Assembly (NCBI GenBank): GCA_026770705.1 | Contig: JANJGN010000022.1 | Span: 21,080,001-21,144,000 of the forward strand | DNA length: 64,000 nucleotides | From: Isurus oxyrinchus | Taxonomy: Eukaryota | Direction of reading: 5' to 3' | In this document: one piece after another, positions 1-64,000 of the stretch | Layout of the letters: every line of letters starts with the position of its first letter | How positions within the stretch are numbered: the stretch's first letter is position 1 | Program-made: the position numbers and the translations under genes | The notes under the pieces: model-generated | The model's input: only the letters and a program-made list of their open reading frames with translations | Databases searched by the model: none | What the model was told of the DNA's origin: nothing

Positions 1-1373
1 TAAGCGGTGGCATATTTCTCAAATCCTCGGCTTTGGTGTGATATAATTTTCTATCAGTAACCCCACAGCAAGATAAGATAAACTCGAGATAGAGTGAACT
101 CAAAGGGTTAGTTTATGTGCGCACACAGATAGTTAAGAAAGGGATAGAGAAAAGAAGGACTTACAGTACAAAGCCCACAGAGAAAATAACTATTGGTTCA
201 CGCGAGGTCCAGAGTCCAAAATCAAAGCCCAATGAGGTATTCCCTCATGGAGGTTGGCAGGCTGAAAACCAATGCTGTATAGCTCACTTTTCCCAGGTGT
301 TGACTTCACACAATGAGATAGACATGCAGAGATGAATCAGTCTTATAGGTCATAGAACAGAATATTCAGCAGAAGCAATATAGATGGAGCGAAGTATTCA
401 ACCTGGGCATAACTTCTTTTCTGTGAGGCTGCCAGTTAGATGATAGACAGCAGACTGAACTTTTTAGTTCAGCAAGGCAATATTACTGATTCCACAAGCC
501 AGAGACCAATGTCACATGACTCCCACCTCTCCATGCTATCATTGACAAGGGATGCGTATATCTCTCATTGGACCCGAGATTGTTAAATGTCTCAACCACT
601 AAGAATTGAAAGAAAGGTTGTGGGGCCCTTTGTAATAGCAGATGAGCAGACTCCTATTGGCCAGCCTGAGTTATGAAATGCAGATGGCCTTTGGATAGCT
701 CTCTTTGTATTTGGCCTGTGCAGCCAGCAGGGGGTCATTAGTGGTTTCTCAGAGATAACAATGTGCGAGCTTCCCCTGATATGGCCCAGTAGCTTCTTTC
801 GTTCGTTTCAACTGGGGGAGGCATCTCAATTCCTATCTGCTCGTCGGTGTGGTGACTCCCCTTGTCTGTATTTAAATTTGGAAAGAAGGTTTCTGCCAGA
901 CATACTTTAGGCAATTCCTTAATCTTGGTCTTTCCTGGTTTAAATACATGCCTCCCTTCAGGCTCTTCGATGATGTGGAGCATCTCCCTCACTATTTCAT
1001 TTCCTGCTCTGGGAATCTGCTCTGGTCCCTGTTTAATTCTGTGACTCTATTTAAAATTCTTTTGGCCCTTCCTGGACCTCTTTTAACTTTACTGGCCTGG
1101 CATTGGCCGCGTTACATTCAAGCAGCTCTCACTCAATGGTTATGGGTTTTATTTCACACTTTGGGCCTCTAAACATTCCCCATTCTTCTGTGCTCCTGCA
1201 GGTTTCTGCTGGCTAACATGTTGCTGCCAGCCAATCGTTTTGGAGGAGGAAATCGATTCCTGCTACTGGCAGTTCAGGGACAACTGCCACCGTGACAGGG
1301 CCTGAAACAAGGTCACACTCCAAGTGGACCCTATGGAGGGGTGGAAACACCATTCATCCTCCCACTCTACTGA

Positions 1374-2814
1374 TCAGGGAGGGCTTGCGGCAGTCAGGGC
1401 GGGGGGTGGGGGCGGTGTTGGCAGTGTAGGTCTAAGTTTCCCTCCAACATTAGGGGCTGAGTGGCCTCTGTGTCCTGGAGCAGTACAAAGGAATTGCTCA
1501 CATTCTGGGACAAAATTCCGAAAGGTCTCTGGAATTTTGTCTGGTTCAGACACACATAGCACTTTGCCCTCCAAAGGATTAGTTTCTGCAGTGGGAGTGT
1601 CTGCCTGCCCTGCTGCACTACCTGCTGGGGGGTCCTTTGGGGGACTATTCAAATGGAGTCCTATTAGACCTACAGGCTTTCCTCGCCATTTCCCACACTC
1701 GGGTCTGGATTGGCCTATTTTATTACAATGGGAACACACCAGTCACTTTGTGCTCTCCTTGCAGACTGCAGGAGGGCTTCTCGCACCCTCCTTTGTGCTT
1801 TCTTTTCTGGGTGGGTGCCGTCCTATCTAGGTCGCCCTGCTTATCTTTCCAATGTTCATGGGAATGGTTTAGAAAGGGCCTGCCTGAGTGCCCAGGCTTG
1901 TGGGTGAGGTCGTAGCCATCAGCTGTGACTGCTGCATCCCCTGGCTTTGGGGATCCTCTGGTCCTCCAAGTGCATCCACAGGTTGAAAGGTAAGGAACTT
2001 TTGAATTCCTCCAGCAATTTCAGCTCACACAATCACTCATGTGTGGGACTCTTAATGACCTTACACATCGATCAAACGCAATTTGTTTCAGATGCTCGAA
2101 CTTGACGTAGGCCTGTGTGGGCTTCTTATGAGCATTCCAGAACTGCTGGCAATATGCCTCCCCAACTAAGTCGTAGGCACTTAGGATGGAAGCCCCAGTC
2201 TGCTCATAATTCATGGACACATCAGGAGTCAGCATGGAGTAGATCTCCTGGGCTCTTCCTGACAGCTACCCTTGAATTAAAAAGGTCCAGATATCCAATG
2301 ACCATCTTAACTCTCCTGTTACTCTCTCAAAAGTGGCAAAAAATGACTCCACATCACTCTTTTCAAATTTGGGAATCAATCTAGCATACTTGAGGGCCTC
2401 AGAGAGTGGGCCTGCATTAGGGCAGTAGGGGTTCTACCGGGTAAAGAGAGATTTTCCCTCACAGCTTCCAACTGTCTGGTCTCTCTCTCTCTCCCTTTGA
2501 GCTGTTATCTCCATTTCCAATTTTTGGAGCTTGAATTCTTCTCTCTCCCTTTCTCTTTTCCTTTCTCTCTCTCTCTTTCTCCTCTTGAAATTCTAGCTGC
2601 CATCTGAGCTTTTCCATCTTGGATTTGTCACGGGGAGGGGATTCGGCGTCATGGCTAAGCTCTACATCTACCTGTTCTATTGAATATGTGACATCCAAAT
2701 GTTCTACCAACAAGTGAATCAGTTCACTTCTCTTCACTTTACCGAGTAACTTTAACTGCATCTCCGTAGCTTTCAGTTGTTCTGTGCTGCTAAGGGATGC
2801 TAATGTTTCACCAT
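1374..2814 (-). pseudogene. Degenerate gag (capsid/SCAN-like region plus zinc knuckle)
   Basis: ORF fragments 2459-2761, 2020-2235 (ILSAYDLVGEAYCQQF) and 1374-1739 (CSHCNKIGQSRPEC, a degenerate CCHC knuckle); broken by stops and frameshifts. Confidence 0.75.
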
Positions 2815-3017
2815 TTAGATCTCTTTGCTTGACTCACATCTGGGCATCAAAAGTTGCCATTTTTTAAATTTTAGGGAAGGGAATTTGTTGTGGAAAGTTA
2901 CTTGCATTCTAAAATTTGTTCCAGCCACGATTTTTTTTCCTTTTGGTTTTCAATTGGCTCTCTTATTTCAGATTTGGCTCACATCTTACTTGGACTTTGG
3001 CAAAATTCAAATGGGTG

Positions 3018-3037
3018 ATCCCGGATTTGAGCTCCCA
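3018..3037 (-). promoter_or_regulatory. Primer-binding site, tRNA-Pro-like
   Basis: Minus strand TGGGAGCTCAAATCCGGGAT versus the canonical tRNA-Pro PBS TGGGGGCTCGTCCGGGAT, about 5 nt after the LTR-terminal CA. Confidence 0.7.
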
Positions 3038-4094
3038 ATTTCTGTTACAGACAGGAGGGGGTTCATTTAAACAGCACTAATTTCTCCTTTCACCACCCGT
3101 CCATAAACAGGAAGGTGTTTTAATTTGTTTCCCTCTTTATAAGTGATGGCATATTTTCCAACTCCTTGGTTTTAGTGCAATCCAACTTTTTATTAATAAC
3201 CCTACAGCAAACTCAAGATAGGATGAACTCAGTGGGTTAGTTTATTTTCATGTACTCAAAATGTGGAAGGCAAGTCATAGCTTCACATCCAAACGTAAAC
3301 AGTAAAGAGGGCAATAAAGAAAGTAGTGATTGACAGTACAGAGACCATGGAGAAAATAAATATTGGTTCACATGGGTTTCAGAGGAAACAATCAACGTCC
3401 AATGAGGTATTCCCTCATGGAGCTCAGTGGGCTGAAAACTGATGTTGTATTTGGTGTTGACTTCACATGATGTGATAGGCATGCAGAGATGAATCAGTCT
3501 TGCAGGCATTTGTTCAGAATGTCCAGCAGAAGCAGTGTAGATGGAGCTAGGTTTCAGTCTGGGCATAGCTCCTTTTCTGTGAGGCTGTCAGTTAGATGGT
3601 GAATAGCAAATTGAACTTTTCAGCTCAGCAAGGCAATATTACTGGTTCCACAAGCCAGGGACCCATGTCACATGACTCCCACTGCTCCATACTGTCTTTG
3701 ACAAGGAATGTGTATCCCTTGCCTCAGTCCCTGAGATAGCTAAATGTCTCAACCATTAAGAATTAAAAGGAAGGTTGCTGGGCACTTTGTATTAGCAGAT
3801 GAACAAACTCCTGTTGTCCAGCCTGGGTTATGAAATGCAGATTGCTTTTGTATAGCTCTCTTTGAATTTGGCCTGTGACCCCTTCCTGGGGTCATTAGTG
3901 GCTCCCCAGAGATAACGATGTGCGAGTTTCACCGATAATGCCAGGTAGCTTCTTTTGTTTGGGGGCGACAGACATAGATTCAGCCACTTTTAAAGAGTTT
4001 TGTCCAGTTTTTAGAAATATAGAAGTAGCCATGAGGACACCTATATGTATTTTATCAAAATATACAGTGTGATGTCTTAGTCCCTTCATACCCC

Positions 4095-4750
4095 TTAGAG
4101 GTGTACCCTTTATTTTATATTTTCTTTCCAGTTCTTCCTATCAAAATGAATCGTTTTACATTTCTCTGCATTGAATTTCATCTGCCAACTGTCTGCCCAT
4201 TCCACCAACTTGCCGATATCCTTTTGAAGTTCTACACTATCCTCCTCACAGTTGACAATGCATCCATGTTTCATATCTTCCGCAAACTTTGAAATTGTGC
4301 CCTGTACACCAAGGTCTAGGTCATTAACATACATCAGGAAAAGCAAAGGTGCCAACACTGACCCCATGGGAATCGCCACTACAGACCTTCCTCCAGCCCG
4401 AGAAACGTACATCATCCACTGCTCTCTGCTTCCTGTCACTCAGTTAATTCTGTATGCATGTTGCTACTGTCCCTTTTATTCCATGAGCTATAACTTTGCT
4501 CACAAGTCTGTTGTGTGACAGTGTATCAAACGCCTTTTGGAAGTCCACGTACACCACATCAACTGCATTGCCCTCATCAACCCTCACTGTTACTTCTTCA
4601 AAAAACTCCAGCAATTTATAATTCATAAGAGATAGATCCACTTGCCCACCTCATTCTCAAGAACCAGGTCTGGCATTGCCGCTTTTCTTGTTGGTCTGGA
4701 AACATATTGCTGTAGAAAATTCTCCTGAACACACTAGGAACCTTTGCCCC
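4095..4750 (-). mobile_element. CR1 LINE RT fragment
   Basis: VDVVYVDFQKAFD, PMGSVLAPLLFLMYVNDL, KFAED, WQMKFNAEKC in ORFs 4110-4439 and 4444-4641. Confidence 0.9.
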
Positions 4751-5199
4751 TCAAGTCTTGAAGAAATTGCCACAACCAAAAACCTGATTCAATCACAGCC
4801 ACTGCAGTACTGATTCTCTGCCCACTAAGACTTCAAAAAGGATTATAATTTTACAGACTCATTAAAAAAAATGCCCCACATTAATTATTATCCTGCTGTG
4901 AGCTCCGAGTGCCTGTCCTTTGTGCCATTCTACCTGTACTTATGTCTCACAAAATGATGCATCAGTGGCTTCAGCATCAGTGGCAGAAGGCTGCTGTGGA
5001 TCAGCCAAGGCCTCTCAAGCTGCCAGTGGTCAGCGACCTTGAGGAGAATGGGACAGAGGTAACAACAATAACTCCACTGTCAGGTCAATGTGATCCAGCT
5101 GGCTTTCTGACACCAAGTGTGAGCTTTGGCTCTGGTATAGTGAGTATAACATGGTGTTAGGTTGAGAGATAGCAACATGCTGGTTTTCCATTGCATAAG

Positions 5200-5415
5200 G
5201 AGGACAGATAGATGGGAACACCGCCACCTGGAAGTTTCCCTCCAAGCCATTCACCATCCTGACTTGGAAATATATCACCTTTCCTTCACTGTCGCTGGGT
5301 TAAAATCTTGGTCCTCCCTTCCTAACAGCACTGTGGATGTACCTACACGACAAGGAGTGCAGCAGTTCAAGAAGGCAGCTCACCACCACTTTCTCAAAGG
5401 CAATTAGGGATGGGA
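5200..5415 (+). mobile_element. 3' end of an abundant CR1/L2-clade LINE
   Basis: Same sequence recurs at 37810-38050, 52420-52680 and inverted at 58865-59120 (FIVAGSKPWNxLPNS-type C-terminus). Confidence 0.75.
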
Positions 5416-5613
5416 AATCACCCTGGATGATTAGCTGCGGATCAACATTCCCACTGATCTGTGATGAAGTAGACTGTAGGACATTCATGACTCAATTCAA
5501 GCCCATATTTATTCGGTCTTCCAGCTTATCCAAGGTAAAGGTGATGGTGGCACTTACAACATGCATGGTCCTGGTGTAAGCATCTCTGGGAGATGCTATT
5601 ACTATTGTAGCAT

Positions 5614-6422
5614 TGTGATGGAATCTAGAGGTTTCAAAGTTGGTGAAAATGGAAACTGGAAACTGAAACTGAAAAGAGAAACCGAAAAAGAGGACAGAGA
5701 AAGGAAACTGAGCCTCCCCGTTTCTAAGGAAATCAAAACTGAAACCAAAACTTCTGGGGAGACTAAAAATGGTTGAGGCTATGTAAAGGGATGCCGAGCC
5801 ATCCAAGTTCTGTAGTAGTAGTGATGAGTCCAGCAGTACAGTGCAGGGTAGCTGAAGAAGACGGAAGATCCAGAAACTGAGAGTAAGTTCCTGCAGCTGT
5901 TTCTGTTACTTGAAAATAAAATTGGTGGATCTAAGCCATCCAGGCCAAGTTATGGAGGTTCTGCAGATGTGTGACATTTTTGGTGAAGGTCATGCCCATG
6001 GAACTCGGGTTGGTTGTGTGCTGCTTTTAGGCTGGGGGTTCAGGCTAAATCCTAGATGAGAAGCTGAAATTTTTTGCAAGGAAGGTAGAGTTTTGAAGGG
6101 CTTTGTGACTGAGTTTGATGCTTTACATACTGTGTTGGCTGCCGAGCCAATTCGTAAGATCTGTCTTTGCTGTATCTGCCATTGAATGTGTAATTCATAG
6201 TTTATAATTTACCACAATTTGCCTGTGAACTCGTGTTTAACTTATAGTGATTCTCGGTTATAGGGCTAGATAGTATAGTATTTAGTGTTTGCTTTGCTTT
6301 AATCTGGTATAGTAAAACCTTTTCTGTTTTTAAACCATGGCTTCATTCTTTTAGTAAATAACTTGGATTTCAGATTTCTTTTTTATTTAAAAAAGTTACT
6401 TGTCTCTACTGAGATTGTACAA
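5614..6422 (+). mobile_element. Probable solo LTR
   Basis: Starts TGTGATG, ends ...GATTGTACAA. Flanks GCAT/GTAT look like an imperfect 4-bp TSD. The 3' third resembles the solo LTR at 35790-36783. Confidence 0.55.
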
Positions 6423-9335
6423 GTATCCACTGCGATGATCACCCCCTGCTGAGTTTAGGTGTAATTCCCCAAAACCCCTAACAGTGGCTGTGGACTTCTC
6501 CAGGACATCCCATGTAGTTCCTAAGCTGCCTGGCAGACAGTCTAGTGCATTGAACAATTGCTGGTGCACAGAAAACATATTTCCTCTAAAAACAGGTCCC
6601 CACCTCTGCATTGCCCACTTCTTCTGCTAAGTTAGGATATGAGTATGCCACCGCCGCCCCCCCCCCCACTCCCATCACACACCCCATCCTCCCATGAGCT
6701 GTTTCCTGAACCTTGGATAAGCTGTATGCTGCACCTTTCATCTGCTCTTACTTGTGTTCAGTGAATTACCCAGTGCCCATCCCTCTGTGAAGTGTCAATT
6801 CTATGCTAATATTTGAGAGTGAGAGACCAAGTAACGAAACCTTGGGAGGGTCCTCCTCCTCAATCCATGCTTCTGGAACTTCTAAGGAACCTGACTGACC
6901 TAAAAAAAGAGAAGAGAAACAAATGTTAGGAGATAGAGAAAAAGGTAAACAGTACCGGATGAGTGTGATCTATCAGCAGGTTTTCATGCAGAGTGTATGA
7001 AAAAGATAAGTGGAAATATCAAATGAAGGGAAGCCTCTCACTGTGAGTGCTGTTGATGGTCACATACTCCATTATTGTCAGAATGTGTATGGAGACAGGA
7101 ACCTCTCCTGCTCTTCTATTCTCCCTTCTTCAAGAAGAATGGAATGAATGTGTGCCCTTTGAAGTACTTTGAAGCTATCTGAAGCAGCTCGCCACAGATG
7201 ATGGGAAGAAACTGCAAGCGTAGCCAAAGGGAGATGAGGTTATCAGGGCAGGAGCAGATCTAGAAGGTGTGGGCTCAAGCAGAAGGGGGCATGAGGTGGG
7301 AGGCAGAAGGGTTAATAGCACTGGGGTTAAAGTAAAATGGTGCAGGCAATGTGGAAAGTAAGAGACATATGAAGGGAAGTTACACTTTGGCTGAGATTCT
7401 GGAGGATCCAAAAGGAAGTCACGCTGCCTGCTGCTCCAGAAAATTGTATTCCATTCACCACTGTTGAAAATTGCACTTACCTTTTAAGAGGCAGCCAGTT
7501 GCCTTTATGTAATGGCTATCTGCCAGATTTCTCACCCTCCCAATCAGTGAGCTGTCTACTGGAAGGGTGGCTATTGTGGGAAGCTCAGCAATTATACACT
7601 AATAAGTCTGACCACAAGGATGGCTTGGGCCTCTGGTAGGTGGAGCATACAGCTTATCCAAGGCCTGCCCATTGTGTGCTCGACACTACCTTATGCTTTC
7701 TTTAGCTTTCATTCAACTATTTACTTAACTGTAATAAAAGCTGGAATAAGAATTTTTTTGATGAACTGCAAGTCTGTGTGCGATAGTTATCACCCAATCT
7801 GAACTCATACCAGCTGTTGTTGTGAAAATAAGTCAGGTTGCAGGCATGAATTGGCATATTTTCAACTATGTCAATAAAATCCTGGAATAATTTGCTAATT
7901 CTAGTTAAGCTCTTGTGTTTGAGCACACAAGTAGTCAAACCAAGTGCAGTCTCAGGTCAAGTGAGGCTAGAAGCCGGAGTAGATTTGGACCATTGCAGGC
8001 AGATGTAATGTAGATCCTGTTTTAAAGTGATCAATTCTCTCCTTATTTTTATGTTATAATTATTAATTTCTACAGCCACATTTAAAATGCAAGCTGCCTT
8101 TTTAAAGTGTCACCCTGTAATGACATGTTTGCCAGAGACAGTGCTACAGTGCCTCCACTGGGAATAAGATGAAATTACAGCATGACAAGTTTACATAGAT
8201 TGTTTCAATTACTAATAGAGTCATAGGAATTCATAATGAAAAAAATTGCAGGAAAAGTATTGAGATGTCAGATCTTTAACAGATTATAGAAGGGTGCAGT
8301 AGAGAATGAGTCAGTGACTTTGTGTAAACAATAGTGTGAGGAGTGCAGGAATGAGTATGAGAGTGTGAGGTATAATGTGAGCAAACTGGGGGTGAGGGAG
8401 AAAGAGAAAAGGAGTAAGCTTGAGAAAATAATTTACTAATGACTGTGGGAATGTGGGAACTGGTTACCCCCATTGTATGACTAAGATCAGAAAGGGAATG
8501 GGGTAATTTTCATGTTCACTGCTTGAGTGGTAAACTGGCAGGTAGCCTGCCTGTTATAGAACCTGCCCAACTACATTCCTAGTATCCCTTCCACACTTTC
8601 ATGCACACAGCACACAAAAAAGCAGACTGCACATAACCTGAACTAAATCTCAAAACAAGTAAAAGTTCTGATTTTTCTCCTTCAACTTTTCAGCCTGTTG
8701 TCTTCTGAAGCACAGACACACAATCTACACGTGGCAGCAACTCTCTGGTATCGTGTCAAAGTATCCCTTCTTCATATGAGAGGTGATACAGTGGGAAACA
8801 TCACTTCTGAGCCTAGTGGAGTCCACCCAACACCCGCAAGGACACGCTTTCCAGCAGGCGTCAATGGGCAGCAGTCAGGAACGGGAGACCAGGCTGATAT
8901 TTCTTTGTGAACAGTTGTAGTGACCTGGTTGTTGACCTGACTGAGGCCAGGTAACTCAGCATAAAGTGATGGTTATACTTGAGATCTTCAAGGTCTATAT
9001 GGTGTAGGTTAATACTAAGCAGCATCTTTAATCGCTAGACCACGAGTGGAGTTACATAAACTGTGACTTCTATCATAGCAGTGCATAAATATAACTAAAG
9101 GAAAAATATGATTCTTAATCTTTTACAGATGCTATTGACCATTGACCTAATTAAAAATATTAACCAACAAGCAGGAAAGGCTTCAATTTGACTATAAGTA
9201 AAACATTAATTTGTACAATCGTAGCAAAATTGGGCAGGTAATAAACATTCATCCCATGATAAGTATTAAAGGACATTTGTTAATTACCTTACCTATTTAC
9301 ATCCCTCCCAAACTCCAGACTTACACAATCCTTCA

Positions 9336-9846
9336 GGCAAAATACTGCAGATGCTGGAAATCTGAAATAAAGACAGAAAATGCTGGAAAAACTCAGCAGG
9401 TCTGGCAGCATCTGTGGAGAGAGAAACAGTTAACATTTCAAGTCAGTATGACTTCTTCAGAGCTAAAGGGAAGTAGCGATATGATGGATTTTATACTGTT
9501 TAAGAGGAGGTGGAGCAAAATGGAAGGACAGGGATTGGTGGGAGCTCAGGAGAGATTGACAAAGACGTCATGGACACAAGACAAAGGGAGTGTTAATAAT
9601 GGTAGTGTTAAAGACTAAAGACCCTTTATCTTGTGTCCATGACGTCATTGTCAATCTCCCCTGAGCTCCCACCAATCCCTGTCCTTCTATTTTGCTCCAC
9701 CTCCTCTTAAACAGTATAAAATCCATCATATTTCTACTTCCCTTTAGCTCTGAAGAAGAGTCATACTGACTCGAAATGTTAACTGTTTTTCTCTCTCCTC
9801 AGATGCTGCCAGACCTGTTGAGTTTTTCCAGCATTTTCTGTTTTTA
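9336..9846. mobile_element. Fold-back (inverted) Penelope-derived non-autonomous element
   Basis: 9365-9588 is the reverse complement of 9622-9846. 15-bp TSD TTACACAATCCTTCA at 9321-9335 and 9847-9861. Confidence 0.85.
9746..9784 (+). ncRNA. Minimal hammerhead ribozyme motif (canonical core)
   Basis: AGCT-CTGAAGA-A-GAGTCA/TAC/TGACTC-GAAA-TGTT-AACT: CUGANGA, stem II, GAAA and a GUU site. Inverted copy at ~9428-9465. Activity not shown. Confidence 0.6.
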
Positions 9847-10249
9847 TTACACAATCCTTCATTGTTTGAATGTCTAGGCTCACCCATATCAAATCATTTT
9901 CACAGATACTATAAATGGTGTTCCTTGGTTAACGCAGCAGGTGATATACGCTGAGGACTGTATTTGGAAGCATTGCACAAAGGAACTACTGCAACAAGCC
10001 TTCTTGTCTTACAGCTAGACTGACAAAAACTAGGTCATAATGCTCATTTGGAAAGCCAGTGCAGACATGATGGGCCAAATGGCCTACTCTTGTGCCGTTA
10101 AGATTCTGTGATCCTGTGATTCATTCGGCACAACTGATCCTCAACTGTTAGTCGGACAATATTTATTTAGGCAAGGATTATGAAGGGCTTCTAAACAATA
10201 TTATGCTTTTTCAGTGGTGTTTAGTACCAAAAGTAAGGTTTGAATTGAA

Positions 10250-11158
10250 CCATTAGACCATAAGACATATGAGCAGAAATTAGGCCATTCGGCCCATCAA
10301 GTCTGCTCTGCCATTCAATCATGGCTGATAAGTTTCTCAACCCCATTCTCCCGCTTTCTCCCCGTAACCTTTGATCGCCTTACCAATCAAGAACCTACCT
10401 ATCTCGGTCTTAAATACACTCAGTGACCTGGCCTCCACAGCCTTCTGTGGCAATGAATTCCATAGATTCATCACTCTCTGGCTAAAGAGGTTTCTCCTCA
10501 TCTCTGTTCTAAAAGGTCTTCCCTTTACTCTGAGGCTGTGCCCTCAGGTCCTAGGCTCTCCTACTAATGGAAACATCTTCCCCACGTCCACTCTATCTAG
10601 GCCTTTCAGTATTCTGTAAATTTCAATCAGATCCCCCCTCATCCTTCTAAACTCCATCGAGTATAGACCCAGAGTCCTCAAACGTTCCTCATATGTTAAG
10701 CCTTTCATTCCTGGGATCATTCTAGTGAACCTCCTCTGGACCCTCTCCAGGGCCAGCACATACTTCCTGAGATACATGGCCCAAAATTGCTCATAATATT
10801 CTAAATGTGGTCCGACCATAGCGTTATAAAACCTCAGCAGTACATCCCTGCTTTTATATTCTAGTCCTCTCGAAATAAATGCCAATATTGCATTTGTCTT
10901 CTTAACTACTGTGTCAACCTGCAAGTTAACCTTAAGAGAATCCTGGACTAGGACTCCCAAGTTCCTTTGCTCTCCAGATTTCTGAATTCTCTCCCCATTT
11001 AGAAAATGCCTCTATTCTTCCTACCAAAGTGCATGACCTCACACTTCCCCACGTTGTATTCCATTTGCCACTTCTTTGCCCATTCTCCTAACCTGTCCAA
11101 ATCCTTCTGCAGCGTCCCCGCCTCCTCAATAATACCTGTCCCTCCACCTATCTTTGTA
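10250..11158 (-). mobile_element. Young 5'-truncated CR1 LINE
   Basis: ORF 10544-10960 (PHLEY...LERVQRRFTRMIPG...RMRGDLIE); (CCATAAGA)n tail at ~10250-10268; near-identical to 45555-45969. Confidence 0.92.
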
Positions 11159-11387
11159 CCTGAAATCAATATTATGGTGCTGAGTTGAATATATCAAATT
11201 TATGAATCGAGTTGTTTTCACAACTGACCACACCTCTGGAAATATCCACTTTATTCTTCCTCTCTTAAGCAAATTCATGCTAGGGTGTAGTTCCAGAGGT
11301 GGTGACATCCCTTTCCCTACATGACCAAACTTATTTAAGCCTGGACAAAAAAGGCCAACAGAGCAATCAAACATACAACTGTCAAGA

Positions 11388-11870
11388 ACTTGTATTTATA
11401 CCACGCCTTTCACTTAGGAAGACATCCCGTCATGATTTCACAGAGATGTAATGTAGAATGGATGCCAAGCCTCAGGAGGACAGATACACAGGGGTAAACA
11501 ATATCTTAGTTAAAGAGGTGCGTTTTAAATGAGGGGCTTAAATGAGGAGAAAGATATAGGGCATTTACCAATGGTGGGGTAAAGGGAGAGAGAAGATGCA
11601 TGAAAGGTCAGAATCAAAGGTATGGAGAATTCTAATAGGGGGATTGCAGGTACCAAAAATAAGGAGTTGTGAGGCCATGGAAGGACTAAATCTTAAGGGT
11701 AAGAACTTAAAGTTGAGGTGTTGGGGCACTGGAAAACCAGTGTAGACCAGCAAAGGGAGCAGTGAGGGGCAAGGACACTCACTGTGGCATTGAATATGAC
11801 AACAGATTTGTGGATGGCTTTACGTTTATGGAGAATGGGAGGTCAGTCAGTAGAGCACTGGAATAATTGA
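11388..11870 (-). mobile_element. Old L2-type LINE 3' fragment
   Basis: L2/Deu-type tail (cttgtatttatac...gcctttca) followed by degenerate purine-rich L2-like body. Confidence 0.5.
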
Positions 11871-12887
11871 CAAAGATCTGTACAGGTCAACATCATAAAC
11901 CCCAATCATGTCTTCATCTGGAATTTACACAAATGAACAGCTGAAGGGGTGGAGGCTGTGGGGAGGGGAGAGATTACTGAATTTCAGTGATGTAATGCAT
12001 TTAATCATTGAGTTGCAGGAGAGGGCAAAACAAAGATATTTAGTATTCAAAGTGATTTTTCTAAGAATATTGCCCATTCTTCTTGAGTCTTCGATCTAAA
12101 TGGATAGACTTTGATCTGCTTCTTTATCTTTAAGTTAGGCAGTTTATATTGTGTTACATTTTACATCTAATTTTTCATTATTTTGGAATTTTGTATTCTG
12201 ATGGCTTGATGCCATTCTTGCAGTTGTTTTTCAGTACTAACAGTAGATCTTTCAGACTCCAGACTGATACAGTAACTATCACTATGCCATCTATCTAAAG
12301 CAAAATGTTTATAGTTTTCCCCTCTACGACCCTCATGGGAAGCTATACCAACTGACCATCAATCTTGTGTCTGATTTCTATTCCCCTGATACAGAGCTAA
12401 TTGAGCTCCAACTACAACACAGGCCAATATTCTGAATATAAACATTTTAACTCTGGTAGTCTGTTAGAGAAGAGGATTAAAAAAAAAATCATGTAATCAA
12501 ATGAGAAATTACAGTAAATTTGTTAACTCCACCCACTGAAGTGAAACAAGTGTTTGGCAAGGTTCTGATATTGGGTAATACCGGTTAGCAACTAATGAGG
12601 TGTTAAAGCGATGCTTTTAGATAAACAATAAAAAGATGAGCATTAACAATATGTCAGTTACCAATTTTGCTGAGGAAGCTGTCTACAATTAACGACATGA
12701 TTATAGCTCCATTTATATTGCACTTAGTAAGCTGCTATGGCCACCGCTTCCTGATGATTATATTGGGTCTCCCCAGTTGCTGATCATAAGAAATCCCACA
12801 AATTTAGTCTAATACCCCACTAAGCAAACTGTAAAAGCAACTTATTCTACAGAACTGCTTCCAGCCAAATTGGTTCTGCAACATTTT

Positions 12888-13677
12888 GGACTGGATTTTC
12901 CCCCAGGCTTCGGGACCCTGATGTCAGGTTCAAATGGGGGGCATCGAACCTACAATTGCTGGCAGTATGCCCGGTGGTTCAATTGTTCCAACAGCAAAAT
13001 GCTGCAGGAAATCTGCAATAATAACCAAACAAAAAAAAAAATGCTGGAAATACTCAGCAGGTCAGGCAGCATCTGTGGAGAGAAACATAGTTAATGTTTC
13101 AGGTCAAGATGTCCTTTCATCAGGATTATTGGCTCAATCTTTCCATGTCCGTGTTCACCAAATATTAGGGGCAGTGGACAGGCTACTGGCTCAATCAGAG
13201 CTCCAGAGGTCTAGAGCCTCAGCAGCCCCACCAGGAAAGACGAGCATTGCTGAGGCAGGTTGGGGAGCCTGAGGGCACCTGGACATGTGAATACAAATGA
13301 AAAATAATGAGTGCTGAAGTCGCAGATCGGAGGGAGAACCCCCTCTGGATGAATTGTTTGGGCCGCAGTTTTGGCCTTTCCTGTGAACCTGTCAATGGTA
13401 CATGAAATGAAGCCTTTGGCTCTGATGGTCCCTCTCATGCAGTGAGTGCAGCTCTGCCACCAGCCAGGAGATGTGAAATCATCCTTAAATGGGACCTAAA
13501 CGATCTTAATTGGCTGCCCACCTCTGCGGTACGGACAACCAATCCTAATCCTGGACCGCTCCTCAGAAAGTTCCCCAGCAGTGGGAATGTGTTGGGGAGC
13601 TGTCCCGATGCGGCTGCCTCCCATTTTCCTGGCAAGCACACCCCCTCCATCTCTATGGGGCCGAGAAAATTCAGCCC
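12888..13677. mobile_element. PIF/Harbinger-type MITE containing a Penelope 3' fragment (~13020-13125)
   Basis: TIRs GGACTGGATTTTC / GAAAATTCAGCCC with 3-bp TSD TTT on both sides. The inner fragment carries CTGATGA...GAAA on the minus strand. Confidence 0.75.
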
Positions 13678-14039
13678 TTTACGGTTGCTAGTAATTCTGA
13701 ACTTGCCTCATTTACACAGCAGGGTTGAAAACAGAGCATAAGTGACAGAAAATCCCAACAGAACAGAAAATAAACACTGCCGCTGCTTGTTGCTACTCCT
13801 AACAGGAAATCTGTTGTCATGGTATGTCATACTCATCAGTCTTAATTCATAATCACACATTCACTGTAGTTCATCCACAATCACTCTGTGACATCCATCA
13901 TCCAACTGCACCTAGCTCAACCCCTCTTTCTGCTGCCCTCCATTTTGCCCTCTGAGAAGAGATCTCTGCAGCTTTTCAGCCCTCATCAAATAGCCAAAAT
14001 ACTGACATTTTCTTTTCCGAATGTCACTTTTCGAATTCC

Positions 14040-14845
14040 TTCACTCTTGTGAATTCAAGCGCCCCTTCACTTGTATTATGGTCCGCATATGGAATTTTTA
14101 GCATATGTCTTAGCATCACATTTCAAAGGCCTCTAATTTTTTTCCCCACAGGTCTTCGTTTATTGTCCAGGTTTCCATAGAGGAAGGTGGATAGAATATA
14201 GCACCTTATGAGATTTTTCCTTGCTACAAGCTTGAGTTTTCTTATTGTTAACACATCTTTCATCTTCACAAAATTACTTCTGGCTATCTCTATCTCTTTT
14301 CTAACTTCTGCATCACATCTACTATCTTCGGTTATCATTTGTCCTCAATAGACAAACTTATCTATTTGCTGCAGGATGATACTATCAACTTCAATCTTCA
14401 CTCTGGTTTCTAATGTATTTCTTCTAACTACCACTGTTTTTGTCTTTTTGGTGTTCATACTCAATCCATTTTCTGAACTTCTCGATTTTGCTTGATCTAT
14501 GATATTTTGTAGGGCCTCTTCTGATTCTGCAAGTAGTGCTGTGTCACCAGCAAGTTTGTTATGTTCTTACCTCCAATTTTTACCCCTGAAAGTACAACTA
14601 GTTCTCTGAATATTTGCTCGGTGTACAGATTGAATAATTTTGGTGACAGTACACAGCTTTGTCGTACTCCTCTCTTCACCTAAAACATATCTGATTGTCC
14701 ATCTTCTAGCCTGATGCTCACTAATTGATCCTAATATAGGATCTGGATAGATCTTACATCTTTACTGACAATTTCACATTTCAGCAACATGTCTATTTAC
14801 TTTTGCTGAAAAGCACGATCAAAAACTTTTTCATAGTCATGAAGC
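14040..14845 (-). mobile_element. RTE-clade LINE RT fragment
   Basis: RGVRQSCVLSPKLFNLYTE and ITEDSRCDAEVRKEIEIAR...LIRCYILSTFLYG. Confidence 0.85.
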
Positions 14846-15694
14846 ATTTATTAATAACATTAGGGGGGTGGGGAAGGATTTAAGAAGCTGCAGCAAAAAA
14901 GTTACCAGCATGCCAATACCATTAATGGGAATTGCTTTTAACCATTTCCTCTCATCCACTATATGTGTCCTTGTAATTTACGACTGTAAAGAATGTTTTG
15001 CCAAGTTGCTAAAAAAAATTTAGAACTGCTTTCATTTGCAACTGACATGAAAAGTTACATAATAGTTTTGATGAATAATGCTAATGTACAGGCAAATATA
15101 TATTAAGCAATGTTCTAACTTGCTGAATAATATTCATAATATTCAAAGGTGCCGTGATCTCATAATATGTTCATATAAAAGACTCATGTAACAGAAAGGG
15201 CTTATGATGACTCCATAATAATAATATCTTTGATAGCCAAAATGTCTGAAGGAAGGTGGCACTTGATAGAGTTTATTACTGAAGGAGCCCTTGCAATACA
15301 TTTAAAATCATAGTTTATAGCACAGAGGAAGCTTTTTGATCCATTACATCTGTGTAGTTTTCTTTCTAGGGCAATGTAAAACTAATACGACTCTCCTTTG
15401 CTCCTCTCATAATTTCATATGCTTCAAATATTTCTCATAGTTTCCTTTCAATCTAATGGTACTGCTCTGCCATTCCCTGCGATAAAGCATTCCATCCAAC
15501 AACAACCCTGTTAAAGAAGCTTCTCCTCACGTTCTCTGTGACAATTTTAAATTGATGACCTCTGGTGACTCGCTCCTTAACCAGGAGAAATTGTCTTTCC
15601 CTGTTCACACTGTCCAAATTCTTTCAGAATTAAAAAAAAACTCCATCAAATCTCATCTTAATCTTCGCTGCTGCATTGAAACCAACCCCAGTAT

Positions 15695-15806
15695 AGGGGA
15701 TTCACCTAGTTTTGTCGAACGGTCATGAGGACTCAAAACGTCAACTCTTTTCTTCTCTGCCGATGCTGCCAGACCTGCTGAGTTTTTCCAGGTAATTCTG
15801 TTTTTG
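15695..15806 (+). mobile_element. Short Penelope 3'-end insertion inside an old CR1-like relic (~15300-16175)
   Basis: Matches 26750-26850. 8-bp TSD CCCAGTAT at 15687-15694 and 15807-15814. Confidence 0.75.
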
Positions 15807-16204
15807 CCCAGTATCTCACATGTCTTCCCATAACTTATGGCCCAAATCTTTTGATAAGCATTGGAACAGCTGCACCTGACTCTGATCAGTCAGAAAACTG
15901 TGCACTTACCTGGTCACGTTTTGTTTCCCATATGTGATAGCAGCACGGTGAACCTACAACTTTGTTATCATTTTAATGGATTTTCTATAAAGTGTTGCCC
16001 ATATCTGCATGGAGTACGCTAACTGTGGTTTTATCAATGTTTTCTACAAATCATCAATACTACTTTTGAACTCTATGCCCCTATCTGTAATACCCAAATT
16101 TCTATTATTCTTTGCTTTGGTTTTATTTACTTGCACTCACATTCTCAGAGAACGATGTATTTAAACTCCTAGGTTTCTAATAGTTGCTTGGTGGTAGGGA
16201 ACTT

Positions 16205-16704
16205 GAGCATTGCTGAACAATGAGACATGCCTTTGAAGATTTTTGTCTTGCACTCATCAGGACAGATGCAAGAATCCAAATTTCAAAGGGAACAACAAAT
16301 TTTACTGCATGAAAAAAAGAGTGCTGATTGGCTGGCAACTTGGCTGTGATCGATCAAGACGTTGCCATGGCAAATGCACCAGGGAGCTATTCTTGCCCAC
16401 ACTTTTGTTATTAAAAAAAGGTGCAAAGTCTGGATATATCCCTTTGACTGCAGAGGACAGGTCCCTGCATATGAATATATGTAACTTGTAGCAAGCATAA
16501 GTGAGCTACAATGCAAGCACAACTGATAATCTAAAATTGGTTGTTAGTGTAATTTTTAGCACATTTGCGATTGTGCTAATCCAATTGCAGAATCACATCT
16601 GACATTAGATATTATGTTTTGAGTTTTGCAAGCACGGGTTGGTTGAAATTTGTTCTTCTTGCCTCTGTCCTGATGAGTGCAGGATGAAAACTCTTCGAGA
16701 GCAT
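16205..16704. mobile_element. Small element with inverted hammerhead-like termini; right end resumes at 21135-21152 after the Harbinger insertion
   Basis: 16222-16267 is the reverse complement of 16664-16704 plus 21135-21140. Each end has CTGATGA-GT-GCARG-AY-RAAA. Confidence 0.6.
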
Positions 16705-16931
16705 GGAGACAATTTTCCCCATGTTGGGTGGGCCGGTTGGGAGCGGGCGCGGACCTGATCGCCACCACTTTATGCGGGCAGGCCAATTAAGGCTCACCCA
16801 GCATACTTCACGACTCCTGTGGATAGCGGGAGTGGACGGGCAACAGTGGGCATGCTCAGCCTGCCGGGTCCAATGGCGACCTGGCAGCCTGTGTAAAGGA
16901 AGGCCTGGCAGCCTTGAAAAGGCTGCTTGCA

Positions 16932-19092
16932 ATGGCTGGGCAAAGGGCTCTGCAGGCGGGGGGCAATATTAGTCATGCAAGTCCAGAGGGTAGGCCATCA
17001 GGGCATTGTACCCCTCATTTTTCAGATGAGTGCCTAGCTGCCCTCCTGACCAAACGTGTGTGGGAGGAGGTGTCTGAGAGTGTTAGCTCCCATGATGTGC
17101 TGTGGCATACATGGCCCCAGTGCTGCAAAAGGTTCAATGATCTCCTGCGCTCAGGAAGGGCAAGTATGATGTTGCCTCAAGTCACTTAATGCAGCCGTCA
17201 TCCTTTCCGTCAAACCCACCCCACCCCCACCATCCCACACCCCCGCCAACTCTGAGTATTGTAATGTCACTGAATCCCTCTCAGCATGTATCACTCGCTG
17301 GGTGTGCCAGCAGATATTGCCCATGCCCGGTTCATCCTGGGAGGGTTGAGCTAGGATGTGTTCGGCATCCGCAGCACGTGTGACACTGACACCCAGAGTA
17401 TAGAATGGGGGTGAAAGTCAAGGGTCTGCACCTAGGCAGAGCGCTGGAACTGGGAAGCATGTCAAAGTCAGTGTGCTAACATGCCGGGAGGGGAGCTTCC
17501 AGTTGGCGGGGCACCAATCCATCTTCTGGTGTTTGTGCTCCACGTGCTTGTGCCTCCTTGCTTAGCAAAGTGGTGCCACATGCGAAGGAGGCAGCATCTG
17601 GCCAATGGTGGGGTCAGGGGGGGATGGTCAGCCCTGGTTTCTTTGGTTGAGTGTGCAGCAGCTGCGGGGTGACGAAGAACTGGAGTCCTGCAATGTCCCA
17701 CTCTGGCTGGGTTGGCAGGGATGTGATGGGAATTCAGGCTGGACTAATCAATGCTCCTCTCTCCTTTTCAGGAAAAGACTGTGCACAATGCGTCTGAATG
17801 AATGCAGACTGGCAGAGACCAGGCCCAGTTGGCCATGCTTATGGCTTTCGAGCAGCAGGCCATGGACCTTGAGAGGTACCATGCCCCCAGGTCCCCCAGT
17901 GGCGGGGAGGCTGGGGTGCCTGGGGAGGTATGTTTGGCCAGCACTCAGGTCACCATGTGTGTCACAGATGTTATGGCACTGCTGAATGCTCTGTGACTGA
18001 AGTTAACAACATGGGTTTACCCTTGATTAGGGAAGGATGAGCGCATAATGATCTGGGGGAGCGGCATGCAAGTTGACATTGTCTGCACTGTAATTAATCA
18101 CATGTCCTTTTTCTTCCTTTTAGCATCACCAGAGCAGAGCCAGGAGGAGGAGGCAGAGGCCCCACCTCTCACCCCTGAGTCTCCAGAGGAAATACACTCT
18201 ACGGCATCACACCATCTCAGCCAGGCAGGCACCAGCACAGATGCTAGCATCTCGGTGGGAATTAGATCTTTGGCTAGTGTCCCGGGGCATGGCGATGAGA
18301 GCACTTCACACTCACTTGAGGTGCGGGCAGAGACAGAGAGGGCCCAGGGTGCTGGCAGCCGGAGGACTGCTGGGGACCGGATACTTGCTTGGTCGGTGGC
18401 TGACGATGAGCCTCTGGGGTCATCCATGAAGCAGCGAATGCTGGAAGTGCAGCAGGGTATGCGGGATGATCTGGCAGAGATACATGAGGCTATGTGTGGC
18501 ATGGTGCCCGTGCTGGAGGAGTCCACATGGAGCATCACCAATGCAATGAGCCTCATAGCCGAGTGTCATGCTTCTTCCATGGACAGAGTGGCGACTCTCA
18601 TGGAGAGGCTCCTCCAGGAGAACAATCAGATCCTCGTGGGATTGTGCTTGGACCTGCAAGCACTCACAGTGGCATTGGCCACAGCTGATCAGTGCCAGTG
18701 TGGGAGATGGTCTGGGCATCAAGTTTCCCAGTTCGGTGCCCATCCATCTATGGTGAGCAGGGAGGTCCAAAGCGACCTCACGTCAGCGCAGCAGTTGCCT
18801 GTCATCTCTGCGGGCTCCCCTCAGGGCACTTGGATGAGGGCAGCAGATCCTCTGCCCCTCTGCCAGTGACCATGGATCCGATGAGGCTGCGGCAACTGGG
18901 GAGATGCCAGCTGTGGAACTGGCCACTCCCTATCAGGCAGGGTCATCAAAGGCTCCACAGGCCAGAGGACGTTGGCCAAGGTCACCGAGGCCAAGAGGAC
19001 AGCACAGTGAGCAGGCTGTCTCAGATGCTACTCCCAGTGAGGGGACAGCACCTAGACATAGCACCTGTAAGCGTAAATTTAAGGCACCTTAG
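16932..19092 (+). pseudogene. Harbinger Myb/SANT-like DNA-binding gene, 3 exons (~16932-17159, 17772-17927, 18124-19092), disrupted
   Basis: PHFSDECLAAL...WEEVSESVSS...TWPQCCKRFNDL; acceptors ctccttttcag and ttccttttag; donor GAG/gtatgt; AATAAA at ~19207. Confidence 0.75.
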
Positions 19093-19414
19093 GCACACCA
19101 TAGGTTTCTCACTGGTGCTTTTATGTTGGCCACAGTAGTTTATTGAAGACTTGGCGCAATTTCCAACACCGTTTTTTTTGGTTTATGAAGTTACATTTGT
19201 TCACTCAATAAATTTGGACATGTTGCCATGCCTCAGGGTGATACCTTACTTCTGCAAGTGGACAGGAAGTCATGATGTTGTGAGTGAGTTGTTTGACATT
19301 GAGGTTTATTGACAAGGGCCTTAGTTAATGTTAGTATCCAGGCTGATTTAGCACTCAGGTATCAAGTGTGGAGCCTACAGCCCTGGTGTGTGTTGAAGGT
19401 CCATCTGTGGTGGG

Positions 19415-20640
19415 CTAGCTGAAGGTTTTTTGGATTAAAGCCTCCTGGGTGTCCCTGCCTCCTTGAAGTATGCCCAGGTCAGCGTCTACCCACTCAGTGC
19501 ATGCTCATCCTTAGAATCACTGCTGGACTCATCGTGTGCATCTGGAGCAACTGCATCCATGTCTTCCTCGTCCAGTGCGTCGCCCCTTTCCAGCGCCAGA
19601 TTGTGGAAAGCGCAACATGAAATGACTATCAGCAAAACACACAATCTGGGGGATACTGGAGTGCACCCCCTGAATGGTCCAGGCATCTGAAATGCATCTT
19701 GAGAAGACCGATGGCTCTCTCCACCACAGCCCTTGTGGAGCCGTGGCTCCTATTGTACCGCTGCTCAGCTTCTGTTCTTGGATGGCGGAGAGGCGTCATG
19801 AGCCACCTTCTCAGGGGATAGCCCTTGTCACCCAGCAGCCATCCATCCAGCCGGGCTGGAGCATTAAAGGGCCCCAGCACCCGGGAGTGTCTGAGGATGT
19901 AGGCATCATGGGAGCTGTCTGGGTACCTTACACAGACTTGCAGAATCAGCATCCTGTGGTCACACACTATTTGCACATTCATGAAGTGGAAGCTCTTCCT
20001 GTTGACGAAGGCACCGGGCGACCCACTGGCGCCTTGATAGCCACATGTGTACAGTCTGTTGCACCCTGGACATGGGGGAAGCCAGCAATGGCCACGAAGC
20101 CTCTGGCTCGCTCTGTCTGACTGGCATCATCCCAGTGGTAGTGGATGAAAGTTAATGCACACCTGAATAGAGTGTCTGTCACCTGCTTGACACAAATGTG
20201 GACAGCTGATTGGGAGACTCAGCAGAGATCACCCACCGAGCCCTGGAAAGAACCGGAGGCATAGAAGTTGAGAGCAGCTGCGACCTTTAAAGCCACTGGC
20301 ATGGGGTGTCCACCCACACAGTTAGGGGAGATCTCAGGCCCAATCATCTGACAGGTATAATTGATTGTCTCCCTTGAGAGATGGAGCCTCCTTCAGCACT
20401 GTACCTCAGGCATATTGAGGTAGCTGTTTCGCCACCATTATACCCTGGCAGCAGGATAATGGCGTCTTCTGCGGCCCTTCTGCCTTGTACTTCCTGTTGG
20501 CCCTACGCCCCTTGTGCCTGTGCGTCTCCTCCCAAAGGTGGCTCCCCTGGAGGCTGAATGTGGATTCCTGGCCTCCTCCCCCTTCTGGGCCTTCCTTCCT
20601 CCTCAGAGGAGTTGCCTCCCGTGGAGAGCACAATTCCCAT
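19415..20640 (-). pseudogene. HARBI1-like DDE transposase, frameshifted
   Basis: [66 protein letters not shown]. Confidence 0.93.
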
Positions 20641-21419
20641 TCCCAGACTAAAGGAAGGCTTCCTGAAAGCTGCAGGCCCCAGAAATTATTTCTACTGTAG
20701 AGTCCTGACCAAGGCTTTTACCCCTATCCTAGCAGCTGGTATGAGTTTTGAAGTCTTCCTGCTCACTCAGGCAAGTAAAAGTTACTTTCACACTTAAGTC
20801 CCTCAAACATCACATTCGCGACCCCACTCACCCTCTTATCCTGCCCGTGGATGAAGTTTATACAAATGTCTCCTACCCGCCTGCCCATTGCGGCCAGGCG
20901 ATGTCCTGAAGATTACACGGGCTGCGAAAAATTGAGATCAATTGCTGCCGCAAGGGCCTTAATTGGCCTGCTAGTTGATGGCAGTCACGCATCCGAACTT
21001 ATAGTGCCAGCCTTCCCAAATATTGCGATGGCGTGCGGTGACATTGGGACACTCGCCCGACGTCACTGTGCATTATTTTACACACGGGCATGCGTGACCC
21101 ACCCCCATACGCCAACAGGAAAATTCTGGCCCATGTCTCTTTTCCAACAATCCTAGGTTTCTCTATTAATCAACACCTTTCATTGTCTTTTGATTGAGTG
21201 TACATTCCCATTCTTTGCATTTTCTGCTGAAAATTTATCACTTCAAAGCATCTTTCTTAAATTGCTTCCACCTGCTCCAAAGCATCTGCAAAGGATGTTG
21301 ATGTTGCTGGTACAGAGAGTGAGATCTTCCAGATTCAATGAGAATCAATTGCATGACATTCTCTGGAAGTCATCAACCTTGCAGAGACTGACAGGCAATC
21401 ACCTTGCTTAGATCAAGCA

Positions 21420-22630
21420 AACTACACAGTATTGGGCATACAGAGATGAAGCGATTGTCCAGGATGGCATCTTTTACAAAGAAACAAGTCATCATCCCTA
21501 AAGAAATAAGAAAGGAGATGCTGAAGCATATCCATGCAAGCCATCAAGGAATTGAGACTAGTCTGAGGAAGGCAAGAGAAGTTCTCTACAGGCCAAACAT
21601 AAGCAATAAGATTAAAGACCACGTCAGCCAGTGCAGTTCTTGAAATGAAAATCAAGCTAAACAAAAAGAGCTGCTCATGACTCATGACATCCCAGTCAGA
21701 CTATGGATGAAGCTTGGAGTACACCTCACTGCTTTCTTTGGAACTGACTACTCATCACCGTCAACTACTATTCAGGCTACTGGGAGTTAGACAAGCTGGC
21801 GTCAATGACTGCCAGTGAGATCATAGAATGCCTGAAAACAAACTTCAGCTGTTTTGGCATTCCTGACATTGTGATGAGCGACAATCTCCCTCAGTTCATG
21901 AGTGAAGAATTCAGACACTTCATGAATGATTGGGAAATTCAGCACTACACATCGTCTCCACACTATCCCCAGTCAAATGGAAAAGCTGAGGCAGCGATGA
22001 AAATTGTGAAAGGAATCATCAAAAAATTGAGTAGATCCAGTACTGATGTGTACAAGACAATCTTAGAGTGGAGAAACATACCTACTGAAAGCATTGAAAG
22101 TTGTTTAGTCCAGCGGCCAATGTCATGCTGCACCCAGATTATTCTTCCAACAGCTAGAACACTATTGAAGTCAGAAGTAGTAACAGAAGCGAGTGACAAA
22201 GTCAAAATGAAACAACAGAGACAAATTTCACTTTGATAATGCATCCATCTCACAGCCAGAGCTGAGAGTTGGAGAGGCGGTTGGAGCGCAAACATTCAAC
22301 ACACTCAACATAAGTCAGCCCACTTGGCAACTTGGAACCTGTGCAGTTGTCGCCTCGATCGCACACGGTGAGAGTGAACGACCAGGTATATCGCCGCAAC
22401 CACCGACACAGGTGTGCAACCGGAGAAGCTGCTCCTTCACAGCAGGCAGCCCATGAGGAAGACTCGATTTTGCCAACTGAACAAGAAATGGAACGACCAT
22501 CGATCCCAGCTGCTCCCCAACAATGCAATGGATCAGCAGCAATGCTCACCATGGCAACGGCATGCCCCACAGAGGCAATGTCACCACAGGACCCAGCAGA
22601 TACCAGACAAACAGCCAACAACAATCCGTA
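21420..22630 (+). mobile_element. Gypsy integrase fragment
   Basis: HIHASHQGIE zinc finger, FGIPDIVMSDN, TSSPHYPQSNGKAE; no flanking LTR found. Confidence 0.9.
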
Positions 22631-23920
22631 CATATGAACATACGAGTTAGGAGCACAGTAGGCCACTCAGCTGCTCGAGCCTGCTCCGCCATTCAACAAA
22701 ATCATGGCTGATCTGATTGTAAGCTCCCACCTACGTCCAATAACCTTTCACTCCCTTGCTTATCAAGAACCTATCTACCATTTTACTAATAGAAGATTTG
22801 AACCCTTTAATGATTATGTGTGCAATGCATGTGCAGGACAGATGAAAGTGAGACAGATTAGAACGTGCAGTTTCCTGTTCATTGGGATGACCTTCTTCAT
22901 AGACTGTATACAGTATGGGCAGAATTTTCCGGTCAGCAGGCGGGCACTGTCGACAGGCCTGGGAGCGGCCGGGGAACAGACCACTGACCGCAATCGGCCC
23001 CTGACCACAATTTCACACTGGCTGACCAATTAATGGCCAGCCAGCCTGAAACGCGCACTGAAATGCTCAGCGCTGCCGGGGTGGGGGTGGGTGGAGGGCG
23101 GGCGCTGATATAAGTGCGGGCGGGGGGCGAGTACTGAATGAAAGCTGTCTGAAGGCAGAGAGCTGCCTCAGGGAGCTGAAGACTTTAAAACCAAGAAATA
23201 AAGTTTTAAAAATCCACAAAGAAAATGGCCACGCATGACAATCAGTCACCTGAACACATGCATGATGGAAATTCTGTCCATACATTTTTTTAAAATTTAA
23301 TAACGGAACCCTCACTCATCCTGCCCTTGGATGAGGTTTGTTGAAAAATGCAAAGGCCACCTGGCCGATTTGCCTGGCCATCAACCATAAGGTTGGACGG
23401 ACCACGAAAGATCGGAGACAGTTACTACTTTAATTCCCTGGAAAAACTCAGCAGGTCTGGCAGCATCGGCGGAGAAGAAAAGAGTTGACATTTCGAGTCC
23501 TCATGACCCTTCGACAGAACTTGATTTCGAGTCCAAGAAAGAGTTGAAATATAAGCTGGTTTAAGGTGTGTGTGTGTGTGTGTGTGTGGGGGGGGGGGCG
23601 GAGAGATAGAGAGAGAGAGAGGTGGTTGTGTGGACAAACAAGCAGTGATAGAAGCAGATCATCAAAAGATGTCAGCAACAATGGTACAATAGAACACATA
23701 GGTGTTAAAGTTAAAGTTGGTGATATTATCTAAACGAATGTGCTAATTAAGAATGGATGGTAGGGCACTCAAGGTACAGCTCTAGTGGGGGTGGAGGGAG
23801 CATAAAAGATTTTAAAATATTTAAAAATAATGGAAATAGGTGGGAAAAGAAAAATCTATATAATTTATTGGGGAAAAAAAAAGGGGGGAAACAGAAAGGG
23901 GGTGGGGATGGGGAGGGAGC

Positions 23921-25786
23921 TCACGACCTAAAGTTGTTGAATTCAATATTCAGACCGGAAGGCTGTAAGGTGCCTAGTCGGAAGATGAGGTGTTGTTCCT
24001 CCAGTTTGCGTTGGGCTTCACTGGAACAATGCAGTAAGCCAAGGACAGACATGTGGGCAAGAGAGCAGGGTGGAGTGTTAAAATGGCAAGCGACAGGGAG
24101 GTTTGGGTCATTCTTGCGGACAGACCGCAGGTGTTCTGCAAAGCGGTCGCCCAGTTTACGTTTGGTCTCTCCAATGTAGAGGAGACCACATTGGGAGCAA
24201 CGAATGCAGTAGACTAAGTTGGGGGAAATGCAAGTGAAATGCTGCTTCACTTGAAAGGAGTGTTTGGGCCCTTGGACGGTGAGGAGAGAGGAAGTGAAGG
24301 GGCAGGTGTTACATCTTTTGCATGGGCATGGGGTGGTGCCATAGGAGGGGGTTGAGGAGTAGGGGGTGATGGAGGAGTGGACCAGGGTGTCCCGGAGGGA
24401 GCGATCCCTACGGAATGCCGATAAGGGGGGTGAAGGGAAGATGTGTTTGGTGGTGGCATCATGCTGGAGTTGGCGGAAATGGCGGAGGATGATCCTTTGA
24501 ATGCGGAGGCTGGTGGAGTGATAAGTGAGGACAAGGGGGACCCTATCATGTTTCTGGGAGGGAGGAGAAGGCGTGAGGGCGGATGCGTGGGAGATGGGCC
24601 GGACACGGTTGAGGGCCCTGTCAACGACCGTCGGTGGAAAACCTCGGTTAAGGAAGAAGGAGGACATGTCAGAGGAACCGTTTTTGAAGGTAGCATCATC
24701 GGAACAGATGCGACGAAGGCGAAGGAACTGGGAGAATGGGATGGAGTCCTTACAGGAAGCGGGGTGTGAGGAGCTGTAGTCGAGGTAGCTGTGGGAGTCG
24801 GTGGGTTTGTAATGGATATTGGTGGACAGTCTATCACCAGAGATTGAGACAGAGAGGTCAAGGAAGGGAAGGGAAGTGTCAGAGATGGACCACGTGAAAA
24901 TGATGGAGGGGTGGAGATTGGAAGCAAAATTAATAAATTTTTCCAAGTCCCGACGAGAGCATGAAGCGGCACCGAAGTAATCATCGATGTACCAGAGAAA
25001 AAGTTGTGGAAGGGGGCCGGAGTAGGACTGCAACAAGGAATGTTCCACATACCCCATAAAGAGACAGGCATAGCTGGGGCCCATGCGGGTACCCATAGCC
25101 ACACCTTTTATTTGGAGAAAGTGAGAGGAGTTGAAGGAGAAATTGTTCAACGTGAGAACAAGTTCAGCCAGACGGAGGAGAGTAGTGGTGGATGGGGATT
25201 GTTTGGGCCTCTGTTCGAGGAAGAAGCTAAGGGCCCTCAGACCATCCTGGTGGGGGATGGAGGTGTAGAGGGATTGGACGTCCATGGTGAAGAGGAAGCG
25301 GTTGGAGCCAGGGAACTGGAAATTGTTGATGTGGCGTAAGGTGTCAGAGGAATCACGGATGTAGGTGGGAAGGGACTGGACAAGGGGAGAGAGAAGGGAG
25401 TCAAGATAACGAGAAATGAGTTCTGTGGGGCAGGAGCAAGCTGAGACGATCGGTCTACCGGGGCAGTTCTGTTTGTGGATTTTGGGTAGGAGATAGAAGC
25501 GGGCCGTCCGAGGTTGGGTGACTATCAGGTTGGAATCTGTGGGAGGGAGATCCCCAGAGGAGATGAGGTCAGTGACAGTCCTGGAAACAATGGCTTGATG
25601 TTCAGTGGTGGGGTCATGGTCCAGGGAGAGGTAAGAGGAAGTGTCTGCGAGTTGACGCTCAGCCTCCGCGAGGTAGAGGTCAGTGCGCCAGACAACAACA
25701 GCACCACCCTTGTCAGCGGGTTTGATGACAATGTCAGGGTTGGACCTGAGAGAATGGAGTGCAGTAAGTTCAGAGAGAGACAGGTT
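23921..25786 (-). CDS. Penelope RT plus GIY-YIG endonuclease, 5'-truncated, uninterrupted frame
   Basis: IKPADKGG, FYLLPKIHK, GRPIVS, DVQSLYTSIP, GVAMGT, WYIDD, NLVYCIRC...LYIGET. The first ~43 aa of the listed 664-aa ORF are antisense read-through from the inverted arm. Confidence 0.93.
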   Translation of the reverse strand, partial: NLSLSELTALHSLRSNPDIVIKPADKGGAVVVWRTDLYLAEAERQLADTSSYLSLDHDPTTEHQAIVSRTVTDLISSGDLPPTDSNLIVTQPRTARFYLLPKIHKQNCPGRPIVSACSCPTELISRYLDSLLSPLVQSLPTYIRDSSDTLRHINNFQFPGSNRFLFTMDVQSLYTSIPHQDGLRALSFFLEQRPKQSPSTTTLLRLAELVLTLNNFSFNSSHFLQIKGVAMGTRMGPSYACLFMGYVEHSLLQSYSGPLPQLFLWYIDDYFGAASCSRRDLEKFINFASNLHPSIIFTWSISDTSLPFLDLSVSISGDRLSTNIHYKPTDSHSYLDYSSSHPASCKDSIPFSQFLRLRRICSDDATFKNGSSDMSSFFLNRGFPPTVVDRALNRVRPISHASALTPSPPSQKHDRVPLVLTYHSTSLRIQRIILRHFRQLQHDATTKHIFPSPPLSAFRRDRSLRDTLVHSSITPYSSTPSYGTTPCPCKRCNTCPFTSSLLTVQGPKHSFQVKQHFTCISPNLVYCIRCSQCGLLYIGETKRKLGDRFAEHLRSVRKNDPNLPVACHFNTPPCSLAHMSVLGLLHCSSEAQRKLEEQHLIFRLGTLQPSGLNIEFNNFRS

Positions 25787-26357
25787 GATCATCCTCCGCC
25801 ATTTCCGCCAACTCCAGCATGATGCCACCACCAAACACATCTTCCCTTCACCCCCCTTATCGGCATTCCGTAGGGATCGCTCCCTCCGGGACACCCTGGT
25901 CCACTCCTCCATCACCCCCTACTCCTCAACCCCCTCCTATGGCACCACCCCATGCCCACGCAAAAGATGTAACACCTGCCCCTTCACTTCCTCTCTCCTC
26001 ACCGTCCAAGGGCCCAAACACTCCTTTCAAGTGAAGCAGCATTTCACTTGCATTTCCCCCAACTTAGTCTACTGCATTCGTTGCTCCCAATGTGGTCTCC
26101 TCTACATTGGAGAGACCAAACGTAAACTGGGCGACCGCTTTGCAGAACACCTGCGGTCTGTCCGCAAGAATGACCCAAACCTCCCTGTCGCTTGCCATTT
26201 TAACACTCCACCCTGCTCTCTTGCCCACATGCCTGTCCTTGGCTTGCTGCATTGTTCCAGTGAAGCCCAACGCAAACTGGAGGAACAGCACCTCATCTTC
26301 CGACTAGGCACCTTACAGCCTTACAGCCTTATTGAATTCAACAACTTTAGGTCGTGA
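25787..26357 (+). pseudogene. Inverted duplicate of the GIY-YIG C-terminal region
   Basis: Nearly identical peptide in ORF 25683-26357, with a small indel near the C-terminus (QPYSLIEFNNFRS). Confidence 0.9.
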
Positions 26358-26748
26358 GCTCCCTCCCCCATCCCCACTCCCTTTCTGTTTCCCCCCTTTT
26401 TCCTTTTTTTTCCCTATAAATTTTATAGATTTTTCTTTTCCCACCTATTTCCATTATTTTTAAATATTTTAAAATCTTTTATGCTCCCCCCACCCCCACT
26501 AGAGCTGTACATTGAGTGCCCTACCATCCATTCTTAATTAGCACATTCGTTTAGATAATATCACTAACTTTAACTTTAACACCTATGTGTTCTTTTGTAC
26601 CATTGTCGCTGACATCTTTTGATGATCTGCTTCTATCACTGCTTGTTTGTCCACACAACCACCTCTCTCTCTCTCTCTTTCTCTCCGCCCCCCCACACAC
26701 ACACCTTAAACCAGCTTATATTTCAACTCTTTCTTGGACTCGAAATCA

Positions 26749-26787
26749 AGTTCTGTCGAAGGGTCATGAGGACTCGAAACGTCAACT
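26749..26787 (+). ncRNA. Minimal hammerhead-like motif with variant core CUGUCGA
   Basis: AGTT-CTGTCGA-A-GGGTC/ATGAG/GACTC-GAAA-CGTC-AACT. Stem I AGTT:AACT, GUC site; A6 replaced by U. Confidence 0.5.
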
Positions 26788-29619
26788 CTTTTCTTCTCCG
26801 CCGATGCTGCCAGACCTGCTGAGTTTTTCCAGGTAATTCTGTTTTTGTTTTGGATTTCCAGCATCCGCAGTTTTCTTTGTTTTTATTACTACTTTAATTC
26901 CCTTGATTGGCCTCTTAATTGTCGGGGGGGACGCGTGCAAAAGTCATGTGATTTCGCGGACAGTCAGGTCATCGTCATGTGACTGCTGGGTGAAACAAGA
27001 GCTTTGCGCAGAAGCCGTTTTAACCACCACATGCAGCAATCTGCACTCAGCTCCTAATTTGATCTGATCTGGGGAGAGTGGTGCCGGACTGAGATTGTGG
27101 AGTCTCCTTACGGAGCAGGGGTAGAAGAGACCTCCTTGGTGCTGTCTAGCACATTTTAGCATTTGGCGATAGGGAAATTTATGGCAGTTTGAACCTATTT
27201 TAACTGAACCAGTTGGGATCCACTGAGTTGCCACAATGTCACCTGGCAAGAGTCAGGACAAGTTCCCCTTTAAGGGCACCGATATAATAAAAAGAATGTG
27301 GTCCAATCAAACTGAAAGATACTTAAAATAGAGCAAGGAGCCCAAACTGAATCAAAAGGAACCTTAGCAACTAAATCATGATGTTTTATCAAGCACCCTA
27401 TTCCCTGGAGCACCCATGGGGCACAGAAGGCCTCAAGCATACCCAGCTGCACTAAACTTCTCAAAGATTATGACTAATTTCTAAAGTTTCTGCCTTAAGC
27501 TTGGTCCTGGTGTTATATTCTTCCAACTCAGAATGTTTTTGTGTAAATATTACGCAAAGTGGTAAAGCTTCTCGGCCAGGCAGCCTTTGCATTTTTCAGC
27601 AAACCTCATCCAAGGGCAGGATGAGGTTTTTTAAAAAAACCTCGCTTGTTTTATTTTCACAGAAAATACTTTTCCATGGGGTGGCAAAATTTCACACAAC
27701 TCCTGCAAAGCCCACTGCTATTCAAATTTAGCAAAACTGAGGGTGAATAATCGGACATGGTAATTCAGAGGGAAGAGCGAGTGCCAAAAATAATTTGTCC
27801 TTGTAAGCAGCAGGTGATTAAAAATCTTAACTCCAAATTGGAACAAGCACACTCTCCTGTGTATTCTGATTATACAACAGATCAAAACAGGGTCACAAGC
27901 TACTGTTACATTTGCTAAAATGTTACTTTCGATGTATGCGGAAATGTGCAGTGGCAATTAAGCTCCCTAATAATGCCACGATTAAGCTACTATGAAACTA
28001 GATCTGTGTAATAACATCAAGAAGAAACTTAAAGTTAAGACACACTACTCAACAGCAGTGTTATTCAATAGTTTGCATTGGCATGTCATAAAGTACATCT
28101 GTCTGCGTATAAGAGGTAGCAATTCCTCTGCCTGACAAATACCTGCTACATGCCGGTGTTGTGTTGTGTTGTCATCATGCCACTGGCATGTTGCTATTTA
28201 TAAGACTCTGGTTCCCATTCATCACTTGAATAGGAAGCAGGGACTATTTATTTGAAATGTGACTATAGCCAAAAGTAATTTGCACACTTGGAACCTAATA
28301 TGGTGATTAAGACATTTTATGTCACAACCCTGCTGTTCTGGGTTTGCATTCTCTCAGTTCTGCCTGCACAAATATACTGGCCACACTTGCAATAGCCTTT
28401 TGTCAATCGTTAGCCAGATGTTGAGGGAACCTAAAACTGAAGCAGGCACTCTTGATCGGAGGCAATTATGACTTTATTGGCAACCCATGGTGTCATATTA
28501 TCATTGCAGTTATACCTTACAGTAGCTAAACTAAAGGTAGAACTAATTATGAATTAAAGAAAATGAGAACTTTAAAACAATACATACTTACAACTAGATG
28601 AAGTAGGCACCCTGTAGAGTACATACTCCTGCCATGTTGTGTTAACTCAACCTTATTACAATTACACAGCTCTACCTTGAGGCTTTTCCCTGCCTGCTTG
28701 ATGCTCTGTAACTGAATGGCATCCATCCATCTTGGGAGGTATCCCTGGGTGTGTGTCACTTCTGGGCTGAACTTTCGTCTGCTGTGGCTGTACAAGCCAA
28801 CTCGTAAGTGGCAATCCCTTTTGCAGCTGGCACAGATGAATAGCGTGGCCCGAGGTCAACTGCTGTTTTTTTTCCGTCCGGCGTGCTCTCTTTTCCGCCA
28901 TCTCGTCATTTCTCTTGTCCTCTACTTTCTCCAGGCCCTTCCCGACCGCTTGTGTCCAGGCAACTCCGGTCAGCAGCAAGGACTTCCCACGCATCGACTC
29001 CAATCCTGGTCAACTTGAAGTCTCCCTAACAGGCATCCTTGTATCGCAGACATGAGTGACCTGTTGGTCTCGTGCCAATAGCAAGGTCACCATAGAGCAT
29101 ATCTTTGGGGATGTGGCCGTCATCCATTCGGCTCACATGCCCCAGCCAACAGAGTCGAGGGCAAGCACGCCGGGGATCCCTGCACACTGGTGTACTCCCA
29201 TATTCAGCACTGTCTTGCCAGGTGATTCCCAATATTTGTCTGAGGCAGCGAAGGTGGAAGCTGTTCAGCTGCTGTTCTTGCCTTCATAAGCTGTCCATCC
29301 TTCGCTGATATAAATGAGGATGCTGAGAACAGAAGCCTGGTACACATGGAGCTTTGTATCTTCAGTTAGTTTGCTGAAGATCCACACACAACTTCTCAAC
29401 TTTGAAATGACAGCTGTGGCCTTGGCAAACCTGCTGCTGATTTCGGTATCAAGGGACAGGTTGCTGATAATTGTTGATCCAAGGTATGTGAAGATGTCGA
29501 TGACCTCCAGAGTGAGGTTGTTGATTGCTGTAGTGTGGCCTTGTCACCTGTTTGTAATAGAGTTGATCTGCAGACAACTTTCTAAGTGGAAACATTAGGT
29601 TTATTTACAATACAGGCAG

Positions 29620-29826
29620 GGCTTGGCCTAAATAGCCAAGTGGTTATGGTACTGGGTTTGTAACCCCAAGATCTCACAATGGCAAACAATGTAACTTCAT
29701 CTGAAACAGATGGAAACGGGTTTGTGCTCGAAAGAGTATCAAGAGTTCAAATCTCACAATGACAAAAACTATGAAACAATGTAACTTCAGCTGAAACAGA
29801 TGGAAATGGGTTTGTACTCAAAAGAG
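29620..29826 (+). mobile_element. tRNA-derived SINE with internal tandem duplication, inserted in the 3' LTR
   Basis: A-box-like TAGCCAAGTGG, TGT anticodon-like loop, B-box GTTCAAATC; 15-bp TSD TTACAATACAGGCAG; absent from the other LTR. Confidence 0.8.
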
Positions 29827-30714
29827 TTACAATACAGGCAGCAGCAACTACACGTGTGCTTACAACTCCATCTCTATCTCTACACCGACGGTGGAGGTAG
29901 CCAGAGCTGCTAACACATTGGTTTACACAGATCATGTGATCTTGCAACACAGGACCATTTTTAAAGGTACAGTCCAGCATTTAACAAAACCATAGTTACT
30001 ACATTCCTCCCCCTTTAACTTTGCTGTACATATTATGCTTACAAGTATATTTATTTCATGCCATTATAATATTTACACCGATCATGAAATTTTCAAGTTC
30101 GGTCTTTCAGGTGGTTTCCTGATTCATGTGGAATGTCGCAGCTCCACAACTTCAGATTCTTTTTCAGGAACCACATTCTCTGGAACTGCATGAACATCGG
30201 GTACCTCGTTGGGCACTTGCAGTTCAGTGTCATCCACTCTGACAGAGACATCAGACAGGTCAGTCCTTGGTTGAGCATTTTCAACAAGAAACACTGGTTC
30301 AGTAATGGTTACAGGTGGAAGCATATCTTGTTGTGGTATCTCTCTTTTCCTTAAATGGTCCACATGCTTACGAGTGATCCGGCTTTCCACTTCTACGTGG
30401 TATAATAATGGTCCGGTCACTGAACTTATTTTGCCTGGTAACCACTGAAATTCTTCACATATTCTGCTTCTCCAACAGTAAATTGCCTCTCAAGACTATG
30501 TAAGTCATGCACAGCACTTTGGTTTCCTTGACTCTTCTCCACTTTCCCCTCCAAATTTGGAAATATTAGGCTCAGTTTTGTCCTAAGACAGCATCTCATC
30601 AACAATTCTGCAGGTGTTGCTCCTGTTGCCATGTGGGGGGTTTTCCTGTAGTGAAAAAGAAAGTGTGTAAGCTTGGTCTCCAATGAATTATCTATTAATT
30701 TCTTCATATTTGTC

Positions 30715-31575
30715 TACAGCATCTAGAATTCTTTCCAGATAAGGTCTTGGAAGTAACTTGTACCTCGTTGATTTTATCTTCAGCATCATCATGCAGCAAA
30801 CCATTATGAGGGACTGGAATAAAATCAAAGTAGGCACAGTTTGATAATCTGTTTATTGCTTCCTTCAAATATTTATAGAAGCTACCAGCCACCATTTTAT
30901 TGTCTTTTCAGAACCTTCTTCCTTTTTGTCTCCTCCTTTCCACCACAGAGTTTAGTCTCATCCTTCGTTTTGACTTCTCTGTCAGCCAGACTTCTCTCAG
31001 GTGAAATCTCAACTCGTTTTAGTTCAGTAGCTGAGCCTCCCAAAACTTTATTATTTGCTTGCCTCTTTGAAAGCTCTCCGATTTTTGTTTTCAAAGCCTC
31101 TTTGACTTCATTTAGTTGATTCTTCAGCTCTTCTGTCTCTTATTTGTATTTGTTGGCTGCCTCTTGGAAACTTGATCATTGATGTGCCTTCTCTGCCAAC
31201 TGGTTCTTCAGTTTATTCAGGGAGACGCTGAATTCTTCCTGTTTCTCTTTGTACTGTTCCAGAGGCACAAACTTTGACCTGAGGGAAGCTTGTCATGTGT
31301 GAAGGCTTTTTAAACAGGTTTTCCTTTTCCTTGTGATGGTTACTCACTTTGTCTTGAAGTCTGTCATTCAGCAGGACCTCCTTGAGTTGCTTCTGCTGCT
31401 CTTCCATGTTTTAGTTTAAGATAGACTGCATTTCTTCAGGTTGTTGAGTCCTTACACACTCCTTTTTCATCTTGTTGCAGTCCTTGGACTCTCCAGGCTC
31501 TTTCTGTCATACTTTGTCTTGTTCCTTTTTTCAAGACATGAGCTCTTCCAGTTTTCTTTTGAAATCTCACTGGGC
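30715..31575 (-). pseudogene. Coiled-coil coding insert inside the Gypsy element, possibly derived from a UACA/RAI14/ANKRD24-family transcript
   Basis: Manual translation: MEEQQKQLKEVL, SKFVPLEQYKEKQEEFSVSLNKLKNQLAEK, ETEELKNQLNEVKEALKTKIGELSKR, LKEAINRLSNCAY. Family assignment is from recalled similarity only. Confidence 0.5.
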
Positions 31576-34500
31576 AATCAAGGTTGATTTCCCTTAACCA
31601 GTTTCGTGGCTTGGTCCTGCGCTTCTCAGTGGTAGCTGTGCCGATTGGTTTCTATAATAGACAGTTACTCTGCTGATACCTTTTACTTGGTTTTCTTTGC
31701 TTGTGTATGTTTTTAACTTGGCAGATGTTTGTTCCATATTTAATTGATGTTCACCATTATTTAAATACCTGAAAGTGTGTTCTCCGATCACAGTAGTGGA
31801 AGCTCCCGTGTCTACTTCCATTTTTACTGGTTTACCATTCACTTGTGCTGTAACAAATATTGGCTCTAGTCTTCCCAACGTTCATGTTAAACAATTAATA
31901 AATGTCAGAATTTGTTGTTTCAGGCTCTTCTACACTGTAGATTTCATTGGGCTTCTTCTGTTGTTTGCAAGCCTGTTTAAATCTCTCTTTGCACTGCGCG
32001 TGTCCATTTCTGTAACAAAAGTAACATTCTACTTTTTTAAACTGCCAATCACAAAAAGACTGATTGTTTCCACATCGATTTATCTGCTAAATTATTTCTT
32101 CTTATTTTTCGGTTAGTGGGGGCTGTTCCCCGTTTCACGGCGGAGTCTCACTTTCTCACGCCACTTTCGGCTGACTGTTCCTGCCCAATTTGGAGTGTGG
32201 TGCCATTTGACACCCCTTGTATTGCTTGTGAATCTCTTACAGCCCTTTCCATGGCCAGCACTGTTTCTAATGTCTTCTTAAGATCCAGCTTCACTTCAGC
32301 CAGCAATCTTCTCTGAATAGTGTCTTCTTCACACACAACACACTAAACAATCTCTGAGCATGTTGTTCAGAGCCTCACTGAACTCACAATGTTCCGTTAG
32401 TTGCTTCAAATTCACCACGTAGCTAGCAATTGTCTCACCCAGGGCTTTATTTTGTGAATTGAATCTGAACCTCTGCATTGTGATTGAGGGATGAAAATGT
32501 CCCTTCACGAGGTCACCAATTCTCTGAAATTCTTCAAAGCTGGGGTACTGGGTGCCATCAAACTTTGAATCAAACTGTAGGTTTTGTTCCCACAAGCATT
32601 CAAGAGGTTCACTTGCCTCTTCCCTATCCCTCTGATTTTGTTTGCTTGAAAGAAGAACGTGAGGCATTCTATTTACTGAGACCAATCATTTGTGGCTGGC
32701 TCAAAGGGATCAATTCTACGAAATTATGGCATTTTGGGTGAGTATATCATCTGTTATTTTAAACGGATGTTGATACTCACAATCGCTGGGCGAGGTACAG
32801 TACCGATTCTGATTTATTTTGATTTATCCTCATCACCAGTTTGTTGTAGTGGGGCCTTGTCACCTGTTTGTAATAGAGTTAATCTGCAGACAACTCTCTA
32901 AGTGGAAACATTAGGTTTATTTACTATACAGCCAGCAGCAGCTACACATGTGCTTTTAACTCCATCTCTCTCTACACTGACTGTGGAGGTAGCCTGCGCT
33001 GCTAACGCATTGGTTTACACAGATCATGTGATCTTACAACACAGGACTATTCTTAAAGGTTCTGTACAACATTTAACAAAACCATAGTTACTACACTGAT
33101 GTTGATGGAGAGTGGAGTCTCTGCGTCCTGGCCCATAACTTTGGTCTTCCTGGTGCTGGTTGTCAGTCCAAAATCCTTGCAGGCCCAGGAGGACTGATCT
33201 AAAAGCTGCTACAAATGAATTTTATCGTGGGATGCTAGCACAGCATCATCAGCAAACAACAGCTCAAGAACTAGAAAATTACACAATTTGTCTTGGTGCA
33301 GAGTCTTGCCAAGTTGAACAGCTTGCCTTCAGCTCTGGCATGCAGGTAGACTCCCTCACATGAGTCACCCAAAGCAAACAACAGCAGCATGGAGAAAAAT
33401 ATACCAAAGTGAGTTGGTACCCGGATGTAGCCCTGCTTCATCCCACTGCTGATCTTGCAAGTTTCTGATGTTGCTCCATCGTAACTGACAGAACTGTGCA
33501 TGTTCTCATGGAATTGAGGAAATGATGCTCAGTCTGCATTCTGCAGCAGTTTAAAGGGTCCATCTCTGACAAGGTCAAAGGCCTTGGTGAGGCCCTTGAA
33601 GGCAACGTCAAGTAGTCTGCACTCTTCGTGGCACTTCTTCTGTAACCGCCAAAGTGAGAAAATCATGTCAATTGTCACTTTTCCAGCTCTGAAGCTGCAC
33701 TGAAACTTGATAGATGTGTGATGCCAGTCTCTGAAATCTGGTCGGAGCAACGTGAGCGAAGACATTTCTCACAATGCTTAACAAGGAGATGCCCAATCAA
33801 TTGTGATAGTCACTTCGTCTTTACACAAGGTACCATGAGGCACAAATCTTTTCTTCCAGCAAAGGCACAAACGATCATGGAGTTGCTGCAGCAGTGCTAG
33901 TTTTCTACTTCTGATGATTTCAGGTGGAATGCCATCGTTTCCTGGAACTTTATCACTGGCAGGATGGTCAATGGCCTTTTCGAGCGCTACTATGGTGGGC
34001 TTGCTGTCCAGCTCCTCCATGACAGAAAGGTCTGGAATGGCACTGGGAGCTTCTTCAGTGATAGTGTTCTCTGTTGCATTGAGTTTGAGGTAATGCTCCA
34101 CCCACTTTTCCATTGACATGCAATGTTCAGTGATGATTATTCCTGCCTTTGTCTTCAAAGGGGCAGATACTTTTGCTGCTGGGCCTGTCCCTTTCTTGAT
34201 TCCTTCATACATCTCTCTAGCATCCCTGGTACAGCAGCAGATTGTATACTGTTGCAAAGTTTCAACCAGTATTGATTGACACAGCCGAGCAGTCTGCTTG
34301 GGCTGGATTCCGGCAGCTGTGAGAGCATCTAGGTTTTGTTTGCTGGGAACTTGCTTTTAGTTCAAGTGCTCTCCTCTTATTTGTGGACACTGGCTCCATT
34401 TCAATCCAATAAGCCTCAAACCAGTCCGTATTCCTCTGATCTCTTTCTCCAGTGAGTGTTGTGCAGTGGATCCCACTTTGACACCGCACTCTGAGTCTGC

Positions 34501-34791
34501 GCAAGGACGTTGAAGAATTCTGGTCCTTTCTGGGTCAGTGGCATGGCAGATGTTGATCCAAGCGTGGTATAGTGGTGTTGTATAGTGGAATGGTATAGTT
34601 CCCTTGGCTGAAGGTTGACCTTGCTACACACCAGGGAGTGGTCAGTGTCACAGTCAGTACTGTGATGGCTACAAGTGAGGAGGATACTGTTGAGGGTGGT
34701 ATGTCTGGTGATGATGAAATATAGCTGGTGTCGGTGGCATGATTTTGTATGTATCCAGGACACCTTGCAGGAAGTAGCCGTTTGTCACAGA

Positions 34792-35461
34792 GGGCAGAAT
34801 TTTCAGTCTGGCGGGTGGGCATGATTGGCGGGCCTGGGAGCAGCCGGGGAATGGGCCGCCTGCGATTGGCACCTGACCACGATTTCACGCCGGCTGGCCA
34901 ATTATTGGCTAGCCAGCGTGAAAGGTACGAGGAAAGGCTCAATGCTGCCTGTGGGGGGGCGGGAAGAGAGCGAGCGCAGGTGGGAGGGAGCATAAATGGA
35001 CAGCTCCCTGACGGCAGAGAGCTGCCTCAGGGAATTAACAACTTTAAAATCAATAGAGAGAATTTAAAATCCGGAAAAAATGTCCACGCAGCAGAATGCG
35101 TCACTTGTGCATTGACGTTATAAAAATTCTGTGTATAGATCTTTTTAATTTTTTGCTATTTAATTACAGAAACCTCATCCCGCCCTTGGATGAGGTTTCC
35201 TGAAAAATGCAAAGGCCACTGGCCGGTTTGCCCGCTTGCCAACCGTAAGGTTGGACGGGCAGCGAAAAATCCCTGTTAATTGACACTTTAATGGCCTCTT
35301 AAATGTCGGCGGGTGCGCTGCCGACTCTCGCGCATGCCTGCTGACCGAAATATCGCACCGGTGTGCGATGACATCAGGATGCTCGCCTGACGTCACCGTG
35401 CACTATTTCACTCTCAAGCGTGTCAGGCGTGCGCTCACATGCCAAGCAGAAAATTCTGCCC
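34792..35461. mobile_element. Harbinger MITE inserted in the RTE
   Basis: Perfect TIR GGGCAGAATTTT / AAAATTCTGCCC; internal hairpin AAACCTCATCC...GGATGAGGTTT; TSD not clean. Confidence 0.85.
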
Positions 35462-35789
35462 GTAGAGTCTATGGTAATAGTGTAGCCCCAGCAACCTCTG
35501 TCTATTTTCATTCATCTTGCCAATTCCCTGGTGCCCTTTGCACATTGGCCAAGCTGTGTAGTCAGTACCCACCCTTGCGTTGCAGTTCCCTGGAAGGTAC
35601 AATCCAGCAGTACTGGGAACTCTGCTGATGGCAGAGTCAAGTGCCTCAGAGAATTGATCTTTGATATCTGGGACAAAGATGCGCGTGAGGTTAACTGGGT
35701 CCACGCTTGCTGTCAAGGGAAGAGTAAGAAGCCTCTCTGAGCCTTCTGTGGGTGATTAAATCATTACAAGTAGAGTGTTTTTTTTACTG

Positions 35790-36783
35790 TGTTATGAAAA
35801 CCAAACTTATCTTAGTGTTGAGAGTGGAAGTCCCGAAGGACCAGGAGTGGGCTGCACATGCACAGATTGGCATTTTTACATTCCTTGGGCCCAGTGCAAA
35901 ACAGTGTGAAAACCCGGGTAGGTGGCTGGGAGCAGAGTGCCATTGCCGGCAAGTGTCCCAGGCAAGGGACAGGGAGAGGGGGCACAGGGAGAGGCCCCAA
36001 ATGGAGAGGGGACAGGGAGAGGTCCCAGAGAGGGGCCAGGGACAGGAGAAGGTCCCAGTTCAGATAAAAAGAGAGGAGCAGAGAAACAGGCCCCAAACAG
36101 AAAAAGGACTGTGGGACCAAGTGAAGAAGGCAGCTGGAAGTTGGTGAGTCCTTGCTGCGGGCCCCTGGGGCAAAAGTCCCCCTTTGGAACAGCCAAAGGG
36201 GGCGCAGCCGAAGATTTGAAGTCGTGCTTGTGAGTTGGTGCTTGAGTGTATGGTCGGGAATCCAGGGGAACAGAATCTTGGGAGATGACATTGAAACCCT
36301 GCAAGGTGGGCTGTTGTTGACATTGTCAGAGTTGGAGTGACTTTTGGAGAGAATTCCCAGGTTAGATCTTCAAAGGTAAACACTGGAATCCCTTGTGAGA
36401 GGGTCAGAGTTTCAGTGAGGTTGGTTGATTCACAATGTTACTGATGTCTGGGTGGGTCATTGAGAAATCCATGGACTCTGTTTTGATCGCATTTGGCATT
36501 TATTGTGTAGTGTGATGTGTTCAGCCACAGTTTGCCTGTTAACAACCAAGTACCTCATAGTTCCCCTGAATGTTAGAGTATAAGATAGATAGTGTAAAGT
36601 GTTTTATCTTTCTGATCTTGTACAGTAAAATTTATTTTTGCTTGCTCAAAACCCATAGAATCTTGTGGTTTTATTCATGGACTAAATATCTCGAATCTCA
36701 AACTTTGCCTATTTTAAACAAAACGTTATTGCTCCCTACCCGAATCTTACAAAAACTTGGGGGTCTGGTCAAGGATCACAACA
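35790..36783 (+). mobile_element. Solo LTR inserted in the RTE
   Basis: TGTTATG...CACAACA termini with a perfect 4-bp TSD ACTG (35786-35789, 36784-36787). Confidence 0.85.
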
Positions 36784-37074
36784 ACTGGTAAATGCACTCA
36801 ACTTTCATGCGTTGCCTCTTGCATTTTCCCTGTCAGAAGAACATGTTGTGTTTCTCTTTACGGGATCAGCTTTGAGCAATCCTGGTTTCTGGCAGCACAG
36901 CAATGTCCACATTGAGCCTTGTAAGTTCTTTGTCGATCACAGCTGTCTTTCATGCATCACCATCCTACGGAAGGTTGTCGGTAAGGCCAGGACACGTTGT
37001 CCTTACATCCTAACTTTCAACGTGAAAGACTGGTTGTGTCTCCTTTATGAGATTGTCTTGCCTGGTGCACTGAT

Positions 37075-38060
37075 TAGCAACCCAGGACATCACTGCAGGA
37101 GCTCCTCAGGTTATGTCCTAGCCCTAAACATCTTCAGCTGCTTCATCCAATGACCTCCCTCTGTCATGAGGTCAGATTGGAAATATTCACTGATGGTTGC
37201 ACAGCAAACAGCAACATTCATGACTCGTCAGATACTGAAGCAATCCGTGGCCATATGGATAACACTCAGGCTTGAGCTGATAAGTGACAACTAACATTCA
37301 CGCCAAACAAGGGCCAGGCAATGACTATCTCCAACAAGAGATAATCAAACCATCTGCCCTTGATATTCAATGGTATTACCATCACTGAATCCCCCACTAT
37401 CAACAACCTGGGGGCTACCATTGACTAGAAGCTGAACTGAACCAGCCACATAAATACAGTGGCTACAAGAGCAGGTCAGAGGCTGGGAATTCTGCAGTGA
37501 GTAACTCAACTCCTGACTCCTCAAAGCTTGTAAATCATCTACAAGGCACAAGTCAGGAGTGTGATGGAGTGCTCTCCACTGGCCTGGTTGAGTACAGCTC
37601 CAACAACACTCAAGAAGCTCAATACCATCCAGGACAAAGCAACCCGCTTGATTGGCACCCCATCCACTATCTTAAGCATTCACTCCCTCCAACAATGACA
37701 CACAGTGGCAGCAGTGTGTACCATCTACAAGATGCACTGCAGCAACTCACCAAGGCTCCTTCAACAGCACCTTCTAAACCTATGACATCTACCACTTAGG
37801 AGGACAAGGGCAGCAGACATGTGGGAACACCACCACCTGAAAGTTCCCTTCCAAGCCACTCACCATCCTGACTTTGAGCTATATCGCCGTTCCTTCACTG
37901 TCACTGGGTCAAAATCCTGGAACTCCCTCCCTAACAGCATTGTGGGTGTACCTACACCACACGGACTGTAACAGTTCAAGAAGGCAGCTCACCACCACTT
38001 CCTTGAGGGCAATCAATGCTGGCCTAGCCAGCAACATGCACATCCTGTGAACAAATAAAT
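37075..38060 (+). mobile_element. CR1/L2-clade LINE 3' ~1 kb, decayed
   Basis: Degenerate PQG-VL-P and YKAQVRSVME motifs; 3' end shared with 5200-5415 and 52245-52685. Confidence 0.8.
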
Positions 38061-39499
38061 AAAAAAACTCGCCTGTTGAGAGATGGATCTCTAAGCTCCA
38101 AGCACCCATTGAAACAAGTGCTGTGGCAATACCTGATTCAGGGCTGCCCAGCTTGAGGCAGATGTAACTATCCAATGAGATGCCATGATCTCTCTTACCA
38201 TCAGAAGTAACCCCTGGCATTTGTGCCAACTTAAACCACAAAGTTGAAGTGCCCTCTTCACAGCACAGCTTGAGCAAATAATATGGAGACCCTGAGTTGC
38301 CCAAGCATCGGGAATCCCTGCCGACATTGCTAGTATTGTACAGAGGAAAGGATATAATCAATACTGTTTGGTACCAGCTCTACTGCAGGAGTTGCTGGAA
38401 AGCTGCCTGATAGATGACAGATTACGAGCTATGGTACTCCATTCTGGATTTTCTGTCAGGGTCTACTCCTTTAGCCTTCTTCTCTCCTGAGACACCCACA
38501 AGGCAGTGGGGCTGTTTAACCAGTGCTTGGGGTCTGGTTCATGGTACCAGTGTGTAACCACGTGCTGGTGGGCCTCTATGCCACACACCTGGGGACCAGG
38601 CCTTTTCTGAGTCCCCTGTAACTTTGTCTGTGTCTGCAAGTTTACGTATGTCGCCACAAGGAGGCATTATGTAGGGCTTGCTGATGAAAAGGCTATGTCC
38701 TGGTGGGAGAGGTTTACGCAGTCAGCCTCTCTTTTCATGGATAGCCAGCAGTGAGAACTGAAAGCAAGAGGTGACAAGCGGGCAAACCACTATGCACCAC
38801 CCACTGTGTTAACATACTTGGCACCTCACATCAACTGGAGGCATAAACTCTATAACTAAAAAGCTGAAAAAAATATTTTTATTAAGAGCTTCCATTTCAC
38901 TGAGGAGACATCCGGCCAATCTGTATCCAACAACCTGCTCTGAAAATTCTGCTCATATTGTGACAGCTGTGACAAATTCCATCATAGCAGCTGAGCCAAT
39001 CCACAACATTCAAAAACAAACAACATTCAAAATGAAACAACCTGCAACATTCTAAAAGAAAAAGTCAATTTGCCCTATCTCCCAGTATTAACGGATCCTT
39101 TAAAAAATTCCAGGATCTGAATCCGGCTGTGCATCTTTGCCCGAAGCTGATCCGTTCTTCCTTGGGCCATACCCTGCCTGTGTACCCAGTTTTGTTGAAA
39201 TCCAGTATTGAGATATATTATTTAAAGATAAACAGACTAACAGACGAAAACATTACCTCTGCCCACCTTCAGTTAGGGAAGTAATGACTCCGAAGTGGGT
39301 AAGGATGAATTTGCCATGTCCAGTCAAATGTTCACATTTGGTTATCAATATGAACTTCTTAATGCTCTGTACCAGATACCAAAATATCCTATTCAAGCAT
39401 AGTTGGCATGTCCTTCTTTGGTGCTAGGTGATTAATCCAGAAGAAGAGTGCAAATCACCCAGGTATGATCTCATGAACAAAAAGGATAAAATGAATAGG

Positions 39500-39880
39500 A
39501 AAGAAAGATTTGCAATGATATAGCACCTTATAACACACCAGAAATGTCTCAAATCGCTTCACACATAAATTAACCTTTCAAGCAAATGCTGGTGTGTCGG
39601 CAGTGCTGCAGCTAATTTGTGCAAAGCAAGATCCCACAATGAGTGATGTTTCTTGAGGGCCAAAACACCATAAGAATTCACTGATTTTCTTTCAATAGTA
39701 CTGAGGAATCTCTAAAATTTGCTAGAAGCACCAAAAGATGCTAAGAGAACCGCTGTTTAATTTCTTACCCATAGGAAGGTATATCTCAGTTATGCAGGAG
39801 AGAGTCAGCCCAATTTACATGATCAAGCCTTAACTTCCTAATTCTGGAGTGACAGCGCTACCATGTGAGCCAAGCTGACA
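39500..39880 (-). mobile_element. Deu-SINE (SacSINE1/AmnSINE1-like)
   Basis: tRNA-like head tgtcagcttggctcacatggtagcgct, Deu core gtgggatcttgctttgcacaaattagctgc, and L2-like tail. Confidence 0.65.
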
Positions 39881-40420
39881 TCTGACCCAAACTGGGCACC
39901 AAAACAATGCCATTATTGTCATCTTGAGCCTTTGGCTATACTGTTGCTACTCTGTTGTGTCTGATTTATTGGAATGCAAGAAAAATGTAACCAATTCGAA
40001 TATAGAGCAAAAATAATTATCTAATGGCCCTGTTAAAGCATAATCAAAGAGCCCAAAGCTTAGATTGACCTCCCCTTGCACTATGACTATAATTTCATCC
40101 ATACCCCTTCACCGTTCCCATTTCCCATTTGTCTGCCACACCCCACCACCTCCCTGACCCCCACCCCACCCCACAAACAGGAACCTGCTTTATTCACCCT
40201 TTAGATTAATGGATCCTCATTAATTCCAGCATATTGATGGGGGATGACCACATCATTAACTTGTTTCTTTCAGTTAGATCAGTCACTTTATGTAGTATGA
40301 AGACAATTTTAACAGATCACGGGTTGAAGAGATATTCATGGAATTCACAAAGAAATAAAACATGGAAAAATGGAAACAATTGACAGTTAGAATTTCTTTT
40401 CCACATGAACACTGCAAATA

Positions 40421-40660
40421 AGGGGGTTGGTTAACTCTGTTGGCTTGTAGGCTAGCTAGCTAGTTCAGAATAACACCAGCAGCATGCATCCGATTCCCAT
40501 TCCAGCTGAGGTAAACTGGGGATCTGCCTCCTTGCCCTATCCCCGAGAGTGGAAGGCAAAAGCAAAGCACCACTAACAAAAAAAATCTGTCAAGAAAAAC
40601 AGCTGAAAGTGAAGCATCCACAGACAATGAGCCAAGGATCTGCCTTCAGCAGAGCACATG
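40421..40660 (+). mobile_element. Degenerate tRNA-derived SINE
   Basis: A-box-like ttaactctgttgg and B-box-like atccgattccc, followed by a SINE-like body. Confidence 0.45.
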
Positions 40661-41639
40661 TAAATGAAAATGAACTACAAATGAAGACATATCCAATAGG
40701 TCCCTAGTTTTATTCGATAACACTTAACATTAGAAACTTAGAGAAAATTATTTTATTGACATTAAATGACAGAAAAAATATATTTTGATGGTGGCAAAGG
40801 GCATTCTGCTCTGAAAAGGTTAAAAACGTTATTAATATTCTATGCAGAAATACTAAATAGCAATAACATTTGAGTCTGCATTTATAAATCATGGCAATAA
40901 AAGCACTGAAGTATAGAAAAACCTCTCTATAATGGCCACCCAAGGGACTACCCAGAAATGATCTTTATAGACAGCTAGCCATACAGATAAGATTTGTTTC
41001 CATATACAAAAATGGCATTGGAACTGAAGCATAGTGATGCTTGCAAGCCTTTTTTTTTCTAATAAAACATTGTTTACAGCACAGCTTTCAATTTCCTATT
41101 AAGTGTTAATGCTTGGTTAGATTTAACTTCAACTGGAATTTTTATTAGCAAGGAAGGGTAAATCGGACAGTGGCAAAATTACCCGAATCCTTAAGAGCCA
41201 ATTCAATCAATAATTAATGCAATGGGAATAATAGGGAAATTCTGGCATTATTTAGGGAAACTTCAGGCTGGTCTTAATGCTGCCCTGAGCATGCCAAAAG
41301 TGCACAGAAATGTTTTTGAATGTTGAAATGTTCATACAGCGCCAGCTTCACAAAAGAAGATGAAGCACCTATTCTTACCAGGCCTGCTTAGTCTCAATTA
41401 TTTTGCAGTGAGACTCACTGTTTGTAGGGGAAACATGTCACTTGTTTCTGTGTTTCTTGAGAGGAGCAAAGTATACATACCTTCATTTAATGTGCTTGTT
41501 ATTTAATCTGTCGCAATTGTTTTAATCAAACTGAAAGCAACACTCCGAGCTTGACAAATATATTTATGCTCCTAGTGATGATTTGACACTGATAGGATAT
41601 TCTCAAGACTTTTTAGGCTCAATAGGCATTGACAACATT

Positions 41640-41752
41640 ACAGTATTTACATTACAACAGTGACTACACTTTCAAAGCACTTCATTGGCTATGAAGTGCT
41701 TTGGGACATCCTGGGGCTATGGCATTACATAAATGCAAGCCTTTCCTTCTTT
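41640..41752 (+). mobile_element. Deu-SINE 3' fragment
   Basis: tacattacaacagtgactacact...cattggctatgaagtgctttgggacatcctg...aaatgcaag. Confidence 0.7.
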
Positions 41753-44649
41753 AATAGAATTATTTTCCAAAATGCAAAATAGGCTAGTGACTTATCACAA
41801 TCATTTCTTTTATGCTTTTTAGTGGCATTAATTGGGGTGCATGTAGACTGCACTAAAAATACTTCTATGTAAATCTGGATTCTGTTTGCACTTCCCTCCT
41901 GATCACTTTTTAAACCTATTTGAAATTGGTGTAAATGTTCAGTGATCAGGGACTCTCATGTGCCCTTCTCTAAGCATTCATATTTCTACCTGTTGGGGGG
42001 AAGCTCAGCACATGTGTAACAGCACCCAGCATGACTGTAACTAAAAATTGATGAGTAATCAGGCAGTATGGCACATTCCCATATTTATCGTGGACAGATA
42101 GATGAGGCTCTATCACACTTCAAGTGAAAGTAAAGTTTCATGCCCCAAAAAGCACTTCAAAGCCTGCATACCTTTCCAGAAAAAATGAATATTTTAATTA
42201 TGCTATAAAGTGATACAATGCGGCTGAAGGAAAAAAATGCCAAAATAATTTATGAAAAGGTAATGCCCTTAAGCAAAAATAATCATTTAGTAAAAGCATA
42301 CTATTTTTCTTGTTCATTGCCATTAGTGGAAAATAACTCTGGGCTGTTTGTAGGTGAATTGTAGGTGGAGACAGCTGGACCAGAAACTCCTCAAAAGCAA
42401 TCAAAGGGTAGAAGACGATACATTGTCCCCACAGCAGCTGAGGAAGTTCAGTTTCTCAATTTCCTCATCTTCCTTTGTATCATCATTGATGGCACAGCTT
42501 TTAGATACCAAGAGACTTCTTTCCCTGCTCTCCATACTTGGCCCACTACACCCCCCCCCCACCCCCCCCCCGCTTCTCATTTAAAAATTTTTGCAAAACT
42601 TATCTATTCACCCAAGCTTTTTGTCCCTCCCTAAATGCTTACCCCAGCTCAGCACTCTGCTCCTCCACTATTATAAAAAATTACCTTGACAAATGTTGTG
42701 CATTGAACATGATGTGCAGATACTAATGTTGCTGCTGCTGCTCTTACCGTTGTTGTCAATTGCCATCATTACCTGAGCTGCAGCCTGAGTTCGTATTTAT
42801 GCTGCATGGTGTCCTGACCAAGGGGGAGTTCTGCCTATTCCTGGATTTACAACCACAACTCTTCAACAGTTAAAAATTGTAGAAGAAGGGAAAATTGCTG
42901 TTCTCTAAACATTGAAATAAATATCAGGTAAATTCGAAAAGGCATTCAAATGTTCCTATAATCTCTAGATTTACTGTGCAACTTTAGTGTCAGTGACAAA
43001 CGGATATCATTTTGCACCACTGCCAAACTTGCAGTGCAAATGCAGTCCAAATGACTGCGTTGTTTCCAAGGGTTCTACAGTTTGGTGTCAGAGGCCCCAG
43101 CTGAACTCTGAAGGACAATAATCTCTGAAGTATCTGGAGGTATGTGCAACCAAGCTACATCAGTAGGTTTGCTAATTAACAAAACTATCATATTATCTGA
43201 CCTCCGTCAATTTATATGCATGTGGCTCAAGATGCGATGTAGTTGGATGAAACCAGTTGGGATACTACCACTTGTGTTTCCTTTATCCAGAATAATCGGA
43301 TTACTCTTTGCCTAAACCTGATGGAGAAATCCTTAAACTCTGCAAGTAGAGAGTTTCACTCTGTTTTTCAGATGAGATAGTGATCAACTTCTCACGCTTG
43401 CATATTAACACAGTGAGGCTTCTTTCAATAGATTTCTCCACATTCAGAGTGAATCTTGCTTCTTTACTGTGGTGGTGTGTTATTGCCCTTTGATATTGGT
43501 GGCACAACCAGAGTATCTTCTATCAGCTTCTTAGACACCAAAAAATTGTGGCTTAGTGAGTCTTATCTTGTGGGCACTACAGCATCATCTGTAGGTTACA
43601 CCTGATCATTATCAGAACGTTGCTGTGAAATGTGGCTTTTTTGAAACTTATTCTATTGTTCACTTAACTATAGCTTGGAATACTCCTGCAGTATAAAAAT
43701 AATGCAAAATCACGTGGCAGATATGTGAAGAAATATGTTACCCAGATAAGTATTTTAAAATGTGTCTGTATATTGTCACTTGAAATGTTTATGTACAGTA
43801 CCTTTAAAATGGTAACTAAATCTTTGGGACTGGTCCCTATTCTCTTCATGACTAAGGGCTTAGCAAACATAGGATCAGCCAAGAACAGCCTATTTTAGGT
43901 ACATGATCTTTCATGAGTGTGAGATCTCACTCTCTTGTTTCAGATTTACTCCCTGGAGGTGCTTTTCACACCCATTGGATGGATACTTGTGGTTGTTTTC
44001 ACATCACATGTTGTTTGGCAGGCTGCATTTACTTGAAGAGCTATTTGGTGGTGTTGGTATGATGACATATTTCCCTGAAAGCCAAATATTAATGACTTCT
44101 TCAGTAAAAAAATCTACACTCTAATCTCTCTGAAGCAGGGGCAGGCATTAGCTTTACCCCCACTATTTCCCAGTCCTACTTCCAAAGGAAACAACATCAG
44201 ACTTGTTCAGAAAGGTGAGATGACTCATAGCTCAGTTCTTAAACTGATTCATTTCTGTGATCTCAGTTCCTATTTGATTTGATGACTGGACATACTGCTG
44301 GCCAGTTAAACACAAGTCAAAAACGTGAGTGCATTGGCAGGAAATTAATGAATTTACTGACAGTTTGATGCAAGATACCACAAATATCCATTAGGAACAA
44401 AATCTAGGCTCATTGTTTTATTCCCAAGTTAAGATGCCTTGTAATTTATGATGCAAACCCCCTATTTGACTCCTATATAACTATAATGTAAATGCATTTG
44501 AGCCATGATAGTTGTCCTCAGCCAACAGAAGACATGTTTGAGAAAGATCACCATATCAGCTTCCAAAGATAGAAAGGCCAATAAAACAGGTTCATGAAAC
44601 AGAATAATGATTGATAGCAATCCCACAGTTCTGCATTCCAAATGTCAAG

Positions 44650-44780
44650 GGGCGGAATTTTACAGCCCAGTGGCAGCAGGGATGGAGCCATAAAATGCGA
44701 CGGGCCATTCAAAAGTCCATTGACTTTGGCGGGACTGTAAAATCCCATCAGCGGTGGAGCCCAGTGTCGGATTTTAACAG
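44650..44780. mobile_element. Short Harbinger-type MITE fragment (related copy at ~50528-50730)
   Basis: GGGCGGAATTTTACAG...CTGTAAAATCCC hairpin; ccattgacttt core shared with ~50695. Confidence 0.55.
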
Positions 44781-45554
44781 TGAAACGTTCGCATTCATGT
44801 TCACTGGGGAAGATGGTAGTCAGTGCTTTGGTTAATGCAGACGATGATTGTGGGCTCTTGTGCAAATCCTGATGAATGCTGATTTTACCTGATTAATTAT
44901 ACCCAAAGTGAATCTTAACAAATGACTGTGAATAAGGAAGTCTATAAGTAGGCTGCAAACGTGTTGGTTCAAATCAAATCTGAATTAACAGTGGTGTCCC
45001 AGTAAATTATACAGATGAGTGCATTATTCCCAACTAGAATGTGATACATTTGAGTCTCAAGGCTGCCTGGCACTCCTGCTCACTTGGATGAATTCAGCTG
45101 AAACAGTGACAAAAGGTTTGCTATAAAGTAGGTGAGAACTATAGCAGAATAATAGTAGTAATGAAGACATTAGGAAAGGACTCAGGGTCATTTCAGTTCA
45201 GGAATACAGGTGTAGGCATCCTTTGTGTTTAACAAATACTGTAACAAATTATTAAATATAATTTCTTGCACAGAAATATGAGAATATGTTAAGTAATAGC
45301 CCATTTGTATTTATAGTCATGCAAAGATCACACTAACTATAGTTCAGGACCTGAACTTAAAGTGATCTCTCAGGGTATGTAATTAGGGCTGCCCCAATTC
45401 AGTTGGGAAGAATAATTAAGTGAATAACAGTATTGTTTATACTTGGCCATGGAGCATGATTTAACTGCAAATTCACAAAGCATTCTGAATATTCAGCTCA
45501 GTATTAGTAGGAGGGTTCATTTTTCTATAGTGATATTGATTCATTTCTATGTCT

Positions 45555-45969
45555 ATTCTGGGTCTATACTCGATGGATTTTAGAAGGATGAGGAGGGATC
45601 TGATTGAAACTTACAGAATACTGAAAGGCCTGGATAGAGTGGACGTGGGGAAGATGTTTCCATTAGTAGGAGAGACTAGGACCCGAGGGCACAGCCTCAG
45701 AGTAAAGGGAAGACCTTTTAGAACAGAGATGAGGAAAAACCTCTTGAGCCAGAGAGTGATGAATCTATGGAATTCATTGCCACAGAAGGCTGTGGAGGCC
45801 AGGTCATTGAGTGTATTTAAGACCGAGATAGATAGGTTCTTGATTGGTAAGGGGATCAAAGGTTACGGGGAGAAGGCGGGAGAATGGGGTTGAGAAACTT
45901 ATCAGCCATGATAAGCAGACTCGATGGGCCGAATGGCCTAATTTCTGCTCCTATGTCTTATGGTCTTAT
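45555..45969 (+). mobile_element. Young CR1 3' fragment
   Basis: ORF 45549-45893 (RMRRDLIETYRIL...RVMNLWNSLP); TCTTATGG tail; inverted relative to 10250-10675. Confidence 0.92.
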
Positions 45970-47308
45970 TTCAAATAGGTATTTGTAAGCGTAACAAAGT
46001 TGAACACTATACAGTTTAATTTTCTCAGGTAGCATGCTGGATAAAACACTTTCATCAAATTCATTTACGCACAATTTTAACACAATAGCTGATGGGTTTA
46101 TTTTGGGAGTGTGATATTGGAGGAATGTATACCTGTGATGTAAATAGTGGGAAATATGTGCTAATTTCAGAGCTCAAGAAAACAAAAAGCGTGGAGATAT
46201 TCAGACTGATGAAGTATGAGTCTGAAGCAGTTCATTTTAAATGGATCAGGATAGTTGGGCAAGAAATGTTACTTTCAAACTGCAGGAGCCACAAGCAGAG
46301 CAGTGGTTTAAAAGGCACATCTGTTCACATATACTGATTAATTTTTGTACTTCTATAATATCACATATTTACAGCACAGAAGCAGGCCATTCAGCCCAAC
46401 AGGTATAGTTTTTAATCAGTGTTTATGCTCCACACGAGCCTACTCGCACAATTCTTCAACTAACCCTGTCAACCTATCCCTCTATTCCTTTCTCTCCAAT
46501 GTGATTATCCAGCTTCCCTTTAAATGCATCTATGCTAGTCACCTAAGTTAGTCCTTGTAGTAGCAAGTTCTACATTCTAACCACTGTCTGGTTGAAGAAG
46601 TTTCTCCTGAATTCTCTATTGTGTTTATTAATGATAATCTTACACTTACAAACATCAGTTCTGGTTTCCCTCACAAATGGAACATCTTCCCTACATCCAC
46701 CAAGTCCTTTCAGAATTTTAAAGACCTCTATCAGGTCATCTCTCAGTCTTCTCTTTTTTAGGAGGAGTCCCAGACTGTTCAATCTTTCCTGATGGATATA
46801 ACCTCTCAATTCTGGTATAATTATAGGGATCTTTGTCATACTTTTTCCAGTGCATGGAGACCAGAACTGTTCACAGTATTCCAAGTGCAGTATAACCAAT
46901 GTTCTATACAAGTTTAACATAACTTCTCTGTTTTCAGTTCTGTCTTTTTAGAAATGAAATCCAGCTCTTTGTTTGCATTTTTACGGCCTTATTAACGTGA
47001 ATCATTACTTTTAGTAACTCCCTGATTCCAATGCACCTCATCTTCATTAGGTGCTATTTTCCAAGGAGCATGTGACCTCTTTATCCTTCCAACCTAAACC
47101 TCACTCAGCTATATTGACAGTCATTTGCCAATCACTTGCCAATTCTGCAAGTTTATGAATGTCTTCCTCTACTTTGTTGCAATACTTTTCTGTAACAGCA
47201 TTCCAATTTGATGTCATCTACAAATTTTGAAATTGTGCTACTAATTCCTGAGTATAAATCATCTGTGTAAATTATGGCAGTGGTTCTAGTGCTTCCAACT
47301 TTTCCCAG

Positions 47309-48343
47309 TGTCACAGACAAAATTTGAGTGTTTTCTTACTGTCCATGATTAATGTGTTTTGTATGTGAGGTTATGTGTATTTTCTTACCCTTAGAGTGAT
47401 TGTCCCAATTTAAATAAGCCGCAAGCTTCTTCATCAGTCTTAAAATAAAGGCTGTTATTTATTATCCCATACTTGTCCCGGAGGTTTAAAATGCAATGTC
47501 TCACTGACCTCAAACACAAAGATTAGGTACAGATGAAGAAAAAAATCACTGCGAGCTACAAAGTCTGATTGTCTTGGTCAATCTTTCGTGGTCGGCCTGT
47601 AATTCCTTAGATGAGTTGATGTTTTAAGTTGAAGTGAAGTTCTTGTAAGCAGAGGATTCCCAGTAAGCTGTGAGGCTTCTTGCATTTGAATTTTCAGGAG
47701 ATTGATTCTCAGGTGATCTTAAAGTTGGAGCAGGCTATAGAAAGTCCTTCTCCCACTTTCAAGGTATTGCTATTTATTACCTTGGCTACTAAGTTGGCTT
47801 GCAGCTGGTTTGATGGCTATTGTGATGGGCTCAGATGGAATACTGTCTCTGCAATCAGCTTTTGTGGTTTTTAAAAGTAGACAGAAAACATGGCTGTGCC
47901 CATTATGTGACTAGTACTTGCCCAAAGACAGGTGGTGTGTTGACTACACATCCTGTGTTGTCCTTTGACACTTTGAAATTCATCCTCTCTAGTTTGGATG
48001 AGGGGCCATCATAATACAATGAAACGTCAATGGGATCCATTTCACATTTATCTAAAATACATTGAGGTTCAATGTTTCGTTTGTGTATGGCGAAACAGAA
48101 AGATGAGCTGGTTGGAATACTATAGTTCTTTTTAATTGTTGGTCCATCCTTAAACAAAGGAATATGTGAATTTCCAGGATGGTTGTGAATGTCAATATTT
48201 AATTAGATATTTGCTTGAGACTCAGGACTGTCTTACTCAAAATGCTAAAAGTCACATGATTTTCAGTGGCCATTTTAATAGACTATTTGTGTTCAAAATG
48301 TTAAAGTATTGCCTGAAAGTTCATAATATACTGGAGCATGACA
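47309..48343. mobile_element. Solo LTR inserted in CR1
   Basis: TGTCA...TGACA termini with a perfect 4-bp TSD CCAG (47305-47308, 48344-48347). Confidence 0.85.
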
Positions 48344-48914
48344 CCAGACTGAGTAATTACCTTTAACCCCTATTCTTTGATTCCTGCTTTATAGTCAAGG
48401 TAATTTCTATTCTGCTACTGCTCCCCTGACTTGATATGTTTTGACCCAGTCAGGAGTGTAATTTGTGGTACCTTATTGAAGGCTTTATGGAAATCTAAAT
48501 ATATTACTTCTACTACATTGCCTTATCTGCCCTTTCTGTTATGTCTTCAAATAGTTCAATAATGCTTGTTAAGCATGATCCTCACTTTTAAAATTTGTGC
48601 TGACTACTCTATTATATTTACAGTTTCTAGATTTCTCCTGGACTCCACTCACCATTTAAAATTTTTCCCATTGCTGCTCTATTTCTTGGTTGTCAGTAAT
48701 TTTTTTTTGTTTATTTTCCCTAGTTCCGTTCACATCCCATAAAAAATCAGCTTTCTCCAATGTATTACTTTTCTCTTTGTCTTCCCTATCTTCTTCTCAA
48801 TCTTTATCTTAAACCCTGTTATAATTTGATCACTATTGCCTAAATGTTCTCCTATACTTATTCTCCTGATTGATTCTGGTTCAGTTTGCATTATTCGATC
48901 CAGCAGATCTCCTT

Positions 48915-49495
48915 GGCCAGAATCTTCTGTTTGGCGTGCAGGGGCAGGCCTTGCTCGCCGACACGTAAAAGGACACGCAGTGACATCAGGGGTGCATCCC
49001 GATGTCACCGCGTATCATTCCGATCTTCAATTCGGCAGGCGTGCATCGGAGTCGGCTGTGAGCCCGATGAACTGTCAAAGACCTGTTAAGGCCATTAATA
49101 ATCTAATTGAAGTAATTGTCAGGGCTGCCTGTCCAAACTTAAAGTCGGTGGGCAGGTGAAGAGCCCAGGCAGCCTTTACATTTTTCATAGAACCTCATCC
49201 ACAGGCGGGATGAGGTTTCATGAAGGGCTTATTAATTCAATAAAATGTTTCAAGAAAATTCATAAACATGTCCCAGCTCATGCGACAATGTCATACGAGG
49301 GGACATGTCTGAATAATTTTATTTATTCTTTTTTTCAATTTTTGATAATGAAATTAATCTCCCCGAGGCAACTCACGCTGGGCAGGCCTTAATTGGCTGG
49401 CCCCCATAAAATGGCGGCAGGCAGCCAATCGCAGGCGGCGATTGGCTCCACATCCACTCCCAACCGGCCCGCCTGACAGGGAGAAAATTCTCCCC
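48915..49495. mobile_element. Harbinger MITE inserted in CR1
   Basis: TIRs GGCCAGAATCTTC / GAAAATTCTCCCC; reverse-complement homology to 34792-35461. Confidence 0.8.
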
Positions 49496-52244
49496 TTCTC
49501 TTGTTGGCCTTCATACATATTTGGTAAGTAAGGAGTCTTACACACATTATAAAAAACTCTATATCTTACATGCCTTTTGGTATCTCTTCTTGCCAGTTTC
49601 TCAGGGTGGTTAAAAATATTCCCATGATTATTATTCTATGTCCTTTACACATTACACATATTTTCTTACATATTTCTTCCTCTACCTCCTTTCCACTATG
49701 AGGTGAACTGTAGTATTCCCCTATAAGAGTGCTTGATCCCTTCTTACCTGTTATGTCAACCCAAAAGGATTCTGTTTCTAACCTCTTATGTCCTTTCTTT
49801 CCAGCTGGCGTTATGCAATCTTTAATTAGTGCAGCCACTCCAGTTACCTTCTCCCTTCCCTATCCTGCCTAATTATGTTATAACCTAGGGGAGAATGTTC
49901 ACATGCCAATGCGTAAAATGACACACGGTGACATCAGGCGTGGATCCCAACATCACCACGGGTCATTCAGACCTTTCGTTTGGTGGGGGCACATCAGAGA
50001 CAGCTGCGCGCCCGCTGAACTGTCAAAGTCCTGTTAAGGCCATTAAGAAACCAATTCATATAATTATCAACAATGCAGATGCATCAGTAGGAGCAAGAAC
50101 CCAAGCAGATTTTTCCTCTCCCTTGTCTAATAATGGAAAGTAATATTGGACTGAGTGCAAACCAAGCTGCTGACTTGCTATTGCTTGATTTAGCTTTCAC
50201 CCAGGACAATTTTATACCCTATATCTTCGCAACACCAGTTCCTTGAAGATGCTCAAAGTGGGAGTCAATGTATTTATCATTGGATTGCCTGGTGAAGCAA
50301 GTCAGGACAGATTTGGAGGACCTGAAAAAGCTGCTAGAGAATTTTGAGGATGCCCCATGCCAAAGGAATACCATCTCAGCAAAACCATCCCTGCAGAATG
50401 AATATTACAATTAGCAACAAGCACACAGAAACTGGAGTCTGACTGGTTTGATGGCCCCAGGGAAACAGCAAAATTCTCTGACAGATGACCAGCTCTGCAG
50501 GTTTTTTGAGCACACCTTGAAGGACAAAGGGTGGAATTTTACACCGGCGGGATTTTATTGTCCCACCAAAGACAGTGGAGTTTTGAACGGCTTGCCGCAT
50601 TTTACGGACCTGCCCTTGCTGTGAAAGAGCTGGAATTTTCTGGCTCCACCATGGTGGGATCCGCTGTGGGGAAAGCAGCGGGCCAGACAAAAACCTATTG
50701 ACTTTCAGCGGGACTGGAAGATCCTGAAAGGTCCTTTGTCTTAGTAACACTCTTATCAAGAAACTGTAAGCCAAAATAAGGAATGTCTAATGCAACCTGC
50801 TAGAAACATCTCAGTAACATCAAGATGTTCTTTGTGAAAGAGGAAAACCTTAACTATCAAAACGGTAACCAAACCTGGACTGCCTTAATTCTGCCCAGAT
50901 GCTGACCAGTTGCAATTAGAATGACAATCAAATGTTAGTGCTGTCCAGCAACCATGTCAAGTGAGAGTACTTTAGTACAACTGAAGACTTTGCCAAATTG
51001 CTTATAATTGGATCAAAGTAGCTAAACAAACCTACTTTCCTGAAATGAGTGTTCCACACCAGAAATGCATCTGTAAGGTTAACATCTTTTTGAACTACTG
51101 AGTTGATACAATTCTCTGGTATCAGTAAGAAGACTTGAGAATAGTAATAATATTCATTGTGGGAGCATAGTCTAAAATATACCAGTCATTTACATGTGTG
51201 GCTTGTGCCTCTGAACAAAGAATGTAACCAGTCTGTGATGTGACAGTCTGTATCATAACTTTTCTGCATTAAATATTCTCACGTTAATTTTTAGCTGTGC
51301 AAGTATTGCAAATTTGACAAGAAACTTTACTAAATGCTTTGGAAAGGATTTTCTTTTATCTTTGTCCTGATGGCTAGTGAGTACATTTTTTTTCTGGAAT
51401 TGACAAGGAATGTCGAAGGCTCATTACTGTTCACGCCATTGCTCGCAAACAGACGCTCATCAGCTCAGGGTCATTTGGCTAATACCTCAGGTTTGTGAAA
51501 TGCCAACGCATGTAAGTTTGCTATGTGAGAGAAGACAATTGGTAATGGCTGATTCATCAAGGGATATTCTGAAAGAAAGGTGGTTGATGCCTCAAGATTA
51601 ACATTTGTGACATGGAGGATTCTGCTTTGATCTAAGTTGCCATAAACCTGCATAGTGAAGTATATTTGGAGTTGACTCGCCCTGTTCTCCATTTATTTTC
51701 ATGTCCGAGTGGTGAAACAGTATTCTGTAAGACACGCAGCTCTAAAAACAAGCTGAGAGTTCTGAATACTTTGCTGTTTACAACTTGGTATAAAATGTGT
51801 ATGTTTCACATTGTCCTGTGCTGCTGTATTGATATTACATCTGTATGTATTTCTCATATTAAATGTAACTTACAGTTGGCATTTTTTCCACCCATCAGCG
51901 AGCAGGAGTGCTTGGTGGGAAATCACTGCAACATCTGGTATGTAACCCAGCAGTAAAAGTGGGATTTCCCGTGGGATAATACTTCCATATGCAGCAGTTT
52001 TAAACTGTGCATTTTGATTCTTAGGAGATACAGGTCCACCTTTGGAAACTGCAATTAGCTATGAACACAAATATACATTTGGATATCTCTATAATCCGGG
52101 TAATTTTGCAGAATTCCAGCATTGACTATCAACCACTGCCTTAATTGATATATGCCTAGCATTTAGGATCATATGGCATTATCAAGAAGAACAGCGAGTA
52201 CTGCCAGTGTTCTGACACAAATCCCTCCCTCAACAATATCACCA

Positions 52245-52685
52245 AGATCCAGGAAAAAGTGGCCCCCTTGATTGGCACCCCATCCACAAGCATTCATTCC
52301 CTCCACCACTGGCACACAGTGGCAGCAGTATTTACCATCTACAAGATGCAATGCAGGAACTCACCAAGGCTCCATAGACAGCACCTTCCAAACCCACGAC
52401 CACTTCCATCTAGAGGGACAAGGGCAGCAGATACTTGGGAACACCACCACCTGGAAGTTCCCCTCCAAGATCTGCACCATCCTGACTTGGAAATATGTCG
52501 CTATTCATTCATTGTCGCTGGGTCAAAACCCTGGAACTTCCCTAACAGCACTGTGGGTGTACCTACACCGCATGGACTGCAGCAGTTCAAGATGGCAGCT
52601 CACCACCACCTTCTCAAGGGCAATTAGGGATGGGCAGTAAATGCTGGCCTAGCCAGCAACGCCCACATCCCGTGAATGAATATTT
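52245..52685 (+). mobile_element. LINE 3' fragment (same family as 37075-38060)
   Basis: ORF 52259-52627, colinear with 37630-38050. Confidence 0.8.
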
Positions 52686-54341
52686 TAAAAAGAATTATTG
52701 TGGGGCCTACTGTGCATAAAACGTCTGTTCCATTTGCTTACATAACAAGATTTGTTTGGTCAGTTAGATATCTCAAACACATGAAAATCCATCACCATGT
52801 TTAACCAAATTACTAAGAAATCTGCATATATCCTTGTTCTGGAGTCCACAATTTCTTCCTATTGGAACACCTCCTAAGTACAGAGAGGTTTGGTGTAGGT
52901 TGCAGGCCAATGGTTTAGGGCACAATGTGCACAGAATTATTGCTGGAGTTTATCCAGTTAAAACTACAAGGTTTACCACCCAACCATTAAGACTCTAGCT
53001 TACCAGTTTATCTGAAACTCAGTGGAACGAATCCAGTGTTAGATCTATCCATCCAAGTTCCATTATTGACAAAATCTCACTGTCCAATTACCAATGGGGC
53101 TCTGGAGTCTTATGGACCTGCTTAGTTTCGATGTTGGATTTTCGAGCATGGCGTTGGATGGTTTTGATTTTACAGGTGTATCATCTTGACCTCAAAGATA
53201 TCCTAATTCCTTCCCCCAACAAGGAACATTGTTAGATAGCTGACGGGCAGCAGAACTGTTGTAACAACCCAATTGGTTGAAGCTGCCATCCAATCTTAAT
53301 CTGGCCTGGACGTGACTCCTGTCTTATACTGTGTGTGACCCAGTTGGAAAAGCAATCGTTACACTTCAGGAAGGGAGACTCATCATCAGAGTCTGTCTTT
53401 TTCTGATCATTCTGCAGATCACTCGAACGCCTGACGTACAAGCTGCAACAACCCACAAAGAAAATCTCTTCGAGAGCTATTGATGCCGACAGATATCAAT
53501 ATCTAACTTAAACATATAGAGCACCACCTGGAAGGTGACACATTCCACTTAGACAACTATTAACTTGACACGGACCATTCTGCCTACTATAGTTTAATCA
53601 TTTCCTTTTCACTTTTCTATTTAGTACATTTTCATTCTTGTCCTATTATTTTAGAATCAAAACACGCAAACAATTAATGCCACTTAGAATTAAATTACGC
53701 GTAATAACCTTGTCTATCAGAATAGTAGGTGGGAGTGATTACAACTCTTCACGGAGGAGTTCATATGATTGCATAAACCACAAGGCCAATGTATTGTCAT
53801 CTGCCTCTTAAGTAATCCATTTTAAAAAGTAATGCTACTTTCGACAATAAATACAGTCATGCTATTTTGAATAATAAAAATTTAAATCTGATTTACTGTT
53901 GCAATCTGTGGAAGGCACTTTTGTCCTTGATGGCAGTTGTCAGGGTTGACACTGATGGCCAGGACATTCCAATCAGTTGAGGTGTGACGACATCCTCATT
54001 GAGGGAATAAATCTGGAATCTCACCACTGACACAGCTACCTCATTGATCAAATTATACTGTTGAACTATGCCCCCTTTAAAATAGCCGGCTTCCATTCAG
54101 ACATCTGGCATTGGGCTAATGATGTCCCAATAATGTTGTAATCTAAAATGTGAAACCTTGGGGTGGGCCGAGCGGGAGCAGGCGCGGGCGGGCGCGGCCC
54201 CGATCACTGCCCGCGATCGGATCCACGCCACCATTTTACGCGGGCAGGCCAATTAAGGCCCACCTAACGTAGTGCACGACTCCCGTGGATAGCGGGAATG
54301 GGCGGGCGGCGGGGGGGCGTGCCTTTGCAAGGCTGCTCACA

Positions 54342-56573
54342 ATGGCTGGGAGAAGAGCACATAAGAGGGGTGGTGTGCACCACACGAGTCCGTAGGGTAG
54401 GCAATCGGGGAAGGCCAGGCCGGAGGGCAGGCCATCGGGGCAGGCCAGGTTGGAGGGTAGGCCAGCAGGGCAGTGTACCCCTCGTTTTTGCGACGAGTGC
54501 CTGGGTGCCCCCTGGAGGGGGTGGCAGCGTGACGGGAGGTCCTTCTTCCAAGGGACACCTGACCAAACATGAGTGGGGGGAGGTGGCTGAGAGTGTCAGC
54601 TCCCATGATGTCGTTCGGCGCACATGTGTCCAGTGCCGTAAAAATTCAACGCCCTCTTGCGCTCGGAAAGGGTGAGCACCATGTTGCCTCAGGTTATTTA
54701 ATGCAGCCATCACCCTTTCCCCCCCCACACACCCCCGCCAGCGCTGAGTACAGTAACAGCATTGAATCCCTCACAGCATGTATCCCTCGCTGGGTGTGCC
54801 AGCAGATATTGCCCATGCCCAGTTCATCCTGGGAGGGTTGAGCTAGGATGTGTTCGGCATCCGCAGCACGTGTGACACTGACACCCAGAGTATAGAATGG
54901 GGGTGAAAGTCAAGGGTCTGCACCTAGGCAGAGTGCTGGAACTGGGAAGCATGTCAAAGTCAGGGTGCTAACATGCCAGGAGGGGAGCTTCTAGTTGGCG
55001 GGGCACCAATCCATCTGCTGGTGTTTGTGCTCCACATGCTTGTGCCTCCTTGCTTAGCAAAGTGACACCTTGCGGTGCCACATATGAAGGAGGCAGCATT
55101 TGGCAATGGGGGGTGTAGGGGGTTCAGCCCTGGCTTGTTTGGGTGAGTGTGCGGCAGCTATGGGATGATGAAGAACTAGAGTCCTGCAATGTCCCACTCT
55201 GGCTGGGTTGGCAGGGATGTGATGGCAATCCAGGTACAGACAAGACTAATCAATGCTCCTCCCTCCTTCTCAAGAGAAGACTGCGCACAATTCCGCAGAG
55301 TGGATGTGGACTGGCAGAGGCCAGGCCCAGTTGGCGATTATAACACCGTACGAGCAGCAGGACATAGATCTGGAGAGGCGGCATCTAGGTCCACTGGTGG
55401 CAATGAGGCTAGGGTGCCTGGGGAGGTATGTTTGGCCAGCACTCAGGTCACCATGTGTGTCCCAGCAGCCATGGCACTGTTGAATGCTCAGTGATTGAAG
55501 TTAACAACATGACCATTGATTATGGAGGGATAAACGCATAATGATCCAGGGGAGCAGAATGCAAGTTGACATTGTCTGCACTGTAACTAATCACATGTCC
55601 TTCCTCTTCCATTCAGCATCACTGGGGCAAGGCCGGGAGGAGGAGGTAGAGGGCCCACCTCTCACCCCTGAAGCCCCAGAGCAAATCCACTCACCAGCAT
55701 CACACCATCTCTGCCAGGCAGGCACCAGTGTAGATACTGGTACCTCGGTGGGAATTAGATCTTTGGCTAGTGTCCCGGGGCACAGCGGTGAGGGCACCTC
55801 ACACTTGCTTGATGTGCCGGCAGAGACAGAGAGTGCTCAGGGTGCTGGCAGTTGGAGGACTGCTGGGGACCGGGTACTTGCTTGGTCCATGGCTGATGAT
55901 GGGCCTCTGGAGTCGTCCATGAAGCAGCAGACGCTGGAAGTGCAACAGGGTATGCAGAGGTACATGAGGCTATGTGTGGCATGGTGCCCGTGTTTGAGGA
56001 GACCACACGGAGCATCACCGATGCAATGAGCTTCATAGCCGAGTGCCATGCTTCCTCCATGGAGAGAGTGGCGATTCTCGTGGAGAGGCTCCTCCAGTAG
56101 AATAATCAGGTCCTTCTGGTGTTGCGCTCTGACCTGTAAGTCCTCACATCGGCATTGACCTCAGTTGGTCATTGCCCATGTGGGAGATGGTTTGGACACC
56201 ATGTATCCCAGCTCGGTGCCCATCCATCTATGGTGAGCGGGGAGGTCTGAAGCGACCTCACATCAGCGCAGCAGCTGCCTGTTGTCTCTCAGGGCTCTTC
56301 TCAGGGTGCTCCAGATGAGGGCAGCAGCTTCTCCACCCCTCTGCCAGTGACTGTGGCATCCGATGAGGCTGCAGTGGCTGGGGAGAAGCCAGCTGTGGAA
56401 CTGGCCGCGCTCTCCCAGGTGGGCTATCAAAGGCTCCACAGGCCAGAGGACGTTGGCCAAGGTCACTGAGGCCAAGAAGACAGCACAGTGAGCAGGCTGT
56501 CTCAGATGCTACTCCCAGTGAGGGGACAGCACCTAGACATAGCACCCGGAAGGGTAAATTTAAGGCACCTTAG
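54342..56573 (+). pseudogene. Harbinger Myb/SANT-like gene, copy 2, disrupted
   Basis: EWGEVAESVSSHDVVRRTCVQCRK; donors AGG/gtgagc (~54671) and GAG/gtatgt (~55425); same exon layout as copy 1. Confidence 0.75.
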
Positions 56574-56898
56574 GCACACCACGGGTTTCTCACTGGTGCT
56601 TTTATGTTGGCCCACATTAGTCTATTGAAGACTTGGTGTGATGTCCAACACTGGTTTTTTTTTGATTTATGAAGTTACGTTTGTTCACTCAATAAATTTG
56701 GACATGTTGCCACGCCTCAGGGTGATTCCTTACTTCTGCAAGTGGACAGGAAGCCACGATGTTATGAGTGAGTTATTTGACATTGAGGTTTATTGACAAG
56801 GGCCTTAGTTAATGTTAGTATCCAGGCTGATTTAGCACTCAGGTATCAAGTGTGGAGCCTGCAGCCCTGGTGTGTGTTGAAGGTCCATCTGTGGTGGG

Positions 56899-58123
56899 CT
56901 AGCTGAAGGTTTTTTGGATTAAAGCCTCCCAGGTGTCTCTGCCTCCCTGAAGTATGCCCAGGTCAGCATCTACCCACTCAGTGCGTGCTCATCCTTGGAA
57001 TCACTGCTGGACTCATCGTGTGCATCTGGAGCAACTGTGTCTACGTCTTCCTTGTCCACTGCATCGCCCCTTTCCAGTGCCAGACTGTGGAGAGTGCAGC
57101 ATGCAACCACTATCAGTGAAACACACAATCTGGGGGTATTGGAGTGCACCCCCTGAATGGTCCATGCATTGGAAACGCATCTTGAGAAGACCGATGGCTC
57201 TCTCCACCACAGTCCTTGTGGAGGCGTGGCTCCTATTGTACCGCTGTTCAGCTTCTGTTCTTGGATGGCGGAGAGGCGCCATGAGCCACCTTCTGAGGGG
57301 ATAGCTCTTGTCACCCAGCGACCAACCATCAAGCCGGGCTAGAGCACTGAAGAGCCCCGGCACCTGGGAGTGTCTGAGGATGTGACATCGTGGGAGCTGC
57401 CTGGGTACCTTGCACAGACTTGTAGAATCAGCATCCTGTGATCACACACTATCTGCACGTTCATGGAGTGGAAGCCCTTCCTGTTGACAAAGGCACCGGC
57501 CTCACCTGCTGGCGCCTTGATGGCTACATGTGTACAGTCTATGGCACCCTGGACACGGGGGAAGCCAGAAATGGCTGCAAAGCCTCTGGCTCACTGTGTC
57601 TGGTTGGCATCGTCCCAGCGGTAGTGGATGAAAGTCAATGCACACCTGAACAGGGCATCTGTCACCTGCTTGACACAAGTATGGACAGCTGATAGGGAGA
57701 CTCCGCAGAGATCACCCACCGAGCCCTGGAAAGAGCCGGAGGCATAGAAGTTGAGAGCAGCTGTAACCTTTAGAGCCACTGGCATGGGGTGTCCACCCAT
57801 ACTATTGGAGTTGATCTCAGGGCCTATCATCTGACAGTGGAGGTGACTGTCTCCCTTGAGAGACAGACCCTACTTCGCCACTGCACCTCAGACATATTGA
57901 AGTAGCTGCTTTGCCGCCTGTAAATCCTGGGAGCAGGATAATGGTGTCTTCTGTGGCCCCTTCTGCCTTGCACTTCCTGCTGGCCCTGTGTCCCTTGTGC
58001 CTGTGCCTCTCCTCCCAAAGGTGGCTCCCCTGGAGGCTGAATGTGGACTCCTGCCTTCCTCCCCCTTCTGGCGCTCCTTTCCTCCTCAGAGGAGGTGTCT
58101 CTAGTGAAGAGCACAACTCCCAT
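56899..58123 (-). pseudogene. HARBI1-like transposase, copy 2, disrupted
   Basis: KVTAALNFYASGSFQ, LGDKSYPL, VVERAIGLLKMRFQC. Confidence 0.93.
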
Positions 58124-58859
58124 TCCCAGGCCAAGGGAAGGCTTCGTGAAAGCTGCAGGCCCCAAAAATGATCTTTACTGTAGAATCCTGATCAAGGCTT
58201 TTACTCCTGTCCAAGCAGCTGGTTTGAGTTTTGAAGTATTCCTACTTGCACAAGCAAGTATACGTAACTTTCACACGTAAATACCTGAAAGATCACATTC
58301 GCAACCCCACTCACCCCTCTTATCCTGCCCGTGGATGAGGTTTATACAAATGTCTCCTACCCACCTGCCTGTTGCACCCATGTGACGACCTGAAGATTGC
58401 ACCGGCCCCGAAAAATTGCATTCAGCTGCTGCCTCAAGAGCCTTGACTACATGATTAGTTAATGGCGGGCATCCGAGAACACTGCGCGCCGCCCGCCTAA
58501 ATATCACAATGGTGCGCGGTGATGCCGGGACGCTCGCCTGACATCATTTTACACATCAGGGTTCAGGGCCCCCGCATGGCAACGAGAAAATTCTTCTCCT
58601 TAAGCATTCGCGGTTCTTGTTTCTCCATAACATAATCCCAGCACGTACCCAGCAGATAAACTTACCAAATTATCTTAGTTGAACAACGGGTTAAGAGCAA
58701 ATGGAATTCATTTGAAGTTTGTTAAGTTTTTGTTTGATAGCACTCCTATGAAGCTGCTTGCGACATGTTACTATGTCAAGGGCACTATGTAAATGCAAGT
58801 TGTTGTTGTAACTTTCCACATCATTTCTCTCTCTTTCTCTCTTTTTCTTTGTTTGTGGG

Positions 58860-59125
58860 ATGAGACTGTTTGCTGGCTAGGCCAGAATTTACTGCCCATC
58901 TCTAATTGCCCTTTAGAAGGTGGTGCTGAGCTGCCTCCTTGAACTACTGCAGTCCATGTCGTCCATGATTTTGACCCAGGTACAGTGAAAGAACAGCTTT
59001 ATAGTTCCAAGCGAGGATGGTGTGTGATTTGGAGGGGATCTTACAGGTGGCGGTGTTTCCATGTGTTTGCTGCTCTTATGCTTCTAGGTGGTACAGGTCA
59101 TATGTTTGGAAGGTGCTGTTGATGA
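58860..59125 (-). mobile_element. LINE 3' fragment, inverted
   Basis: Reverse complement of 52380-52660, degenerate. Confidence 0.7.
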
Positions 59126-59416
59126 AGTTGTAGTACATCTTCTCATGCTAGACAACAATTCTTGGTAAATTCTGATTGTCTGGCATCTCTGGTTAACTCG
59201 AATGCTTTAACAACATTACAAAGCTGCTTTCCTGTGTTAGACACCTGGTCTTGGTTAATTTGGTTACTGACAGCTGTGCTGAATGATGAATGATCTATAC
59301 TAAGCAAACTCCCCATTACTCACTGACCTCTGCACATAATAATCAGTGTTAACTAAGTCTGTTGCTGATAATTCATGCACAGGTTGGAGAAGATGTATAA
59401 ATAACTAACTATCAGT

Positions 59417-61738
59417 GGTGGGGGATGATTTCCACTACTACGGTCCTGAATCCTGGGGAAGGCCCGACACTGCCCAGTTAAGTGCCTGACAGGCATTCAA
59501 TTTAGTTGGGCCTCCCCCATGGAAGTGACATGGGTTTCCCACTGGTTCTCCAAATGGTGAGCAAGAACCCCATCCCCCTTAACTTTGTTTTCCTCCATAG
59601 ATGCTGTCTGACCTGCTGATTATTTCCAGAATTTTCTATTTTTATTACAAAAACAAGGGGGTTATGTTGAAACATTATAGGACACTGGTCCTTCCTCCAA
59701 CTAGAGTGGTCCAATTCTGGGCATCACACTTTAGGAAGGATATGAAGGCATGAGATTGGGTGCAGAAAAGATTTGCAAGAATGATTTCAGGGATGAGGGA
59801 GTTCAGTGAAGAGGAGAGAGGGGAGAAGCTGGGGCTGTTCTCCTTAGAGAAGGGAAAGTAGAGAGGTGTTATGATAGAGGTGGTGATAGAGGTTTATCGA
59901 ATAGCAATAAACATGATTAAGAATATTTTATTAAAAATAGACATTTAAGATGAGAATGAATCCCAATATAGACGTGTCTGCAGTTGCTAGAATGAAGCAG
60001 GACTGGAGAAATGACATATACAATTTTTAGCCTCATCCTTTAATCAACTAACTAATCCTCTATTTGACAGGACAGTGCATACGTACATTAATTACTGCTT
60101 AGAAACGCAACACACGCAAATGTAATACACAAAGAGCTCCTTGTCAACACTGAAATTAGTGGAAATTTATTCTGGCCATTTTAATAAAAAACATTCAGTA
60201 CATTTGATTGTAGTAATCTATAGGTAGCCCTCTCCCAAAATCAAATCAAGTTCACAGAGATCACCAGGTAGTTTCCTTTCAATTTATGCGATTGACCGGA
60301 ATACGACAAGTAGATTGCTGGGCGAGGGTAGCACAGTTTTAATTATATCGTGTTGGAGAGGTTTAACTCGGACCAGCATTTTTTTCTTTCTCATACGCGC
60401 CACAGATGTTCACATCAACCCTTCTGCAATCTAATGCACTGTGGCTAACACTGGTCCGCAAGCAGCAGAGGCTAGTCAGTTGTGGGCTATAAATATACTT
60501 GGTTTTCTGTATTGCTTCAGAGCTCATGAGTGCATCACTAACGCATTCATTTGGATAAATTATACAGTAAGCCAAATGCAGGAAAAATTGCATAAGAATA
60601 TGATTTTTTAAGGATAAAGATATTAGGCATGTTCCTTTTGACACATTAAACCCACCTACCCACCTTTTCACCCTCATGCTCCATTATTTCTTTCTCCAGA
60701 AATATATCTGGTCCCCTCTTAGAGTAGAATAAAATGGTTACAGCACAGAGGGAGGCCTTTTGATCAGTCATGTCGGTGCCGGCTCCCTGCCAGACCATCT
60801 CGGCTAATTCCACTTCTCAGCCTTTTCCCTGTAGTCTTGCAAGTGTTCCCTGTAAGATAATGATCCAATATCCTTTTGAAGCCACAATTGCATCTGCCAC
60901 CACCACAACCTGAAACTAAGTCCAGGTACCAGAGGCCCAGATAAGTTTAAAGGGTCCCAAGGCAGGGAGGGTAGGGAGGCCTGGTGCCAGGAAGGGAGAG
61001 GGGGAGGGAGGGCTGGGGGGATCGGGGATTGGGGGCCCTGAAAGGAGCCACCGGGGTTTTGAGTGAGAGGCCGGAGTGGGGACAGAGGTCTGGAAGCCGC
61101 CGGACCTTAAGGTAGGGTGCATGCAGTGCATTCCATATCTTAACTGTTAGATACGTAGAAGTTTTTTCCTCATGTCACCTTTGGTTCTTTTTCCATTCAC
61201 CTGAAATCAGTATCCTCTAACTCTCACCTCATCCCCCAGTGGGAACATTTTCACCCCATCCACTCTGTCCGGACCCCTCGTGATAACACCTCTCTACTTT
61301 CCCTTCTCTAAGGAGAACAGCCCCAGCTTCTCCCCTCTCTCCTCTTCACTGAACTCCCTCATCCCTGAAATCATTCTTGCAAATCTTTTCTGTGCCCAAT
61401 CTCATGCCTTCACATCCTTCCTAAAGTGTGATGCCCAGAATTGGACCACTCTAGTTGGAGGAAGGACCAGTGTCCTATAATGTTTCAACATAACCCCCTT
61501 GTTTTTGTAATAAAAATAGAAAATTCTGGAAATAATCAGCAGGTCAGACAGCATCTATGGAGGAAAACAAAGTTAAGGGGGATGGGGTTCTCGCTCACCA
61601 TTTGGAGAACCAGTGGGAAACCCATGTCACTTCCATGGGGGAGGCCCAACCAAATTGAATGCCTGTCAGGCACTTAACTGGGCAGTGTCGGGCCTTCCCC
61701 AGGATTCAGGACCGTAGTAGTGGAAATCATCCCCCACC
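59417..61738. repeat. Near-perfect 456-bp inverted repeat (59417-59872 / 61283-61738) with a ~1.4-kb spacer
   Basis: Arms are reverse complements with about 2 mismatches seen by eye; mirror-image ORFs 59502-59714(-) and 61441-61677(+). Confidence 0.95.
60720..61495 (-). mobile_element. Old CR1 3' fragment, interrupted by a MITE piece at ~60910-61118
   Basis: CR1 3' UTR ttacagcacagagggaggcc; aaagtgtgatgcccagaattggac; the insert is inverted relative to 62120-62270. Confidence 0.7.
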
Positions 61739-61779
61739 CCCTGGTGGCTAGCTTGAATTAAAGAGACAGTCCAAAACAT

Positions 61780-62506
61780 AGCCAGAGTTTTATGCTCCCC
61801 CACCAGAGGGTTTTTAGGTAGGGTTTGGAGGGGATTGTTAGCGTAAAATTAAAGGGATGGGATTCCCTCCCAGTTCCCACCTACCCCAACCATGCGTGAT
61901 TTTACGCTGGGGCAGGTGAGGCCTTGGATGGGAATTGAGGCCCTTAAGTGGACACTAATTGGTCACTTAAGGGCCATTTCCCACCCAGCCTCAATTTTTA
62001 GGCTGGTGGGAGGACTGAAGATATGTGGGGGAAGCTTGATAATCAATGGAGTTAGATCCAGGGCTGAAAGGGGGTGGCTTCCATCAGAAGCCCTCTTCTG
62101 AAGTCAGGTGCCCCCCGCCCCCAACCTTAATGTCCGGTGGCTTCCAGACCTCTGTCCCCACCCCGGCCTCTCTCCTGAAACTCTGATCGCCCCCTCCGGC
62201 CCTCCTTAACCTCCCCGCCCTGGGACCCTTTAACCTTCCATGGGCCTCTGGTGCCTGGACTTAGTTTCAGGCATCCACCTGTATTTCCTCACCAGACCAC
62301 TGCAGCTCTTGTTGCTCCAGGAAGTGGAAGTCCCGCCTGCAGCCACTTGATGCTCATTCAGGCATGAAATGGCTGCGGGGGCACGGAGTCGGGGGTCGGG
62401 GGGGATTGGTGGGGGGTGGGGGGGGGGGGGGGGGGGGGGGGGTGCGTTCCCTGCCAACTCTTCGGATGACGGGAAGGGAGACCCCGCCATCTGAAAAATT
62501 CAGGCC
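61780..62506. mobile_element. Degenerate Harbinger-type MITE
   Basis: AGCCAGAGTTTT ... AAAAATTCAGGCC TIR-like ends around a GC-rich body. Confidence 0.5.
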
Positions 62507-62871
62507 ATGCTCATATTATAAAACCTCGCATTTGTAACACTGAGCAGCCTACAGGAAGCGTGGGAAAGCTGTGCGACTCCCATTTAATCCATGAGCCATC
62601 ACTAAATCCCAGTGGGCTCAGGGATCATTGCCTCATTATGAATCTAACTGACAACCCACCACAAGCGGGCAAGTCTCTCGCATCGGCCACTTCGCACCTC
62701 CAACTTAATCACGGAGGTTTTCCCACGGGCTGACACACGTCCTTTCCTGCGATCGAGTGGGCCTGCCCGCCATGTTTCCCGCACCACAGGCAATTTTCAC
62801 CCAAGGTTTCAGGCCCGATGGGCTGAGTATTTCCAGTGTTTTGTGTTTTTAATTTAGATTTCCAGCATCTG

Positions 62872-63180
62872 CAGTAAGATGACGTGCGATGATGTAGGGC
62901 GAGCGTCCTGATGTCATCGTGCACTCGCACGATATTTCGGTCAGCGGGCGGGCGCCAGAGTCTGCAGCGCTCCCGCCGACAATTAACAGGCCTGCTAAGG
63001 TCATTAAAGATCTAATTGAATTAAATTTTACGGTTGGCGGGCAGGCGAAAAGGCCAGGCGGCCTTAGGATTTTTAGCGAAACCTCATCCACGGGCGGGAT
63101 GAGGCGTCAATCCGGCATTAAAAAAAATTTTTAATTTTCGAACTAATTTCTAACATGTCCCTGCTCATGTGATAGAGTCA
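62872..63180. mobile_element. Harbinger MITE fragment
   Basis: Homologous to 48960-49290, including the AAACCTCATCC...GGATGAGG hairpin. Confidence 0.7.
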
Positions 63181-64000
63181 GGAAAGTAAAAGCCCATGGG
63201 ATTCAGGATAACGTGGCAAACTGGATAAAATAAAAACAGAATTACCTGGAAAAACTCAGCAGGTCTGGCAGCATCGGCGGAGAAGAAAAGAGTTGACGTT
63301 TCGAGTCCTCATGACGCTTCAGCAGAACTCCAGGAGAGAAATGGAAAGCAATGAAGGTGAACAAGGCAAAAGAGAGATACGGAAATCTTGTCGCAGAGAG
63401 GAATGGAACTTCTTCAAGGTAGGTATTCCTTGAAGAGGCGTGGCAGTCAATTAAACACAGAGATAAAAACAAAAAACTGCAGATGCTGGAAATCCAAAAC
63501 AAAAACAGAATTACCTAGAAAAACTCAGCAGGTCTGGCAGCATCAGCGGAGAAGAAAAGAGTTGACATTTTGAGTCCTCATGACTCTTCAACAGAACTCA
63601 ACTGGATAAAAACTGGATAAAAGGTTGTCTTTTTAACAGGAAACAAAGGGTAATGGTCGATGGATGCCCTTGCGAATGGAAAATTGTCTCAAGTGGTGTT
63701 CCACAGGACTTGGTGTTGGGACCCTTGCTGTTTGTGTTATATATTAACGATTTGGACGTGAACATGGGGGGCACGATTGGGAAATTTGCAGATGACACAA
63801 AGATTGGCCGAGTAGTGGATAGTGTAGAGGATAGCCATAATCTCCAAAACGATATAGATGGGTTGGTGTAGTGGGCGGTAAAGTGGCAGATGGATTTTAA
63901 CATAGAGAAGTGTGAGGTCATACATTTAGGGAGATTAAACAGTTATAGGGATTACACAATAAATGGGAATATACTAAGATGGGTGGATGAAGTGAGATCT
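63181..64000 (+). mobile_element. CR1 RT fragment (host of the Penelope insertion), running off the window
   Basis: SGVPQDLVLGPLLFVLYINDLD...KFADDTKIG. Confidence 0.92.
63231..63599 (-). mobile_element. Penelope-derived tandem pseudo-LTR insertion with two hammerhead-like motifs
   Basis: Direct repeats 63231-63330 and ~63500-63599; TSD AACTGGATAAAA at 63219-63230 and 63600-63622 (twice on the right). Confidence 0.8.

Follow-up and report, generated by a model that had tools for sequence, protein, structure and literature searches.

At 33095-29526 of the minus strand (3570 bp), the window, i.e., the whole 64,000-nucleotide stretch of Isurus oxyrinchus DNA analyzed here, contains an LTR element in which host sequence lies where reverse transcriptase (RT) would be expected. 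This locus raises the question of which host genes contributed that sequence and by which route it entered the element. A sequence-only reading of the window had described both LTRs, a primer-binding site (PBS), a polypurine tract (PPT), gag, protease, and an integrase tail, all of which were located on the minus strand within these limits.

Anatomy of an RT-less Gypsy-type element

Inserted into a LINE-like reading frame, which we take to be RTE-like, the element is flanked on the minus strand by ATCAG (33096..33100, 5′ copy) and ATCAA (29521..29525, 3′ copy), a target site duplication (TSD) that had been called intact but matches at 4/5 positions. The 5′ LTR (33095-32842) and the 3′ LTR (30003-29526), both TG...CA, share 91.3% identity over 254 aligned bases, and the latter exceeds the former through a later insertion of ~222 bp containing a separate short repeat (29620..29826), which has a ~15-bp duplication on its flanks and is covered by 40/40 scored genome matches (1655 candidates). 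The PBS (32838-32826) fits the 3′ terminus of a tRNA-Ser(GCT) encoded in the same genome when CpG decay is allowed, and the PPT (30016-30004) adjoins the 3′ LTR. The aspartic protease (31881-31594) was recognized by Pfam (PF13975 gag-asp_proteas, E=1.3e-7). The frames of gag (31895..32732, ends approximate), which contains stops and frameshifts, and of the 3′ part of integrase (core end and tail, 30093..30707) had no Pfam match of their own in the window copy and were assigned from where they lie and from their homology to sister copies. The gag of sister copy L021 gave a weak zf-CCHC match (Pfam, E=0.03), and the integrase part is 71-74% identical to subfamily A copies, whose contiguous frames match Integrase_H2C2 and rve.

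Neither RT, RNase H, nor the integrase core lies between protease and integrase tail in this element, in agreement with the earlier reading, and the element thus lacks the coding set (RT, RNase H, integrase) that defines autonomy. Paired TG...CA LTRs, a short TSD (4/5 in the window), a PBS, and a PPT are all present, as in Gypsy-type LTR elements. This assignment rests on the LTR, PBS, and PPT features and on the domain order, neither the window nor any copy read containing RT; in subfamily A, the protease is followed by what we take, from its motif, to be an RNase H tail, then by Integrase_H2C2 and rve, so that integrase comes last. The window element is an old, decayed, RT-less copy of a Gypsy-type LTR family. 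The ~870 bp between its protease and integrase tail, formerly described as one coding-like segment, do include host coding sequence but consist of at least four pieces arranged as a mosaic, which in this copy is interrupted by stops and frameshifts. Since many contigs carry the same joints, an assembly artefact was ruled out as their source.

Pieces of two host genes in the mosaic

Comparison with vertebrate proteins and the host genome, a check that the sequence-only reading had itself proposed, returned matches to UACA and CAPRIN2. UACA had been named as the host source of the segment, and this holds for 31470-31013. Following a linker (31471..31590, of reduced length in subfamily A), two minus-strand pieces of the UACA large exon, at 31120..31470 (host G000:C25:4882695-4883047, 70.6% identity, E=2e-54) and 31013..31128 (C25:4883489-4883605, 70.1% identity), are joined over a ~440-nt deletion at a 9-nt word common to both. 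In copy L018, the first piece has 50% amino acid identity to UACA, and a profile built from element copies matches ray UACA (HMMER, E=7.7e-22) and the host's own large exon. When the UACA block of one copy was used, a word-index protein search gave no match and Pfam gave generic coiled coils only, while a full HMMER scan succeeded; NASP was rejected as a source, its PDB matches being weak. The motif FVPLEQ, previously placed in the C-terminal coil of UACA, maps to a mid-exon repeat of that gene. All UACA sequence in the element falls in a single 2.7-kb host exon and consequently crosses no splice junction; the exon-exon junctions present, which the earlier reading had proposed to look for in one host gene, belong instead to CAPRIN2 and include a back-splice that had gone unnoticed in that reading. 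The UACA pieces are followed by a non-UACA continuation (30895..31012, minus strand), whose first part is common to a second LTR family, family U. Searches for the source of the linker and of 31012-30895, host UACA, CAPRIN2, and TPR regions included, returned none; for the linker, neither family U nor those host regions gave a match at E<0.05.

The remaining part, 30900-30698, had also been ascribed to UACA and proved to be CAPRIN2: this interval, with LKEAINRLSNCAY, matches CAPRIN2 at 75% identity over 64 aa (E=4e-30), compared with 13 aa (E=0.18) for LKEAINRLSNCAY as the UACA C-terminus. On the minus strand, the last 24 nt of exon 5 (30877..30900), entered at a 6-nt word common with the element, are followed by the whole 153-nt exon 6 (30724..30876; host C20:89901949-89901797, 86.8% identity, E=6e-48; Pfam Caprin-1_dimer, E=2.7e-4) and then by the start of exon 3 (30698..30723), with an exit into integrase at a ~10-nt common word (30707-30698). 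The exon 5^exon 6 joint is intronless, the back-splice junction lies at 30724/30723, and both fall exactly at splice sites. The host gene was located via PF12287, and its exon ends were read from AG/GT with support from RNA contigs; the element copies diverge from it by about 10%. Four candidate host CAPRIN2 loci from a genome search with Pfam Caprin proved to be element copies, and the same search also gave an exon that is presumably CAPRIN1-like.

One UACA mRNA fragment, captured directly and in a single event, could account for about 470 bp of UACA in sense orientation. As an explanation of the whole 870 bp it is very improbable, and for the entire segment already refuted, given that the 3′ 200 bp are CAPRIN2, that about 240 bp fit neither gene, and that the internal deletion and foreign flank of the UACA block are common with family U.

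A UACA block common to two LTR families

Family U, which is unrelated to the Gypsy lineage, carries ~1.5 kb of sequence from that large UACA exon together with spliced TPR mRNA, in which at least seven exons are joined in order. Two predicted "uncharacterized" shark proteins, P0001 and P0002, resemble such UACA/TPR cargo. The UACA deletion joint of the Gypsy element was also found in 7/17 family-U loci, and both families have the identical joint and the identical non-UACA continuation. This common deletion and foreign flank suggest that the UACA block of the Gypsy element is likely second-hand and would most likely have reached the Gypsy lineage via another LTR family; the UACA part may itself derive from RNA, to judge by the spliced TPR that family U carries. 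In a UACA tree, the Gypsy rows formed their own clade outside U, slightly nearer to the host exon than to the U copies, and the host exon fell among the U rows. Since the Gypsy rows are not nested in U, a donor step from U rests on the shared breakpoints and not on the tree, and the deletion could, given the 9-nt word at its joint, recur independently.

The back-splice junction and the empty site

Other genomic copies with the same junctions, which the earlier reading had proposed to count, were found: the exon 6^exon 3 joint lies at exact exon ends in 20/20 loci of subfamily C, the window type, which holds ~200 nt of the exon 3-6 circle, back-splice included. The same back-splice junction occurs at a second element site, ~80 nt downstream, in subfamily D, where one full 562-nt turn of exons 3-6 is bordered on each side by the same 10-nt word, with 562 nt gained and no element sequence lost. 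The joint is clear in 12/16 D loci; among the other four, it is indel-shifted in one and deleted in two, and one is without exon 3. Entry is at exon 4 nt 22 in 13/15 D loci listed, and exit follows exon 4 nt 31 in 9/15, with small indels in 4 more. Moreover, caprin is absent from 24/30 loci carrying the same upstream joint. In a scripted check of these 24 empty-site loci, the 10-mer was present with at most one non-CpG mismatch in 12, and the site was deleted in 4. Exact 10-mer matches to CAPRIN2 exons occur at 7/1862 other element positions, and chance 9/10 matches at 89/1871. Microsimilarity at the switch points amounts to 6 nt and about 9/10 nt in C and to 10 nt in D. Subfamily B (4 loci) was rejected as a pre-capture parent, the insertion site being absent from it.

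The combination of an exon 6^exon 3 joint at exact splice sites with a one-turn insert points to template switching onto a circular RNA, and the spliced CAPRIN2 exons and short common words at the joints bear out the original proposal of host-gene capture by template switching. Repeats aside, four D copies and the window element match 100 kb of host CAPRIN2 in exons 3-6 only. The introns flanking these exons measure 4.3 and 6.6 kb, against 0.17-0.96 kb for the inner introns; one weak inverted match (123 nt, 75%) links the flanking introns, and inverted matches of a similar kind occur in long introns elsewhere in the gene. Contigs of four presumed-RNA runs contained three normal CAPRIN2 joints and no back-splice, which is uninformative either way since contigs lose rare forms. 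In humans, a circ_CAPRIN2 with 5 exons is listed, its exons not being given there (PMC6900950).

A linear RNA with repeated exons, made by trans-splicing or from a since lost tandem duplication of exons 3-6, would also carry an exon 6^exon 3 joint and would present the 10-nt word at two places separated by one unit, leaving an identical footprint on template switching. We regard this template as quite unlikely: each of the four exons is present once in the 100 kb of CAPRIN2, with no second copy of any, and the intron layout suits circle formation. Furthermore, the 562-nt unit is not divisible by 3 and its repeat breaks the frame, so that duplicating it in the genome would create a null allele. 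The scrambled order might also come from an RT jump on linear CAPRIN2 mRNA or from rearrangement within the element, the exon ends being hit by chance; the exon 6 end and exon 3 start are indeed similar 7-mers (6/7 alike), and rearrangement is frequent in these families. However, a microhomology jump would merge both 7-mers, as in L045, and nearly all copies keep the tandem pair. The ends of exons 2 and 6 have just 2 nt in common, and the exact one-unit length is left unexplained, making such an origin hardly credible.

Proposed origin and spread

We consider it probable that the window element belongs to an RT-less Gypsy family that gained its UACA piece and its CAPRIN2 exons, ordered 5-6-3, by RT template switching, the CAPRIN2 part likely coming from a circular RNA. 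The switching would have occurred inside particles of a putative autonomous helper. From family U, where UACA exon sequence accompanies spliced TPR mRNA, the deleted UACA block would have passed into the Gypsy lineage, taking the place of RT and the greater part of RNase H and continuing the gag-protease frame. More deletions, whose resulting states are seen among the copies and whose order is presumed, would have removed most of integrase and led to the caprin-free parent lineage. RT would then have left the element RNA at the 10-nt word common with CAPRIN2 exon 4, made one round of the exon 3-6 circle, reached the same word, and returned, yielding the arrangement observed in subfamily D. Subfamily C may be a second capture of the circle or a product of copy-choice from D RNA; C and D both differ from the host at five exon 6 sites, each of them a third position, and no private change is fixed in D, leaving a test of C versus D independence powerless.

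Copying spread the chimeras to many loci, where they have 5-bp TSDs and decayed afterwards, and the presence of an RT-less chimera at so many sites upholds the earlier suggestion of mobilization in trans. TSDs matching at 4-5/5 were found in 8/13 other C loci spanned full-length, with one more at 5/5 after a 1-base shift, in a count that omits loci whose ends the script placed wrongly (D, most of A and B, and 7 in C).

The CAPRIN2 piece, located behind a stop codon, is likely a passenger. Compatible with the template-switching origin, the UACA coil may have been retained as a working, translated Gag-protease extension that aids RT-less spread. Its frame is continuous with gag-protease in many copies, the block is present in all Gypsy subfamilies seen, and third positions make up 21/40 of the sites differing among subfamilies, versus 38% for private changes; in contrast, non-third positions account for 6/7 of the changes specific to C in caprin exon 6. 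Given a Fisher p=0.054, versus p<1e-4 for gag and protease, and the old age of every copy read, such a function is possible but doubtful. Rather unlikely is a wider scenario in which shark Gypsy particles would package circular RNAs of the germ line, and copy them by switching at microhomologies, so frequently that circCAPRIN2 was captured twice independently, and in which the UACA coil would have been handed between unrelated LTR families and retained as a functional Gag-protease extension with which RT-less elements attained thousands of copies.

Relation to known systems

Acutely transforming retroviruses are replication-defective, carry host coding sequence fused to gag, and are moved by helpers. 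The shark family is alike in its defective genome, its host sequence fused to gag, and its mobilization in trans; unlike these viruses, it is a germ-line retrotransposon with no env seen and with cargo that shows no sign of a host effect.

Judging from the main texts, circRNA-derived pseudogenes (PMC4897178) and LTR template switching (PMC5131818) are already published; what is new is the empty-site record, plus the same back-splice junction at two sites. Mouse circRFWD2-derived pseudogenes, with 33 high-confidence copies, contain a non-colinear exon junction and lie beside LTR sequence (MMERVK10C-int), a link given in the main text as an enrichment, with the mechanism termed mysterious (PMC4897178). 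Both cases show many genomic copies with a non-colinear junction at exact splice sites, and the shark chimeras compared with the host gene (four D copies and the window element), as expected of a circRNA pseudogene, include no exon beyond those of the circle. Compared with that main text, the host and element type differ, the circle here lies inside defined LTR elements with TSDs, and its entry/exit word, exact one-turn length, and empty-site parent are readable.

LTR-mediated retroposition has been described as microsimilarity-dependent template switching that can give multi-gene chimeras, with maize Bs1 cited (PMC5131818, in the main text, where the word "circ" is absent). Like the retrocopies treated there, the shark elements have host RNA sequence between LTR segments, short common words at the joints, several parental genes, and further rounds of non-autonomous copying, and their CAPRIN2 part combines intronless host exons in a discontinuous LTR element with microsimilarity. 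In the Drosophila set of that text, the host piece always displaced element sequence, whereas none was displaced in subfamily D, as a circular template predicts. Bs1 has 1-5 copies, against hundreds to thousands of candidates for the shark families, whose cargo, unlike the cases in that text, apparently passes between LTR families. No report of this Gypsy/UACA/CAPRIN2 family was found in the literature searched, which was mostly non-subscription and had repeat databases outside its scope.

The route by which circular RNAs are written back into genomes was left open in the main text of PMC4897178. By retaining the states before and after capture along with the switch word, the shark family makes a specific model testable, namely that a circle is entered and left at one short word with exactly one turn gained and nothing lost. 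If the circle reading is true, the family preserves, in fossil form, a circular RNA from an ancient shark germ line. When shark genomes are annotated, element copies can also pass for UACA or TPR genes, or for back-splice reads of CAPRIN2.

The window element and its copy family

On the minus strand of the window (G000:C22:21080001-21144000, from a genome of 4.98 Gb), a Gypsy-type element runs from 33095 to 29526 and sits within a LINE-like reading frame. The LTR pair, PBS, PPT, protease and integrase tail described in the sequence-only reading were all found, and no RT, RNase H or integrase core was detected between 33095 and 29526. The LTRs are 91.3% identical when a 222-bp insertion of the 3′ LTR is left out, the TSD matches at four of five positions, and the PBS is compatible with a tRNA-Ser(GCT) gene located by a pattern search; of the two loci scanned with ARAGORN, one was confirmed. 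Inside the 3′ LTR, a short repeat with two internal units of ~90 bp (29620-29826; 1655 genome-wide candidates) gave a weak tRNA-like Rfam match (E=0.53) and is perhaps a SINE.

The 861-bp segment in place of the missing domains had been proposed to be captured host mRNA. Genome searches returned 39 further near-full-length matches to it at 85-89% identity (40 scored of 3820 candidates), coverage of the 111 bp spanning the caprin joint in all 40 scored matches (182 candidates), and 7970 candidates for the coiled-coil core, 150 of them scored, all these totals being lower bounds or first-look counts rather than copy numbers. The same element context surrounds the segment in 19/19 fetched copies. 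LTR pairs of the measured copies of the window type (subfamily C) are 87-94% identical, so the family is old; the copies are dead. Two near-identical caprin-bearing loci, G000:C12:138354326 on a chromosome-size contig and C115:354308 on a small one, probably reflect one haplotype that the assembly contains twice.

UACA cargo and its possible donor

The closest protein relatives of the captured pieces are shark proteins, and a profile of 15 copies matched ray UACA residues 903-1071 (E=7.7e-22). Window positions 31470-31120 and 31128-31013 correspond, at ~70% identity, to two parts of the host UACA exon (a 911-aa open frame, C25:4881186-4883918) that abut across a deletion. These window UACA pieces span no exon-exon junction. 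Two predicted RefSeq proteins of Cetorhinus maximus annotated as "uncharacterized" (P0001 and P0002) match this cargo and are likely element copies annotated as genes.

A search with a UACA stretch missing from the window gave 7588 first-look candidates, of which 17 were fetched (L063-L079), and uncovered a separate LTR family, U, with its own terminal repeats of ~250 bp. In these 17 copies the UACA exon is present from nt 865 up to as far as nt 2425, at ~80% identity, and their similarity to the window element is confined to the shared UACA block. Family U also carries spliced TPR mRNA, with at least seven exons in order at 10/10 loci tested; both of its cargoes derive from coiled-coil genes. 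Its members, for example L065:3300-7335, are LTR elements of ~4 kb in which the UACA exon part reaches at most 1.5 kb. A putative gag-like remnant, assigned by motif, gave no Pfam match. In two copies (L070:4670-4870 and L074:4600-4780), a UACA 2337-2415 piece with its flank lies ahead of the main UACA block, a further internal rearrangement.

The deletion joint of the Gypsy block is also present in 7/17 U loci, and in U copies that extend to exon nt 2415 the UACA sequence stops at the base where it stops in the Gypsy copies and is followed by the foreign sequence found there too. From this shared joint, exit base and flank, we infer that family U, or its ancestor, gave the block to the Gypsy lineage. 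In an unrooted UACA tree, 36/36 Gypsy rows fall outside U as a single clade (100/100), and the host exon groups with U rows; this counts against U as donor, and the tree is compatible both with nesting and with its absence. Within the Gypsy family, the UACA block of subfamily A clusters with C (100/100) and not with D, which suggests that modules were swapped between subfamilies. Subfamily A (L021-L025, L027, L029 and L031) has this block where RT belongs and keeps an RNase H tail and the whole integrase.

CAPRIN2 cargo and an inferred circular template

The frame at 30907-30704 gave a weak Caprin-1_dimer match, and a genome search with this family recovered intronless copies within related elements, whose caprin frame matches shark caprin-2 at up to 85%. 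The host CAPRIN2 gene lies on contig C20 near 89.90 Mb. Its exons 3, 4, 5 and 6, numbered as coding exons from a tblastn of protein P0016, measure 87, 239, 83 and 153 nt, and RNA contigs precisely skip the intervening introns of 761, 964 and 166 nt. In the window, the last 24 nt of exon 5 are followed by the whole of exon 6 and then by the start of exon 3. The back-splice joint of exon 6 to exon 3 lies exactly at the donor and acceptor ends in 20/20 C loci; in 19 of them the final exon 6 base has changed from G to A. The putative CAPRIN2 circle itself was not observed among RNA sequences.

In subfamily D (16 loci) the cargo makes one whole turn: it starts at nt 22 of exon 4, continues through exons 5, 6 and 3, and ends at nt 31 of exon 4, which amounts to 562 nt plus a second copy of a 10-nt word (exon 4 nt 22-31). 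Using the element sequence just upstream of this insert as query, we retrieved 30 loci. Six have the circle, although two of these probably represent a single locus assembled on separate contigs, and the other 24 lack it. At the empty loci, the integrase sequence is continuous through a single copy of the word, which by script has at most one non-CpG mismatch in 12/24, the site being deleted in 4/24. This continuity indicates that the circle was inserted without removing any element sequence. Empty sites could instead come from excision out of D, but the empty state matches the uninterrupted integrase of subfamily A. In C, the caprin piece lies ~80 nt upstream of the D site, which is itself empty in C; the piece is bounded by an entry word of 6 nt and an exit word of ~10 nt and takes the place of a few bases. 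Reaching the C state would take two template switches, involving either the circle itself or a co-packaged D RNA.

Proposed mechanism and function

The sequences directly show a mosaic with exact splice joints, an insert length of one turn, a duplicated word, a parent with the site still empty, and dispersal with TSDs. Under the proposed order of capture events, host and element RNAs would be co-packaged, RT would join host pieces to the element by switching between templates, the CAPRIN2 template presumably being circular, and a putative helper would supply replication in trans to the RT-less copies. LTR elements are described in PMC5131818 as capturing host sequence by a microsimilarity-driven mechanism, and circRNA-derived pseudogenes occur near LTRs (PMC4897178). 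Single parts of the finding have precedents, and no report of this Gypsy family was found in the literature searched; the family records the capture with unusual completeness, and this record is relevant to a mechanism that is still open.

Changes among subfamilies show a clear third-position bias in gag (40/66) and protease (28/42), and a borderline one in the UACA block (21/40, p=0.054). The UACA coil may have a functional role. The caprin piece lies past the stop codon of the gag-protease-UACA frame, and no third-position bias was seen in its C-specific changes.

Elsewhere in the window, reverse transcriptase and GIY-YIG frames on both strands at 23924-26354 form a Penelope-like, partly inverted element. 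An independent integrase core (rve) lies at 21748-22233, and part of a DDE_Tnp_4 transposase at 19632-20126.
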